The notes: generated by a model not told the origin, from the letters alone. A DNA stretch of 64,000 bases from Psilocybe cubensis (GCA_017499595.2 CM039004.1:3100001-3164000); one strand, 5' to 3'. Shown: positions 1 to 64,000, numbered from the stretch's first letter. Translations and numbers: made by a program.

Positions 1-514
1 CTCTCCCACAGTATCAAACCGTGGAGAATCATACTCACGCAACAATGGCATCACAACAATAATCCAGCTCCTCTCGCTCGGCGGGTACAACGTGGCCAGC
101 ACCGGTACGCAGTGATTGCGAGAACTAGATGCTAGGGACCCCGTCCCAAAGAACATCAGCATGTTGTGCTCGTTTGACCGCGACGTCCTCTTGATTCTTT
201 TCAAAACCACTCTTGATCCGTCCGAAAGTTTGACAGCGTCGATAATCTGGTCGTACTGTCCATGGATTCAGTTATTGCCTATTCATATATGCCAAAGTAA
301 CAAAACTCACAGGAAGCACCTGTCCATCCTCATATCGGTCTGGAGATGAATCATACTTCAGCCAGCTAGGAACCCAATCTGGCCTGTAGCGCTTTCGAAG
401 CTCGTAGCCTTGGTCAACCAACCAGGGTTGAATGCCGCGCCAGAATATCTCTGCAGACGTTAGCCGCGCCTTGGTGAGTCTACAGTTAACGGCCGCAGGG
501 TCAAACTTTGTCAT
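1..514 (-). CDS. Agaricomycete-type (AgaK1-like) protein kinase, 5' part; runs off the window start
   Basis: ATG at 514. Exon 1 gives EIFWRGIQPWLVDQGYELRKRYRPDWVPSW...EDG. After the GT-AG intron 310..256 it reads IDAVKLSDGSRVVLKRI...RNHCVPVL...IVVMPLLREYDSPRFDTVGE, the typical N-lobe of this basidiomycete kinase family. TATA-like element near 570. Confidence 0.8.
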
Positions 515-2142
515 CCTGGACAAGACGGAAGAAAAGAAGAGAATGACTATCTAACTAAACAATGCAGGTTATATACACGGCGTTAATTAGTCCACCGGAT
601 AAAAGGGGTCTATAGCAACGCTAGTTCTTGTTGTTTTTGAGTGCATTGATTGATTGACACCAGAATAACGTACTTGCTTATACCGTTAAAATAAAAAGAA
701 GCAGGTGATGTGACGTAGAAAGAAGTATTTGTCCTGTAGCACGACCGCCGACCGAATAGAAGAGGGTGGCCTAGTATACCAAAACAGCCAATATGACTTC
801 TAGTTACATAGTCCAATGCTTATACTTCACCTTTAGTCACACTCAGTGATATACCTGTTCTTGGCAACCACACAAATTCTATTTTTATCGCGTTATTGTT
901 CTCCGTTGGGTGGGCTCCATCACAGTTGGGATTGCAGTTGAATAAACACAGTACCGTAAGAAATGCCAAAATTGAGACAAAGTTTTAGAAACCAAACTTT
1001 CCAATGTGTTGACTCCTGTTAAAAGAGTTCATCACGTAGATTGTTTAACTGTTAGTCATTCCCAGGTAATATCTCAGGCCTAATACTTGTTAGACTAAGC
1101 TTTTTCTCTTTATCAGATAAGAATTTAATCCATCGCTTACTGGTGTCACTCAAATATGAATCCGAACCCGGCGTATACGACTTATGTACCTATCTCTTTC
1201 CACTCACGCGCGGCGTCAAAGTAGACGCGACCTCATCACGTGACGTAAAATGTTTGGTAATGCATTTGCACAGCCACTTGCATTTGCCCACTCCTTCAGT
1301 GAGTCATGGACAAGTCATAGAAGAATCACTAGAACTCTCCAACGTTGCTTCGTCTAACTGACTCGAGATGCTGCAAGGTGTTTTTATCGCCGACTAATTC
1401 GCAGAAGGATTGATTGGCGCCGGAAATCCACTTTCTAAATTCTAGCTCCTGTCCCACAAAATGTTGTGATGATCAACCTGAACTGTCGAAGACAGTCAGT
1501 GGCAGGCGTGGTAAGCTCCCAATGTGCACCATTCGAATTCATATATTGACAAGCTCCAAACCGAAACCATTAATGACAGTTAGGGACATGCCGAACCATT
1601 TATCTTTTTTTGAGATGCTATGAGACGGATTCCTTTCTTGTACTTGCTCGTTTCCTTCATCAGGCCTTGTAGATTCGCTTGTACACTTGAATGGTGCATC
1701 GCCTTCGTGGTAACCCTTCGGGTAGTACTTTCTGACCTTGCTTCAAATCGTATTGATGCAGTACAGGTTAGGTCAAAATTGGCGGTTCAAGATCATGTAG
1801 TCATCACCCGTTTTCTCCGTGCCGAATGGGGCTCGGGGTGAGGATACAGCTCCGACATAGGCCACGTACGGCCTTCTTACAGTTCTCAACGGTCATTCAA
1901 GGTCTTTTTCTCGCAAGGACCCCAATCCGTGCCGCGCGCGAGTCAATCTGACGAGGTTGCTGAGAAAAAATGCGATGAATATGACCCTCGGGTAGCACAC
2001 GCATAGCATGTGAGTAATCTCATCGTGCCATACTACCAGATAGGGGCAAATCAAATACATGCTCTAGCGCCCAACACTCTCCGTTTGGATCTTATGTCGA
2101 GATATCGGATTTTGACAGCCCTCATCTCCGCGTTATTGAATC

Positions 2143-2149
2143 TATATAA
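2143..2149 (+). promoter_or_regulatory. Putative TATA box of calpain-like gene 1
   Basis: TATATAA about 50 nt upstream of the ATG at 2195. Confidence 0.5.
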
Positions 2150-2194
2150 GCTTGATGCCACTCACCGCACAACCTCAATCTCCCCACCTTCCAG

Positions 2195-4906
2195 ATGGCG
2201 ACTACCACAATAACCACCACTGAAATTACTACAGAAATCAAGCCCGACACTAAAACCTTCGCTAAGCAAGAGGCTGGTTTACTTGTGACAAAGGAATTGG
2301 AAAATGCCATTGAAGAATGTAGGAAAAAGGTTGAACGAATTGCAAAAGAATGTCGTGCAAAGAACCGCAAGTTCAGGTACGCTTTTAGGTATTGGTTTCT
2401 CACATGATATCAGCTTCTCATGACGAGCGCTTTCCAGAGATATCGAATTTGATCTCGAGAACGATCAGAACAGATGCCTCTACGGTCTCTTCGTCTTGAA
2501 TGGAGATTCAGTCAACACACCGCCGGCTGATGTACACAGGGTCACTCAGATCTTCGATAACCCCCAATTCTTTGTGGGAGGAGCTGCGGATTCGAACGAC
2601 ATCATCCAAGGAGCATTAGGAGACTGCTGGTTTCTATCTGCTCTGGCCACTGTATCCACGGCTCCAGGCCTGGTAGAAAAGTTCTGCGTCGCTGTACGTT
2701 CCTGGCCCCCTTGCTATTTTTATCTCTTGTCACGGCCTAACTGGGAATCAAATCCAGCGCGACGAAAAAGTCGGCGTATATGGTTTTATCTTCTTCAGAG
2801 ATGATGCTTGGGTTACTGTCATTATCGATGAGTAAGTTCAGCCTTCATACTTTTTTTAAATCCATCTAAACAACCTACAGCATGCTCTACACACGTGTCC
2901 CCAAATACGAGGAGCTTAAAAGTTCCGAGCAAGAACTGTATCACTACGACAAAGATACCTATAACAAGTCCGCAAGGAAAGGTGGGAAATCGTTATACTT
3001 CGCTAAGTCAGGGACTGCAGGCGAAACATGGGTACCTCTGATTGAAAAGGCATATGCAAAGCTCCATGGGTGCTATTCGCATTTATTGGGAGGGCAAGAG
3101 TGCGATGCGATTGAGGACTTAACTGGGTGAGCAGTTACTAAATAATAACAACATGTTGACGCTCATAAAGTGATACATCTAGTGGCGTATCAACCGTATT
3201 ACAGAGCAAGGTACTGTCATTGACATTTCTTTATTACTCCTCCTTTAACGGGATATCCCTTAGGATATATTGGATCCCGATCGTTTCTGGGATGAGGAGC
3301 TTGGTCGCGCCAATAAAGATAGACTGTTCGGATGCTCCTTCAACAATCTGGATGGCACACGCAGTGGCGTGAGTAACGCTAAAGTTCAAGGTCTGGTAGG
3401 AAACCATGCATACTCCGTACTTCGAGCGGTCGAGTGCAATGGGAAAAGATTCGTCGTTGTCCGCAATCCCTGGGGTAAATCTGAATGGACGGGTCGATGG
3501 TCAGACGGTTCCAAAGAATGGACACACGAGTGGCTTGAATATCTACCTCAACTTGGCCATCAGTTTGGAGATGACGGCCAGTTTGTCATGGAATGTAAGT
3601 TATTCGCTGTTACAGCTAACAGACATTAAAAGGTCCATAGACTCGGATTGGCTAGAGAGCTTTGGACAGATTGATCGAACAATTTTATTCGATTCGGATT
3701 GGAGGATGACTTCTCAATGGCTTCAAGTCACTGTACCGCCTCTTCCAGCTGCATGGACATACGGCGATGTATCATGTATGTTAGATTCATACTCAATCGT
3801 CATATATGGATGCTTACCTCTCAATAGTTACCTTTTCACTGGCTAGTCGATCGAACGCCGTGATAGTACTTTCTCAGCTCGATACTCGATATTTCCGTGA
3901 CATATCTGGTAGAGCTTCTTGGACTCTGGACTTCGCCCTCGTCAAGCAAGGCGAAAAAGAGCCTATCGCAGAATCACCACACTCCGACTTTTACCTTCGC
4001 AATGTACACCTAGAAATTGAATTGGAAGCAGGAGATTATATCGTTTACGTTCGCCTGGATAGATCGTTGGATAAAAATGAAGACGATGTTCGTATCCCTT
4101 TACCGGTCTTTACTATCTCAAACCTAATACAATTTCAGGACAAGAAATACGTTGATGAATGGATGCTTAGGAAGATGTCACGCATCATGATGCAGCGTGC
4201 GAAGAGTAATTCGATTGCTTCTAGTGAGTATTTCCTCTCCCCCTCAGGATACACGAATTGAATATTGTCTGTTAGATTTCAAGGCAGAGTCCGTTACCGT
4301 ACTAGTTCAAGGTCGTTAACCTAGAATTATCTAATTTCTTTTTTTTGCAGAGATCAGGCCAAATACCTTCCTACTACATTGGAATCTCTCATTCAACGTG
4401 ATTTGGAAGAGTACGAAAAGAAGAAAAAGGCCGAAGGTGAAGTCGTCACCAAGGTAGTAGAAGAGGTTTCTGAAGACGGCACCGTTACGACCACGACCAC
4501 TACCACAACTACGAAGGTCGAGACAGTCGTTGTTGGAAAAAAGGTGGCCTTGCAAAAGGAATCTCCTCCTGAGAAACCTACGTCCATTCCACTTCCTCCC
4601 ACTACCGTTGATCCTACCCCAACTACAAACGGTATATCAACACCCGCCTTGCCAAATGTGACCCCGGAAGTTCCCAACATTCCTGACACATCGCGCTCTC
4701 GCTATCGCGGTTCCAGTCCGAGGTATGGTGGTAGTTCAGCGACCAAGGGTGAAGATGTACCTAAAGGCAAGGTTGAAATCGACCACGATGACCCGAATAC
4801 AGTATGTGTCGGCCTCCGGGTATATACACATAAGGATGTCCCGACGGTAGTGGTAGGGAGGTTGAAGGTTGACTCTGATCAGAAGGAAGATTCTGAAAAT
4901 TCATGA
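2195..4906 (+). CDS. Calpain-like cysteine protease (peptidase C2), paralog 1, catalytic triad intact; multi-exon
   Basis: QGALGDCWFLSAL (Cys), [21 protein letters not shown] (His), RNPWG (Asn) and WSDGSKEW, followed by a domain III-like region and a C-terminal GLRVYT motif. Exons are joined by short GT-AG introns. Confidence 0.93.
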
Positions 4907-5716
4907 ATCGAATGCCAGGTTATTTTAGAACAGCTCGAGAAGAGCGTTAAATGTCAACATGTACTGTATTAAAATATTCCCTGTAATTCATACCCCTCGA
5001 CTCATCATACATCTTGATCAACTGGAGTGAACATGAACGTCGCTTTGATATTGATACATATTGTATGTTCCCGGACCTCGTATACTCATGTTCTCCGTTC
5101 TGGATCTGTTGTTATTATTTTATGTGTCAGCCTACGTGGCTCGTTGCTGCACTCCGAGTTTCACTACCACCACTTAGTCTGGCCTTCCATTGTCTTAACA
5201 ATGTTAGGAACAAAAAATAGTTTCAAGCAACTAGAAAGCGTCAAATTTTTTCTCTGTCCTTGATGATCGGAAACATACCCCCTCAATTTGGCCAACAATT
5301 CTGCGATAGCCTGCTTACGTGGTCAGCGGAACATGTAGGGAGGTTAATCCTGTCGAATTGTTTGTTCAGTACACCAATGTGTTGAGGCTGTATTTCTGAC
5401 TTTCTGACGCCATCTTAGCCCGTCGTGAGGGTAAACCGTCCGATTCAACCCTACAGCTAACGTGAAGTGTACATAATTGACGCGGCTTGCGATTACACAG
5501 CCTCAAAGCAGTCGGATCAACTAAAAACCAACTCGGTATCAACACCCGTCATCTTGTTTGTTGTGTGCATGTTGCACTTTTGGACTCATATAATGCTGCG
5601 GTCCGAGGTCGTTCAAACACGGACATTGAGAGGTCCTTTTCCGTTTCTCTGAGCTACGATAACTCGGACGGAAGCTGCTCCAACAGGAGTGTAAACGCAC
5701 ACTGGAACCAAAGTCC

Positions 5717-8692
5717 ATGAGCCTCTCAGTCTACTCATTACCTGCCCATATTTCCTCCGAGTCCTCAGGTTCTTCACCATTATCTGACAATGTTATCAAT
5801 ACTGCTACGCTCTCCCATTCCATTTATGAACCTCTGACCTCAGGCAAGATGGCACTTGGCCACTATCCTCCTGCACCTAAAGATTCGGAACCTTGGAACA
5901 TCGCGCAGCCAACTCGAAGAAATACGATGACTGATTCTTCTATACTACCAAGTACACCGCCGCCGCCACAAGTTGGATTGATTGTAACCGAGGAGCTCCA
6001 ACAGGCGCTTAAAGATTGTAAGGAGAAAGTAGAACGGATAGCAAAAGAATGCAGGGCAGCAAACAGGAAGTTCCGGTGAGCTCTCCATCGTTCAACGGTT
6101 TATCGTCATTTTAAAAGTGCCTTCATTTACCTTTTATTATCCTAGCGACATCGAATTTGATTTAGAGAACGACACAGTGAGGTGTTTGTACGGCTTAACG
6201 GGCGACAAAACGACCAATCCTCCTGATGTACGAAGAGTGTCCGAAATCTTCGAGGATCCAAAGTTTTTTGTCGGCGCTCCTCACTCGAGTGACATTGTTC
6301 AGGGAAAGCTGGGCAATTGCTGGTTTCTATCCGCACTTGCAACTATGGCGGCCTTCCCAGGTCTGGTAGAGAAATCGTGTATAGGCGTACGTCCTGCATC
6401 TGTTTTACTGTCGGCGCATCAGGATCTAGCAATAGATGATAATATTTGGAATCACGCAGCGCGATCAGGAAGTTGGTGTCTACGGCTTCATATTCTTTAA
6501 AAATAGTCAGTGGGTGAATGTTGTGATTGATGAGTGAGTTTTCTCCCTGAAATTCCATGTTGGCCCAGGTTTTGGCTGCTTCTTACCGTTGTTTCCATCA
6601 GCCAGTTATTCTGGTCTCTTCCCAAGTTCGAAGGTCTTAGCCAAGAGGAGAAATCCCTCTATCATGATGATAAAGACCTCTACAATAGCTTGGCTAGGAA
6701 GGGGGGGAAAGGTCTGTATTTTGCGCGCTCGGGGACCAGCGGAGAGACGTGGGTACCATTGATTGAGAAAGCATATGCCAAACTACATGGCGACTACGCC
6801 TCACTTAATGGGGGAAGAATGAATGAGGGTGTCGAAGATCTTACTGGGCGCGTATAATTACAAAGCTATTGGTCATTGGTTATACTGATATGTATCATTT
6901 CACTGGCAGGGGCATCTCAACCACGTTCAAAGTTTGCGTGAGTAAATTTCACATGATTATCCGTAGCTAAAGGCAACTATGGCCCATATAACAGGATATA
7001 CTTGATCCAGATAAATTCTGGAAGGATGAGTTGCTCTACTCAAACAACTCAGAAACTCATTTGTACGGTGTCTCGTTCCCCGCTTTAACGGAATGGCGAA
7101 GTGGAAATTCTGCAGCGACGGTGGGCGGCCTTTACGGTAGCCATGCTTATTCCATCCTCAGGGTTAAGGAATGTCGTGGGAGGAGGTTTGTGGTCTTGCG
7201 AAATCCCTGGGGTAAAGAGGAGTGGACAGGAGCATGGTCCGACGGCTCCAAAGAATGGAATGGGGATGAAGGCCGTGCGATCCTCACAGAGCTTGACCAC
7301 ATCCTAGGTGACGACGGCGAGTTTGTCATGGAGTGTAAGTATTCCATATCGTCTGTAGAGAACAACCTCCGGCTTTATTGATGCATTGGTGCCTCTATGC
7401 AGACTCAGACTTTCTACAGGTATGGGCCTCAGTTCAGCGGACAATTATATTGGACTCCAGCTGGGTTATGTCGACGTATTGGCTTCGGCTTCCTCCCAGA
7501 TCTCCGCTATGCTCATGGAGTCACGGAGAGGTCGTTTGTACGTTTTTCATTCTTTTTTGTGAGCAACACATTGCCATTCTTAACATGTCATCCCAGTCTA
7601 CTTCGATCTGCCCAAAAGAACAAGCGCAATCATTGCACTTACATCTCTCGACGAACGGTACTTCAAGCATATTACTCACCAGCATCAGTACCACACTCTA
7701 GAGTTTGTACTCTACAGACTTGATAAACAGGAGACGCAAAACCACACATACAGTGGGGCGATCTGTGAGAGAAGCGTAAGCTGTGAGCTCGAATTAGAAG
7801 CTGGTAAATATGCGGTATATGTGAGTCAAGTTATATCACTTACTCCCGTCCCTTTTATTTAATACCGCCCATTCTTTGTTTTCTTTAAAAATGAAGCCGA
7901 GGATTGATCGTTTATACTATGGTGACACAGTGCGTCTTTTAATGAAGTGTGGTCCAATTCTCGGGATTTCATTAAATAAACGCCTGCGTACAGACATACT
8001 TTGAGGATAGCCTGCCTACAATGGACTACCGCAAGTTATCTCGCATGCTGTCCCAGCGAGTTGAGAGCAGAATGATAGCATCCAGTAAGTCAGAAACAGG
8101 GTTATTTTTTACTATCCTGCATTGCATAAATACTCACCGCGGATTTACCACCTATTCACTATTCACGCAGACTATACACTCGGGTACGTGATAAAATGAT
8201 ATGATCCTAGTGCTGCTACTACAGGGCTATACTGATATCATAACAAGGGAGGAGAAGAAATTTCTACCAACCTCGTTGCGTGCGATTATAGAACGAGATT
8301 TACAGTCCCAGATACCCAATAGCGCAGAGAACCCGGCACCAGACACGAACAACCTCACAAAGACTACTACGACTACTACGACTACCACAGTCACTACCGT
8401 AAAGAGGACCGTGGGGACACCCGCCAAACCCAGACCACAGAATGATTCAGCAGCACCATACGACATTTCGCAACACTCCCCTACATTGTTTCCAAAACAC
8501 AACGCTTCAACATCTGAAACTCCTGGTATATCTACCGCAGTCACAGAGGCCCCTGCTTCGGATGCTGCTCACAGCAATTCCATTACGTACGAGGATGAGA
8601 AGCAACTATCCCTGGTTTTAGGACTACGGGTGTATACAAAGAAGGACGCCGTGGCGGTGGTCACTGGTTCCGTCTTAGATATACCTCGGTAG
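5717..8692 (+). CDS. Calpain-like cysteine protease, tandem paralog 2, triad intact; start may be the ATG at 5849
   Basis: [39 protein letters not shown] and WSDGSKEW. Exon layout and C-terminal GLRVYT motif resemble paralog 1. Confidence 0.92.
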
Positions 8693-8805
8693 ATTCACTC
8701 ATACTACTTCGCAGAAATATGCCGGATTAGATGTGCTTCCTATTTACAACTCTTTTGTATCTGATATGTTCCATGTGGATATAGTTATGACGTTTGATGT
8801 TGGAC

Positions 8806-8829
8806 GCGACGCGTCAGAAGACGCGTCGC
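8806..8829. repeat. Perfect inverted repeat (10-bp stem, 4-nt loop) with two ACGCGT cores
   Basis: GCGACGCGTC-AGAA-GACGCGTCGC between two convergent genes. Confidence 0.85.
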
Positions 8830-9252
8830 ACCATGTGAACTTGGACTTACTTTGAATCTCTGACCCCAAGTACAGTTAGTTCGCCAGACCAAAAGGCATT
8901 TAGTTAATTAGAAGGGCTCTGTAGTAGCATTAAGATAATTTCATTTCATCACGTATCCAAAAGGTACAAAAGTACTACTTTTGTACCTTACAAAAGAAAC
9001 AGATATACAACCTAACATCCACATCCACCACCCGCGTGCCACGTGCGATGCATAGTGGAAACTCGGCCTCCGGTATGATAACAGATATAATAGGGGATAT
9101 TAAGCACAAGCAAGATGGAGAGCGAGAATAAAAGTCCATGATCAATTCCTCGGCCTTACGCGTCAGGTTCAATTTCAATTCCTAATCCAGATCAGGGTAT
9201 CTGTACAATTTCTGCTGGTGTCGTCAAAATGAGAGAAAACGATTGATGATGC

Positions 9253-10453
9253 TCAGATCGTTGGGTCACTGCGATACGTCGCCATCGAGTCCTGGATGCG
9301 TTGGATCTGGCCGGGGGTGAACTCGGTGCGGCATGTATCATTTGTGTAATCCATGTAGTTGTCTGCATCGTGTAAGGGAATATATACATTATAGAAACGA
9401 GGGACTTACGGATTGGATCAGGCCCGTCTCCAGGACACGAGTCGACAAAGTCGGGGCAACCAGATGATGCTTTCAAACTGGGCGGGGTGTCTGCAACGCG
9501 ATCTCCTAGACCTACGCAACCACCCTGTACACAGGTGAGAACGATGAAAGAAAGGAAAGAGATTAAACGTACCTGGAACGTGTGGTACAACCCGAGCCAG
9601 TGACCAGCTTCGTGGATGAGCGTGCCGCCCTGGCGTTCCCTGCTGACGCCTCCTGGAAGTGTCTCGAAGAGCAGCACACAACCGTCTTCATATGGGTCTG
9701 TGCGATAGTCGATAGGGAACGCGGAGTATCCGTTCAAAGCCTCTGTGTAGAAACTGTATAGATGGGAGTGTAAATGAGGTGAAATGAGGCGTATGAAAGT
9801 AGGCCCTTACCCGACAGTATAAACGTTAAATGCGGTGGATTTTCCTTTTCTAAAGGAACGCGCCATTTGGATAGCTTGTGGCCTTTATACACATAAAAAG
9901 AGTACATAATAAGCTTCATGAAACCAAAAAGAGGAATGACGACGCACTCTCCAAGAGTCACAGTTTCATGCCAGTAACGACTCAGGACGCGGGTGACGTT
10001 GACGAGTTTCCACGAAATGCCTGTCCCCACATACGCCTTGTTCAGCAACGCCATCTGGTCGTCGATCTGCTTTTGTCTGTAAAGTGACGACAACCCGCAA
10101 AAACACATGCATTACTAAATGCTCGTAGCAGTCCAGATAATGATTACTCACGGCACCCATCCCCCGGCTAACGACATGTTCTTCGCAATCACATTAAAAT
10201 ACACATCGAAAACGTAGTCCTTCATCTCCGCGCGGCGCCCTTGACGAAACTCTGCAGCATGAGCTTTGATTGCCAGCTCTGAGGCTTCTATCTTGTCAGC
10301 GGATGCGTATGAGCCACATTCCTGCCTAGGATGATTTCAGCAGGCTGCGCGAAAGGTCATTAAGAAAGCAGCGTACCTCTCAATGGCGAGAGTGCTTGCG
10401 AGGAAAAGGGTACTGGTCGTTAAGAACAGAAGGGCATTACTGAGGAAACGCAT
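9253..10453 (-). CDS. Secreted zinc metalloprotease, M43 (pappalysin/ulilysin-like, MEP1-type)
   Basis: Signal peptide MRFLSNALLFLTTSTLFLASTLA, zinc motif HEAGHWLGLYHTFQ, GD.VADTP and Met-turn NYMDY; several short introns. Confidence 0.92.
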
Positions 10454-11862
10454 GAGGAATGGGAGTTGTATATCTGAAAGGAAAGGTCCTGTTCTTCGGT
10501 GGAGAGGCGAATGGTTGAAATACAGGAAGAATAAAGAGGACCTATGACAACGGCTGTGCAGAACTAAGAAACGAGTCAAGGTGGAGGATGATGTGAACCC
10601 CGGTGTACCAGGGCGTATCCAACGCTTGGATGCGCTTGGCGAGGGTCCAGCTGTGTTCAGCGCCTCTGGCCGTTGCCCATTGTTTTTGTCCCGAATTATT
10701 GAACATCTTTTAGTAAAGTCTTGGCGCCATGGCTAAGATTTTCTCCTTAATTACGGTCGGAAAAACAACAGGAGGAATAGTTGGTAGGTTTTTTGGTGTA
10801 TTTTTGGGATGATTTCGATGACCCTATGTTGTTCTTCGGTAGTCGGTTTTGCCTTAGCTGTTGGCGGGCGCTTCTTTTAACAGAGTTAGTCAGTTAGATG
10901 ATGCGGTGGGTGAAAGCGGACCCCTGAATTACTGTGACGGGCAGATTACATACATCTTACGTGATAAAAATCTTCAGCCGACGCCGGAATATGGTATTGG
11001 TAGTAAGTTTTCTAGTCGCCGTTTGAAATATGAATATGAATATTAAAGTCTATGTAAGTATATAAAAAGATACATTTCATGCTTCGGAAATAGACAATTT
11101 TCAACCTTTCCTTCAAATTCTTACTGAAAACACGCTAGAACATTATCTATTAGATCAGTTAAAAAGCTACCTTTCAAGGTATGTCTTCTTATGTTTTTCA
11201 CGGAAGTGTCACTTGTAATTACTATTTCTGGAAGCTGCTACCGAGGTATCTTTCGTTAGTAGAAATGAAAGCAAAATTATGTAATAAACGTCAAGTACAT
11301 AGTCATGATGACTATAAAATTAATCGTGACGAAGGACGCTATAAGTAACCGTACCGCGTTTGCGCAATGCGTTGCCAACCTGAAACCAAGCGTCCCTGGT
11401 ACATGAGCTAACACTTGCCATTGTCTGCACCTGTCTTCAAGATAAGCTTCTGCGGCACTGCTACAGGTCATTGAAACAACGAGGTGTCAATGCACTTTCA
11501 AGATGTCCCTCTTACCTGTATAAAGAATCATGCTAGTGAAGTCTTCCTCCTTCCTCATATGTTTCCAGACTCCCTCACAGCTGACCCATGCTGTGAATCA
11601 CGCATAGTGAATGACTCTCTACTGCGCTCAATGCGCAAGGCAAACGCACCCTGTCAATGCGAAATTCATATATTCTATGATCCCACCCTGGCCTGAAACT
11701 GACACTGAATCGAATCTTTCAGACGTGTACCTTTTCGTGGTCTGTGGTTTATTGCTATATGAAAGAGACTGCATATATCCCATAATGCAACTTCATATAC
11801 CCTACCTATACCTTTGACAACGACTACATCCATCGCGACTTCGTACCTCTTTATCTGAACAA

Positions 11863-12342
11863 ATGGCAGATAGCGACACATACCCCCCGAGGTACTACGA
11901 GTACCTTGCATCCCAGCGCCGCGTATCCAACTGGGTGCAGCAGACGCGTTCTCATCCGCGGCAGAGTTCCGCTTCCAGTGTCGAGTTTCCCCCACGGACA
12001 TCGCGTGCCATCACAAAGCGCACCAAACGAAGTGCAGAGTCTATGTACGCCCTCACCAGCTCGTCGCCGCCCACTCGAAATCGTCAGCGGCGCAACAGCG
12101 CAGAACAGACTGCGGTGTCACCTGCAGCTGCACTGATAACTTCTTCGCTATTCGTGTATGCGTTTTTGCCGTCGTTGTTGACGGTCATGGCGTTCGTGGT
12201 TGTGCTGACGCTTGTCACGATGGGCACAGAGGTGTGCGAGCTTTCGTATTTGTATTAGGAGTTTGTCAACTTTAACTGAATTTCCCAGGAATCCCAAGAT
12301 CGAAGGTCGAAGCTGGATGAAGCCGACGTTCTACTGTCATAG
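11863..12342 (+). CDS. Small hypothetical protein with a C-terminal hydrophobic (TM) region
   Basis: ORF MADSDTYPPRYYEYLASQRRVSNWVQQT...; hydrophobic LFVYAFLPSLLTVMAFVVVLTLV; intron ~12232-12288, then ESQDRRSKLDEADVLLS*. Confidence 0.6.
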
Positions 12343-13541
12343 ATCTCTTAGCCCCCTGGTGTGGTGAAGTCGAGCGCATCCAACCGATCCACGATTCCAT
12401 TACAGTGCTAGTCAATCAATATCTTTTTGTACAATATATCTATTCAAACAAAAGACACACATTATTGATGACTATCGGTCTAACCCTCTGATGAATTGAA
12501 GTTCAATTAAACTGATTTGTTTACAGAAAGGTCTAGTACTTGGTCTGCGTGGCTGTTCACTCGGGGAGTTGTTCCCACTTGAATTGGGCGTGTTCAAAGA
12601 GCGCTCAGGACACTTAACATCTTTTTGACCTCGCTTTATAATTAGTGGGTAGACTAACGCTTCTACACCTTTCAGGTTCAAAAACATAACTGTGGACTAG
12701 GAATCACCAGTTAATTTCCTGCCCTGATCGAATGGATCTAGCAAGCCAAAAATTCTGTCCCCGAGATATCCAGAGCGAACGGCCCGTCAGTAAGAATGTC
12801 CTCAGAAGCAAATCACGCAGCAACACACCAGCCAAAGTTCACACTTAATCCATCGATCATTGTCGTGATTTAGCTGATGATTGCTACGCGTGCGTTGGAA
12901 CAGGATTTAGGGAAATCGATTCGGTCACTTGATTCAGGGAAGGCTCCAGAGGGTGGTCGTTAAATGCTCCACAGTTTATAACAATGAATTTCACTCCAGC
13001 GAAAAAACAAAACCTAAAATTTCATGCACTGCTAGTAAGTCTTGAGACCATACCTCGGATTGCAAGTCCAGGCGCCATAAACGCATGATCAAGAGGTCGC
13101 ATGCGAGCAATTGTAACGATAGGATGAAATTAGTCGCTTAGTGGCGATAGGAAAATGACACAATTTAAGCCTCTCGAAGCCGTACGATAGATTTGGGGCA
13201 ACTCAAGTATAAGGAAAAGTGAGAAATGTTCAAAAATGATATTGGTACGCAATGGGAGGAAGTGTACCTTGAAGCGGCACAAGCTCGGCAACAATCGGGT
13301 TTGGCGGCGTCTGAACTTCCATGGTCCCGTGACTTATTTTCTCTTCCGACCGTCGACAGTTCCTCGCTCATCGTCGCTGGCAGTGGCCTCCCCCAACGTC
13401 CACGCCGACCGCGTTTCTTCATCTTCGGCGTAGGAACTCCCAATATCCTACCATATACCAACTCATAACAAGGTACTTTCCAAGAAACATCTTCAGCCAA
13501 CGTCATTCAATGCCCAACATTTTCGTGTTTTCAGTTCCAAA

Positions 13542-15381
13542 ATGTCGCTTCTGGCTCCTGCAGCTAGAGCAGGACCTTCCAGGTCAACGGCAACCACGGC
13601 AGCGGCAGCAGTGGTCCTAGGACGCTCTGGAGCTGTTGTGCCGCGGAGACATTCCTCCACGCGTCCAGTTCCTGGGACACCCTCGCGTATGACGCCCTTT
13701 TTCATAAATACCAGCATATTGACCGTTTTTCAGAACCCGGATACTTTCAAAAGAAGGACCCAAATGAAAAACTGAGGAGGAAAATACCTGTATGTTTTTC
13801 AAAACATCATAACTTCTCCACGCTAAGCGATTTGCACTCCGTTAGACCTTCAAACAGTTGCAAAGACTTCCAGCCTCACAGATGGTTCACGAGCTCTTCA
13901 ATGGAAATACGGTCGGGTCCCTTGAATCATTGCCACTGAAGAGTAATGTGGCGCGTACTCCCTCGTCACTCTACCAGATCAGAAAATTCGAAATGAATCG
14001 TCCTGACCCATTGAACGTTTATGGTGCTCCCAGAAATCTGAAATATGAGGTATGATCTAAATAAATTTTCTGATTCTACAGAATGATTGAAGCCTAAATT
14101 CTGTTTACATAGTATACCGTTCTCACCAAACCATATAATGTTGTACGAGAGATCACCCAAGAAGCTCTGAGGTTTGTATCCCATTCGAAGGGCACGCCAA
14201 GTCTTGACTCTCGTGTAGTGCTGAGTGAGTCTCGTCTTCTATCCGAGGGGACGCAGACTCATAATATTCCGCTTAAGCTGGTCGCGCAGGGTCAGGGAAG
14301 AGTGTGCTTTTGCTCCAAATTGTAGAGTGTACTATTCAAGACGGATGGGTGGTCATTTATATCCCTCGAGGTGTGCCATTATTATACCAGTTCCCCATAC
14401 CTGTGTATTGATGTGTTACAACTAAGCCGTCAACCTCGTTAACTCAACCACCCCCTACGTGTATAACATCCGCACACAAACCTATCAACAACCCTCGTAT
14501 TCCTTCCAGATCTTGCAGCGCATGCTAACAGTTAACGGAGGCGCGTTATCTAAAATCCAGCTGTCGGAAGACCTTGTGCTAGAAAGGCAAACCGTGCGCG
14601 CCGGTACGCCACTGTCCGCCGTTATTGAAATCGCCATCGCGGAGAAGGAGAGATCAATAGGACAGTCTCCCGCTATCCTGGAAGCTGTCATGAAATCTTT
14701 GGAGGTCCAAACACAGTCAGTTTCGTGTTCGTTAAAAACCATCGCAAAAGCTGATATGTGCTTCAACAGATATCCCGTACTTCTGGCGGTTGACGATTTC
14801 CAGGCTTTGTACGGTAAGACCGCTTACCGAGATCCACATTTCGACGCCATTAGGTCATACCACCTGTCAATACCAAGAATGATCATGGAATACGCTTCCG
14901 GGAGGAGAAACTTTGTGCGCCCCTTTTCAATTGTTTTGGTGTCATGGGTAGTATTGACGCTGTTTGATCCGTTTTTAGGCTCGTGGTGCAGTTTTTGGAG
15001 CCCTTTCTCTATCTCAATCCAACTACCCTCTGCCTCTTGAACTCCGCGATGCTCTGCAGTTACAAGAGCTAGATGCATACCCTGTGTCTCCATACCTCAA
15101 GCGCAGCAAGGATATGCTGGCGTACACTGAAGGCCTCAGAAAACTTGAAGTCCCGGCGAAGCTGAGTATGCAGGAAGCACTAGCCGTTTTCGAGATCTGG
15201 AAGAAACGCATGGCTATTGGAAAAGGTTAGCACATTGGTATCCGGATCAGTAGTCAATGAGCTGACCTGTGTTCTAGATAACTCATTCTACGATGAGATT
15301 TTCCTTAGCAAGTACACGGAATCAGGTGGAAACGCTAGGGATTTTATCTGGAAAGGTCTTCTTTCCACCACTGATCTATAA
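13542..15381 (+). CDS. RSM23: Mitochondrial small ribosomal subunit protein mS29 (DAP3/Rsm23)
   Basis: Arg/Ser/Ala-rich presequence, P-loop GRAGSGKS, YPVLLAVDDFQALY and C-terminal SGGNARDFIWKGLL; spliced. Confidence 0.88.
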
Positions 15382-16286
15382 TAGCGATCCTTGACCTTCT
15401 TAATTATTACCCGTGCTTTAATCTCAATCGAAAGTGGCAACAGTTTCATTCCAGAGATATACGATTGCACTTATAACAGACTGAGATGACATAGCAGGTC
15501 ATCTCATTAGTGAAGGCCGTATTCCCAAATTGATTGTGATAGTCGTCCTCGCATTTTCCCGGACGCCCTTCACTGACATGTGTCAACAATGTTTTAAGAG
15601 AAACACCGCTGTTTTGATAAATGCACCATCTCGTTGATAAATGAAATTTTTACCAGAGCATGAAGAAGAGAAGACTACCTCGAGTGCTGCGTCGTAGTCA
15701 AGGAAGAGGCCCCTGGACATCCTAAACGCGCACACTCCTCAGCTGATGAGACTTTAGGAGGTGCCCGCGGCCGAACTTTCTCAGTGTATCGTTTACCCCG
15801 TCCCCTAATGCCTGGGTCTAGACGCGCTTGCTAGTCAGTGATTCCTAGTACTCCTGCTCCTGCTCCTACTGATTAGGTGAGGGCAGGTTATGTGCCCGAC
15901 CTACATAGACGAGTTTCATGGAAACCGGGTACAGAATCCATCTCAGACTGGGTCATCCTCCATTAAGAGGTCGCACCCTTTCGAAATATAACTTGAAATG
16001 CACAAAATCTATAATTGTAGTTGCGGTTCAGAGTGCTGCGAGAACGGGCTTTGTCGTGCTTTAAATGCGGCTGGGTCAGTTAAGAGTCGGGGATTTCAAG
16101 GATCATGGATCAAGCTTTCTAGCAATCAGAGTGAAGCTAACTATACTATCTCGAGTCAGGGCGGGTAGCAGTATCTTGACCTGCTTATGCCCGTTTCTCC
16201 CCTGACACTACCTCACCTGCTTCGTCAAATAGAAACTACATCTACGTACGACCGACTGACGGGCGACTGACTGGCAGGCGAACACA

Positions 16287-19200
16287 ATGCGGACGAGACA
16301 GTCACTCTCGCCGTCATCGCCGTCGACTCGAAAGCGGATTCCGACGATACCACCAGTGCCTCGTTCCAAGCCTCCTCTGCCACCCATGGCTACTGTAACG
16401 AAGAAGGTGGTGTTTCCTCATGCCGACCACTGCGATAGCGATGTGAAAGACGAGCTCCTCCCTATGTACGAAGTGTACAGACTGACTGGGGCCAAAACTC
16501 CATATTCGTATTATTTTGCGCGAAGGCCAAGCCTGCAACCGGGATCTGCCATTGGTACAGCGCCTACAGTGAGGGCCCAAAGATACGACGCCGATGACAT
16601 AACTGCCCTGGAGGAATCTGAATCTCGGCGTATGTCATCCATTTCTTCCCTATTGTGCTTTTTTTACGCACGAAATGCCTCCCATATATGTGTTTTGCGA
16701 TGTGATGTTTTATGCTGACGTTTGATTTGGCTTTTGTTCAGGTGCTGCTCGATTGAAGAGGAGGCGTACTATTGGCGACGCCCATAGTATTATTGGGCGC
16801 ATCTCCTCCTACACCTCGTCCTCCTCAACGACCACCAAACCCACTGTCACTACTAGGATCAAACTCCAGGACGCGAAGGAGCAGCGTACGCGGCGACCAC
16901 GGCCATCCACGTACATCGAAGAGACAGAGAACATGAAGCAAACCAAGTCAAACGCAAATTCAAAGGCCCAGGCTCAGGTGCAGGCTCAGAAAAAATCAGA
17001 AAAGGTTCGAAGCCAAAGCCAGGGCCGTTCTCCGATAACGCAGAAACCTGTAGCCGCTGGGCCTACACGGTTACATACGCCAACCCTGCGCACGAATATG
17101 CATATGTCGACGACAAGTGTGCTCCTTTTGCCAAACCTCAACACCGACTCGCTGTGGCTAAACCGGCCCACCAGGCCGCGAGCAAAAACAAACGATGCCC
17201 TGGTACAAGTAAAGGAGAAGGAGAAGGTAGAGAAGGAGGTAGATGGTGTTCGACATGCTTCTGCATCTTCGACGGCTACTTTGGTCCCGAATCCTCCTCT
17301 TCTTCCTCCACCGGACGTCCTGGTTCATGCACAAACAACGAGTCCGCTGGTGGTTCCTGTGCGTCCTGCACGTCCTGCTGAATCGCTGTACTCCAACGAA
17401 TCGACGTTCCGTACGATATGTGCATCTGCTTCAATGCAGGAGAACGACGTGGACGCGTTGCGCGGCCCGACATCAAATCTTCGACCTCAACCACAACCTC
17501 AGACAGGTCCTCAATACCTTCATCCACATGGAGACCATCAGCAACTCAAACAGCTGAACATGGAGAAGCGAAGGTCAAAGCTGCGCTCGCCTTCCGTGGC
17601 GACGTCTGTGTCATTCTACAGCCAGAAGAGTTTCCCTCATCGGCTTCAGCTCCCTACGGATGTCGACACAGAAGAGCTTGCGTGGCTCGTTATCGATGAC
17701 GATGACGACGGCGATGGAAATGTAGGCGATAGTCAAACCGGTCCGGGTATCAAAGATCCAGCATATCTTTCAGCTGACTATACTGCAAACCAGCCACGGG
17801 ATGGAGGGCGCCATCCGTCAAGTAGTAACTTGAGCCTCCTATCTGACGGCAAGTCGACTGGGACAGTGAGATCGCAGAACCGCTCAACACGTACACGGAG
17901 TACCAGACCCAAGACCCGCTCTCGCTCACGCTCGCGCCACCGCTCCGGGAGAGCTGGTGGAAGTAGCAGCAATCGACAGCGGGAAAAACAGCCTCCTACA
18001 CCGTCAATATCACCGTCAGCATGGTCTGCAACCCGCCTCGGACCCTCTGCATCGCGCACGCCATCGATAGCACCCTCCGCGTGGTCCGCACCAATGTCGA
18101 TGTCGATGTCAGCACGGTCTGTTCGCACAGTCGGATCTCGCGCACATTCGGTGGCGCCGTCGGCATGGTCGAGGGCGAAATCTGACTCGCTGTCGATCGC
18201 TCGTTCAAACTTCACAGCCACATCTCGGTCGACGGCAACGTCGAGATCCACGTCGACGACGACGTCAGGATGGGCGCGCAGGGATATTACAGAGGTACAG
18301 GAGGATATGAAGTCGTTCCTCGATATGTCAGAGGATTCGAGGTGGCATTTTTCTTCCTCCTCTTCGTCTTCGTCTTCGTCATCGGCTGCGTCTGTGGTCT
18401 CTGCTTCGCCGTCTTCGTGCTCTTCACCAGAAGTGGGGTGTGGGCCCGTGCCGGAAATATCGGTATCTGTGCCAGTACCTGCTGGGTCCTCACCTGGTTT
18501 AGTTGAGGGTAAGGACATTACAGGATCAGCGAGCGAAGTGAAAGAGACGGCGAGAAGAAGGTGGCAAGATAGGGAGTCGACAATCCTTCCTCAATCGCGG
18601 AACGCTAGTCCAACGCAGCAGAGCATCGACCTGGATTTCGCTGACGACATGCGGTACAGCCCGAGCCTAAACCCAACGCTGGCGTATATCGTATTCGGGC
18701 CGGAAGATGATGGTGTGGGCGTCAACCTTGCAGAGGAGTCACTGTCGCTCTCGCCTGTCCTGATACCTCCGTCCTCACCCTCGCTTTCTCATAAGTTGAA
18801 TCCACCGATGATTCAATCTAGCACGGCGTCAACATCCTCGTCGACGGCCGTTGCTTCGAGCTCGGATGTCCACTTTGACAATGGTTCTGGAAAGGGGGCT
18901 GTAGCTGTCACAGGACCCTCGAGTTGGGGTGAAAAAGAAGAGGAAATTTGCGAGGATTACGATTATGGTGTGGCGGTCGACGTGTTGGTGGATCATCAGC
19001 ACGAGCGTAAACGTAGTCCCCATTCCCATCCGCGTTCGCAGCGCCGGCACCGGCGACATGGATCGCACAAATCGCTTGCGAACAAAGACGATACGAGTGA
19101 AGTTGTTGTGGTTGTCGTGGAGGAGAAAGAGGGCATAGTCCACTTGATGGATGCTACGGAGGGCCAGAAGGACATTGAGGTGGTATTGGGAGCAAACGAA

Positions 19201-20016
19201 ATGATTGACGTATGGAATGAGAAGGAGAAGTCGGAGAAGGAGAACCTGAAGCCACACAGGAGTTCGAATTCAGGTTTGGGTCCTGCTTCAAAGTCCGGAG
19301 CGCCTTCACCCGAGGGTAGGCGGTCGCAATCGAGGGCACGGGCTCGAGCTGGCAGCAGAGCCCGGAATGAGGATGGTGGTGCTGTAGCCTCGCGGAACAG
19401 TCGTCATTCTCAGCATGGCAGTGGCCACGGTTCGATTAGGTCCAACATTCCTCCCAGCCACGCGGCACCACCTGCACATCTTCCCCGCCCATACATTAAC
19501 TCGAAATCCAGTAAAAATGTGGGTGGTGGTTCGGGCACGCGGATGCAGGCGCGGAGCGTGCGTGCGGTACGGAAGAAGACTTCTGCGCGCACACTGAGGA
19601 AGGACTTTGGGAGTCGCAATATCGGTGTTGGTGTTACGGGTATTGTCGGTGTCGATTCAGGCGTACATGTGGATGTGGACGTCGGGTTAGGTTCAGGAGG
19701 AGGCCTTGGCGCTGTTGGCGTGTTGGACCCACGACTGCAGCCCGAGTATTATAACCACAGCGTCGGTGCGGGTGTCAGGACGAGTACAAACGCAACAGCA
19801 TCAAATACAAGTATGCCTATGAATGTAAGTGCAAACAACAGAGCACGAGCACGAGCGAGTCTACAGAAGAAGCGAGGGCTGGATGACGTCAGAGACAGCC
19901 GTCCGGTAATGGCCAGCCACAACCACGCAGAGAGGGAGGAGAAGAAGAATAAAGACAAGAAGTCGAAATCGCTGTTTAATTTCCTTCATGTAGCCAGCTT
20001 GTTTGCGAGGGTTTGA
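16287..20016 (+). CDS. Large Ser/Arg/Pro-rich, likely disordered hypothetical protein (~1200 aa)
   Basis: Exon 1 from 16287, intron ~16630-16741, then a 1087-codon open frame. No recognisable domain. Confidence 0.75.
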
Positions 20017-20658
20017 GTGCGATATGGTTGCTGGTTTATGGAATTATGCTTAATATGTGCTTGATTTTACGGATTTTTGGGCGCGTCTGGACTAGTGGCG
20101 GATGAAAGCATGTACTGTGTTGATTTGGTAGATAACGTGGAAGATAAATACCTGTTTTACAAGGAGCGTCAAAACATCACCAGAAACTGTCGTACCCATG
20201 GGAGAAAGCCTTACAGCCCTTCCAAAGTGTATATGGTGCAGGGTGGGACTTTCGGAGCGCCCAATTAACCGAGAGCTCTGAAAGATGTGTGTGAGTCACA
20301 CAAACACGACGGTACCGGGATTCGAAGGGGATCGAAGGGAGGAACCTAGAAAGAAAAGCTAAGCACGTCATGGACGATAAAGGGCCGTACATACTGGTGG
20401 TCGGAAGGAGTTATCCTCGATGTCGATCTTGATACTGGCTGCAGCTGTAAACATAAATAAGTCGTCAGTAGCCTTTCATAGTTCCAAATATTCCCATCAA
20501 AGGGCCGAAAAGTATGAATCAAGATAGAATTTGTTTATGCATTGCAAGAACTAGTAAAACACATTTGATTTGTTAGAATTGAGAAATTGGCATGGATTGA
20601 GTGGGTAGCATTATTCCTCATCAGCGTCGTTCAATGGATAGCCGAATACCATCTAGAC

Positions 20659-21253
20659 TCAGAAGAATGTCGATCCTTCTGGAGGTTGGGGCAGCTTCCT
20701 GTTATTGAATGACGCCATTTCCCTGAAGAAATATAACATGATATGAATATAATCGCAACAAAACCAAGGTGATACTACGAACTTGCGGATCTCCACGAGA
20801 ACGTGCTCGATGCTGAGAGCCCTTGACCAGTTAGCAAGGACGGGGAGTTTAGCGGGGTCTACTTTGCCGTTCATTTGATTGACAAAGGGAAGGTTGACGC
20901 GCGAGATGAACTCGACTTCAGGACGAGCATCAGGGTAAGCTGGACCACAGGTGATCTTGAGACTATAGATGCGGTTCTCGTGGACAGTCTGATGGTTTGA
21001 TATCGTCATAAAAGGGCCCTGAGAATGAGCGAAGAGCTGCTGCTTACATGGCCAGGACCGATGATGGTTCCGTTCCAATTGCTCATCAGGATATCGTCGC
21101 CATCTTCAAGACCATAGGAGCAAGAGCCATCGCCAATTCCCTTCTCGCCCTTCTCAAGCTCTTCTAGGAGACGGAAATTCCTGGGAACTGAGAATAGGGA
21201 CTGTATAAGTATTCTGGATATATGAGATGCACTGCGTGCAGACCTTTAGCCAT
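20659..21253 (-). CDS. MMS2: Ubiquitin-conjugating enzyme variant Mms2/Uev1
   Basis: Spliced [30 protein letters not shown]...[25 protein letters not shown]...[11 protein letters not shown]. Confidence 0.96.
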
Positions 21254-21464
21254 GGTGAGAGTAAACTAGTCAAGTAAGAAAGAAAGGGAAGCTAAGCGGG
21301 CAATGAGAGGATAACGCCGCTTAGTCACAGCCACCAAGGTCAAGTCAAGGTCTCCTTGTCGCATAGCCATCCACCACCTTCTCTCATCCGCAGTCATCCC
21401 CCTCTCTCATATCCCCCATCGTTCCTCTATATATCATCCACTACAGCTAATCATATAATCAGCC

Positions 21465-24400
21465 ATGTTCGGTGGCGGCTCGTCTACTGAGTACGATGAT
21501 ATCGTTAGTAAGTCATCAGTTACCCATAGTATTGTTAAAGCTGCATTTCTCACATCTTACGCACATCAGGCAAGACAACCGACGAAAATCTGACAAGCGA
21601 GAACTGGGAGCTCATATTAAATCTGTGCGATAAGGTGCAAGACGAGGGACAAGCAGGGTGCGCGAACCCCTAGTCATAACAATCCGCAGGGGCTAACGCT
21701 GATTTAAACGTCATATTTCAGTGCACACAGCTGTATTGCCGCTGTGCTGAAGCGTCTAGCGCACCGTAATCCTAATGTCCAGCTGTATGCTTTGTCCCTG
21801 ACCGAATCGCTGAGCAAGAACCTTGGCATCGAAATACATCGCGAGTTGGCTTCGAGGGCATTCACTCAAGGCCTCGAGCGGCTCATTACAGATCGGGTAC
21901 GTGCAACAAAGGTTGGGCGAATAATGTCAACTTAATGACATCCTTCTCTAGAATACTCATGAAAAAGTACGGAGGAGGGCACTTGGTCTGATAGCTATGT
22001 GGGCTGCCGAGTTCGAGAAAGATGAATCATTGGGGATCATGGAGGATTGTTATAACAATTTGAAAGCTAAAAGTCAGTCTGGATTTGTTTTCTCGTCAGC
22101 TTCGTGCCATTCTGATCTATGGTATCTCTTCGCAGATTACAAATTCGAACAGCCAAACGAACCAGCACCTCCAACCGTCGACGACGAAATCCGACGTAAA
22201 GAAGAAGAAGAACTACAGCGCGTACTCGAAATGTCGATGCAAGACCGTGGCGGTCGCTCACAGTGGTCCGACTACAGCCTCGCCGCAGGCTCGTCATCGT
22301 CCACCGGTGCAGGCGCGGGCACCTCGGGCTCAAGCGGCGGCGGCGTTGGACGTAGCGGGTCAATTGCCTCTCCTGTATCTGGTACCGGCAGCGGCTCTGC
22401 GCATCCCTTCGCGCAGCCCAAGTATCAGGCGGGTGGGTACGTTCCTGCACGCACGCCCTCGCCGGCGACGATGGCTGCACAACAACGCCAGCAACAACTG
22501 CAATACCAACAGGCGCAACAGAAACAGGCGCAGCAGCAGCTCCAACAGGCGCAGGCTGCTGCTGCTGCGCATGCTGTGCCAGCTGCGGTGACCGAGTCAC
22601 TTCCGCCTACATTAGCATCGACTTCATCTGCTGCTGCTGGTTCTTCGTCTACTTATGCGTCGACGAACACTCCGGCTGCGTCTGTTTCATCTATGGCTGC
22701 GAGTGGAAACATCGTGACCCGTGTTCGTGCTCTGCATACATTTGAAGCAACAGAACCTGGCGAGCTTGCGTTCGAGCAAGGAGACATCATCAAGGTCGTT
22801 GATCGCGGATACAAAGACTGGTGGAGAGGCCAGCTGAAGGGCAGGACGGGTATATTCCCTGTTAATTATGTGGTACGTGTTGTGTTTGAATCATTTCTTG
22901 CTTCGTTTCGGTCTTGTTTCGTTCGTCTACTCATTTCTTTTTACAGGAAGCGATGCCCGAACCGACAGCTGCCGAACTGGCCAAAGAGGCAGAACAGGAA
23001 GCAGCTGTGTTTGCACAGGCTGTTAATGTTGAAAAATTGCTGAACATGTTGCGGGCTCTCGATCCGGCGAAGGATAACCTAGCTGATAACGAAGAGATCC
23101 AGGTAATCTCCTTCAAGCTCCTCTTCGTTCACGACTAACCGGTTTTTTAATTATTTAGGAGCTGTACAGAGCGAGCATGGCGTTAAGGCCAAAGATTGTG
23201 AAACTTATTGATAAATACAGTCAGAAGCGAGGTGTGTATTGGAACGATTGTGGTATTAGCTTTACTGATAAAATCCTTTGGAAACTTCCAGCTGATTTGG
23301 TGTCGATGAACGAGACATTTGTCCGTGCTCGCAATATCTTTGATAGAATGATGGAAGAGAGTCTTGCGAGGCATACAGCAGGTGAGTTCTTCCCTTCAAA
23401 CATACTGACCTCCTCTTCATCATCATGGATCTTGTTTTCTCATTCCAATTTTATTCTCAGTCTACGAACAACCATACCACCGCGCGTCTTTCGTACCCCA
23501 AGTCCGCCCCGACTCACGCGACCCAAACGGTCGTCGGGCAGAGTACGGTCCCTCACCCGGACCGACACCTGCACCATACGGCTGGAACGCGCCTGCGGGA
23601 TACCCACAAGAGCCACCACAGCAACAGCCTGTGTATGGTGCGTACCCTGCCCAGGCAACTCCAGGATATGCAATTCCTGTGCAGCAGCAGCCTGTGGTGA
23701 CCACGCCTGGGCAGCAGCAGCCTCCTCCCGTTCAGCAGCAGCAGCAGTACCAGCAACCTCCGCCACAACAGCAAGTACCCCAGCAACAACCACAGCAGGT
23801 TCCAGCGGCGTATGGGGTTGCTCCCCAGGGAGGGTATGCGGGACATCAGACTAATGTACCGTATAGTCAGCAGGGCCCAACGCCATATCCTACTCAGCAG
23901 CAACAGCCAGTCCAACCTGTTCAGCAGCAGCAGCAGCCGATCCAGCCTCAACTTGAACACCAGCAATCATTCAATCACATTCCACCTCAGCAGCAGCAGC
24001 CTATCCAACCTCAGCCCGTTCAACAGCAACAGCCACAGCCGGTTCAAACGCAACAGATCCCCATCCAACAGGCCCAACCCGTCCAGCAGCCAATTCAGGC
24101 TGCTGCCCAAGCAGAACCAGTCCAAGCTCAAGTGCAACCCCAGGCTGCCGCCGTATCGCCGCAACCACAAGCCCAGCCACAAACCCAGACTCAATCGCAA
24201 CTTCAACCACAACCCCAGCAAGACCCCTCTCAACCTATAACGGGCCCGCCTCCCTACGTGTACAACCCATCCTATACGTACGCGGATCCGAACGTGCAGG
24301 CGTGGGCGCAGTATTATGCGCAGGGCGGTAGGGATCTAGCGGGCGCGGTGTATTTCTTGTCGATTCCGGGCGTTACTGAGACGCAGGCTCAGGGAGCTCA

Positions 24401-24986
24401 GGGGCAGGCACAGGCACAGGCACAGGGACCTCAGAGGCAAGGCTCTGTGGAAGCCACAGCTCAGGGTACGGATCAGCAGCAGCAGACGTTACAGCGCCAA
24501 CAAAGTTACCAAGCCCCAGCTCAGCAGCAGCAGCAAGGTAACCCACAGGCACAGGTGCAGGCACAACCGGCAGCGGACAATCAATTCGCATACGGTTCTG
24601 GAGCTGCTCGTGCGGTGTCACCCATCGCTCAGCAACAACAGCAACAGCAGCCAATCCAGCCAATGGCACACTCGTCGATGCCCCGATACCAACTCCAAGA
24701 TCAGCCTGTTTCTCAGTCTCAGCCTCAGGAACAACCTCAATACGCAACCCAATACGTTAACGATGTGGCGGGCAAACAAGCCAGCCCAACTTCTCCTATC
24801 GGCAGCGGCCCAGGCGGCGTGCCGCGCCCAGGGACGGCGGGGTCGTACCACAGCCCGACGCAGAACGCGTCGACGCCGTCGTGGGTTCTTCCTAAGAAGA
24901 CGACAACGCCTGGCCCCGGTGGACAGTTTGGTGGCGTGAGCTTGAGTGATCCGGCTGGTGGGAGTGCTGCTGCTAGTCTCGTTTAA
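21465..24986 (+). CDS. HSE1: ESCRT-0 subunit Hse1/STAM (VHS-UIM-SH3-GAT) with a long Q/P-rich tail
   Basis: VHS (TDENLTSENWELILNLCDKV, RLAHRNPNVQLYAL), UIM (EEEELQRVLEMSM), SH3 (VRALHTF...ELAF..GD...DWWRG...GIFPVNYV), then a helical region. Confidence 0.94.
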
Positions 24987-26082
24987 TTGAGCGATGGCGG
25001 TTCATGGTGGGTTTCGAAATGCATATGAAGTATAATTGATCGGATTTTCGTCTATAAGTTTTCCTTTTATTTTCTCTTGTCATTCTTTTACTTTTTAAAT
25101 GTCATGTTGTTTTTTTTCTTTATAGTTGGCTTCTTTTCTTAATCTTATTTCTGTTTGTGGTATCATTTGAGTAAGGTTAGGGTGCCATAGACCTGCAGAC
25201 AGACGAGACAGGCTCTGATCTCGTTATGCAGTATCCTTCCTCAGTACGAATGTGTATGAGTGAAATAGGATAATATCATTCGTTTTTGTTATTACTCTCA
25301 TTGTCATTGACGATCCAGGTGCCCTTGAACTAACTCACTTCTGAAAACATGGATAAGCATGAATACCATCAGAAAGAAGGAAAACAAGTTCGGGACCTCC
25401 GATCGGCACCCACCTTGGAAATACAAACTCCGATCATCCCCGACATCAACTTCAAATTTATGAGTTACTGTAGTGCTCGAGCCTGCAAGCTCTTCGCACA
25501 GCTTAATTCAGAAAGAGCTATAAAAGAAGAAAGATGTGATGTCCTCTCAAATGTCTAATATCTGACGACTCGATGTGGGACGCTGGTCTCCGAGATATCC
25601 AGAGCGTACGCATGAAACAGCATTGAGCGCGAAGCAACGAGAAAAACAAGGCCCGCAGCAGTGCTTAAGCATATTTTCTTATATTATGTTACTGCGCCTT
25701 GCACCTCGGCTTCCACTTAGATGTATAATCACTTATGACATGTGCATAATGTTATATGATATATTGAGGATCATTACGCAGATCCTTACAAATGCGGCAA
25801 CGTTCGTAATATTGTGTGTACGCGAATTATCGAGTGGTTGGACTCTGGATGTATGGGTTGACAGAAGGATGAATAAGTAAAGGTGATACCGAGCACCGCA
25901 GCAATACCGCGAGAGTTGAATTTCTAGAAAAGGGAGTTTACTTTGTAGTAGCATACGCAAAAGCACAAGACGAAAAAAACACATTTAAAGAGCAATAATT
26001 TAGTAGCCAAATCTCCATCGCCCACCAGCTTGAACAAACCAGCCTTCTAAGCGTTCATTCATACCCACACCAAACGTACCCA

Positions 26083-26769
26083 ATGTCTCCGAAAGTCTTC
26101 AACATGGGTCTCATCCTAATCCAACCCGAATTCCAATGGCTCGACGCCTCCGGGCCCGTCGACTACATCAACAACCACTCCCGAGCCATGATATCGCACC
26201 TCCATCTCCCCGGCGACATCACCGACAAGGCGCCCATAATCAACTGGCACTACATCTCCTCCGACCTCACGCCCGTGCAACCAACCTCTGGCCCGCTGCA
26301 GGTCCCGACATGCACGTTCGCTACGTGCCCACCGTTAGACTTTATCGTTGTTCCGGGGCCTGACCCCACGGCTCAGGCGTCAAAGGAATTCACCGAGTTT
26401 ATCCAGCAGCGCGTTGCTGATCCAGGACTTCGCGGTCTGCTTATGGTCTGCACTGCTTCGCTAATGGTCGCGCAAACGGGCGTTCTTGACGGGCACCAAG
26501 CGTGCACGGCAAAGGTCGCGCTGAAAGCTTTCTCCCAAGCAGGCATACTTAACAAGAGCGTCAAGTGGGTAGGCGATCGGCGCTGGGTCGTCGACGGAAA
26601 GCTGTGGAGCGCGGCGGGAATCACGTCGGGCATTGACCTCGCGGCTGAATTTGCGAGGGTGTATTTTGACCCAGTTATTGTGCAGTTAGCGAAGGATGCG
26701 GCGGAGTATGAGCCCAAGCCTGCATATCCAGATCCGTTTGCGAGGTTGTTGGATGGTGTAGAGTTGTAG
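26083..26769 (+). CDS. DJ-1/PfpI (ThiJ) family protein, isocyanide-hydratase-like; intronless
   Basis: FQWLDASGP, LDFIVVPG, nucleophile motif VCT, RWVVDGKLWSAAGITSGID and C-terminal EYEP. Confidence 0.88.
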   Translation: MSPKVFNMGLILIQPEFQWLDASGPVDYINNHSRAMISHLHLPGDITDKAPIINWHYISSDLTPVQPTSGPLQVPTCTFATCPPLDFIVVPGPDPTAQASKEFTEFIQQRVADPGLRGLLMVCTASLMVAQTGVLDGHQACTAKVALKAFSQAGILNKSVKWVGDRRWVVDGKLWSAAGITSGIDLAAEFARVYFDPVIVQLAKDAAEYEPKPAYPDPFARLLDGVEL

Positions 26770-29700
26770 TATGATGATTGTGAAAGTCATTGTAGGGATA
26801 TGCATGATTGTAGAAGGCTTCACCCACTATGATTATATTCTGAAATGCGACTACCACAACCCGTTCTCGTTAGCCATTTACTGTGAAGGTATACTACTAC
26901 CATATCACCATATCGCCATATCACCAACCTTATGTCCAGATTTCTTCCCATGGACCACCAAACGTATTAAAAAGCATCCTATAGCATCCTTGCTGATCAG
27001 TAAATCTCGACCATTCGGAACTACACTCACAAAGCAAATGAGGAGAATTCTCGGTGGCCCCTCCTTTAAATGTCCTATTCAGTCAACGTGTCTCTTCCTG
27101 GAATTCTCCGGCGCTTTTTGAAATGGGGGCGTGCTTGCGTCACAGAACCTCCAAATACACCCGACTTCGAAGAACCCACCGAACGAGGTCTCGTTGGGCT
27201 GTCAAACCAAACTATAAATACCCCCAACGCCCTGTTCCCCCGCATTTGCAGCACAGGTGCTCGTCTTCAGCTGACCTTGCCGAGAGAGATCTTCACCGGA
27301 GTGGAAAAGGATGGTCATGGATGTTACACCGAAAACCAATAGCGGCTTGTCATCGTTGAAAAAGTTTATGGTAGATTTGCTGCCTTAGCCGCCGGCCGAG
27401 AGGCATACAGATATATAATACCGATTATTGGATTATTGGGTGTCGTGTGGACTGCGAGTATTCGAAACAGATCATTTTGAGCAGGGTGAATCATTGTAAG
27501 GTGCCTATTTGCATCTTCGGATGGTCTCAAAGACACCAGAACCGGTACATGGAGAATTTTATTCCTCGACATTTGCTTGGCGTCCATTCATCCATGACCA
27601 AAAGCCACGAGCTCAGTCTGAAGCCTGTTAATTTTAGCTCCTACCCAGAGGATAGAAAATGCACTGTAAATGCGGCAGTGGAGTGAGGGATCTTTTTTCC
27701 ACCCCACCGTACATACTGCTATACTTGCCTCGCAGCGTCCCCGATGTGGAGCATTCTGGCTATGGGTATGATCCCTCAGAGTGAGTTTGAGCATTCGATG
27801 GAGCACGAACTATATGTTAGACCAAAGTATTAATTTTATTTCCACTTCAGTATGGGCCGCCGCTATAATCCCCCAAAGGTCGGCGCCGAGCACACAATTG
27901 ACGTTAAACACAGACTACGGGAGAGGGCTTTACACTATGGTCGACGTCGTGCCTCACTGTACGATAGAATGTCAGCCGGTGAGAAATATGACTACGGTAA
28001 GTCTTTAGAGTTCTACTGGCCGATGGTCATCCCAGTGAATTCAGAGGCAAAATAGACATGCACCTCGATTGACTGCATATGCGAAGAACCGAATTTTCTG
28101 TCCATCGCAATATGTATGGAGTGCGCCGTCCAAAGTAGCTCATACCAGCTACAACGGTCCATAGCCCAGTCACTCATGGACAGTGAGTGGCTCGATTCCA
28201 CAACTCAACTCAACACTGACAATTTATATTCTTTTCAGACATCATAGAAACATGTCATAAATCAGGGTACACACATATTCAAACTCCTCGAACTGTTGCT
28301 GCAAATTCTGAATATTCCACAAAGGTTCCTTTAGTGCAAGAAGGGTTGACAGTCTTTGCGTTTGCTCTGGTTGTATGCGGAATTATTATTCTGGTAAACC
28401 TAATATGCGAGGCTTGCAGGATATTCGAGGCGCCTGAAATAGGCGACGGTCAAGAAACCTGTAGAGATAAAGGAACTAGGGTCACAATTAGATCCATTAC
28501 GACTTGACGAAATTGAATGTAGTACCACTTGTATTTTTAGAACATATCACTTTGTATTGCGGGGACATTGAGAGAATCTGCATAAATGGTACCTGTGCTC
28601 CGGAATACAAACACAAAGTGTCATACAATGTCAGTTAGAATAACACAGTAGAGAGAAGACAGGAATTAAAACTTCACTAGACAAGTGACGTTCATAGTTT
28701 CAAAAAACAGCCGAGCCAATCCAACAAGTTTTCTTACCTCTTCATGTCTTCTGTGACAACCGCCATTTTGGGGCAAGCCAATATTGCTGCTTTGGGTGGA
28801 AATCATTTCCCTCTTTAGAGTCACCTTGTACACTGTCGTCGGTTACCTATGCCAGACTCCTAATATCTGTTACCTCTTTATCACCCAAAATTTACTACCT
28901 GCCCGTTCAAAATTACTAGGCGAGATGCATTCAATCTCTATAGTGCGTACCTCACAGTGCCTCTCTGACAATGCTGGGAACGGGCCAGAAGGAATTTGGG
29001 ATTCTGTCCATTGACAACTCGGGAGTGGCCCACTTTTTTTGGCGTCTGACTTTTTGTGCGTCTTGGTGTTATTAATTCAATAATACATTGTCAGTGATGG
29101 TGATGATGAGGTGTTAATTAACAAATTAAAACCAAGGATACATTGCAGCGCAGACTCGCCCAAATGAGGCCCGTGCGGCCCCTGCGCTTACATACGCGAT
29201 CGATCGACTGTTAAATAATCACACACGACGGTCAGCGAAAAACACATGCGAATCGCATTTTTGAGTGTCCGTGCGTTGATGATTGTGTGGCTTTGCGAAA
29301 GCGTTGGGGTTTGTTTTGATTAATGGTTAATGATGGAGGAGGCATGTGCTTTTTGCTTCTTGCTTTTGCTCAGCTTTAGTTTCAGTCAGATTCGTTGTGT
29401 TTCTTTTGCCATTACATTGAACTGCGAAGCCTTCTCTAACTCGGAATCGGTCGTGCGTGGATATTCATTCCTACGGGCAGCTTGAGATTTGACACGCCGG
29501 GTTCTTCTGCTTCGTTATTCGACTCTTCCGGGATATCTGTCACGCAGACGCTACGTACGAGGTCGGGCGTACATTTTTCGAGTTTGAAGGGCCAGAGTGG
29601 AGATTTGAAAAGAGGTTGTAATACCGTAAGAGTGTGTTTTTTGCTTTCTTCTTTTTTGATTGTGGGTTGACGAACATTCATATCAATTTCATATTCGTGT

Positions 29701-30289
29701 TATATCACATTATAATTACACCCATCATCCATTTTTTGTCTCTTCTTTCCTGCCCGCATTACATTCTGCCCCTCTTTTCTTTTCTTCTTCTTATTTCGCT
29801 ACATTCTCCGCCGCACACTCGCTGGTTTTCACAGGCTCTTTGCACAGACGAGGACAAGGGCAAGGAAGGAAAGGGAAAGGGCTTGATATTGGACGACTAT
29901 TAGGACGGGGTCTGGATTGGATAGACACGGGAAACAGGTAGAAGAAACAGAAGAAGCACGATATCCATATCCATAATCACATTCACACCGCACCCACAAC
30001 CCACGATCATAATAATCACATTCACATTCACCGGCCGCTGCGTCAATTCACTTCAATTTAACAACACAATCCGATTCGATTTTCGATAATCGCAGCTATC
30101 CGCGCACATCGTCAGCGACGAAGGAACACCGACGCCAGCAAACAGCACTGAGGGCCGAGTCGAAGGCGCAAGATTAACCGCCAAATCTGATTGGGCGGAC
30201 ACAGGGCTCAAGACACACCGATACGCACCGAGGGAAGAGTTCAATAGCCAGATCAAACCAGAGAAAAGCTGAGAAGAGAAGAGAGGAGT

Positions 30290-33200
30290 ATGACTATGGA
30301 GGACGATATGGATGTTAAACCACCCGTACCGACAGCGGTGACAGCAGCGCAAGACCTCGCGCTGGAAGATCAGGAGGAAAGTGTGCGGATCGCTGTGAAA
30401 GCTTTGGGCGATATGCGGAATATGCATGCGAATGGGAGTGGGAGTCGTTCAGATCCACAACATTCGCGGACGTCGTCGTCGTCCAACCAACGGTTCAACT
30501 ACGACTATGACGATTACGACTACGACGCGGGCAACAAGCTTCCGCCTATCAAGCTCCCGCCGCTGTCACCTACCAGCTCAGGTGTTTCGAGGCCTTCGAC
30601 GTCTGCCTCAGGGTCGACGTCGGGTTCTTCAGCATCCGCGTCCGCCTCTGCCGCCGCTGAACCATCCACGACATCTCCCAACGCCCCCGCCACCTCAACC
30701 ACATCCCCCAACGCCCCCGCCTTCGTATCCCGCATGACTCACCTCCCACTCGTTACCTCCGCCCTGCGGGCATATGAACACACCAAAGCCTCGTCTCGCG
30801 TCGTCAAGTATGGCGCGGCGATGGTCGAATCTGGTGTGAAAACGCTTGGGAGGCCAGTCATGGAGATGTCGAGGCCTGTGATGGAGCGCCTGCCCGTTGC
30901 GGCCGCGGCGGTGGAGGCTGTAGATGGGTTTGCTTGTAGGCAGCTTGATCGGGTCAGTTATCAATTTTTTGGAAGAATTTTTAGCTGACCTTTTTTCTTT
31001 TTTGTGCTTAGTTGGATAAGTATACGCGCCCGTCGACGTCCGGGGACCCGAATGGGGACCCGAATTCGACGAGCGATGCTGGAACGAGTACCGGGGGGGA
31101 TGTACACCCCAACCCTGACACAAACCTCAATGCACAGGCACAAGGACCATCGCCGGCTGATCGAGATCGCGGACGACCGAGGCCCAAGCTCCGACCTCGA
31201 CATGGAGATGGAGAGGAAGATGGAGATAAAGATATGGACGATGAAAGCCAGCACGAACGCGAGCGGGATAGGGAGAGCGGGAGGAATAGAGAGAGGAGGG
31301 AGCGGTATGGTGCTGGAGGCGGGCGGAGTGTCCCGAAGTGGCTCGAAGGTGCGTTTTACTCCTCATTGACCAAACATACACCCATGTATTTGATACGGAC
31401 ACGCAACAGCTACAAGCCCATTTGTCGCCCCACCACCACCGCCACCACCCGACTCCTCCCTGCCGTCCTCCCCATCGTCGTCCGCGGCGTATGGATACGG
31501 GTACGGGTATGATTATGAGTACGGGAGCCCGCGCTCGGCGTCTCGTATGGGATCGTACTCCCGCAGCTCGACGCCCACGAGGGAACGGGAACGGGAAGGA
31601 GGCTCGGAGCGCGCGCGGTCGTCTTCTTCTTACGCTCTTGGGCAAAGCGGGAACGCGCATGGTACGACGCCGATGACGGATACCAATGCGGGTGGTGCTG
31701 GTGCTGTTGCTGGTGGGAGCGAGCGCCAAGTCGCGCAGCGTAGCAGGTGGCAAGCGATGCTTCTCGAAGCGGGAGGTCTGAGCGCGGCGCTGAGCGAGGA
31801 GAGTATGAGGAGGTTGAAGTATTGTTTGCAATGGCTTCAGGTGAGATTTCAATTATATGCGCCTTTTTTTCTTTGCTTTGCTTTTTTTTTGCGGGATGCG
31901 TTTTCGATTATATGCGCCTCTCTCTCTTCGCTTTTTTAAATTATTGCGGGACGTGTTCTCGATTATATGCGCCTTTTTTCTTTTCTTTTCTTGTTTTTGC
32001 AGGATGTGTTTTCGATTATATGCGCCTTCCTCTCTTTACTTTTGGGATGATGGATACTCATCAATGACATGTTGTAGTACGCCACGGCGCACATCGATGC
32101 GCAAATTCTAATTCTTCGCGATTTCACCGCGTCATTACAAGCAGCAGCAGCAGCAGCCTCTTCTTCCCCCTCCTCTCCTTCGTCTACCCTCCCGCGCCCG
32201 CGCCCACCTATCTCCGAGGAACACATGCGCAAGCTCACCGACATGCGGCGCGACATCGTACACACGATCCGGCAGGTCGTCGACGTCGTATCGAAATATG
32301 CGGGCGGGGCGTTGCCGGAGCCTGCTAGGGGGCGGGTGAGGGGGTTTATCTTGAAGTTGCCGCAGAGGTGGGCGAGTCGTGCCGGCGTCGGTTCTGCTGG
32401 TGGAGATATGATGGGTGAAGAGAGGGAGAGAGAGAGAGATGTTGTAGCGGCTGCTGCGGGGTCCGGTACGGGTGTGGTGCGTCGTGCAGGTGGGCAGCGG
32501 CGCGCTGCGCAGCGTGAACGCGGGGTCGATTCGATGTCGGGGTTGCGCTCTGGTGCGTCGTCAGTAGCTGTGTCGCCTAGCTCGTCGCCGCGCATTACAC
32601 GCGCGTCGCTCGGCTCTGCCGCTGCTCCCGGTTCTTCTGCCGCGGCCAATGGTAGTGGGAGTAGTGGTACAGGTGGACAAGGTGGAGGGGGACAGACGGT
32701 ATCGGCGACCGCTGCGCTCGTGGCGTCTCAGCGAATCTTGACGCTGGCAACGGAGAGTCTGGATATGATGCGCAATGTGACGAGTGTGGTCAAGGATAGT
32801 TTGGATAGAGCTGACGCGTGAGTTTTTTGTTTCTTTATTTTTTGTTTTTGTTTTGTTTCTGGTTCTTGGTTCTTGGTTTTTGCTGCCATTTCCCTCTCTA
32901 TTTCTGTCCCATCTATTTACCTCCTGCTCCTATCTCTATTTCGCTTTCCATTTCTCTCCTGCTCCTATTTCTATCTCTCTTTCTATTTTCAATCTTTCTT
33001 CTATTTCTATCTCTCATCTCATCTCGTGTCTATATTTCCCCTGTACTGATCTTATCGCCAACAGCTGGGTAGGCCGTTTGCGCACCGTAGGCATCCAGCG
33101 CGCCGACTCGGATTCTGCCTCTGCTATCGCCCTTGAAAATCCAGGTGCCAACGCCAATGCGAATGGGGATGGCGAGGGGGATGGAGATATGGAAGGAAGC

Positions 33201-33956
33201 CTCATCGTCCCGTCGGACTCTGCTACCGTCGCTTCGTCCCGCGAGGCCGGGCCACAGCGGGAGAGGGGGAAGGAGGATTTCGAGTTTGAGTTTTCAGATC
33301 GCATGCGGTATCGCTCGCATTCGAATTCGCAGTTGACGTCGAATTCGAACTCGAACTCGCAGTTGAACGTGAACTCGCAGTACGGGCACGGTCGTGGATA
33401 CGGATACGGATACGGGTATACGCATAGTCGCAATGGGAGCACACAATCGGATTCTGTGCATTCGTCGTTCGATATAGACATGGAGGTCGATGGCGACGGC
33501 GACGGCGGGAGCGAGCGTGTCAAGGACAGAGATGCAGTGCGAGGCGCAGGCGACCGCTCACCATACTTTAGCGCCGCGTCATCAACGGCTTGGGGGTCGA
33601 GTATACCATCCACACCTGGCGCGGGCGCGTCTGTGCATCCTGCCCTGCCTATGTCGCCTGTCCGTGCCGGTGCCGGTGCTGGTAATGGTAATGGAGCGCT
33701 GCAGAGCGGGATCAGTGCAATGCGAATCGGCTCGCGGTATGGGACACCGAAGAGCGGTGTCGTTGGGTTGCCCGAGGATGATGAAGAGGGTGGTGGGGTG
33801 AAGCCGCAGAATGTGGATGTTTTGGTTGGGTTCAAGGGCGATTTGAAGGGGCGGCGGCTGTCTTTGGGTGGTGAGGAGGAGGGTAAGGTGAAGCTGAGGA
33901 CGAAGGATGTTGCGGCGATGAGGCAGGAGGAGGAAGAAATGGACGTCGATTGTTGA
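30290..33956 (+). CDS. Opi1-family transcription factor (ccg-8-like)
   Basis: IAVKALGDMR, AYEHTKASSRVVKYGA.MVES, LSEESMRRLKYCLQWLQYATAHIDAQI, VVSKYAGGALPEPAR..VRGFIL.LP.RW and LATESLDMMR.VT.V.KDSLDRADAWV are Opi1-family blocks; four introns. Confidence 0.88.
31846..32030 (+). repeat. Degenerate ~55-bp tandem repeat (4 units) inside an Opi1 intron
   Basis: Core ATTATATGCGCC at 31852, 31907, 31962 and 32015. Confidence 0.85.
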
Positions 33957-35666
33957 TTTGGTTGTCTGGATTTGGTGTAGAAGTGGAAGGAATTTGTTTC
34001 TGGTTGACGACGATTTGACTGGTTTTATGCACTTTGAATGTGCTCATCCACTCCTTTTTTTCCTGATCTTTCTTATGTTTTCTTTCTTCTTTGTTTTTGT
34101 TCTTGGTTGGTGTTACTTTACTGACCTTGGTCGTGCAGAACACATATCACATTGCGCACCGCCCTGCCTCACTCCTTTCCATTTTTCCTCTACCTTTTTT
34201 CATATTTTTTGCCACTCTCACTCTCACTCTCGCTCATATTCTCACTCTTCCACTTTTCATCCCACACACACAATACACACCACACATGGACAATAACACA
34301 AAAACGAAACGCGCGACGTAACACAACCAACACACGCACACACGAGCAACCAACCACTTGCCCAGTCGAATTCAAGGTCCTTCGGAAAATTCAATTTTAT
34401 ACCCTTCCGTTTCTCACTCCATCTCCCATTTCTATCTCTTTCAAATTCGTTTCTCCGCTTCTTTCTTTGCGTTTTCTGCTTCTTGAGATCTCATTTTTTT
34501 TCTACTTACTTTGTTCTTTTTACCACTGTCAAATATTCCAAAACCTTCTGAACCTTCTGAACCTTGGATCTCTCTCTTAATATTTCTGCCTGAAATTTCG
34601 TCTCCTCTTTGTCTCAATTTGCGCCACCGTCTCCTGTCTCTCTTTCCCTTTCCATAGCCATCTACAACTTTGTTCCCGTCTCAACCTCCTCCTTCCTTAC
34701 TTACTTTTTGTTTTTTGTTTGTTAAATACCACTATTTAATCTCTATAAAACGTGTACTTGTATCCTATCCTCCTATCCTACCATACTAAATATTGATATC
34801 GATATTTTTTTACTTGTCATGAAGAGAGAATCGCAAAAGCAGCCTTAGCCCAGAACTGGAATCTGCTCAGCAGGGTAACATCTGTATGGGCACATATATT
34901 GTGCAAAAAGAAACTCATGCAAGTTACTAGTGATGTTTGGGCACACTTTCATTCAAGTTCGAGCTTGTTTCGGTGTGATTGTAAGTTAAACATGATTAAT
35001 GTAAGTCTATACTTTTTCCAGAACATGTTCTATGTCATAATTCATGTAAGTTTGTCAAATTGTAGCAAGTGTAAGTGGAATATTTGTGTAACTAGCATGT
35101 TATGCCTACAAGTTGAACTTTGTTTGCATGTACACCTATGTGTATGCAAGTTTTGAAGAGAGATGATACTCAAAATGAAGAGAGGGTTATTTCATTTATT
35201 CACTTAGCCAACGCCATTGTCCAGCGCCGCCTTCCAAGTCTGTCCGTAAATTTACCACCAGTTTCTATCAAATCCTTTTCAAGGCAGCCAATCATTTTAA
35301 AGTAATTGATGCGCACAATCAAGCCTCTATAGAGACAATTCTAGGAATTTGACCTTTTCACCTGACCTCTCCTGCTCATAGCTAAGGAAGATACATGTAT
35401 TGAAATTTAAAATTATTAGATTTGGGACGATGTCTTTGATATTTCTATTTGCATTGTTGTACAGGTAACTTAAATATAGTATGAAACTTTCATACCTTTG
35501 AAGGGTGACTTACAGAGACAAAATTGAACTTCAAAAATATTGATTTGCACAATATATGTGCCATCTATGGCAACAAATCCTTGGAAGTAATGATCCAAAT
35601 TATCCAAAGTTACCAGTTGGAATCAAACATCCATCAAGAGCCAGTAAGATGGTAAAGATGTATCCA

Positions 35667-38158
35667 CTAGCGTGATTTCGAAATAAAACACTGAAGCATG
35701 CTTGAAGCGAAAGAAAATGCACGAATCGAGTCGTATTGGTTCTTCTCAGAGCCAAAGATCCCAATTCCCAACGGCGCATCTGCAAATACAAACTGCTCAG
35801 ACCTCTTCTTCTCGAGGAATCGGCGAAAAGACGGCCTGTTGTGGTACAGCTTATACGAAGGACTCAGAGATCTCTGGTACGACAGCGTTTGTAAGAAGCT
35901 ATACGCCCAACTGCGGCGATGACGCAGAGCCCTCGTTCTGTTGCGCATGTACGGTAAGCTCCCACAAATGAACTGCAGAGTGCTTGTAGCAGCGCCCAAA
36001 AATAAGCCGTGGCCATGTATGGTGCCATCGTCCCTTTGCCCTGAAGCGATCCTGTCGTATAAGATATCACAGATAAATCTGATAAGCACTGGTGTCCACT
36101 CATGTCGGTTCCGTGAGATGATCCATCCCAGTAGCATCGTGTCCCTGGGTGTTCTCAGAAATTTTCCAAAGGATGGAAAGCGGAAGGATGTAGAGGATAT
36201 GTCGAGCGAATCCTGCATTACTACACTATCGAGTGTTAACAGCGTCGCAAGCAGGAAGGAGATATGCAAATGTGGGATATTCGGTCCTAATTCTGACTGT
36301 ACACGCTGTTTAAGTGATGCTGTTTCCACATCTGCGAATTGAGATATCTCTGGTATATCCCAATTCTGAAAATAGATCAAATTTACCCTGAATCTGCGAT
36401 CAAGTTTAAAGCACGTACATTTTTTAGGTTGGAAAGAAACTCGATGTATTGTGCAATAAAATTAGTTTCCGTTCGTAGATTTCCCCTTTCATGCATATTG
36501 CAAAGCTCCAGGCAGTGATCGAGTGAGAGGCTCCTAGTTTCTGTTATGAGATAGTCATTTGGGTGTGCAAGAGGCAGATGATGGAATAGTCGATCGAAAA
36601 CGGTCCAAATATCATGCCTTTTTATTCCTAAAATACCATCAGATTTTTATCCCAGCTTCATAATAACCAGATTTCCTACCAGCAGATATGTGACTGAACG
36701 ACAGCTGAGCAAAAAAGGCATGCATATTGGGTGGATCAATATACAAATCCCTCGACCGGCTCTTATCGACTAGATAGTCCTTCAACGACGCGTGCAAAAT
36801 TCGGATCCACGGCGCACGCGAAATCTGGCCCAAAGGGCCCCTCACGCCAACCCAATCATCCAGCGATACAAGCGAAGCAAGGTTGTGCAGCAAAACCTGC
36901 GCATCGCCTGTCTCGAGAGATAGAAAGGCTTCTACAAAGCTCACTGAAACTTCGTCGTAGAAGCCGGGAGGGCAGAAGGTGACGAACGCGAGAATTTTCA
37001 GTATTAGATCCACTTCTTCGACTCCCATCAGGATATGACGGTACAGCGCGTCGAGCTCGGCGAACGGATTGTCGCCTGCCATGGTGGGCCGTACGCCAAG
37101 CACAATCTCCAGTCTATGCGTCGGACGATGGCGAGATGACTCGACATATTTCACCACCGTTGACGCATAAATAAACTGGCCTGAGGACCGCTCTACAAGG
37201 GTAGTGATTTGACTCGGCGAGGGCCACCCTTCAGGGATATGCGCCCGACGGCAATGCTGTGACTTGATCTTGCAAAAGCTGTCCACCAAGAAATATTCAA
37301 TGTCCTCTCGCGATTGATAGTCGTCATCCAGCGCGACTATTGTCAACTCCTCAGGCCCCTTCAAACTGAATGCAGATGATATTGCCACTTCCGGGCGGCT
37401 TGCTAAGAGAATTTTCAGCGGGATGGATTCATCCTGGAGCACACGAAATGCGGCGTAGACAATTCTGGCTTGAACTTTAGAGTCTTCGCATTCATCCAAG
37501 CCATCGATGATAATCACGATATTGTGGTCGAATGTACATCCATTCTGGAGGAGCTGGAGAAGAGGGCCTTTAATGAGTGCAGTGAATTGTGACTCGAACG
37601 ATCGAGTCACAACTAGAGGATCATTCTCGAATACCTGCACCACGCAAGCTCGAAACACAGGCGGAAGCTTCACCGCCAACTGGTACGCCAGCGTCGGAAC
37701 AAGAAACCTGGCCGTTCCTCGATGCGGGTCATCCCTTGCAAAAAAGAAACTAGCGATACACCCATTCCGGCTATCCAGCATCTCCGCGATTGTTTGTGCA
37801 ATTGCAGACTTTCCAGCGCCCGCTGCGCCGTAGAGCCACAAGAAAACTGAATCGCGGTAGAGATGATCTAGTCCGTTGATCCAGTTCATGATCTTTTTGA
37901 TGATGGTAACTCGTGTGTTGGGATGGCATTTCGGTGGATCGAAGCGTTCTCCAGAGTCGTGAAATGCTACGTGGGCAACGTGATTCTGTAAGCGCTCGAA
38001 TCCCACTATCGCCGTTAGGCCATGCGTTATCAGCTTATGACTCCAGTCCGATATGAAGACGATTCTTTCGCACCTGAGATTGGATTGAACAGTTGAACAT
38101 GATGGGTGCTGAAAGTCCCATTGGTAATGACAACGTTGTTCGCCCCTGCAAATGACAT
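35667..38158 (-). CDS. NACHT/STAND NTPase (fungal NLR-like) with a short N-terminal peptide
   Basis: Exon 1 38158..38074 (MSFAGANNVVITNGTFSTHHVQLFNPIS), intron 38073..38006, then AFHDSGERFDPPKCHPNTR, Walker A GAAGAGKS, Walker B IIIDGLDEC, ASRPE, GQFIYASTVVKY, NPFAELDALY and ILHASLKDYL. Two more introns lead to a non-repeat C-terminal region. Confidence 0.88.
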
Positions 38159-38532
38159 TACCGAACGTCGATGTAGTTGGGGTCAAAAAGAGCAGTGTAT
38201 GAAAAAAGTCCAACATTGAACTTGATCATGAGCGTATCAACAAAAGAGAATGCTGAACCACGCCTGTCACTAGCACTGATCGTCCCGAATACACCGCAAT
38301 CATCGCCACTTCTAAACTTGAGCCACAGCGATATCTAAACTTACGTATTACACAGCAAGAGGACACTGCATAACTAGTCACCGATTACTACTACAATTAT
38401 CTAGTCTAAATAATATATGAAAACCATAAAGCGCTTATTCTGCGGTATCAAACTGTGATGTAGTAAAAGTCCCATGAAAAAATGTACTCGAAATGTACTC
38501 CTGGATACGAAAAACCAAAATCAATGAATGAT

Positions 38533-41500
38533 TTAATACCCACCAAGAGCAGGTCCGGTCGAGGCTCCTGGAGGAGATTTTAATCTACCAGTGATGACTG
38601 CAGGCGCTATCTTTTTTGTGTACACTTTCAAGCCAATCACAATCGAGTTGTCGTCCTCAAGGACATCAGTCGGAAGTGGCATGGAGCCACCGATAGGCAA
38701 CAGTGGTGGAGAAAGCGGGGCTAGATCCAGAGGGGGAGGGGGAGGAAGGAGTCCAGGCGGGAACGGCGTGATCTTCCCAGGGCTCAGAGGAGGGGAGCCC
38801 GGGGGGATCCCAGCCCATCCAGGTTCCATGGGATACGTTCCATTAGGCGCACGTCCGTATCCTTTACCGTTTGGCATATGGCCCGCAGTGATGTTGTTTA
38901 CACCCTTTGAGCCACCGCGTACTGGGCGCTCTGATGCTGGCTCATTGGCGCTGGAGGAGCCGCCGTTCTTGCTCACCACAGTCGTCGTCGTCGTAGTCGT
39001 GGTGACAGTTACACTCTCACCTGGTTTTACCTCCCCGGCGTATGTCTTGATGGCATCAATGGCTGCCTTGTCCGATTTCACCTGCTGGCTTGCAAGCACA
39101 GCAGATGCCGGAGTTGGAAGAAGCTCTGGACTGAAGGGAGTTAGGCAAGGGAGCTCACAACAATATGAGTACCTACTTTGGTTTATAATCTGGAGACGCA
39201 TTTAGTTTTTCAATGCTGGTAGAAGGTGTTGGCAGCACTCACTTGATGCAATTGATTGACCTTTGGCGCGTTCAGTCATGATACGATTGAGTTTCCGTCT
39301 GTCCCATCCGGAAGCAAGGCCGTTCCTGAAATAGTCCTTTGAGAGTATTGGCCTACTGAAAAGATCCCAAGTACGAAAACCTACCTTGTCTCGAACGGGA
39401 GCGGGATCAATTCTTGCCTGATGTCCTTTAACATAAATTCACTGGAAAAGAAATAAAAGGGCGTCACCAGAATAATGTAATTCCCAGCTTGCAAATCCAT
39501 TTCTACACTGACTGATCTGCTGGCAAAGAACGAATATGAAGATTGGGCAATAGGCTCGGTCTCGCCTTCTTTGGCGAGTAAAAAGTCAAGATTCCAAAGG
39601 CAAGGACCGGATATGTCCTTGAAATAACGTGTGTTGTACTTGGACAGCACAATAATCACGGGTGAGGCGGCTGGTAGAGAGAACGAGACTATATAGCACG
39701 TTGAATGGCAATATTCTGATATCATGGAAAGGGCTTACAGTTGATATCACCGTACGAAAAGGCTTTCATGTTGGGGAACGGTAACGAGACGTGCAACCAT
39801 TGGGAAGACATGACCCACGAGTCATCAAATATGAGTGTCCTTTGTACCTCTTGCCATATGTTCAAGAAATCTTTATCTGGAATTCATAGTAGGCAACTGA
39901 ATATCCACTAATAGAAAGAAATCAACTCACATTCCATGACAAACTGCCCTTTCCCTCCAAAAGAATGGCCGAGCTCAGGAAGAATCTCTAACCATTCCTT
40001 GGTCCATTCTTTGGATCCATCTGACCATGGTCCATCCCAGCCAGCCGTACCCCATGGATCGCGCAGCACCACGAATCGCTTGCCCCTGATCTCTACGGCT
40101 TTGACAACGGAGTGGGAAAGATTTCCAACGAGACCATCCACTGAAGCATTTCTGACACCACTGCGGAACCCATCGAGGGTCTTGAACCAGCAACCAAAGA
40201 GTCGGTCTTCATTAGCTTTGACCAGTTCATCGTGCCAAAATTTGTCGTGATTCAAGATATCCTGTCATGCATATTGTCCCATGCGCGACAGAGAAACACA
40301 TTCGAATAAAAAATTCAGCTGAAGAATCAGTCGCTTTCCATAGTGCAATAATCTTGACATGCACACCTTGGTTAATATTAGATTCGAAACACCACTTATG
40401 ACAATCAAGAAATGAGATGAGGTACACCAGGCTGCTACATTTTAAGCAGACGTACCCTGTCATGTCTTCGATAGCATCTGAAGTCCGACCGTACATCACT
40501 GAAGCGTAATCGCCATGAACCTTAGCATACGCCTTTTCAACCAACGGGACCCAGGTCTCTCCATCTGTAGCAGGGCGAGAGAAGTACAGGGAATCGGATC
40601 CTTGCCTCGCAGTCTTGTTATAGTTTTCTTTCTCGAAGTGGTATAGTTCTTTCTCCGAATGTGATAGCTGTTCGTACTTTGGAACACGGGTGAACAGGAG
40701 GCTGATCCAGAGGAGGATGAGTGATGAGTTCGATTTCTGTACAAACTGGGGTTACTTACTCGTCGACGATGACTGGAACCCAGTAGCAATCTCTGTAAAA
40801 CAAGAAACCGTATATCCCAACCTCTTCGTCTCTCTAGATCAAAAGATGACGATACATATGAGTGAATAGAGAGAGCGCTGGCAAAACAAGAAACGACGTA
40901 CAGCGACACATAGATTGTCAATCAATCTCCGAACGGATGTCATGCTCGACAGAGCCGACACCAGATAACAATCTTCCACCGCGCCCTGTATAATTTCTGC
41001 TGATTTGCTTGTTCCAGTGTAGAAAACAGGGTTGGTAAACAATTCCGGTACGCGTCGAACATCTGCAACCTGGAATATATTGTTGTCCCCCAAATTGTGG
41101 AGGCATAGATGGCGGTCATTTTCCAAATCAAAGTCAACATCCCTGATCGATGGGAAAGCGGTGACCAATTGCCATCAATACTTGTTTTCATACGACGATC
41201 ATGCCCACCTGAACTTCCTGTTCTTCGCCCGACACTGTGCGGCTATTCGAAGGACGCTTGCTTTACACTCTTCGTATGCCTGCTTCATGCCTTCCGTGAT
41301 CGAGACACCGAGCTGCTGCTGCGCGTATGACACCGTGTTCACCGTCGAAGCGTTTACCTTCGGCTTTGCTCTCGAAGTGCCGTCTGGACTGACATTTCGA
41401 GACTTCATGGGTCCTCCGTACCCATTCGCACCTTGAAGAGGGGGCGGTGGTGGCTGCGAATAGGGGGGATACTGTGCCGGATATCCCTGAGCTGGGTAGT

Positions 41501-41576
41501 AGGATAGTGGAGCTGGATCACGGTGTCGCCGCCGCTCGCGACTGCGTGATCGGCCTCGGGAAGATGCTACTGACAT
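38533..41576 (-). CDS. Calpain-like protein, paralog 3, altered catalytic triad (candidate pseudo-protease)
   Basis: QGAVEDCYLVSAL, WVPLVEKAYAKVHG, GNLSHSV (His site is Leu), RDPWG (Asn site is Asp), WSDGSKEW and C-terminal GLKVYT. I saw no frame disruption. Confidence 0.9.
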
Positions 41577-43143
41577 AGATGATCTGGAGTCAAATCAGTT
41601 GAAGTCTGTGCACTACGACAGGGGAAGTCTCTTGCAAGGGGATCGCGACCGACTATTAAGCTGGACAATGATGGGGGGATTCAGGAAAACAAACCGCCAC
41701 CCGCCGCTCTTTAACCGGTGACTCTGCTTGATTTGTCCTGGCGTCGTGAGGAGCAATGAGGCGGTTAAATGTCGCGCGCCCAGTGCCGAAAAGCGCTTTG
41801 ACATGGTATTGATTCCAAGTTCTCACCTCCATTTGATGATGCTATGTTTGTCCCGACTCGTGGAATGATTCTCGCCGAACAATCGGTGGAAGCTTTAGAA
41901 CAAAATTCATTCATTGCGTCGAGTTTATTGAGAATTCGAGTTGGCTCGAAGCAATACCTACCTCATTTAATACTCAAGCGAGTCTTCAAGATAAGGAATC
42001 CATGAGTATCTGGGGCTATTCAAATGAATGACATGGAGCACGGTTCCGGGAGACGCTATTAGCGCCCTGCTTACGGTGGTTGTCCGGGTTTGGCGGAGTG
42101 ACATGTGGCAGTGATTTAACTTCTATTTTTGTTGAGGTGGCTCGGAAGAAATCCTTGAATAAGATATTTAGGTTAGTGGGATTTCCTGTTTAGAGAGGTA
42201 AGAAAGGAATATTGGAAGAGAGATGAGAAGGAACAGAATATGCGGTGTTTATAACATTCTGGGGGTGCGTAGGGCTTTGGCGGGAGGTCCGAGTCCGAGA
42301 GAACAGACACGAAGCAAATATTGTCAAGTAATTTCAAGTCTTTTGCTTTTCACAAATTGAACACAAATAAAGTTTTTCTCCATTTTTTGGTAATTTCCGT
42401 TTGGGATACACACCCATATAAACGGAAAACCCGAAGCAACGCGACTCGAGAGGGAAGAGAAAAGGGACGACAAAAGCCTGAATGTCTGGGACAACTCACG
42501 TGGAGGAGTAAGAAAAGGGGGTCAACGGTGTCCAAACACTGGAAAAAGTAATGGAAATCGGAGCAAGTGAGGAGGATTAACGCCGCGAAACTTACGCGAG
42601 TGGGGAACGCGAAATAAGACGTGAACATTATATAGAGAGAGCCTACAAAATACAGGAGTGTTCTACAGATCATAGAAGGTGATGGGATGTGAGAACTGAC
42701 AATATCAGGCACTTAGGTATCAAAGGAAAGTCGGTAGCTGTCAGGAGTTAATGACGATCCCAACTGGAAAAATTCTGTCCTCGCTGACGCACTGATAACT
42801 TATCCGTAGATGAGCGTTGCTGCGTACTCATCTTGGATTAATGTCAATAGGTTAATACTGATTCTGATTGTTCGTCGATGTTATCGACTCAGGAAATATC
42901 AACGAACCTTCAAAAACACAGAAGTTCGACACTAATTAATCAGTGCCCCTATATTATTCATTAATCTTATATCGTCATAATCCGTAGATGAAGAAAGGAA
43001 AGAGGTGCCTTGAGTCTACAGAGTGCAATCAAACAGCAAGCAAATTAACAAAGAAGGAAAACAATAAAGCGTATGTACAACATTGCGATATATATAGTGC
43101 TACAAAAATACGGAGGAATGTACCATTGACAGAGCCGAGGAAT

Positions 43144-45235
43144 TCATGGTTGAAGATGGATACGAACATGTTGTCCCAAATTGTCACGTCGACTAAAAGA
43201 TTTATCACAGCCCTCGTATGGACAGTGATGGGCTACACAAAGAATAAGAGCTCAAAACCACACGAAGTATAACAAACCACTCACGTTTATCATGCGTATG
43301 TATGCTTCGAACATGGCGCTTCAAATGCTCTCCACGAACAAAGCATTTACCGCATCCAGGAATAACGCAAACGTACGTCCTACAGCCACTCTCATCCACC
43401 ACGGGGGCGGGTGTGGTGGACTTCCGTAAGTTCCTTGACCTCGCTGTGCCCCCTGAACCATTATCCCTGCCATTCTCACCGTCGTCTCCAGCATAATACT
43501 CGTCATTGGTGTTATCGCCTGACATGACACTTGCCGACCTACGTATCCCACCTGCAGTGAGATCTGCCACGAAAGGAACCTTCCTTCCGCGGCTCTTCTT
43601 GTTGAGGTTTGGAACGGGGATGGGTAAGGGAATTGGATTGTTCTTCCTCTTACGGATGCCGGTTTTACCTTCCTGATACAGTGTCATGACGTCCAAGTCA
43701 TCCAAGTCTAGGCTGAGCTGCTCGCTGGAGCCACCGCTAACTCCCTTCGAGCCAAGCTGAGTAACGACGGCGAGGGCGAGGGCGGCGCTCCCTTTTGCTT
43801 TGCCTTTACCCCGCCTCGATTTTTTCTTAGAGGGAGAAGCAGTCACCGAATCCGCTTTGCTCTGGCGCTGCTTGGATCCCTGGAGTTCAAATTCAAGGGC
43901 GAAGTTGTGGCCGAAAGGAAGATCTGGAGATGGTGATCGAGAGGGACGATAGTCGTCCGATTCGTTGTCGTCGACAGCGTTATCAATATCATCGTCGCTC
44001 GCAATTTCCTCAGTCTCTACGATGCGAGATGACGTGGTGAGTGATGTGAACTGCCGCCGTCTCTTAGGTTGATGTGCCGAGGATGTAGCCTCGCTGTTGG
44101 AACTGTTAGAAAGAGATAGCGGAGAGAGTCCATACGGTCGTCTAATAGCCACGCTTGGAGAGGTTGACGTCGACCGGCGCCGTTTTTTCTGTGTCAAAGA
44201 AACCGTAGAAGGCGTCGCAACGCTACAACTATTATCCCAACCAGATAAACCACCTTGCCGTTTGGTATCAGAAGAACGAGGGGCACGAGTTTGAGGACGA
44301 CCACGGGAAGGTGACGAGTTTGAAGGAGAAGACAATGTCATGGTTGGTACATCGTCGCGTAGGCCTCCAGGAGGAGTGAACGTACTAGGGTTAAAAGTGA
44401 ATTCTGAAAGCGGAGTAAAACCGAGAAGTGATGCGTAGGATCCATTTGGGTTCATTGTGGGTACATCCCCACTACGAGCTGGAGTAACTTGAGAGGCAGA
44501 TGCTCCAATGATTGCTGGATTATCAGGCCTCTGCGCCGATAACAACTCATGTGAGGAGCGAAAGCCCGCAGATATGCGAGGAGGACTGTCAATGAATGGA
44601 ATGGAATTGAATATATCTGTGTTTTGGCTGGAAGGAAACGCAAGGCTGTTCGGTTGGGGAAATAAAGAAGAATCAATCTGGAATGAGGGAGCAATTCCTC
44701 CCTGACCTTGCATATCTGAAGGATACAACATAGGCGAGCTATGAGACTCCGCAAACTCAAGAGTATTCAGCGGATTCGATAGCGAAGCTGTGAGATACAT
44801 TTGCCATTGGATATCCTCTCGCGATTGGGCAGGTGATGAAAACTGGCTTTTGCCATCATAAATTCCAGTGTTGGCTGGGAAGGACGAGCGAGTAGTAGTG
44901 CAGGAAACTGTATCCTGACGAAGAGACGCAGGGGTGGAACAAGAAGGATTCAAAGGTGAAATGGTTTTCATGCCCTGAGGAGAGGCGTACTGATATTGAC
45001 CGAACTGCGACCATTGCTTCATGGGCTGAATCTGATTGTCCCATTGAGAATGGTTGAGAGGTTCGTTGATGTTAGTCATGGAAAGCAAATGCGCTCTTGG
45101 AGTCCTGGGTACTTCCAGAGCCCTCGCCGAGATATTTTCGTTGGAGTTCAGAGATGTGATACTCGCAGACGAATGCACGGCAGGCGAAATGGATCCGGTG
45201 AAATTCTCCATGTCCAGAAGCATTCCAATGTCCAT
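43144..45235 (-). CDS. C2H2 zinc-finger transcription factor (two C-terminal fingers, Msn2/Seb1-like); start uncertain
   Basis: CVIPGCGKCFVRGEHLKRHVRSIH, then intron, then PHHCPYEGCDKSFSRRDNLGQHVRIH; PVPNLNKKSRGRKVP motif and a long Ser-rich N-terminus. Confidence 0.88.
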
Positions 45236-45860
45236 CGTGGCAGCGACTGATTTGTAAAGAGATTGAAGAATGATGTGACCCGTTATCGAAGTATGAGGCA
45301 ATATACAGCCCTAAGGGCATGTACTGTGGGCGATGGACGCTTGCGACGTATGCATGGCTGACTTGATAAATGAGGCGCCATTGATGCGAGACTGGTTGAA
45401 TTCATTCTAGGCTGGACACAATCGAAATGATCTCAAATTCCTTCGGATTTGAAGGAAGTGATAAGTATGGTATTGGCGGCCTCGGAAGTCTAGGGAAGTT
45501 ACAATGAAGACCAATTAGTCGAAATAGTTGTCGGGGAAGGATGTTCCATAGCTCCGTATTTCGGTTCACTGATGGTGACATCGTCAACAACTTGAACGCC
45601 GGTGATTCAATCTGGAGGTCCACATAGTAGGCTTGGTTCCAGATAGGTTACCTTTTCAGAATTATAAACGAACCAATTGAACTTGTCTTGCGCTCGAGTT
45701 TCCATTGAAAGTGTCCCCCACCAGGCTTATCAGTGGAGAATTGTTGTTCAAGTTAGGGTTGGGGTTTGAGTCGGACGTTACCGGTTAAGAATCAAGCTTC
45801 AAGATTTGCCGGAGTCTGAACTTTAATTTTTAACTCCTTGGTCTTGACGCGTCTTCAACG

Positions 45861-48542
45861 ATGTCGCTCGTGTCGGGAACAGCGTTATCGGTGACTCCTC
45901 ACCCGGACGTCGTAGCACTTCCAATTCCGTTAATTTTACTGGTTCACCTTCACATCCTTGAATATCCCTTGGCGAACAATCCGGAGTATGACCACCAAAT
46001 CTTCAATCCTCGCACACGCGGTTTGCGAGAACGTACGAAGGTTATGGAGGACGTGAGTTATTTTCTAGTAGGAAAGATTGAAGGAAAGACTGTGAAAAGC
46101 GTGCGTATTTTAACAAACAGCGTTTAAGTGTCGCGTTCGGACCATCCGATGCTTTGTTTAAGAGCATGCCCCTGAGGTGCATTTCAATTTTAGTGACACA
46201 CTGACATCTACCGATACAGATTCTGTCTACATATCCATGTACACAACCATCCGAGTCGCTAGCATTTCGAACCTCTTTGTCGAAGTACCTGGAAATTCTC
46301 CGCCACCAAAGCATCTTCACCCCTTCTGCGCGATCTGGTATGAAGGCAGGACCTAGTGCAAATTCAGTAGCAATTGCAGAGCCAAGTAACGCGTTCTGGT
46401 GGAAAGAAGTTGTAGTCAGAAAATCGCTCTTAGAGGAGTGCTTTGGAGAAAAGTGAGTACTCCACTATGTACGGGCGCTAAGGCTTGTTCACGATGTAGT
46501 AGGTTTGAACGCTTAATTTTATCATTGTCAACTCACGCTTTGATGAAAGTTTCTGGGAGTATAGTATCTGACCAGATAAGCGTATGTAGGTTCTCCTTTA
46601 TGTTCTTCATGGACCTGATAGTTACCTGAATAATTTATCCTTCGTAGCCTTACAGACTCTGCCATTTACGTATACCGCGTCACTTGCAGCGTACCAGGCT
46701 AGTATACATACTTGGAAGAAGCAGGCCTCGTTATTGACCAAATCGGCGAATGATCTTCAAGTCTTACGGGTCTGTGACAAATGATCTGAAACCTCTTTTT
46801 GTGTTTTCATGTTTACTGCACAGAATTCTCTGTGCGGAAACATGGACTCGAAATATTCTGCAATTCCAACGGATAAATTGAAAGCCCTTGCAGATTCAAA
46901 GTTAGAAGAACTTCTCCAGCGTTACTGGGTAGGCGAAGAAGGGAAGCATTTACTTTCCTTTCTCGTTTTACTGGCAGGAATCAAGTCTGCCAGAGCGCCT
47001 TCCATCGTCAATATGAACCTCTCGGACCAACCATCCGCTGTACGTTTTTTCACTGTCAGATTAACTGTGACTTAAAGAAACTGCAGAAACCTACTGGACC
47101 CCCACCTCCTTTACCGGTTGCTGCCGCTCATCATCCATCTCATCTGAAAAGGCTACGCCGTCCTGTTTTTCAGGTCAAGGTTAAGTCTAATGTCGGACCA
47201 GTTGGAAATATATCAAGCAAAGCCCACGCAGAAATAATGCTTTCTGAGTACCGGGAAACTGAAAGGCTAATGCGGCTAAATCTATTGGATGCACTCACTC
47301 AAACGAGAAAAATCGGATCCGAACTCAGAGGCAAATTTGAGTCCATCCTGGCTCCATCTATAGCACCCTCGAATCTATTTTGGACTCCTCCGGAATTTTC
47401 CATGACTTTGACATTTGTCGATCCTGTGCCAGGAAAAGAGCTTCTTAGCTCGCTGGGGTTGACTTCGGAGTACGAGGCTTTAGATGTGGAAGAAGATACC
47501 TTGGAGAAGAAAATCGAGCACATTCGCACCGTAGTTCTACCTCCATATCCTGCGATTCCCGATCAATGTACGCCTCTCAAACCAGCTCTCGACGACAGAA
47601 AGGAAGGCGAGAGGCTGAAAGTACAAACCAGTCTCAACCAGCACGCCCGCTCAACAATGGATTCGGCATGTCCATTGTCGTCATCATCGTTGTCGGAGTT
47701 GTCAGAAGTTCATCTGCCTGATCCGCCACAAATATTGCCTGGCAAATCTTCTAGGAGCAACAGGCTACAGTCTATTCACTTTTCTCTGGCCCGGAAGCGG
47801 ACGCAGAGAACGTCCTCGTCCAATGATCCCCTCGATGATGAAGTTGACAGAGTAGGTATCCTTTTCTTTCGCATAAATGCTATGATATTAAACCCTTCCT
47901 TAGCTTGTTGACGAAACCAACGACTTTCCAACTGACGATGAGAACACTGATGAAGAAGGTTATGGTTTTTCGCCGCTTAAGACGCCAAAGTCCAAATCAA
48001 AGCCGGTAGTAAACAGGATCTGGACGGCTGGTACTCCAACGCGCGGAAAAAGGCATGGTCTGGGCCAAGGCACTCCGATACCTAGGATTCCATCGGCTAT
48101 AACACGTTCATTAGAAATGGGTCCGTCAGTCAGCTTGCCTAGTATGCCATCGACTTCATCATCAGCATTTGGCGGTATTCATGACGAGTCCGTACCTGCG
48201 AACGATGACGAAAATTCATGGGATGTGGATAACACAGAAGCCACACCTCGTCCGATCAGGCCCAATTTACCACCGCGGAAGGATAATTCGAATATCGACC
48301 TGAATGGGCACAAAGATGAAGATGAAGATGTTTTCTACGATGATCCTTCAAGTATGACCTTGAAGGAAATTCTGTTGACCGCAGGTGCCAGCCATTTTGA
48401 CTTACTAGGTAAGTGTTCGTTGACATTTCCGTTACCCACATGTTGATTGATCACTTTTATACTACTAACACATTTAGACGCTACCACCAACGATGAACTT
48501 AATGAGGCTATGGAGGAAGACACCTCGTTTGTTTGGGAATAA
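45861..48542 (+). CDS. Augmin/HAUS complex subunit 6 N-terminal domain protein
   Basis: LLVHLHILEYP...YFLVGKIEG...YPC.QPSESLAFR..L.KYLE...WWKEVVVRKSLLEEC.GEKFERLILSLSTHAL, recalled as the fungal HAUS6 N-terminal pattern. An ACGCGT (MCB-like) site lies just upstream (~45847). Confidence 0.75.
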
Positions 48543-48959
48543 ACGATATGAAGTTGAGATTGTACTAGGTGAGCAATGAACGTTCTTCATTGTCGTATGG
48601 AGAGATTCTAAAAGTAATTTAGCTGTATAAATAAATTGCAGGTCTCAATATGCCATGTATAATTAACGCTAAGCTGTTCAAAATAATCTCAAACTGTGCG
48701 ACTCAATTTTGGGCAACTGACATCCAAAATACGGCGATAGATCGCGTGTCCTCGTGCTGTTGTTCAGCGTCATCGTGACTTTCCTCTCGTTCTTTGAGGA
48801 CTTCTATGTCCGTCCCACACGACCCATTTTTACCGTCTAACTTTACGCCTCTCATAAGGAAAACCGAATAACCAATCCACGCACGCACGTTCACCGTATT
48901 TAAAACGGGAGTTAGTATAAAATGCAACAATGGGCCCTGTACAGGGTACTGTGATTGTG

Positions 48960-50883
48960 ATGTATACTTTGTCTGGGGCTATTCTCGTTTTATGCGGATC
49001 GTTGTCCTTACTTAGAGGGGTTAGTTGTGCCCCAACAGTAGATTCCACTCAGACTTCGTCTGCCGCAGCAGCAGCCGTATCCGTAACTTTGGACGGACTT
49101 ACATACATCAATAAGGTAAGTTCAGATGTGCCGTAATATGTCTTGATAGTTAATCGAAGCTATACGCAACAGGGGCTTGTTGGATTTGGTCTTATTCCTT
49201 CGGATTTCTTAGAATCAACTGGCGATACCATTGGTGGAATCGGAAGTGCTATCGCTATCAAACGTGGTACATGGACGGCTCACACAGATGGGACCTTCTC
49301 TGGAACCTTGGTCGTCCATCCTGATCGCGGTTTTAATGTGTGAGTACAAGTCATAAAGTGTGCCTTTCTTTTGTTACTCATGCAAATTTGGCATGTTGAA
49401 GTGATGGCACAGTTGACTATCAAGCGCGTCGCCATGAACTTCGGTTCACGTTGTCTCCATATACGAGCTCTACTCAACTAACGTTCTCCGCTGCGCAACA
49501 GACGTTTAATATTTCGTATGTTAACACTACTCTTGAGGTTGAAAGGGGAAATACGAAGACAAGTGGTCTGGATCCCAGCGCAATCAGACCAGCTCAGAGT
49601 GGATTTCCAACGGTACCGACTGCCGATCCTCAGATGCCAATTGCCTCGAACAGCGAGCCGCATCTCGTGTTGGATATCGAGGGTATTGTATTAAACACTG
49701 ATGGATCGTAAGTACGGAATTTATGTGTGAACGTATCTCATCAAACCATTGTACAGATACTGGCTAAGTGATGAGTATGGTCCATACATCTATCGGTTCA
49801 ATGCGGCAGGGCAACTCTTGCAGACGATCCAGCCTCCCGCAGCAATCCTACCCATTATCGACGGAGAGCTGAATTTCACTTCCGAGGACGATCCAGATAC
49901 CGGGAGGGCAGCTAATCAAGGTATAAATCGAAGATTTATATGTTCTTTGACATCGTGACTAAATGGTTGATACCAGGCTTCGAAGGCCTTACCATCGATC
50001 CTACCACAAACACTCTATATGCCATGCTCCAGTCTGCCACTATCCAAGATGGTGGTAGCGACAAGAGCACATCACGCTTTACGCGCCTATTTGCTTACAA
50101 CGTATCGAATCCGTTGGTTGAAGTACCCTTAATTGGAGAATGGGTGGTGCCATTGCCACAAAGCAGCAGCGGAAAAACGGAAGCTTGTAGTGAAATACAC
50201 TTCTTAGGTGCTGGTGTGTTTTTGGCACTGTCTAGAGATGGAGATGGACGGGGAGGAAACGATAACAAATCCAGTTACAAGTGAGAACATTTTGTGCAAT
50301 CTTATCATCCGAGTCCCAAACTGAGAAAAATTCCTCTTTCTTCAGGCAGGCAGACTTGTTCTCTATTGCTAAAGCCACAGATATCCATGGTACCTCATTC
50401 GACACTGCTTCGACACCTATTTCACCTAACGGAAAACTGGCCAAAAGTATCACTGCCGCTAATTACGTATCCTTTGTCAACTTTTTGGACAGTACTCAAT
50501 TGGCCAGATTTGGTTTGCACAATGGTTGGCAAAGAACTTTATTCTAATTTTTCGTATTCAATTTATTCAAGCGCGTATTAGGTTCCCCAGACGACGAGAC
50601 CTTGATCGATGCAAAATGGGAATCGTTAGCTCTGGCACCCGCTAATGACCCATCCTTCCCCAACGACTACTTTTTGATCACTGCTGTAAGCCACATCGTC
50701 CAAAGTTGAGGATCGATACTGATACATTTATTTTAGTCTGATAATGATTTCCTCAGCACACATGGAGTTTCCCTTGGCGTCCCTTTTGACGCTGGAATAG
50801 ATGTGGATAACCAGTTTTTGGTCTTCCGGGTTACTCTGCCTAGCATTGTCCCTGGGAGCGTTCAACTCAACCTAGGGATCTGA
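48960..50883 (+). CDS. Secreted phytase-like/esterase-like beta-propeller protein
   Basis: Signal peptide; GDTIGGIGS, PDRGFN, LDIEGI, WLSDEYGPYIY, NQGFEGLT, KWESLAL and SDNDF motifs. TATA at ~48916 favours the ATG at 48960. Confidence 0.85.
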
Positions 50884-51166
50884 GCTATCCGTTCTCGGTT
50901 TTTCGGTTGGTTCACTGCGGTTGGGAAACCTCCACTACATAAGGTATACAAATATATATATACTTGTGCGTCCGAATTCACAGGGAAAATACGAAATCAA
51001 AACCATCTCAATAGTTTTATAAATCATAATGTCTTCCCAGGATATAATGTGTGTTACACGTCCTGTAAACGTGGCAATACGTCACTGATATACGTTCGCA
51101 CTCTGACGCCGGTTACTCCGCATATAAAGCGCTATTGCAAAGGTTACCATCCTAGAAGTAACAGCT

Positions 51167-52454
51167 ATGAATGACACGGTCTCAAGCCTAATCAGCACAC
51201 TTCGAAGCAACCTTATCAAGGTGGTTTTGATGTGGTCTACTCTGCTGATAGGTGTAGCACTCAAACCTTCACAAACCCGACGGACCATATTTTTTGCTCT
51301 ATCCTGCCTATTGTTTGGTAGTATCGTTTTTCAACCTTCCACATCCAACCATCGAGATGCTCCCATGATTCGATATCTTTTTGGCCTTGCATCTGCCAAT
51401 TTAATGGCTCAAGCGTCCGACTTCCTGTTTCTCAATGAACCTCATTTAACATTACGACGAAACGGACAAATCAAATCTCCTAGTGAAATGGATTTATACT
51501 CCAGGATGAACTGGGCGAATGATCTCATATCTAATACGAGAGGTGTAAATTGGAACTACGAAGCACCTGCTTTGCGGCGTTCTTCCAAATCGCGTTGGGG
51601 CTTTGTCATAGACAATATCTTGAAGACTATATGCCTTTATCTTGTTTGGGATATCATCTCCTACGTTATGCGACACAACCCTGCTTTCCATCGCGATAAT
51701 AATGAGCCGATGGGGGCCCATGGCTTTCTATGGCAAATTTGGAACGCCATGGGATACTGGACCGCATTGTACTGTTTCATTAGGTTAAACCATACCTTGA
51801 GTTCCGCACTCATTGTCATGGTGGGTGAAGGGGAGCCAAAGGACTACCCTGATATGACAGGCCCGCTCAGCGAAACGACAACTGTTCGTAAATTTTGGGG
51901 GTGAGTCCTATAATTCGTCAACCTCAGCCAGGCGCTAATCGAGTCCCTCTGGTTCAGCCGAACATGGCATCAATCACTACGTCGGGTGAGTATTTAATTT
52001 TTTACTTCTACATTGTCTCCTGTCTTATAGCTCTGCGATACACCAGATGGTTTCTGCACATGGAAAACATTTTGCGAATGTTTTCCTTGGTTATCCTAAA
52101 GGAACTCTCATGTCTGCTTACCTCCAACTATTCGTCGCTTTCTTGGTCTCCGGGATCATCCATGGCACGGCTGATTTTGTGGCCATACGAAATGTGACTT
52201 CATTTTACAGAAATATCCTCTTCTTTACTTTACAAGCAGCCGCCATAGCGTTTGAAGACGGTATGATATTTTTAGGGAAGCGAATGAAACTTGAAAGAGT
52301 GCCAAAGGCTTTAGGATACGCATGGGTGGTAGCATGGCTAGCATTATCCGGTCCTATTTGGTTGGAGACTTTGATAACTGGGCGTTTACTACTTCAGGTT
52401 TTGCTTCCTATTCGAGTTTCTCTGTTGAATTTTCTATTATACAGAAAGGTTTAA
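51167..52454 (+). CDS. Membrane-bound O-acyltransferase (MBOAT_2 / wax-synthase-like)
   Basis: Hydrophobic segments, RGVNWN, TVRKFWGRTWHQSLRR, AFLVSGIIH (catalytic His) and FFTLQAAAIAFED. TATA at ~51122. Confidence 0.88.
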
Positions 52455-52538
52455 GACAAATAGATCATCTTAAAACTCTAGTAGACTGGCTATGTAAAAT
52501 TTATATAACTAGTTTTGTACGGATAAGCTCTGGCCCAG

Positions 52539-52760
52539 ATTGGTGTTCCAATGCGCGACCGCCTTCAAACAAACGGCCTCTCTTCCCTCTTTCATGTCAC
52601 ACCAGACGACTTTATTCCATCGTTATTGTTAATTGACACCCAGAAAATTGACAACATCCTCAATATGAAATACAGCGATAAAATACCTCCTGAGGAAGTC
52701 AGGCAAGCTGTAATCGGCGGGAAGAAGACCCAGACGGACTATATTATACAATCAGCTTGA
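52539..52760 (+). pseudogene. Partial duplicate of an internal segment of the downstream MYND gene
   Basis: FHVTPDDFIPSLLLIDTQKIDNILNMKYSDKIPPEEVRQAVIGGK versus FHVTPDDFIPSLSLSDIEKIDALLRIKHSDKIPPEEVKQAVMGGK at ~53865-54000. Confidence 0.75.
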
Positions 52761-52909
52761 AGCTTGAAGCTTGAAGTCTCGGCCCTGCATCGGCGTCCTA
52801 CTATATATAAACTCCGATAAAGCAACTTTTCACATATGAGACTTCACCACAACGGACCCCTAGTTGCCACCCATTTGAATCTTTGCTTTATACCTGCATT
52901 TCTACTCTG

Positions 52910-54306
52910 ATGAATGACCCTCTTGGATCAGCCTTTGCCGATGTTCCCAAGTTGGACTTTCACTCTGTCAATATTTCCATCAATAACTAATATTTTGTCT
53001 TTCAATAATTTCAGTTTAGACCCACTGTTGTTGGTCGATATATATGGAACCTGCGCGACATCAAAATTGGTTCAATGCCGCACATTTGGCTGCCGCAGGG
53101 TCGACGTATCCCAAAAGTTTTTTAAAAAACCTGAAGAAGTGTTTGATCTCACACCTCATGATTTTATGATGCGAAAGAATGTACTGAAGCAGGTCAGGGA
53201 TTGGGTCAAGCAGCACGGAAAGAAACGGTTAAGGGAATGGGTCCCTATTGCCTACTTGTATGAGGTTAGTATTATGATCATGTCAGATCTCTACCTTGGA
53301 TGGACGACATTGTCGCATTCCCGTGTACACACTCATCAGCTTCTCTACTCAGATTGTCAAAGCGTCAGCAAAGAAAACGGTGCGTGAGATGCTAAGATGT
53401 GAAACCTCCTGTGCCAGAAACTGAGATATATGTTCAAGAGAGATTGGGGACATCTTCTGTTCACCGATTTGACGACAACTCGATTCTTGATCGTTATGAC
53501 ATTTCCAGAAGCATGCAGTACGTTCCCTTCGAGCTTGTCTCAAACGTCTCGACATACTCAGTTCCTTCTGACCCCCGATCAGAGTGCGGGAACCTCTCTC
53601 ACCACGACTTCGAAGCGATGACAAAGTACCAGGCAGACCGTATGATGTCCTTGCTCACATACCTTTATCATTCGCGTAAACCTGCCTGGTAGGTCATGTT
53701 GCGATCTCATATACCATGTCTTTAATTTGAATTTTTTTAGGGTCCGTGCTACCTATGTCACTCCCAGAAACAACTTTAATCTTGAGCCCCTGTTTTTAAA
53801 CTCGGACGATCCGTTTTCGCCAGCGAGATTACGCTACAGCATTAGAAGAGGAATTCCTCCTATCTTTCACGTCACACCGGACGACTTCATTCCATCGCTA
53901 TCGTTAAGCGACATCGAGAAAATAGACGCTCTGCTCAGGATAAAACACAGTGATAAAATACCGCCTGAGGAAGTCAAGCAAGCTGTAATGGGCGGAAAGG
54001 ACGTTGTTAAGCCGCTAGTCGAATCAAAGATGTTCAAAGGAAAGAACCCAAGGAAATGCTCGTTCTGCAGTGTGGTGAAGGACAAAGACTTGTTGGTTTG
54101 TTCGAGGTGAGCTGGTTTATGATCCATCAAAGCTTCATTATGGTGTTCATGACAGAGTCTAGGTGCAAGCTTGTGTACTATTGTGATCGTGAGTGGTGCG
54201 TAAATCTTTTAATAGGCTTGATTATGACCAACACACTAATCGGCACAACAAATTGGCCAGCCAAAAACAGGCTTGGCCGGCTCACAAACGCTTTTGCAAG
54301 GTCTAG
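52910..54306 (+). CDS. MYND-type zinc finger protein
   Basis: Spliced C-terminus CSFC...[31 protein letters not shown]; first exon MNDPLGSAFADVP with intron 52951-53014. Confidence 0.82.
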
Positions 54307-56018
54307 AATCGGAGATCCACATCAAGATGGCAGTTGTACAATAAAGATAAAAGAAAGGTTGCCGATAGCAGGTATATCGAAAGGTAAAGATAAACTAGAG
54401 CATCACAAATCCACCAAGTTGTATTGACGGAATTGACGCCCGTCGGACAACTCCAAAAATTACAAGTTCCGACACGGACATGTTAATCTCCGGCCACACC
54501 AGACTACTCACGAATGTCTTTTTCTTTTATATGAATAGGCTTTTCATGCACTCTATGCAATTGCGTATGTCACCACATGCAAAACCATATCATATAGCAT
54601 AACATAGTAAGCAAATACATCAAATGGATCGGATATCCACAAGACATAAAGCATAGTAAAACAGATATAAGCTCTAGGTATCTGTCAAATACAAAAATAA
54701 GGGTAAAGCCAAGCCTAGCAGCCATGACCCGGTAACAACTATATAACAATGTAAGAATATAAAGGCGTAAGAAGGCAAGAAAAAAAAGCGCCAACCACAA
54801 CTAAAAGTCTAAAACTCAAGTAAAAGAAAACAAATCGAGTGGGGTATTTTGTTTTCAAAGAAAACAACATATATACATTATCAAGGGGGTAGAGGGAAAA
54901 CGTAAGCATGCTCGACACCTCCCCTCCACCCTCTTCAAGCAAATAGAATACTGGTCACAGGCAGGTAGGTAGGTAGTAAAGAAAAGACGAGAGAAACGGA
55001 TGGATATCATAGACAAAAAAGGGGGAAATTCGAATAAAAGGTACACGGCAGGAACGGAGGGAATGAATGAAGGTGGGAGATAAGCGGACGGAGGAAAGGG
55101 GGGGATATAACAAGCCGACGAACGGGGGTAGTGGATATAAGCTTTCCAAACGTCGAAATTCAAAGCAAAAAGGACGATAATAGAACACAGAAATACGAAG
55201 CACGAAAACAAACAAACGAGACTAAAGCTAAAAAGTATAAAACCAAGAAAAGAAGTAAAAGGTAAAAAAATAGTTGTCAATAAAAGGCTTAGAGTACAGA
55301 GACACAACATAGACAGAGACATAGAGGAGAAAAAGAAAGAAGATACTAGGGGGCGGCCAGATATAAAAAAAATGAAGAAGGAAGAATGAAGTTATTCCGT
55401 AATGAAATCGACCCTTTTGTGAACCGACTCCTCCGCCCGAAGCTATAAAGGGAAAAAAAGAAACAGGAAAGTAAAAGGATGTACATAATAAACATAGGCA
55501 TATTATCAATACGAGTGGTGGGGGTTGGGTGGATGAAGTGTCCTAAAAAGGAGACAGACGACGAGGAACTAGGTAGATGATAAGAAACAAAGAGATAGAA
55601 AGAAATATACGATACGCAAGAGGAAAGCAGAAACATTTTTTATCCGAAAACACGAATAAAATATGTAGATCGCTGTTGGAATTATAAGGATTAAAGAGGT
55701 CGGATGAGAGGAAAGGAACGAGGATTCGGAGGACCAAGGGGGATATCCGAAACCAGTAAACACAGGCAAATGCGTGAATGGAATTAATCGAATGAAGTGT
55801 CCGGTAAGAGGCGAGAAATAGGAAAAACACAGGATCCAAGGTGAAGTTGGAGGGACCAGAGCATACGAGGAGGTTGATGGTTTTAAATACAGCAAAAACG
55901 AGCGCACAAAAACCGTAAAAAAGAGTGAGAACACACTTCTTCTTGCGCGCACTGATAGATGTGAGAATAAAGCGCGATACGACGGACACGTCTAAGACAA
56001 CACCTCTCTTTTGGAGTT

Positions 56019-59000
56019 CTAATCACGAGTAGCAGTTGAATCGATGATAGGCCATATCGGAGCTTTCTCGCGGTCCGCGTTGGAGCTAGGCTTGTTCAGG
56101 GGAACAGCAGGAGCAGGAGCAGGAGCGACAACAGCTGCAGGGGCAGCGACTGCAGGTCCCGCACCGCTCGTCGTGGCCGCCGACGATCCAGGCGACGACT
56201 GCGACGCAGCCGCAAGCTGAGGCGACTGCCTCCTCGATCCTGGTGGTGGTGGCAACGACTGTTGCTGAATACCCGCTGGGAGATGATGGATCTGACTAGG
56301 CGAATGCTGTTGTTGTTGCTGTTGTGCCTGCGCCGCCAATCCTCTCATCTCATCCAACGTCCTCTTCACGCCGGCCATGATCCTGTCGGTCCTCTCCATC
56401 ATCTCCTCCCACTTCCTCTTCTGCTCGGAGAGCTCAAAGTAGTGCCTCTCCAGGTCCATGTAGCTCGGTATACCAAGACCTCCAAGAGCAACGCCAGCAG
56501 CGACCATCAAACTCGACATCTCGCTGTGCGGCGACCCACCTCCTCCTCCAACGGCTCCAGGTCCTCCAGCGTAATATTGCTGTTGCTGTTGCTGCTGTTG
56601 AGCAGCACCAGCCGCCGACGATCCAGCAGGTCCTAAAGGCGAGTGAGTCCTACTTGGCGCATTGGATCCCGAACGGATATAACTAGAAGGCGCACTCGCA
56701 CTGCCCAAGAATGCTGCTCCGCCATTGTTCAGCGCCGCCAGCGACGGAAGCTCGAATCCGGGTCCGGCAACAGGGAACGCGGGCAATCCGCCTCGCGGGA
56801 GGTACTCCTGGTTCCGCGACGGCGCCCTGTGCGGCGACGCCGAGCGTTCACCGCCGTTCCATCCATTGACGCTCCCAGCAGCACCACCGCCAGGCGCACG
56901 CCTCTTTCTCTGCGACTGTTGCTGCTGCTGTTCTCTCGGATCTTCGTCGTCGTCTCCGTCCATGAGCACATCATCGTCCTTGTCACGTGACATCTTGCCC
57001 GTTCGCCTCGTACGCTTCTTCTTAGGCTGGTCGTCGCCTTCACCGTCGCTGTCCTCGGCATTGCCACCAGGTGAGAGATTGACACGGCCGACAGCCACGA
57101 GCGCCTCAGCGGCCGCTTGATCCGACATACGGCCTGTGACACTAATGCCACCAGGTGCACCAGGCGCAGCGGGCACTCGCTTCCGTCGCTTGATGACGGT
57201 CTTCTTCATAGAATTGGGGCGGTGGGTTCCGTGCAGCTTGAAGTAGAGACCTAGATTAAGATGAAAGGAAGAGGAGGAAGTGGAAAGGATGAGGGAAGAA
57301 AAGAGGGAAGAATATCGCGTGTGAGCCAAATTGCCAAACCCTTATCTAAACACACCAAAAAGACAGCAAAGAAAGAGAGACACAGAAAAGACACCAATGC
57401 AATCAAAGAGTTCGAGAGCGAACAGAAAATAGGAGCAGCCAAGGGAAAAAAAGGAAAACTCAAAAGGTCCCAAATAGAAACGAAAAGGACGAAAAAAGTA
57501 GAGAGAAATATAACCCTTGTCCGAAAATCGGGTTTAACAATGCTCATTTATCCACCCGTCAGAAGGACGGATGAGAAAGAACAAGCACACCAGAAATAAG
57601 ACACCGCTCGAACGGACGGTATCCTATCCCATCCCACCACCCAACGCAGCAAAAACAATGAAAAAAGAAGAAAAAAAAAAACAGGCAAAAAAAAAGAAAA
57701 CGGTGCCGTGGGATAGGACGAAATGGATGGGATGAAATTAGGCTAATGGACCCCGGTAACGAGGAGGAAAAAAACCAGAAACAGGGTCCGGGCGAGAGAA
57801 GTCCCCAACTCTCGAAAAACCCATACCCATGACCATGAGTCGATCGTTATCTGATAAGATGTGGGAAACCAAGATTCCGCCACTCCAGTCCCCCTCATGC
57901 TCGGAGGCACGTTGAGATGATGTGAGCAGCACATATTCAATCCCTAGGGAGCACCAAGAAAAAGCTCCTGCCGGACTGTGCCCCCAAAAAAACCCATCCA
58001 TTCATTCAGCCATCGCCTGGCATGCCCGAGAGAGCCAAAGTCCCAAATTCAAGTCATGTGGATAAAACAAATGCAAAAAAAAAAACACAGAAATCGCAAG
58101 TCCAAAAGAACAGAAACCCAAAAAAAAACACAGAGAAAGAAAAGAAAAAAGGGAAAAAGGAAAAAAAAAACCAACAACTCACCACAAGCATTACAAATAT
58201 TATTCCCCACATCATCCCTCCTCCAAAGTGGAGTCGTACTCGTCCCGCAATTCGCACAGCAAAGCGCACCAACAGCCGGGCGCGCCTTACGGTTCGCCGC
58301 CGCACTTGCACTGGCACCTACACTCGCACTTCCACCCGCACTGGCACTAGCAACACCAACCGCACCACTGGCATCACTGTCGACGCCCGCACCCGGCGAA
58401 CCCGGCACACCGTCCTCACCGCCATCTTTCACCATCATCATAACCACATCCTCCGCACCGTCCTCACCACCCGCACCTTCACCACCTTCAGACGACGCAG
58501 CTGCAGCCTGCATCGCACTTTCGATCCTAGCCGTTAATGCCAACACATTATTGTACGTCGGACACCCGCTGCACGCGCTCGTTCCGCCTGTACCATCGCA
58601 CCGCCCATCGCCAGGACACGTACCGCCCGCTGCGTTCGTGTGGGGGCCTATCGGCTTGGCGTTGTTGGAGCTGGACGCAGAGGAGGCAGCTGCGTTGGCC
58701 GCGGCGACAGCAGCAGCCGCTACAGACGTCGGCGAGGACGTCAACGCAGGGTCAACAACAACAATCTTGCTCGGCGTCGCAGGAGGCACCGCATTGGCAG
58801 CAGCAGCAGCAGCAGCGGCCGCGGCCGCTGCCCGAGCCGACGGTGGCGCAAACGGTGACGGGCCAACCGTCGTCGTCGCTGGAGCCGTTGTCGTACTTGA
58901 AGCGGCGGCGGGGGGTGCAGCACCGTTGTTAGCTGAAGACGAGTTGGCAGTCGTCGTAGGCGGAGTCGTCGTCCGCCCAAGGGAAGAAGGTCGAGGCATG

Positions 59001-62000
59001 TGTCTCGATTTTTGATAGAGACCTGGAGGCATCGGGGGCACCAACAAGGCAAATGACGAAGGGGAATAATTTGACGTGAACCAAGGGAAATGGCGGTATA
59101 CGAATGCGAGTATGCGTTCAATTACCGTCGTCGTCGTTGTCGTGCGTCGTACGTCGTCGTTGTGTTCGTCGTCGTCAGTGTCGTACACCGAGTATCGTGT
59201 TCAGATTTCGTTTCGGTTTTCGGTTTCGGGTTGGGATTCGTGTCGCGGGTTGCAAGTCGCAGGTTTACAAGTCAAAGTATCGTTCGGTACGAGTTGCAAG
59301 TTGCAAGTTGTCAAAGTGGACAGTAACACCAAGTGGATAAGTGAGGATAAGTGCCAGCAAAACGGTATCGAGGGGTATACAGAAAACCAAAAAATGAGGT
59401 ATCCGTGTGGTGCGTGTCGTTCGTAAGGTCGCAGTTTGATGTCGAGGTCGAGGTCAAGGTCGAGGTTATGGTGATGATAGTCGTGGTTGTAGTCGTAGGT
59501 CGTGGCCAAGATGCCGGTCGTATTCGTATCAGCATCCGTATTCGTATTCATGGCAGACATGCCGCATTGCGTAGCGAGCAAAACACAACACAGCACCAAG
59601 ATAGGAGGAGTCATGCAGAGCAAAGCAAAGCAAAACGCAAAACGCAAACATTGAACCATTCGACATTGGGGTAAATGGGGGGTTGGGGTGGGGTGGTTGG
59701 TTGGTTGTAGATGATAGGATGTCGATGAGAGGAAACAAGCATAGAAAAAAGGGGAAAAAACGGAGAAAGTTAGCAACCAGTAAAAAACGAGGCTCGATCA
59801 CATAAAAACAAAACTCCAAAGGGTAAAAAGGGATGAGGGATGCGGGTGGCAAGCGGGACGACTCGACTCGACTTGAGACTCGAGACATCATTAATTGTCG
59901 AGCGCAAGAAGGAAGCACCAGCCAACGAACGAACGGAGGGGAAGAGGGGTGTTGGCGCCCCGAAGGAAAAAACGAAACGAGTCAATCAAGAAAGAAAGAA
60001 AAAAAGCGAAAAGTAAAAAGTAAAAAAGCAATGAGATCAAGATCAATGAAGAAGAAGAGAGATGACCCCAAATGAAGCCATCACGAGCAAAAAATGAAAA
60101 AAATGAACAATGAAAAAGGCTAAAAAGGCGCCTCGGACCAGAGACAAGCGATCACGACAACAACATCAAGACTGACAGATACACCGGCCCTGCATATGAT
60201 TATAAACTGAGCAGCAGCAGCACGTTTTCTTTATATTCTTTTGATACCGGCGGGGGTGTGCTCAGGAGAGCGACCGTTGTAGATGATAAAGTGCGTCTGC
60301 GATGTGGTAACGTGTGCCAGTAGCGTAGGCAGACCACAGAGAGCGATAGAAGATAGAAGATAGAGAGATAGTCGATTTCGATAACCCAGCACCAGCACCA
60401 GGTTTAAAAAGCCTTCTTCTTCCTCTCAAGAAAGAGATAGAAAGATAAAGAACAAGATAGAAGATGAACCCATGCAGGGATAGAGAAGGGTATAAGTATA
60501 AGTATACCCAAGCACACCCAAGAAGAGAACAGAACAGAAAGAGAAAGGAAGAAGCCAGCCGAAAACGAGGCAGGCAATTGGTCGGAGCGACAAGTCTTCC
60601 TTCCTTCCATCGCACTTCGTCTCCCTCCCTCACATTCATATGACACAAGTTAAAAATAAGCAGGGTTTTGATGTGCTGTGCAGAAACCCACAACCACAAC
60701 CAGACCACTGTATAGTTAACCGAGATCTGGTTCCGTTCCATTTCAATATCAAATTCATTTTATCCACCCACCCATCCACACCGACTCACGTACCCCCCTT
60801 TAACCCAATCACCAAGGAGGGGCTGCGGCGCAATAAAGATGAGTGTGCGCGTGCGGCGTAATGTGGATGGAAGCTGCAGATGGACAGGGGGGAAACATGA
60901 GAGGGGGTTGTAAGTGGAAAGGGTGGGGCCGGCCGACTGCCAGGCAGGCAGACAGCATGCAGGCATCAAAGGTCAAGTAGATCAAGGGGGAGCGTCTGTG
61001 CGTAATAGGTCCAACAACAGCACAAGCAACACAAGCACAAGCACAAAGAAAGAACGAAAGGTGGAGGGGGAAGAGCGTGAAGGACTCTATAGTCGGGGAA
61101 GGAATCTGCAATCTCCATCTCCATCTCAGATGAAGCTTGTCGATCGCCGGAAGAGTATAATTGGAAAGAATAGTCCAAGCAACGGCTCGAAGCAGAAAAG
61201 GTACGAAAAAAGAAAAAAGCAAATAAGAGCCGAAGGCATAATTCGATCCACATAAGAGATACGAATAAGAAAAGAGAGAGCAAGTAAAGAGTGCAATGGT
61301 TACAGCCCAAGGGGTGGGAGGGGGTCATATGAACCAGAAACAACAAGACACAACCCAGCATACACCCGCCTCGTGTCCGCCACACCAATTATGAAAAGAT
61401 ATCATATAGATCCGTCGACTCGAACAACCCGTCACCGCGTTATAACGACAGTTGAACTGATTGTCCCGTCACGAGATATCCGCGAAACTATGCCTCTGTG
61501 CGGAAAGATAACGATAGAAATAGAAATAGCGAAGACGAAGTAGTAAAGTCAAAGCCAAAAACACAGAACCTTGACCCGAGCAACCGAACAACGAAAACGA
61601 TCTCAAAAACCACCCTTGTGAGATCTTTGAAACGTGTACAACTTCCACCTCAACTGCGAGCCCATGTACTAGATATTGAGATATCCAGAAAACCCCAAAC
61701 CCAAAGGGCCAAGGGGTATGCGTGGACAGTGCATGTCCAGCATACAAGAAGGTCACGCCGTCCAGAGGTCCAAGCGCACCATCTCCGGTGTGCTCACTCC
61801 CACAGAACCCGAGTGCCCCGGCGGCCACGCGTCTCGCAATCGTTCCAGGGCAACAACCAACAACTATTCGAAGTATGGTGGGGATGGGACGTGGGGGTGG
61901 CTGGGCAGGGTGTAGCTGTACCGCAGCAAACCAACTGAAGGGCCGAAGAACAGTTGCAGATAGATAGAAGGACGCGGCAAGATGTCACGTCATCTCGATA

Positions 62001-62572
62001 GAGATAGAGATATGGAGCCAAACCAGTCTAACACCCAAAGCAGAACTGACAGGCAGGGTCTGCAAAGATAAGACAAGCAAAAAAAGGGAAAAAAGGGAAG
62101 AGAAAACGTAAAGAACAAAGAGAAAAAGCGCGTCTCGTCCACCACGTGTCGTATAGAGTCCGTCCGTGCCAGTGGCCATTCATCCCAGGGAGGAAAAGGA
62201 AGGGAAAGAGAGACAGAAAGCGACTCACCACACGCATTGCAGACGGTGTTTCCTGAGGGATCGCGCCTCCATAGAGGGCTGTCGGTGACACCGCAGTTGG
62301 AGCAGCTCGTGCGCGACGGTGTAATGACATTCGCGGAGAAGTTGAACTCTTCTTGGCCACCTGTAAGACCCAGCAGATGAGCGAACACAATCTTCCCTGC
62401 AAAAGCACTGCAAGAACTCACTCTGGCCGTTTGGACTGCTGCTACTCTGGCCGGGACCGGCCTCTGACGTAGCACCGCCATTCTGTGTGAACTGCTGCTG
62501 TATCCGTGCCATGGTAGACATGTTGGTGTTGTGCAAATTCAATGCTGGAGATTCGAGCACGACGGGGGACAT
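56019..62572 (-). CDS. sreA: Iron-responsive GATA repressor (SreA/Urbs1/Fep1 type)
   Basis: ZF1 [28 protein letters not shown], iron-sensing Cys region [24 protein letters not shown]2 [37 protein letters not shown] and a C-terminal coiled coil. Introns ~62422-62362, 62228-59023 and 58182-57251. Confidence 0.92.
57847..57857. promoter_or_regulatory. SreA/Urbs1-type site (ATCWGATAA) inside an SRE intron
   Basis: TTATCTGATAA, an inverted double GATAA. Confidence 0.5.
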
Positions 62573-62898
62573 CCTTTGATTCGCGCGAATGAGAAAGAGG
62601 AAAAGGGCCCTATGTGATTTTTTTTATCAGGGAGAGATATAGATTAGGTGAAGACAGCCTAATAGAGATCTGCCACGAGGGCAGGTGTGTCAGCACGGAG
62701 TTTGGTTGTGGAAGAAAGCAAGAGAGACGGAGACGACGTACAAAGAAGGCTGGCCACTGTGTCTGACGATGGGGACGAGTCGGAGGGTGGGGAAGAATGG
62801 AGGGAGGATATTAAGGGAGGATGCTAGTGGAAAGTGAGCAAGGGGGAGGGGAGGGCGGGAAAGTAGAGCTGGAGATAATGTGAGATAACACGGCCCAG

Positions 62899-62918
62899 CC
62901 AATCACAGCCGGCATGTT
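62899..62918 (+). promoter_or_regulatory. Putative CCAAT-binding complex/HapX bipartite site upstream of SRE
   Basis: CCAAT-N12-GTT fits CSAAT-N12-RWT; flanked by GATAA sites at ~62874, ~62885 and ~62926. Confidence 0.45.
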
Positions 62919-64000
62919 TGTCTTAGATAACTCTTTTAATCGCCGCCGAACCGAACTGAGCCGGCTCGGCTTACAAATTTAATCTAATCAGTCACACAAC
63001 AGAGGCCGAGCCGCCAAGCCAGGCAGCCGGTTTGATCTAATCTCCGCTCAGAGCTCTCATGCACGTCCACATTCCAGTAAACTCGCTCGGAGTGATTAGG
63101 TCCTCCGTCCGCTCGGGTCACACTAGCTAGCCCCCAGGAGATAACAACGGACGGCAACCTCCTTTCTATTCCCTGACACCCCTTCTTATCAACATTCTGG
63201 CATTCTAGTCTTGATTTTTAATTCCACCCCTTCTAATCCCTCATTTAATCTCTGCGCTTCAGCAAGGTGCGGCGCGCGGCGGTGGCGGCGAAGTAGTACC
63301 AGGATGCGTTTTGCACGCAATCTCACAGAATATACACGCGTAAGGTACTGGAGTAAATGATCACCACAGCTAACTACGCGCATATTAGCGTTTGTCCGCT
63401 TACACTCGGGTTCCCACATATACCCACCGCGCCTGACTTGTGCGTTTCCAAAGCATGGTAACTGCTCCGAGACCGACAGCCCCGCCCTGCTCGAAACCTT
63501 AGCGGCGGATGTCTGTTGGGTTTTGCACCCCGAAATTAGTGGTACGATAACTTCAAGTTGCATATGTGGACAGTGTTTTGCCCTCCCAACTCCCCGCCAA
63601 CCCACAATGACATTCTAAATGACACACACACCGGACAAACCTCCGCATCGTGCCGCACTTCACAGTTCACCGTTCAAAAAATTCTCTCCAAAAAATTTTC
63701 ATATACATATGTATCATTGCATGTACGTACACATTCGCAACCCACTAGCCGCTAATAGCGTTCCAATACCAATATGGCAGTTACCCACTAAGGCATTTAC
63801 CCCGCCACAGATAAACAAAGTGTACAGGTCCCAACGACCCTGCTACCACCATCACATCAGACATCAGAAATTTTAAAGAAAGCAACTTTTTCCAAGATGA
63901 ACCGTTGATGACTTGGACGAAAAAAGACCAAGCCCCACAACCACAACCTTGATTCATAAAATAAGCTGATCTTCTTCTTCCCAAGAAACGATTTAAACTT

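Follow-up and report, generated by a model that had tools for sequence, protein, structure and literature searches.

The window analysed here, a 64-kb stretch (64,000 nt) of Psilocybe cubensis DNA, carries on its minus strand a gene whose product is a 772-aa STAND/NLR-type NTPase (NPHP3_N/NACHT). The complete model of this NLR gene has four exons, 772 codons, and zero internal stops. Its features, and those of the calpain-like protease gene that lies 5′ of it, are given in Table 1. The neighbours of the NLR gene in the window are three calpain-like genes, DAP3, SH3, DJ-1, Opi1, two GATA factors, a C2H2 factor, and others.

Table 1. Features of the NLR locus (positions counted from the first nucleotide of the window)
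Feature	Position	Strand	Details
Calpain-like protease gene	about 41174-38536	minus	Ends 378 bp 5′ of the NLR start codon
In-frame TGA	38183..38185	minus	8 codons 5′ of the ATG; six-frame piece starts at 38182
Exon 1	38074..38158	minus	85 nt; ATG at 38158-38156; 28 aa plus one base
Motif core, residues 3-16	38111..38152	minus	F-A-G-A-N-N-V-V-I-T-N-G-T-F; strand, N-G turn, strand
Intron 1	38006..38073	minus	68 nt; GTGCGA...CTAAC (38018-38014)...AG
Exon 2	36680..38005	minus	GFERLQ...HDSGERFDPPKCHPNTR lead, NPHP3_N/NACHT NTPase, winged-helix/helical part
Walker A P-loop	37806..37829	minus	GAAGAGKS; pattern match
Intron 2	36628..36679	minus	52 nt; GTAGGA...TTTTAG
Exon 3	36419..36627	minus	tblastn HSP versus P0006 residues 471-530
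Intron 3	36366..36418	minus	53 nt; GTACGT...TTTCAG
Exon 4 and stop codon (35669-35667)	35667..36365	minus	Helical C-terminal region

The preliminary description of this DNA had held that ORF calling missed an ATG at 38158, and that the short exon opened by it is spliced from a GT at 38073 to an AG at 38006, in frame, into the NACHT domain. Both claims held up, with every coordinate unchanged. Read directly from the minus strand, exon 1 encodes MSFAGANNVVITNGTFSTHHVQLFNPIS, the donor GT occupies 38073-38072, and the acceptor AG occupies 38007-38006. The junction with exon 2 splits a valine codon (G/TG), which is followed by GFERLQ...HDSGERFDPPKCHPNTR in the frame of the NACHT ORF. Because of the in-frame TGA upstream of the ATG, the exon 1 frame has no upstream extension, and if intron 1 is retained the frame ends at the TGA at 38032-38030. 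Five in-frame GT..AG pairs exist for exon 1 and exon 2, but only the 38073-38006 pair combines a CTAAC branch site with the junction seen in the homologues, directly 5′ of GFERLQ. The motif described below is also retained with two of the remaining four pairs. The position of intron 1 agrees with the junction 5′ of GFERLQ in Psilocybe cyanescens models. At this locus the sequencing run X4, guessed to be RNA, covers 38479-38600 only.

Exon 1 was also recovered by homology. The N-terminal 26 residues of 19 annotated P. cyanescens paralogues were made into a subfamily profile, against which the exon-1 piece scored 24.4 bits (E 2.2e-6), the top score among 2485 six-frame pieces (108,301 aa), with the runner-up at 8.5 bits. 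A tblastn search with P0006 (PPQ91639.1), the closest homologue of the window protein, likewise found the exon, with 10 of 18 residues identical. In the collection, the gene is called as P0124, an ORF-style product of 416 aa that begins with MNWINGL and is without exon 1. Among the models of the 36 closest P. cyanescens paralogues, 19 have the motif, 14 have a MLMQGSTIGGFERLQ-like start, and 3 are truncated or otherwise different. The motif and an MLMQ segment are both present in P0142, P0144, and P0153, and for this reason the MLMQ segment was read as a retained intron; comparison of the sequences suggests that the 14 models start inside it.

These models bear on the possibility that exon 1 is absent from the mature message and that translation begins elsewhere, for example at the MNWINGL methionine as in the 416-aa call. 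This is very unlikely. It would agree with the absence of the exon from 14 of the 36 close paralogue models and with a donor, GTGCGA, that is not the commonest fungal form (the fungal donor consensus is GTRNGT). However, the 14 models start at a methionine inside the intron that P0142, P0144, and P0153 retain, and the homology of exon 1 to annotated N-termini is significant. Moreover, an internal start deletes invariant residues: if the first in-frame methionine of exon 2 (MNWINGL) is taken as the start, the residues corresponding to C53, T57, and R58 of P0006, invariant across 65 homologues, are lost. On the combined showing of sequence and homology, the ATG at 38158 is the predicted true start of the NLR gene, and the missed first exon and its motif are very probably real.

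Long contigs X1-X3 span the locus contiguously, intron 1 included. Since the intron is covered without a joint, they were interpreted as DNA from a different strain or haplotype. There were 58 differences to X1-X3 in all, and among the 40 that were listed, 29 were synonymous, 10 were nonsynonymous, and 1 was intronic, which indicates, for these 40 of the 58, that the gene is under purifying selection. The sole listed difference in exon 1, at 38117, was a synonymous GGG-to-GGC change. The NLR gene is thus apparently live and functional.

The domain assignment rests on exon 2, which matched the Pfam families NPHP3_N (4.2e-27; score 95.8 against a cut-off of 24.8 bits) and NACHT (6.2e-07). The P-loop residues G86, A88, G89, G91, and K92 were invariant in 65 homologues. 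No Pfam family, and no Pfam repeat family, was matched by the C-terminal exon 4. Relative to P0006, exon 2 was 60% identical across 447 columns and exon 4 was 26% identical over P0006 residues 530-758 (both by tblastn). At E ≤ 0.001, homologues numbered 928 in the "longer" set and 4841 in the "near" set, each out of 8000 scored candidates; those with names were all from Agaricales, with the top identities (60 to 62%) in P. cyanescens. The STAND fold, with its NBD, helical, and winged-helix domains, was assessed on P0006, the 60%-identical homologue, and not on the window protein itself: given a 65-sequence alignment, AlphaFold2 modelled the 812 aa of P0006 (mean pLDDT, 80.3) as a STAND NTPase whose C-terminal half is helical. 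A Foldseek search with this model gave 78 matches at E ≤ 0.001, the top ones being Apaf-1, MalT, CED-4, Avs3, and NOD2. It had been claimed that the protein has no enzymatic or pore-forming N-terminal domain, and this is indeed the case, as just ∼45 aa precede the NPHP3_N/NACHT module.

At the N-terminus, a flexible tail of ∼20 aa, in which a hydrophobic strand, an N-G turn, and a second hydrophobic strand follow one another, leads into an H/Q-rich linker; the motif occupies residues 3 to 16, with the NACHT lead starting near residue 30. The pattern F-x-G-A-x-N-x-x-I-x-x-G-x-F had one match in the six-frame translation of the window, which was exon 1. When aligned with its homologues, the motif core falls in the columns of their I-x-G-G-T-F core. 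The window copy reads N-V-V-I-T-N-G-T-F compared to N-h-x-I-x-G-G-x-F in the family, with T-N-G replacing x-G-G, and together with its subfamily it has I-x-N-[GS]-T-F in place of I-x-G-G-T-F. Across subfamilies, the turn position is taken by the turn-forming pairs GG, NG, NS, DS, and TG, so that turn-forming residues are kept between two short hydrophobic strands. Despite an overall identity of ∼33%, M-x-M-F...I-x-G-G-T-F is retained in the consensus of 65 homologues. As for the G[DN] bigram, V-V-I is present in the window copy, yet no G-D or G-N follows it within the 28 residues of exon 1.

Profiles and patterns gave similar tails in many other proteins. Against a profile seeded with GG-type motifs, the window copy scored 8.2 bits (E 0.17), which was still the top score of the 2485 pieces (the next was 6.9), whereas P0006 gave no match. 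Among the 120 "longer" matches listed, this profile scored at least 10 bits in 58, a count that is descriptive only because 51 of these proteins also served as seeds for the profile. The motif started within the first 22 residues in 52 of these 58. Four of the six later starts were at 87, 343, 710, and 984, and the proteins with the last two, P0003 (710) and P0120 (984), were read as merged tandem NLR models. A loose pattern matched 70 of 96 short N-termini, visible false matches included, and the profile counts are therefore preferred. That peptides of the F-x-G-A-x-N-x-x-I-x-x-G-x-F type occur in agaricomycete NACHT proteins, as the preliminary description had stated, was confirmed, and they are common at the N-termini of agaric NACHT proteins. 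Its expectation that the peptide is conserved in paralogues was also upheld, the variant being kept in the 19 of 36 models mentioned above. Structure prediction gave a different picture for the tail and the NTPase: in the P0006 model, residues 1 to 24 form a coil with pLDDT below 50, compared to above 90 in the NACHT core, and the model therefore does not have the tail docking onto the protein to which it belongs. A four-copy complex prediction of P0006 residues 1 to 32, run without an alignment, gave no answer in either direction (score 0.01 against a mark of 0.32), and a protein atlas search with residues 1 to 30 of P0141 gave no usable match.

A motif of this kind is already in print, and the locus is not a new system. 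Wojciechowski et al. (2022; PMC9815663) described an N-terminal cluster, ESK86804, most of whose members carry the "amyloid-like" motifs NLR05/08/22/29. The alignment file ESK86804_aligned.fa includes P0006 (as PPQ91639.1, with an identical N-terminus), P0092 (PPQ89427.1), and P0036 (KJA25138.1), and these share alignment columns with the motif of ESK86804.1 (PMC9815663). In the accessible part of that work, NLR05/NLR22 is called at residues 1 to 18 of ESK86804.1, 1 to 16 of PPQ89427.1, and 3 to 20 of KJA25138.1, and PPQ91639.1 is entered in the S1 Table as "noasm" (PMC9815663). The stored part of the S1 Table has a motif call in 335 of the 490 counted cluster rows (219 + 66 + 36 + 14) and "noasm" in the other 155. 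It follows by homology, via the 60%-identical P0006, that the window protein would belong to the ESK86804 cluster, and its tail, judged by its sequence, is a divergent copy of the motif that defines this agaricomycete cluster (NLR05/08/22/29).

The resemblance to the NLR05/08/22/29/44 family extends over several features. Both have a short N-terminus (<100 aa) joined to NACHT with the motif at the extreme N-terminus, the same lead-in to HDS-x-ER..PP-x-CHP-x-TR, and the I-x-G-G-T-F core columns. In both, paralogues are numerous within a genome and a partner is not found next to the gene. However, the window copy differs in having T-N-G for x-G-G and no G[DN], and its closest homologue falls below the published motif thresholds ("noasm" in the stored part of the S1 Table).

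The preliminary description stated that the NLR signals by amyloid nucleation. Amyloid-type signalling by the tail is indeed the best single mechanism that we can infer, although we put its chance at somewhat below even. According to this mechanism, the tail would be unstructured in the resting monomer, and ligand-driven oligomerisation of the NACHT module would gather several tails, whose cooperative folding could then give an amyloid-like nucleus of stacked beta-arches. The nucleus would recruit or template a protein that has the same motif and is encoded elsewhere in the genome, the published candidate partners being MLKL/HeLo-like executioners, and many paralogous sensors would feed few shared partners.

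For the motif class as such, the literature does propose amyloid signalling, as had been claimed, on in silico evidence only (PMC9815663). There the motif is proposed as a basidiomycete variety of HRAM, with HRAM-like features of three hydrophobic residues and then a C-terminal G[DN] bigram (PMC9815663). In Moniliophthora roreri, an 18-aa motif is common to 26 short NACHT N-termini and the C-termini of two MLKL-like proteins; Fibularhizoctonia is a similar case of a C-terminal motif match, and in some proteins the motif lies between MLKL-like and NACHT domains (PMC9815663). For NLR05/08/22/29/44, the counts of neighbouring and of effector-side copies in Table 1 are both 0, and the S3 Table pairs are NLR07/12/13/28/32 only (PMC9815663). 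The fraction passing ArchCandy is 0.28 for NLR05 and ∼0.53 to 0.55 for NLR08/22/29, within a range of 0.00 to 0.55 (PMC9815663). Full-text literature searches found no experiment on this motif class and no paper on basidiomycete NLR amyloid motifs besides PMC9815663; a 2023 review cites it in the reference list and, in the passages available, adds nothing on basidiomycete motifs.

The window itself gave no partner. A six-frame pattern search and the two profiles found no second copy of the motif in the 64 kb, and the separate motif-bearing partner implied by the preliminary description was thus not encountered there, the next-best profile scores being 6.9 and 8.5 bits. Among the 129 ORFs of at least 110 aa in the window, none matched the Pfam families HeLo, MLKL, Goodbye, SesA/B, patatin, or PNP_UDP. 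Curated Pfam families of prion-forming domains include HET-s, sigma, and PP. The 28-aa peptide matched 0 Pfam families at E ≤ 10, and full-length P0006 and P0092 matched NTPase-type families only and no prion-forming-domain family. A word-based search of low sensitivity for short proteins (30 to 448 aa) with the N-terminal 40 aa of P0092 gave 4 candidates, of which 2 were truncated NLRs. As a flat statement, signalling by amyloid nucleation goes beyond what was shown, given the "noasm" entry of the closest homologue, the 0 effector-side copies in the published table, the window without a second copy, and the lack of a Pfam prion-domain match.

The same observations fit other accounts of the tail to different degrees. 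It is a credible, if somewhat unlikely, alternative that the tail is self-contained and non-templating, its hairpins assembling mutually after NACHT oligomerisation without any separate protein bearing the motif; the product could be an interface within the oligomer, a beta structure active on membranes, or a peptide to which a folded adaptor docks. This would fit dozens of paralogues per genome with one consensus and an effector-side count of 0 in the published Table 1 (PMC9815663), as well as the empty 64-kb window, the extreme N-terminal position in 52 of the 58 scored homologues, and a tail that is free in the AlphaFold2 monomer of P0006. However, the C-terminal motif matches on the two MLKL-like proteins of M. 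roreri and in Fibularhizoctonia, reported in the accessible text (PMC9815663), point the other way, and with ∼15 ordered residues the tail is short for making a pore or a stable interface. An account in which the ∼20-aa beta-turn tail is itself the output device, a stacked cross-beta or beta-barrel structure acting directly, seems improbable. It is suggested by the existence of a large agaric NLR family that is without an effector domain and mostly without a detectable partner. Such a tail may act on membranes or as a self-propagating signal, as the beta-type equivalent of the MADA helix in plants, and the N-G/N-S subfamily may be a functional variant that published motif models miss.

Two further accounts concern the particular copy and its surroundings. 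Exon 1 might be used while its motif copy is decaying or functionally neutral, G-G having become N-G or N-S and G[DN] having been lost. We regard this as rather unlikely. The low score against the GG-seeded profile (8.2 bits, E 0.17) and the "noasm" entries for P0006 and for 155 of the 490 counted rows in the stored part of the S1 Table would be expected of decay, but the variant is kept both in 19 of the 36 closest P. cyanescens paralogues and in P. cubensis, at ∼60% overall identity and with a subfamily score of 24.4 bits; the sole listed exon 1 polymorphism is synonymous, and the turn-forming residues remain. The remaining account, that the upstream calpain-like protease is the effector of the NLR and its C-terminal tail the effector-side amyloid motif, is exceedingly improbable. 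The gene lies on the NLR strand close to the NLR start codon (Table 1), and its product ends in a conserved ∼25-aa tail after a long Pro/Thr-rich low-complexity linker, an arrangement that effector-side amyloid motifs have; a profile of the three calpain tails matched 111 clusters of the representative library at E ≤ 0.001. Against this, none of the three tails was significantly similar to that of the NLR (shuffle p 0.27, 0.75, and 0.84), and the calpain tail was outside the best 15 pieces of the GG-seeded profile and the best 6 of the subfamily profile. The same tail is found on the two further calpain paralogues in the window, which have no adjoining NLR. None of the 111 profile matches was N-terminal in an NLR-like protein, and the three long fungal matches were Peptidase_C2 proteins with the motif at the C-terminal end.

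The calpain tail was accordingly rejected as a partner of the NLR, being a feature of the calpain family with no significant similarity to the NLR tail and no match at an NLR N-terminus. Most matches to the calpain-tail profile lay near the C-terminal end, many were short pieces, and two other long ones were unrelated repeats.

Among known systems, amyloid-type signalling would place the window NLR near NWD2/HET-S and the ascomycete pairs (HRAM, sigma, PP, and PUASM). The likeness consists of a short motif N-terminal to NACHT and of the proposed logic, in which receptor oligomerisation nucleates a cross-beta fold. However, what defines those pairs is an adjacent effector, encoded within about 20 kb, whose C-terminus carries a matching motif, whereas the window NLR has none and is without a Pfam prion-domain match, and motif copies per genome are few in ascomycetes compared to dozens in agarics. 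The MADA motif of plant CC-NLRs is a short conserved motif at the extreme N-terminus of many paralogous NLRs that acts after oligomerisation without a separate effector domain, and it is an alpha-helix inside a folded coiled-coil domain. By analogy only, the window tail is likewise a short, extreme N-terminal motif common to many paralogous NLRs; unlike MADA, it is not an alpha-helix but a beta-type peptide with a Gly/Asn turn, attached to a linker that is disordered.

The sole support for amyloid signalling in basidiomycete NLRs is computational, and this locus alone leaves existing knowledge unchanged. What the locus adds is an apparently functional gene with a variant of the motif, whose closest homologue was scored negative by the published profiles (as entered in the stored part of the S1 Table), and a peptide short enough for synthesis and testing. 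It also shows how such exons are lost: ORF-style calling, and 14 of the 36 public models of the closest paralogues, drop the exon that encodes the motif. This means that censuses of the motif probably undercount it.

All three calpain-like (Peptidase_C2) genes of the window terminate in a conserved C-terminal tail of ~25 aa, which follows a long low-complexity linker and has the pattern ..N-S-V-x-V-G-L-R-V-Y-T-x-K-x-x-P-x-V-V-x-G-R-L-K. A profile built from the three window tails matched 111 representative proteins at E<=0.001, including 15 at E<=1e-10. The tail is without a Pfam family, since Peptidase_C2 was the sole family detected when two full-length matches were scanned. For the long open frame on the plus strand, a Pfam search at E<=0.001 found no family.

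Features of the window outside the intact NLR reading, and the contig-break stretch
Feature	Position	Strand	Remark
Calpain-like (Peptidase_C2) gene tail	4757-4903	+	conserved C-terminal tail
Calpain-like (Peptidase_C2) gene tail	8543-8689	+	conserved C-terminal tail
Degenerate fragment of NLR lead region	12849-12950	-	tblastn with P0006 (PPQ91639.1, closest homologue), E 1.4e-4
Uninterrupted open frame	16726-20013	+	1096 aa
Contig-break stretch	37732-37782		DNA runs X1-X3
Calpain-like (Peptidase_C2) gene tail	38536-38682	-	conserved C-terminal tail

In all three DNA runs (X1-X3, taken as another strain or haplotype), contigs break at 37753-37761, immediately downstream of the NLR Walker A codons. 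X1 also gives short alternative contigs at this stretch, which may be heterozygous or repeated in these samples.

The NLR-lead fragment reads …AFPESSDRIDFPKSCSNARVAII*…, with an in-frame stop, and is probably the remnant of an NLR pseudogene. Among homologue models, the "N-terminal" motif is internal in P0003 (residue 710 of 1517) and P0120 (residue 984 of 1687). Each of these unusually long models seems to be a tandem pair of NLR genes that annotation has fused, which suggests that the family is arranged in tandem arrays.

Of the 36 public Psilocybe cyanescens models for the closest paralogues, 14 (P0129-P0131, P0133, P0135-P0140, P0147, P0148, P0152, and P0159) apparently have their start Met within intron 1 and therefore lack the motif exon; P0142, P0144, and P0153 appear to keep intron 1. 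Published counts are thus likely underestimates, meaning that motif-bearing NLRs are probably more numerous than reported.
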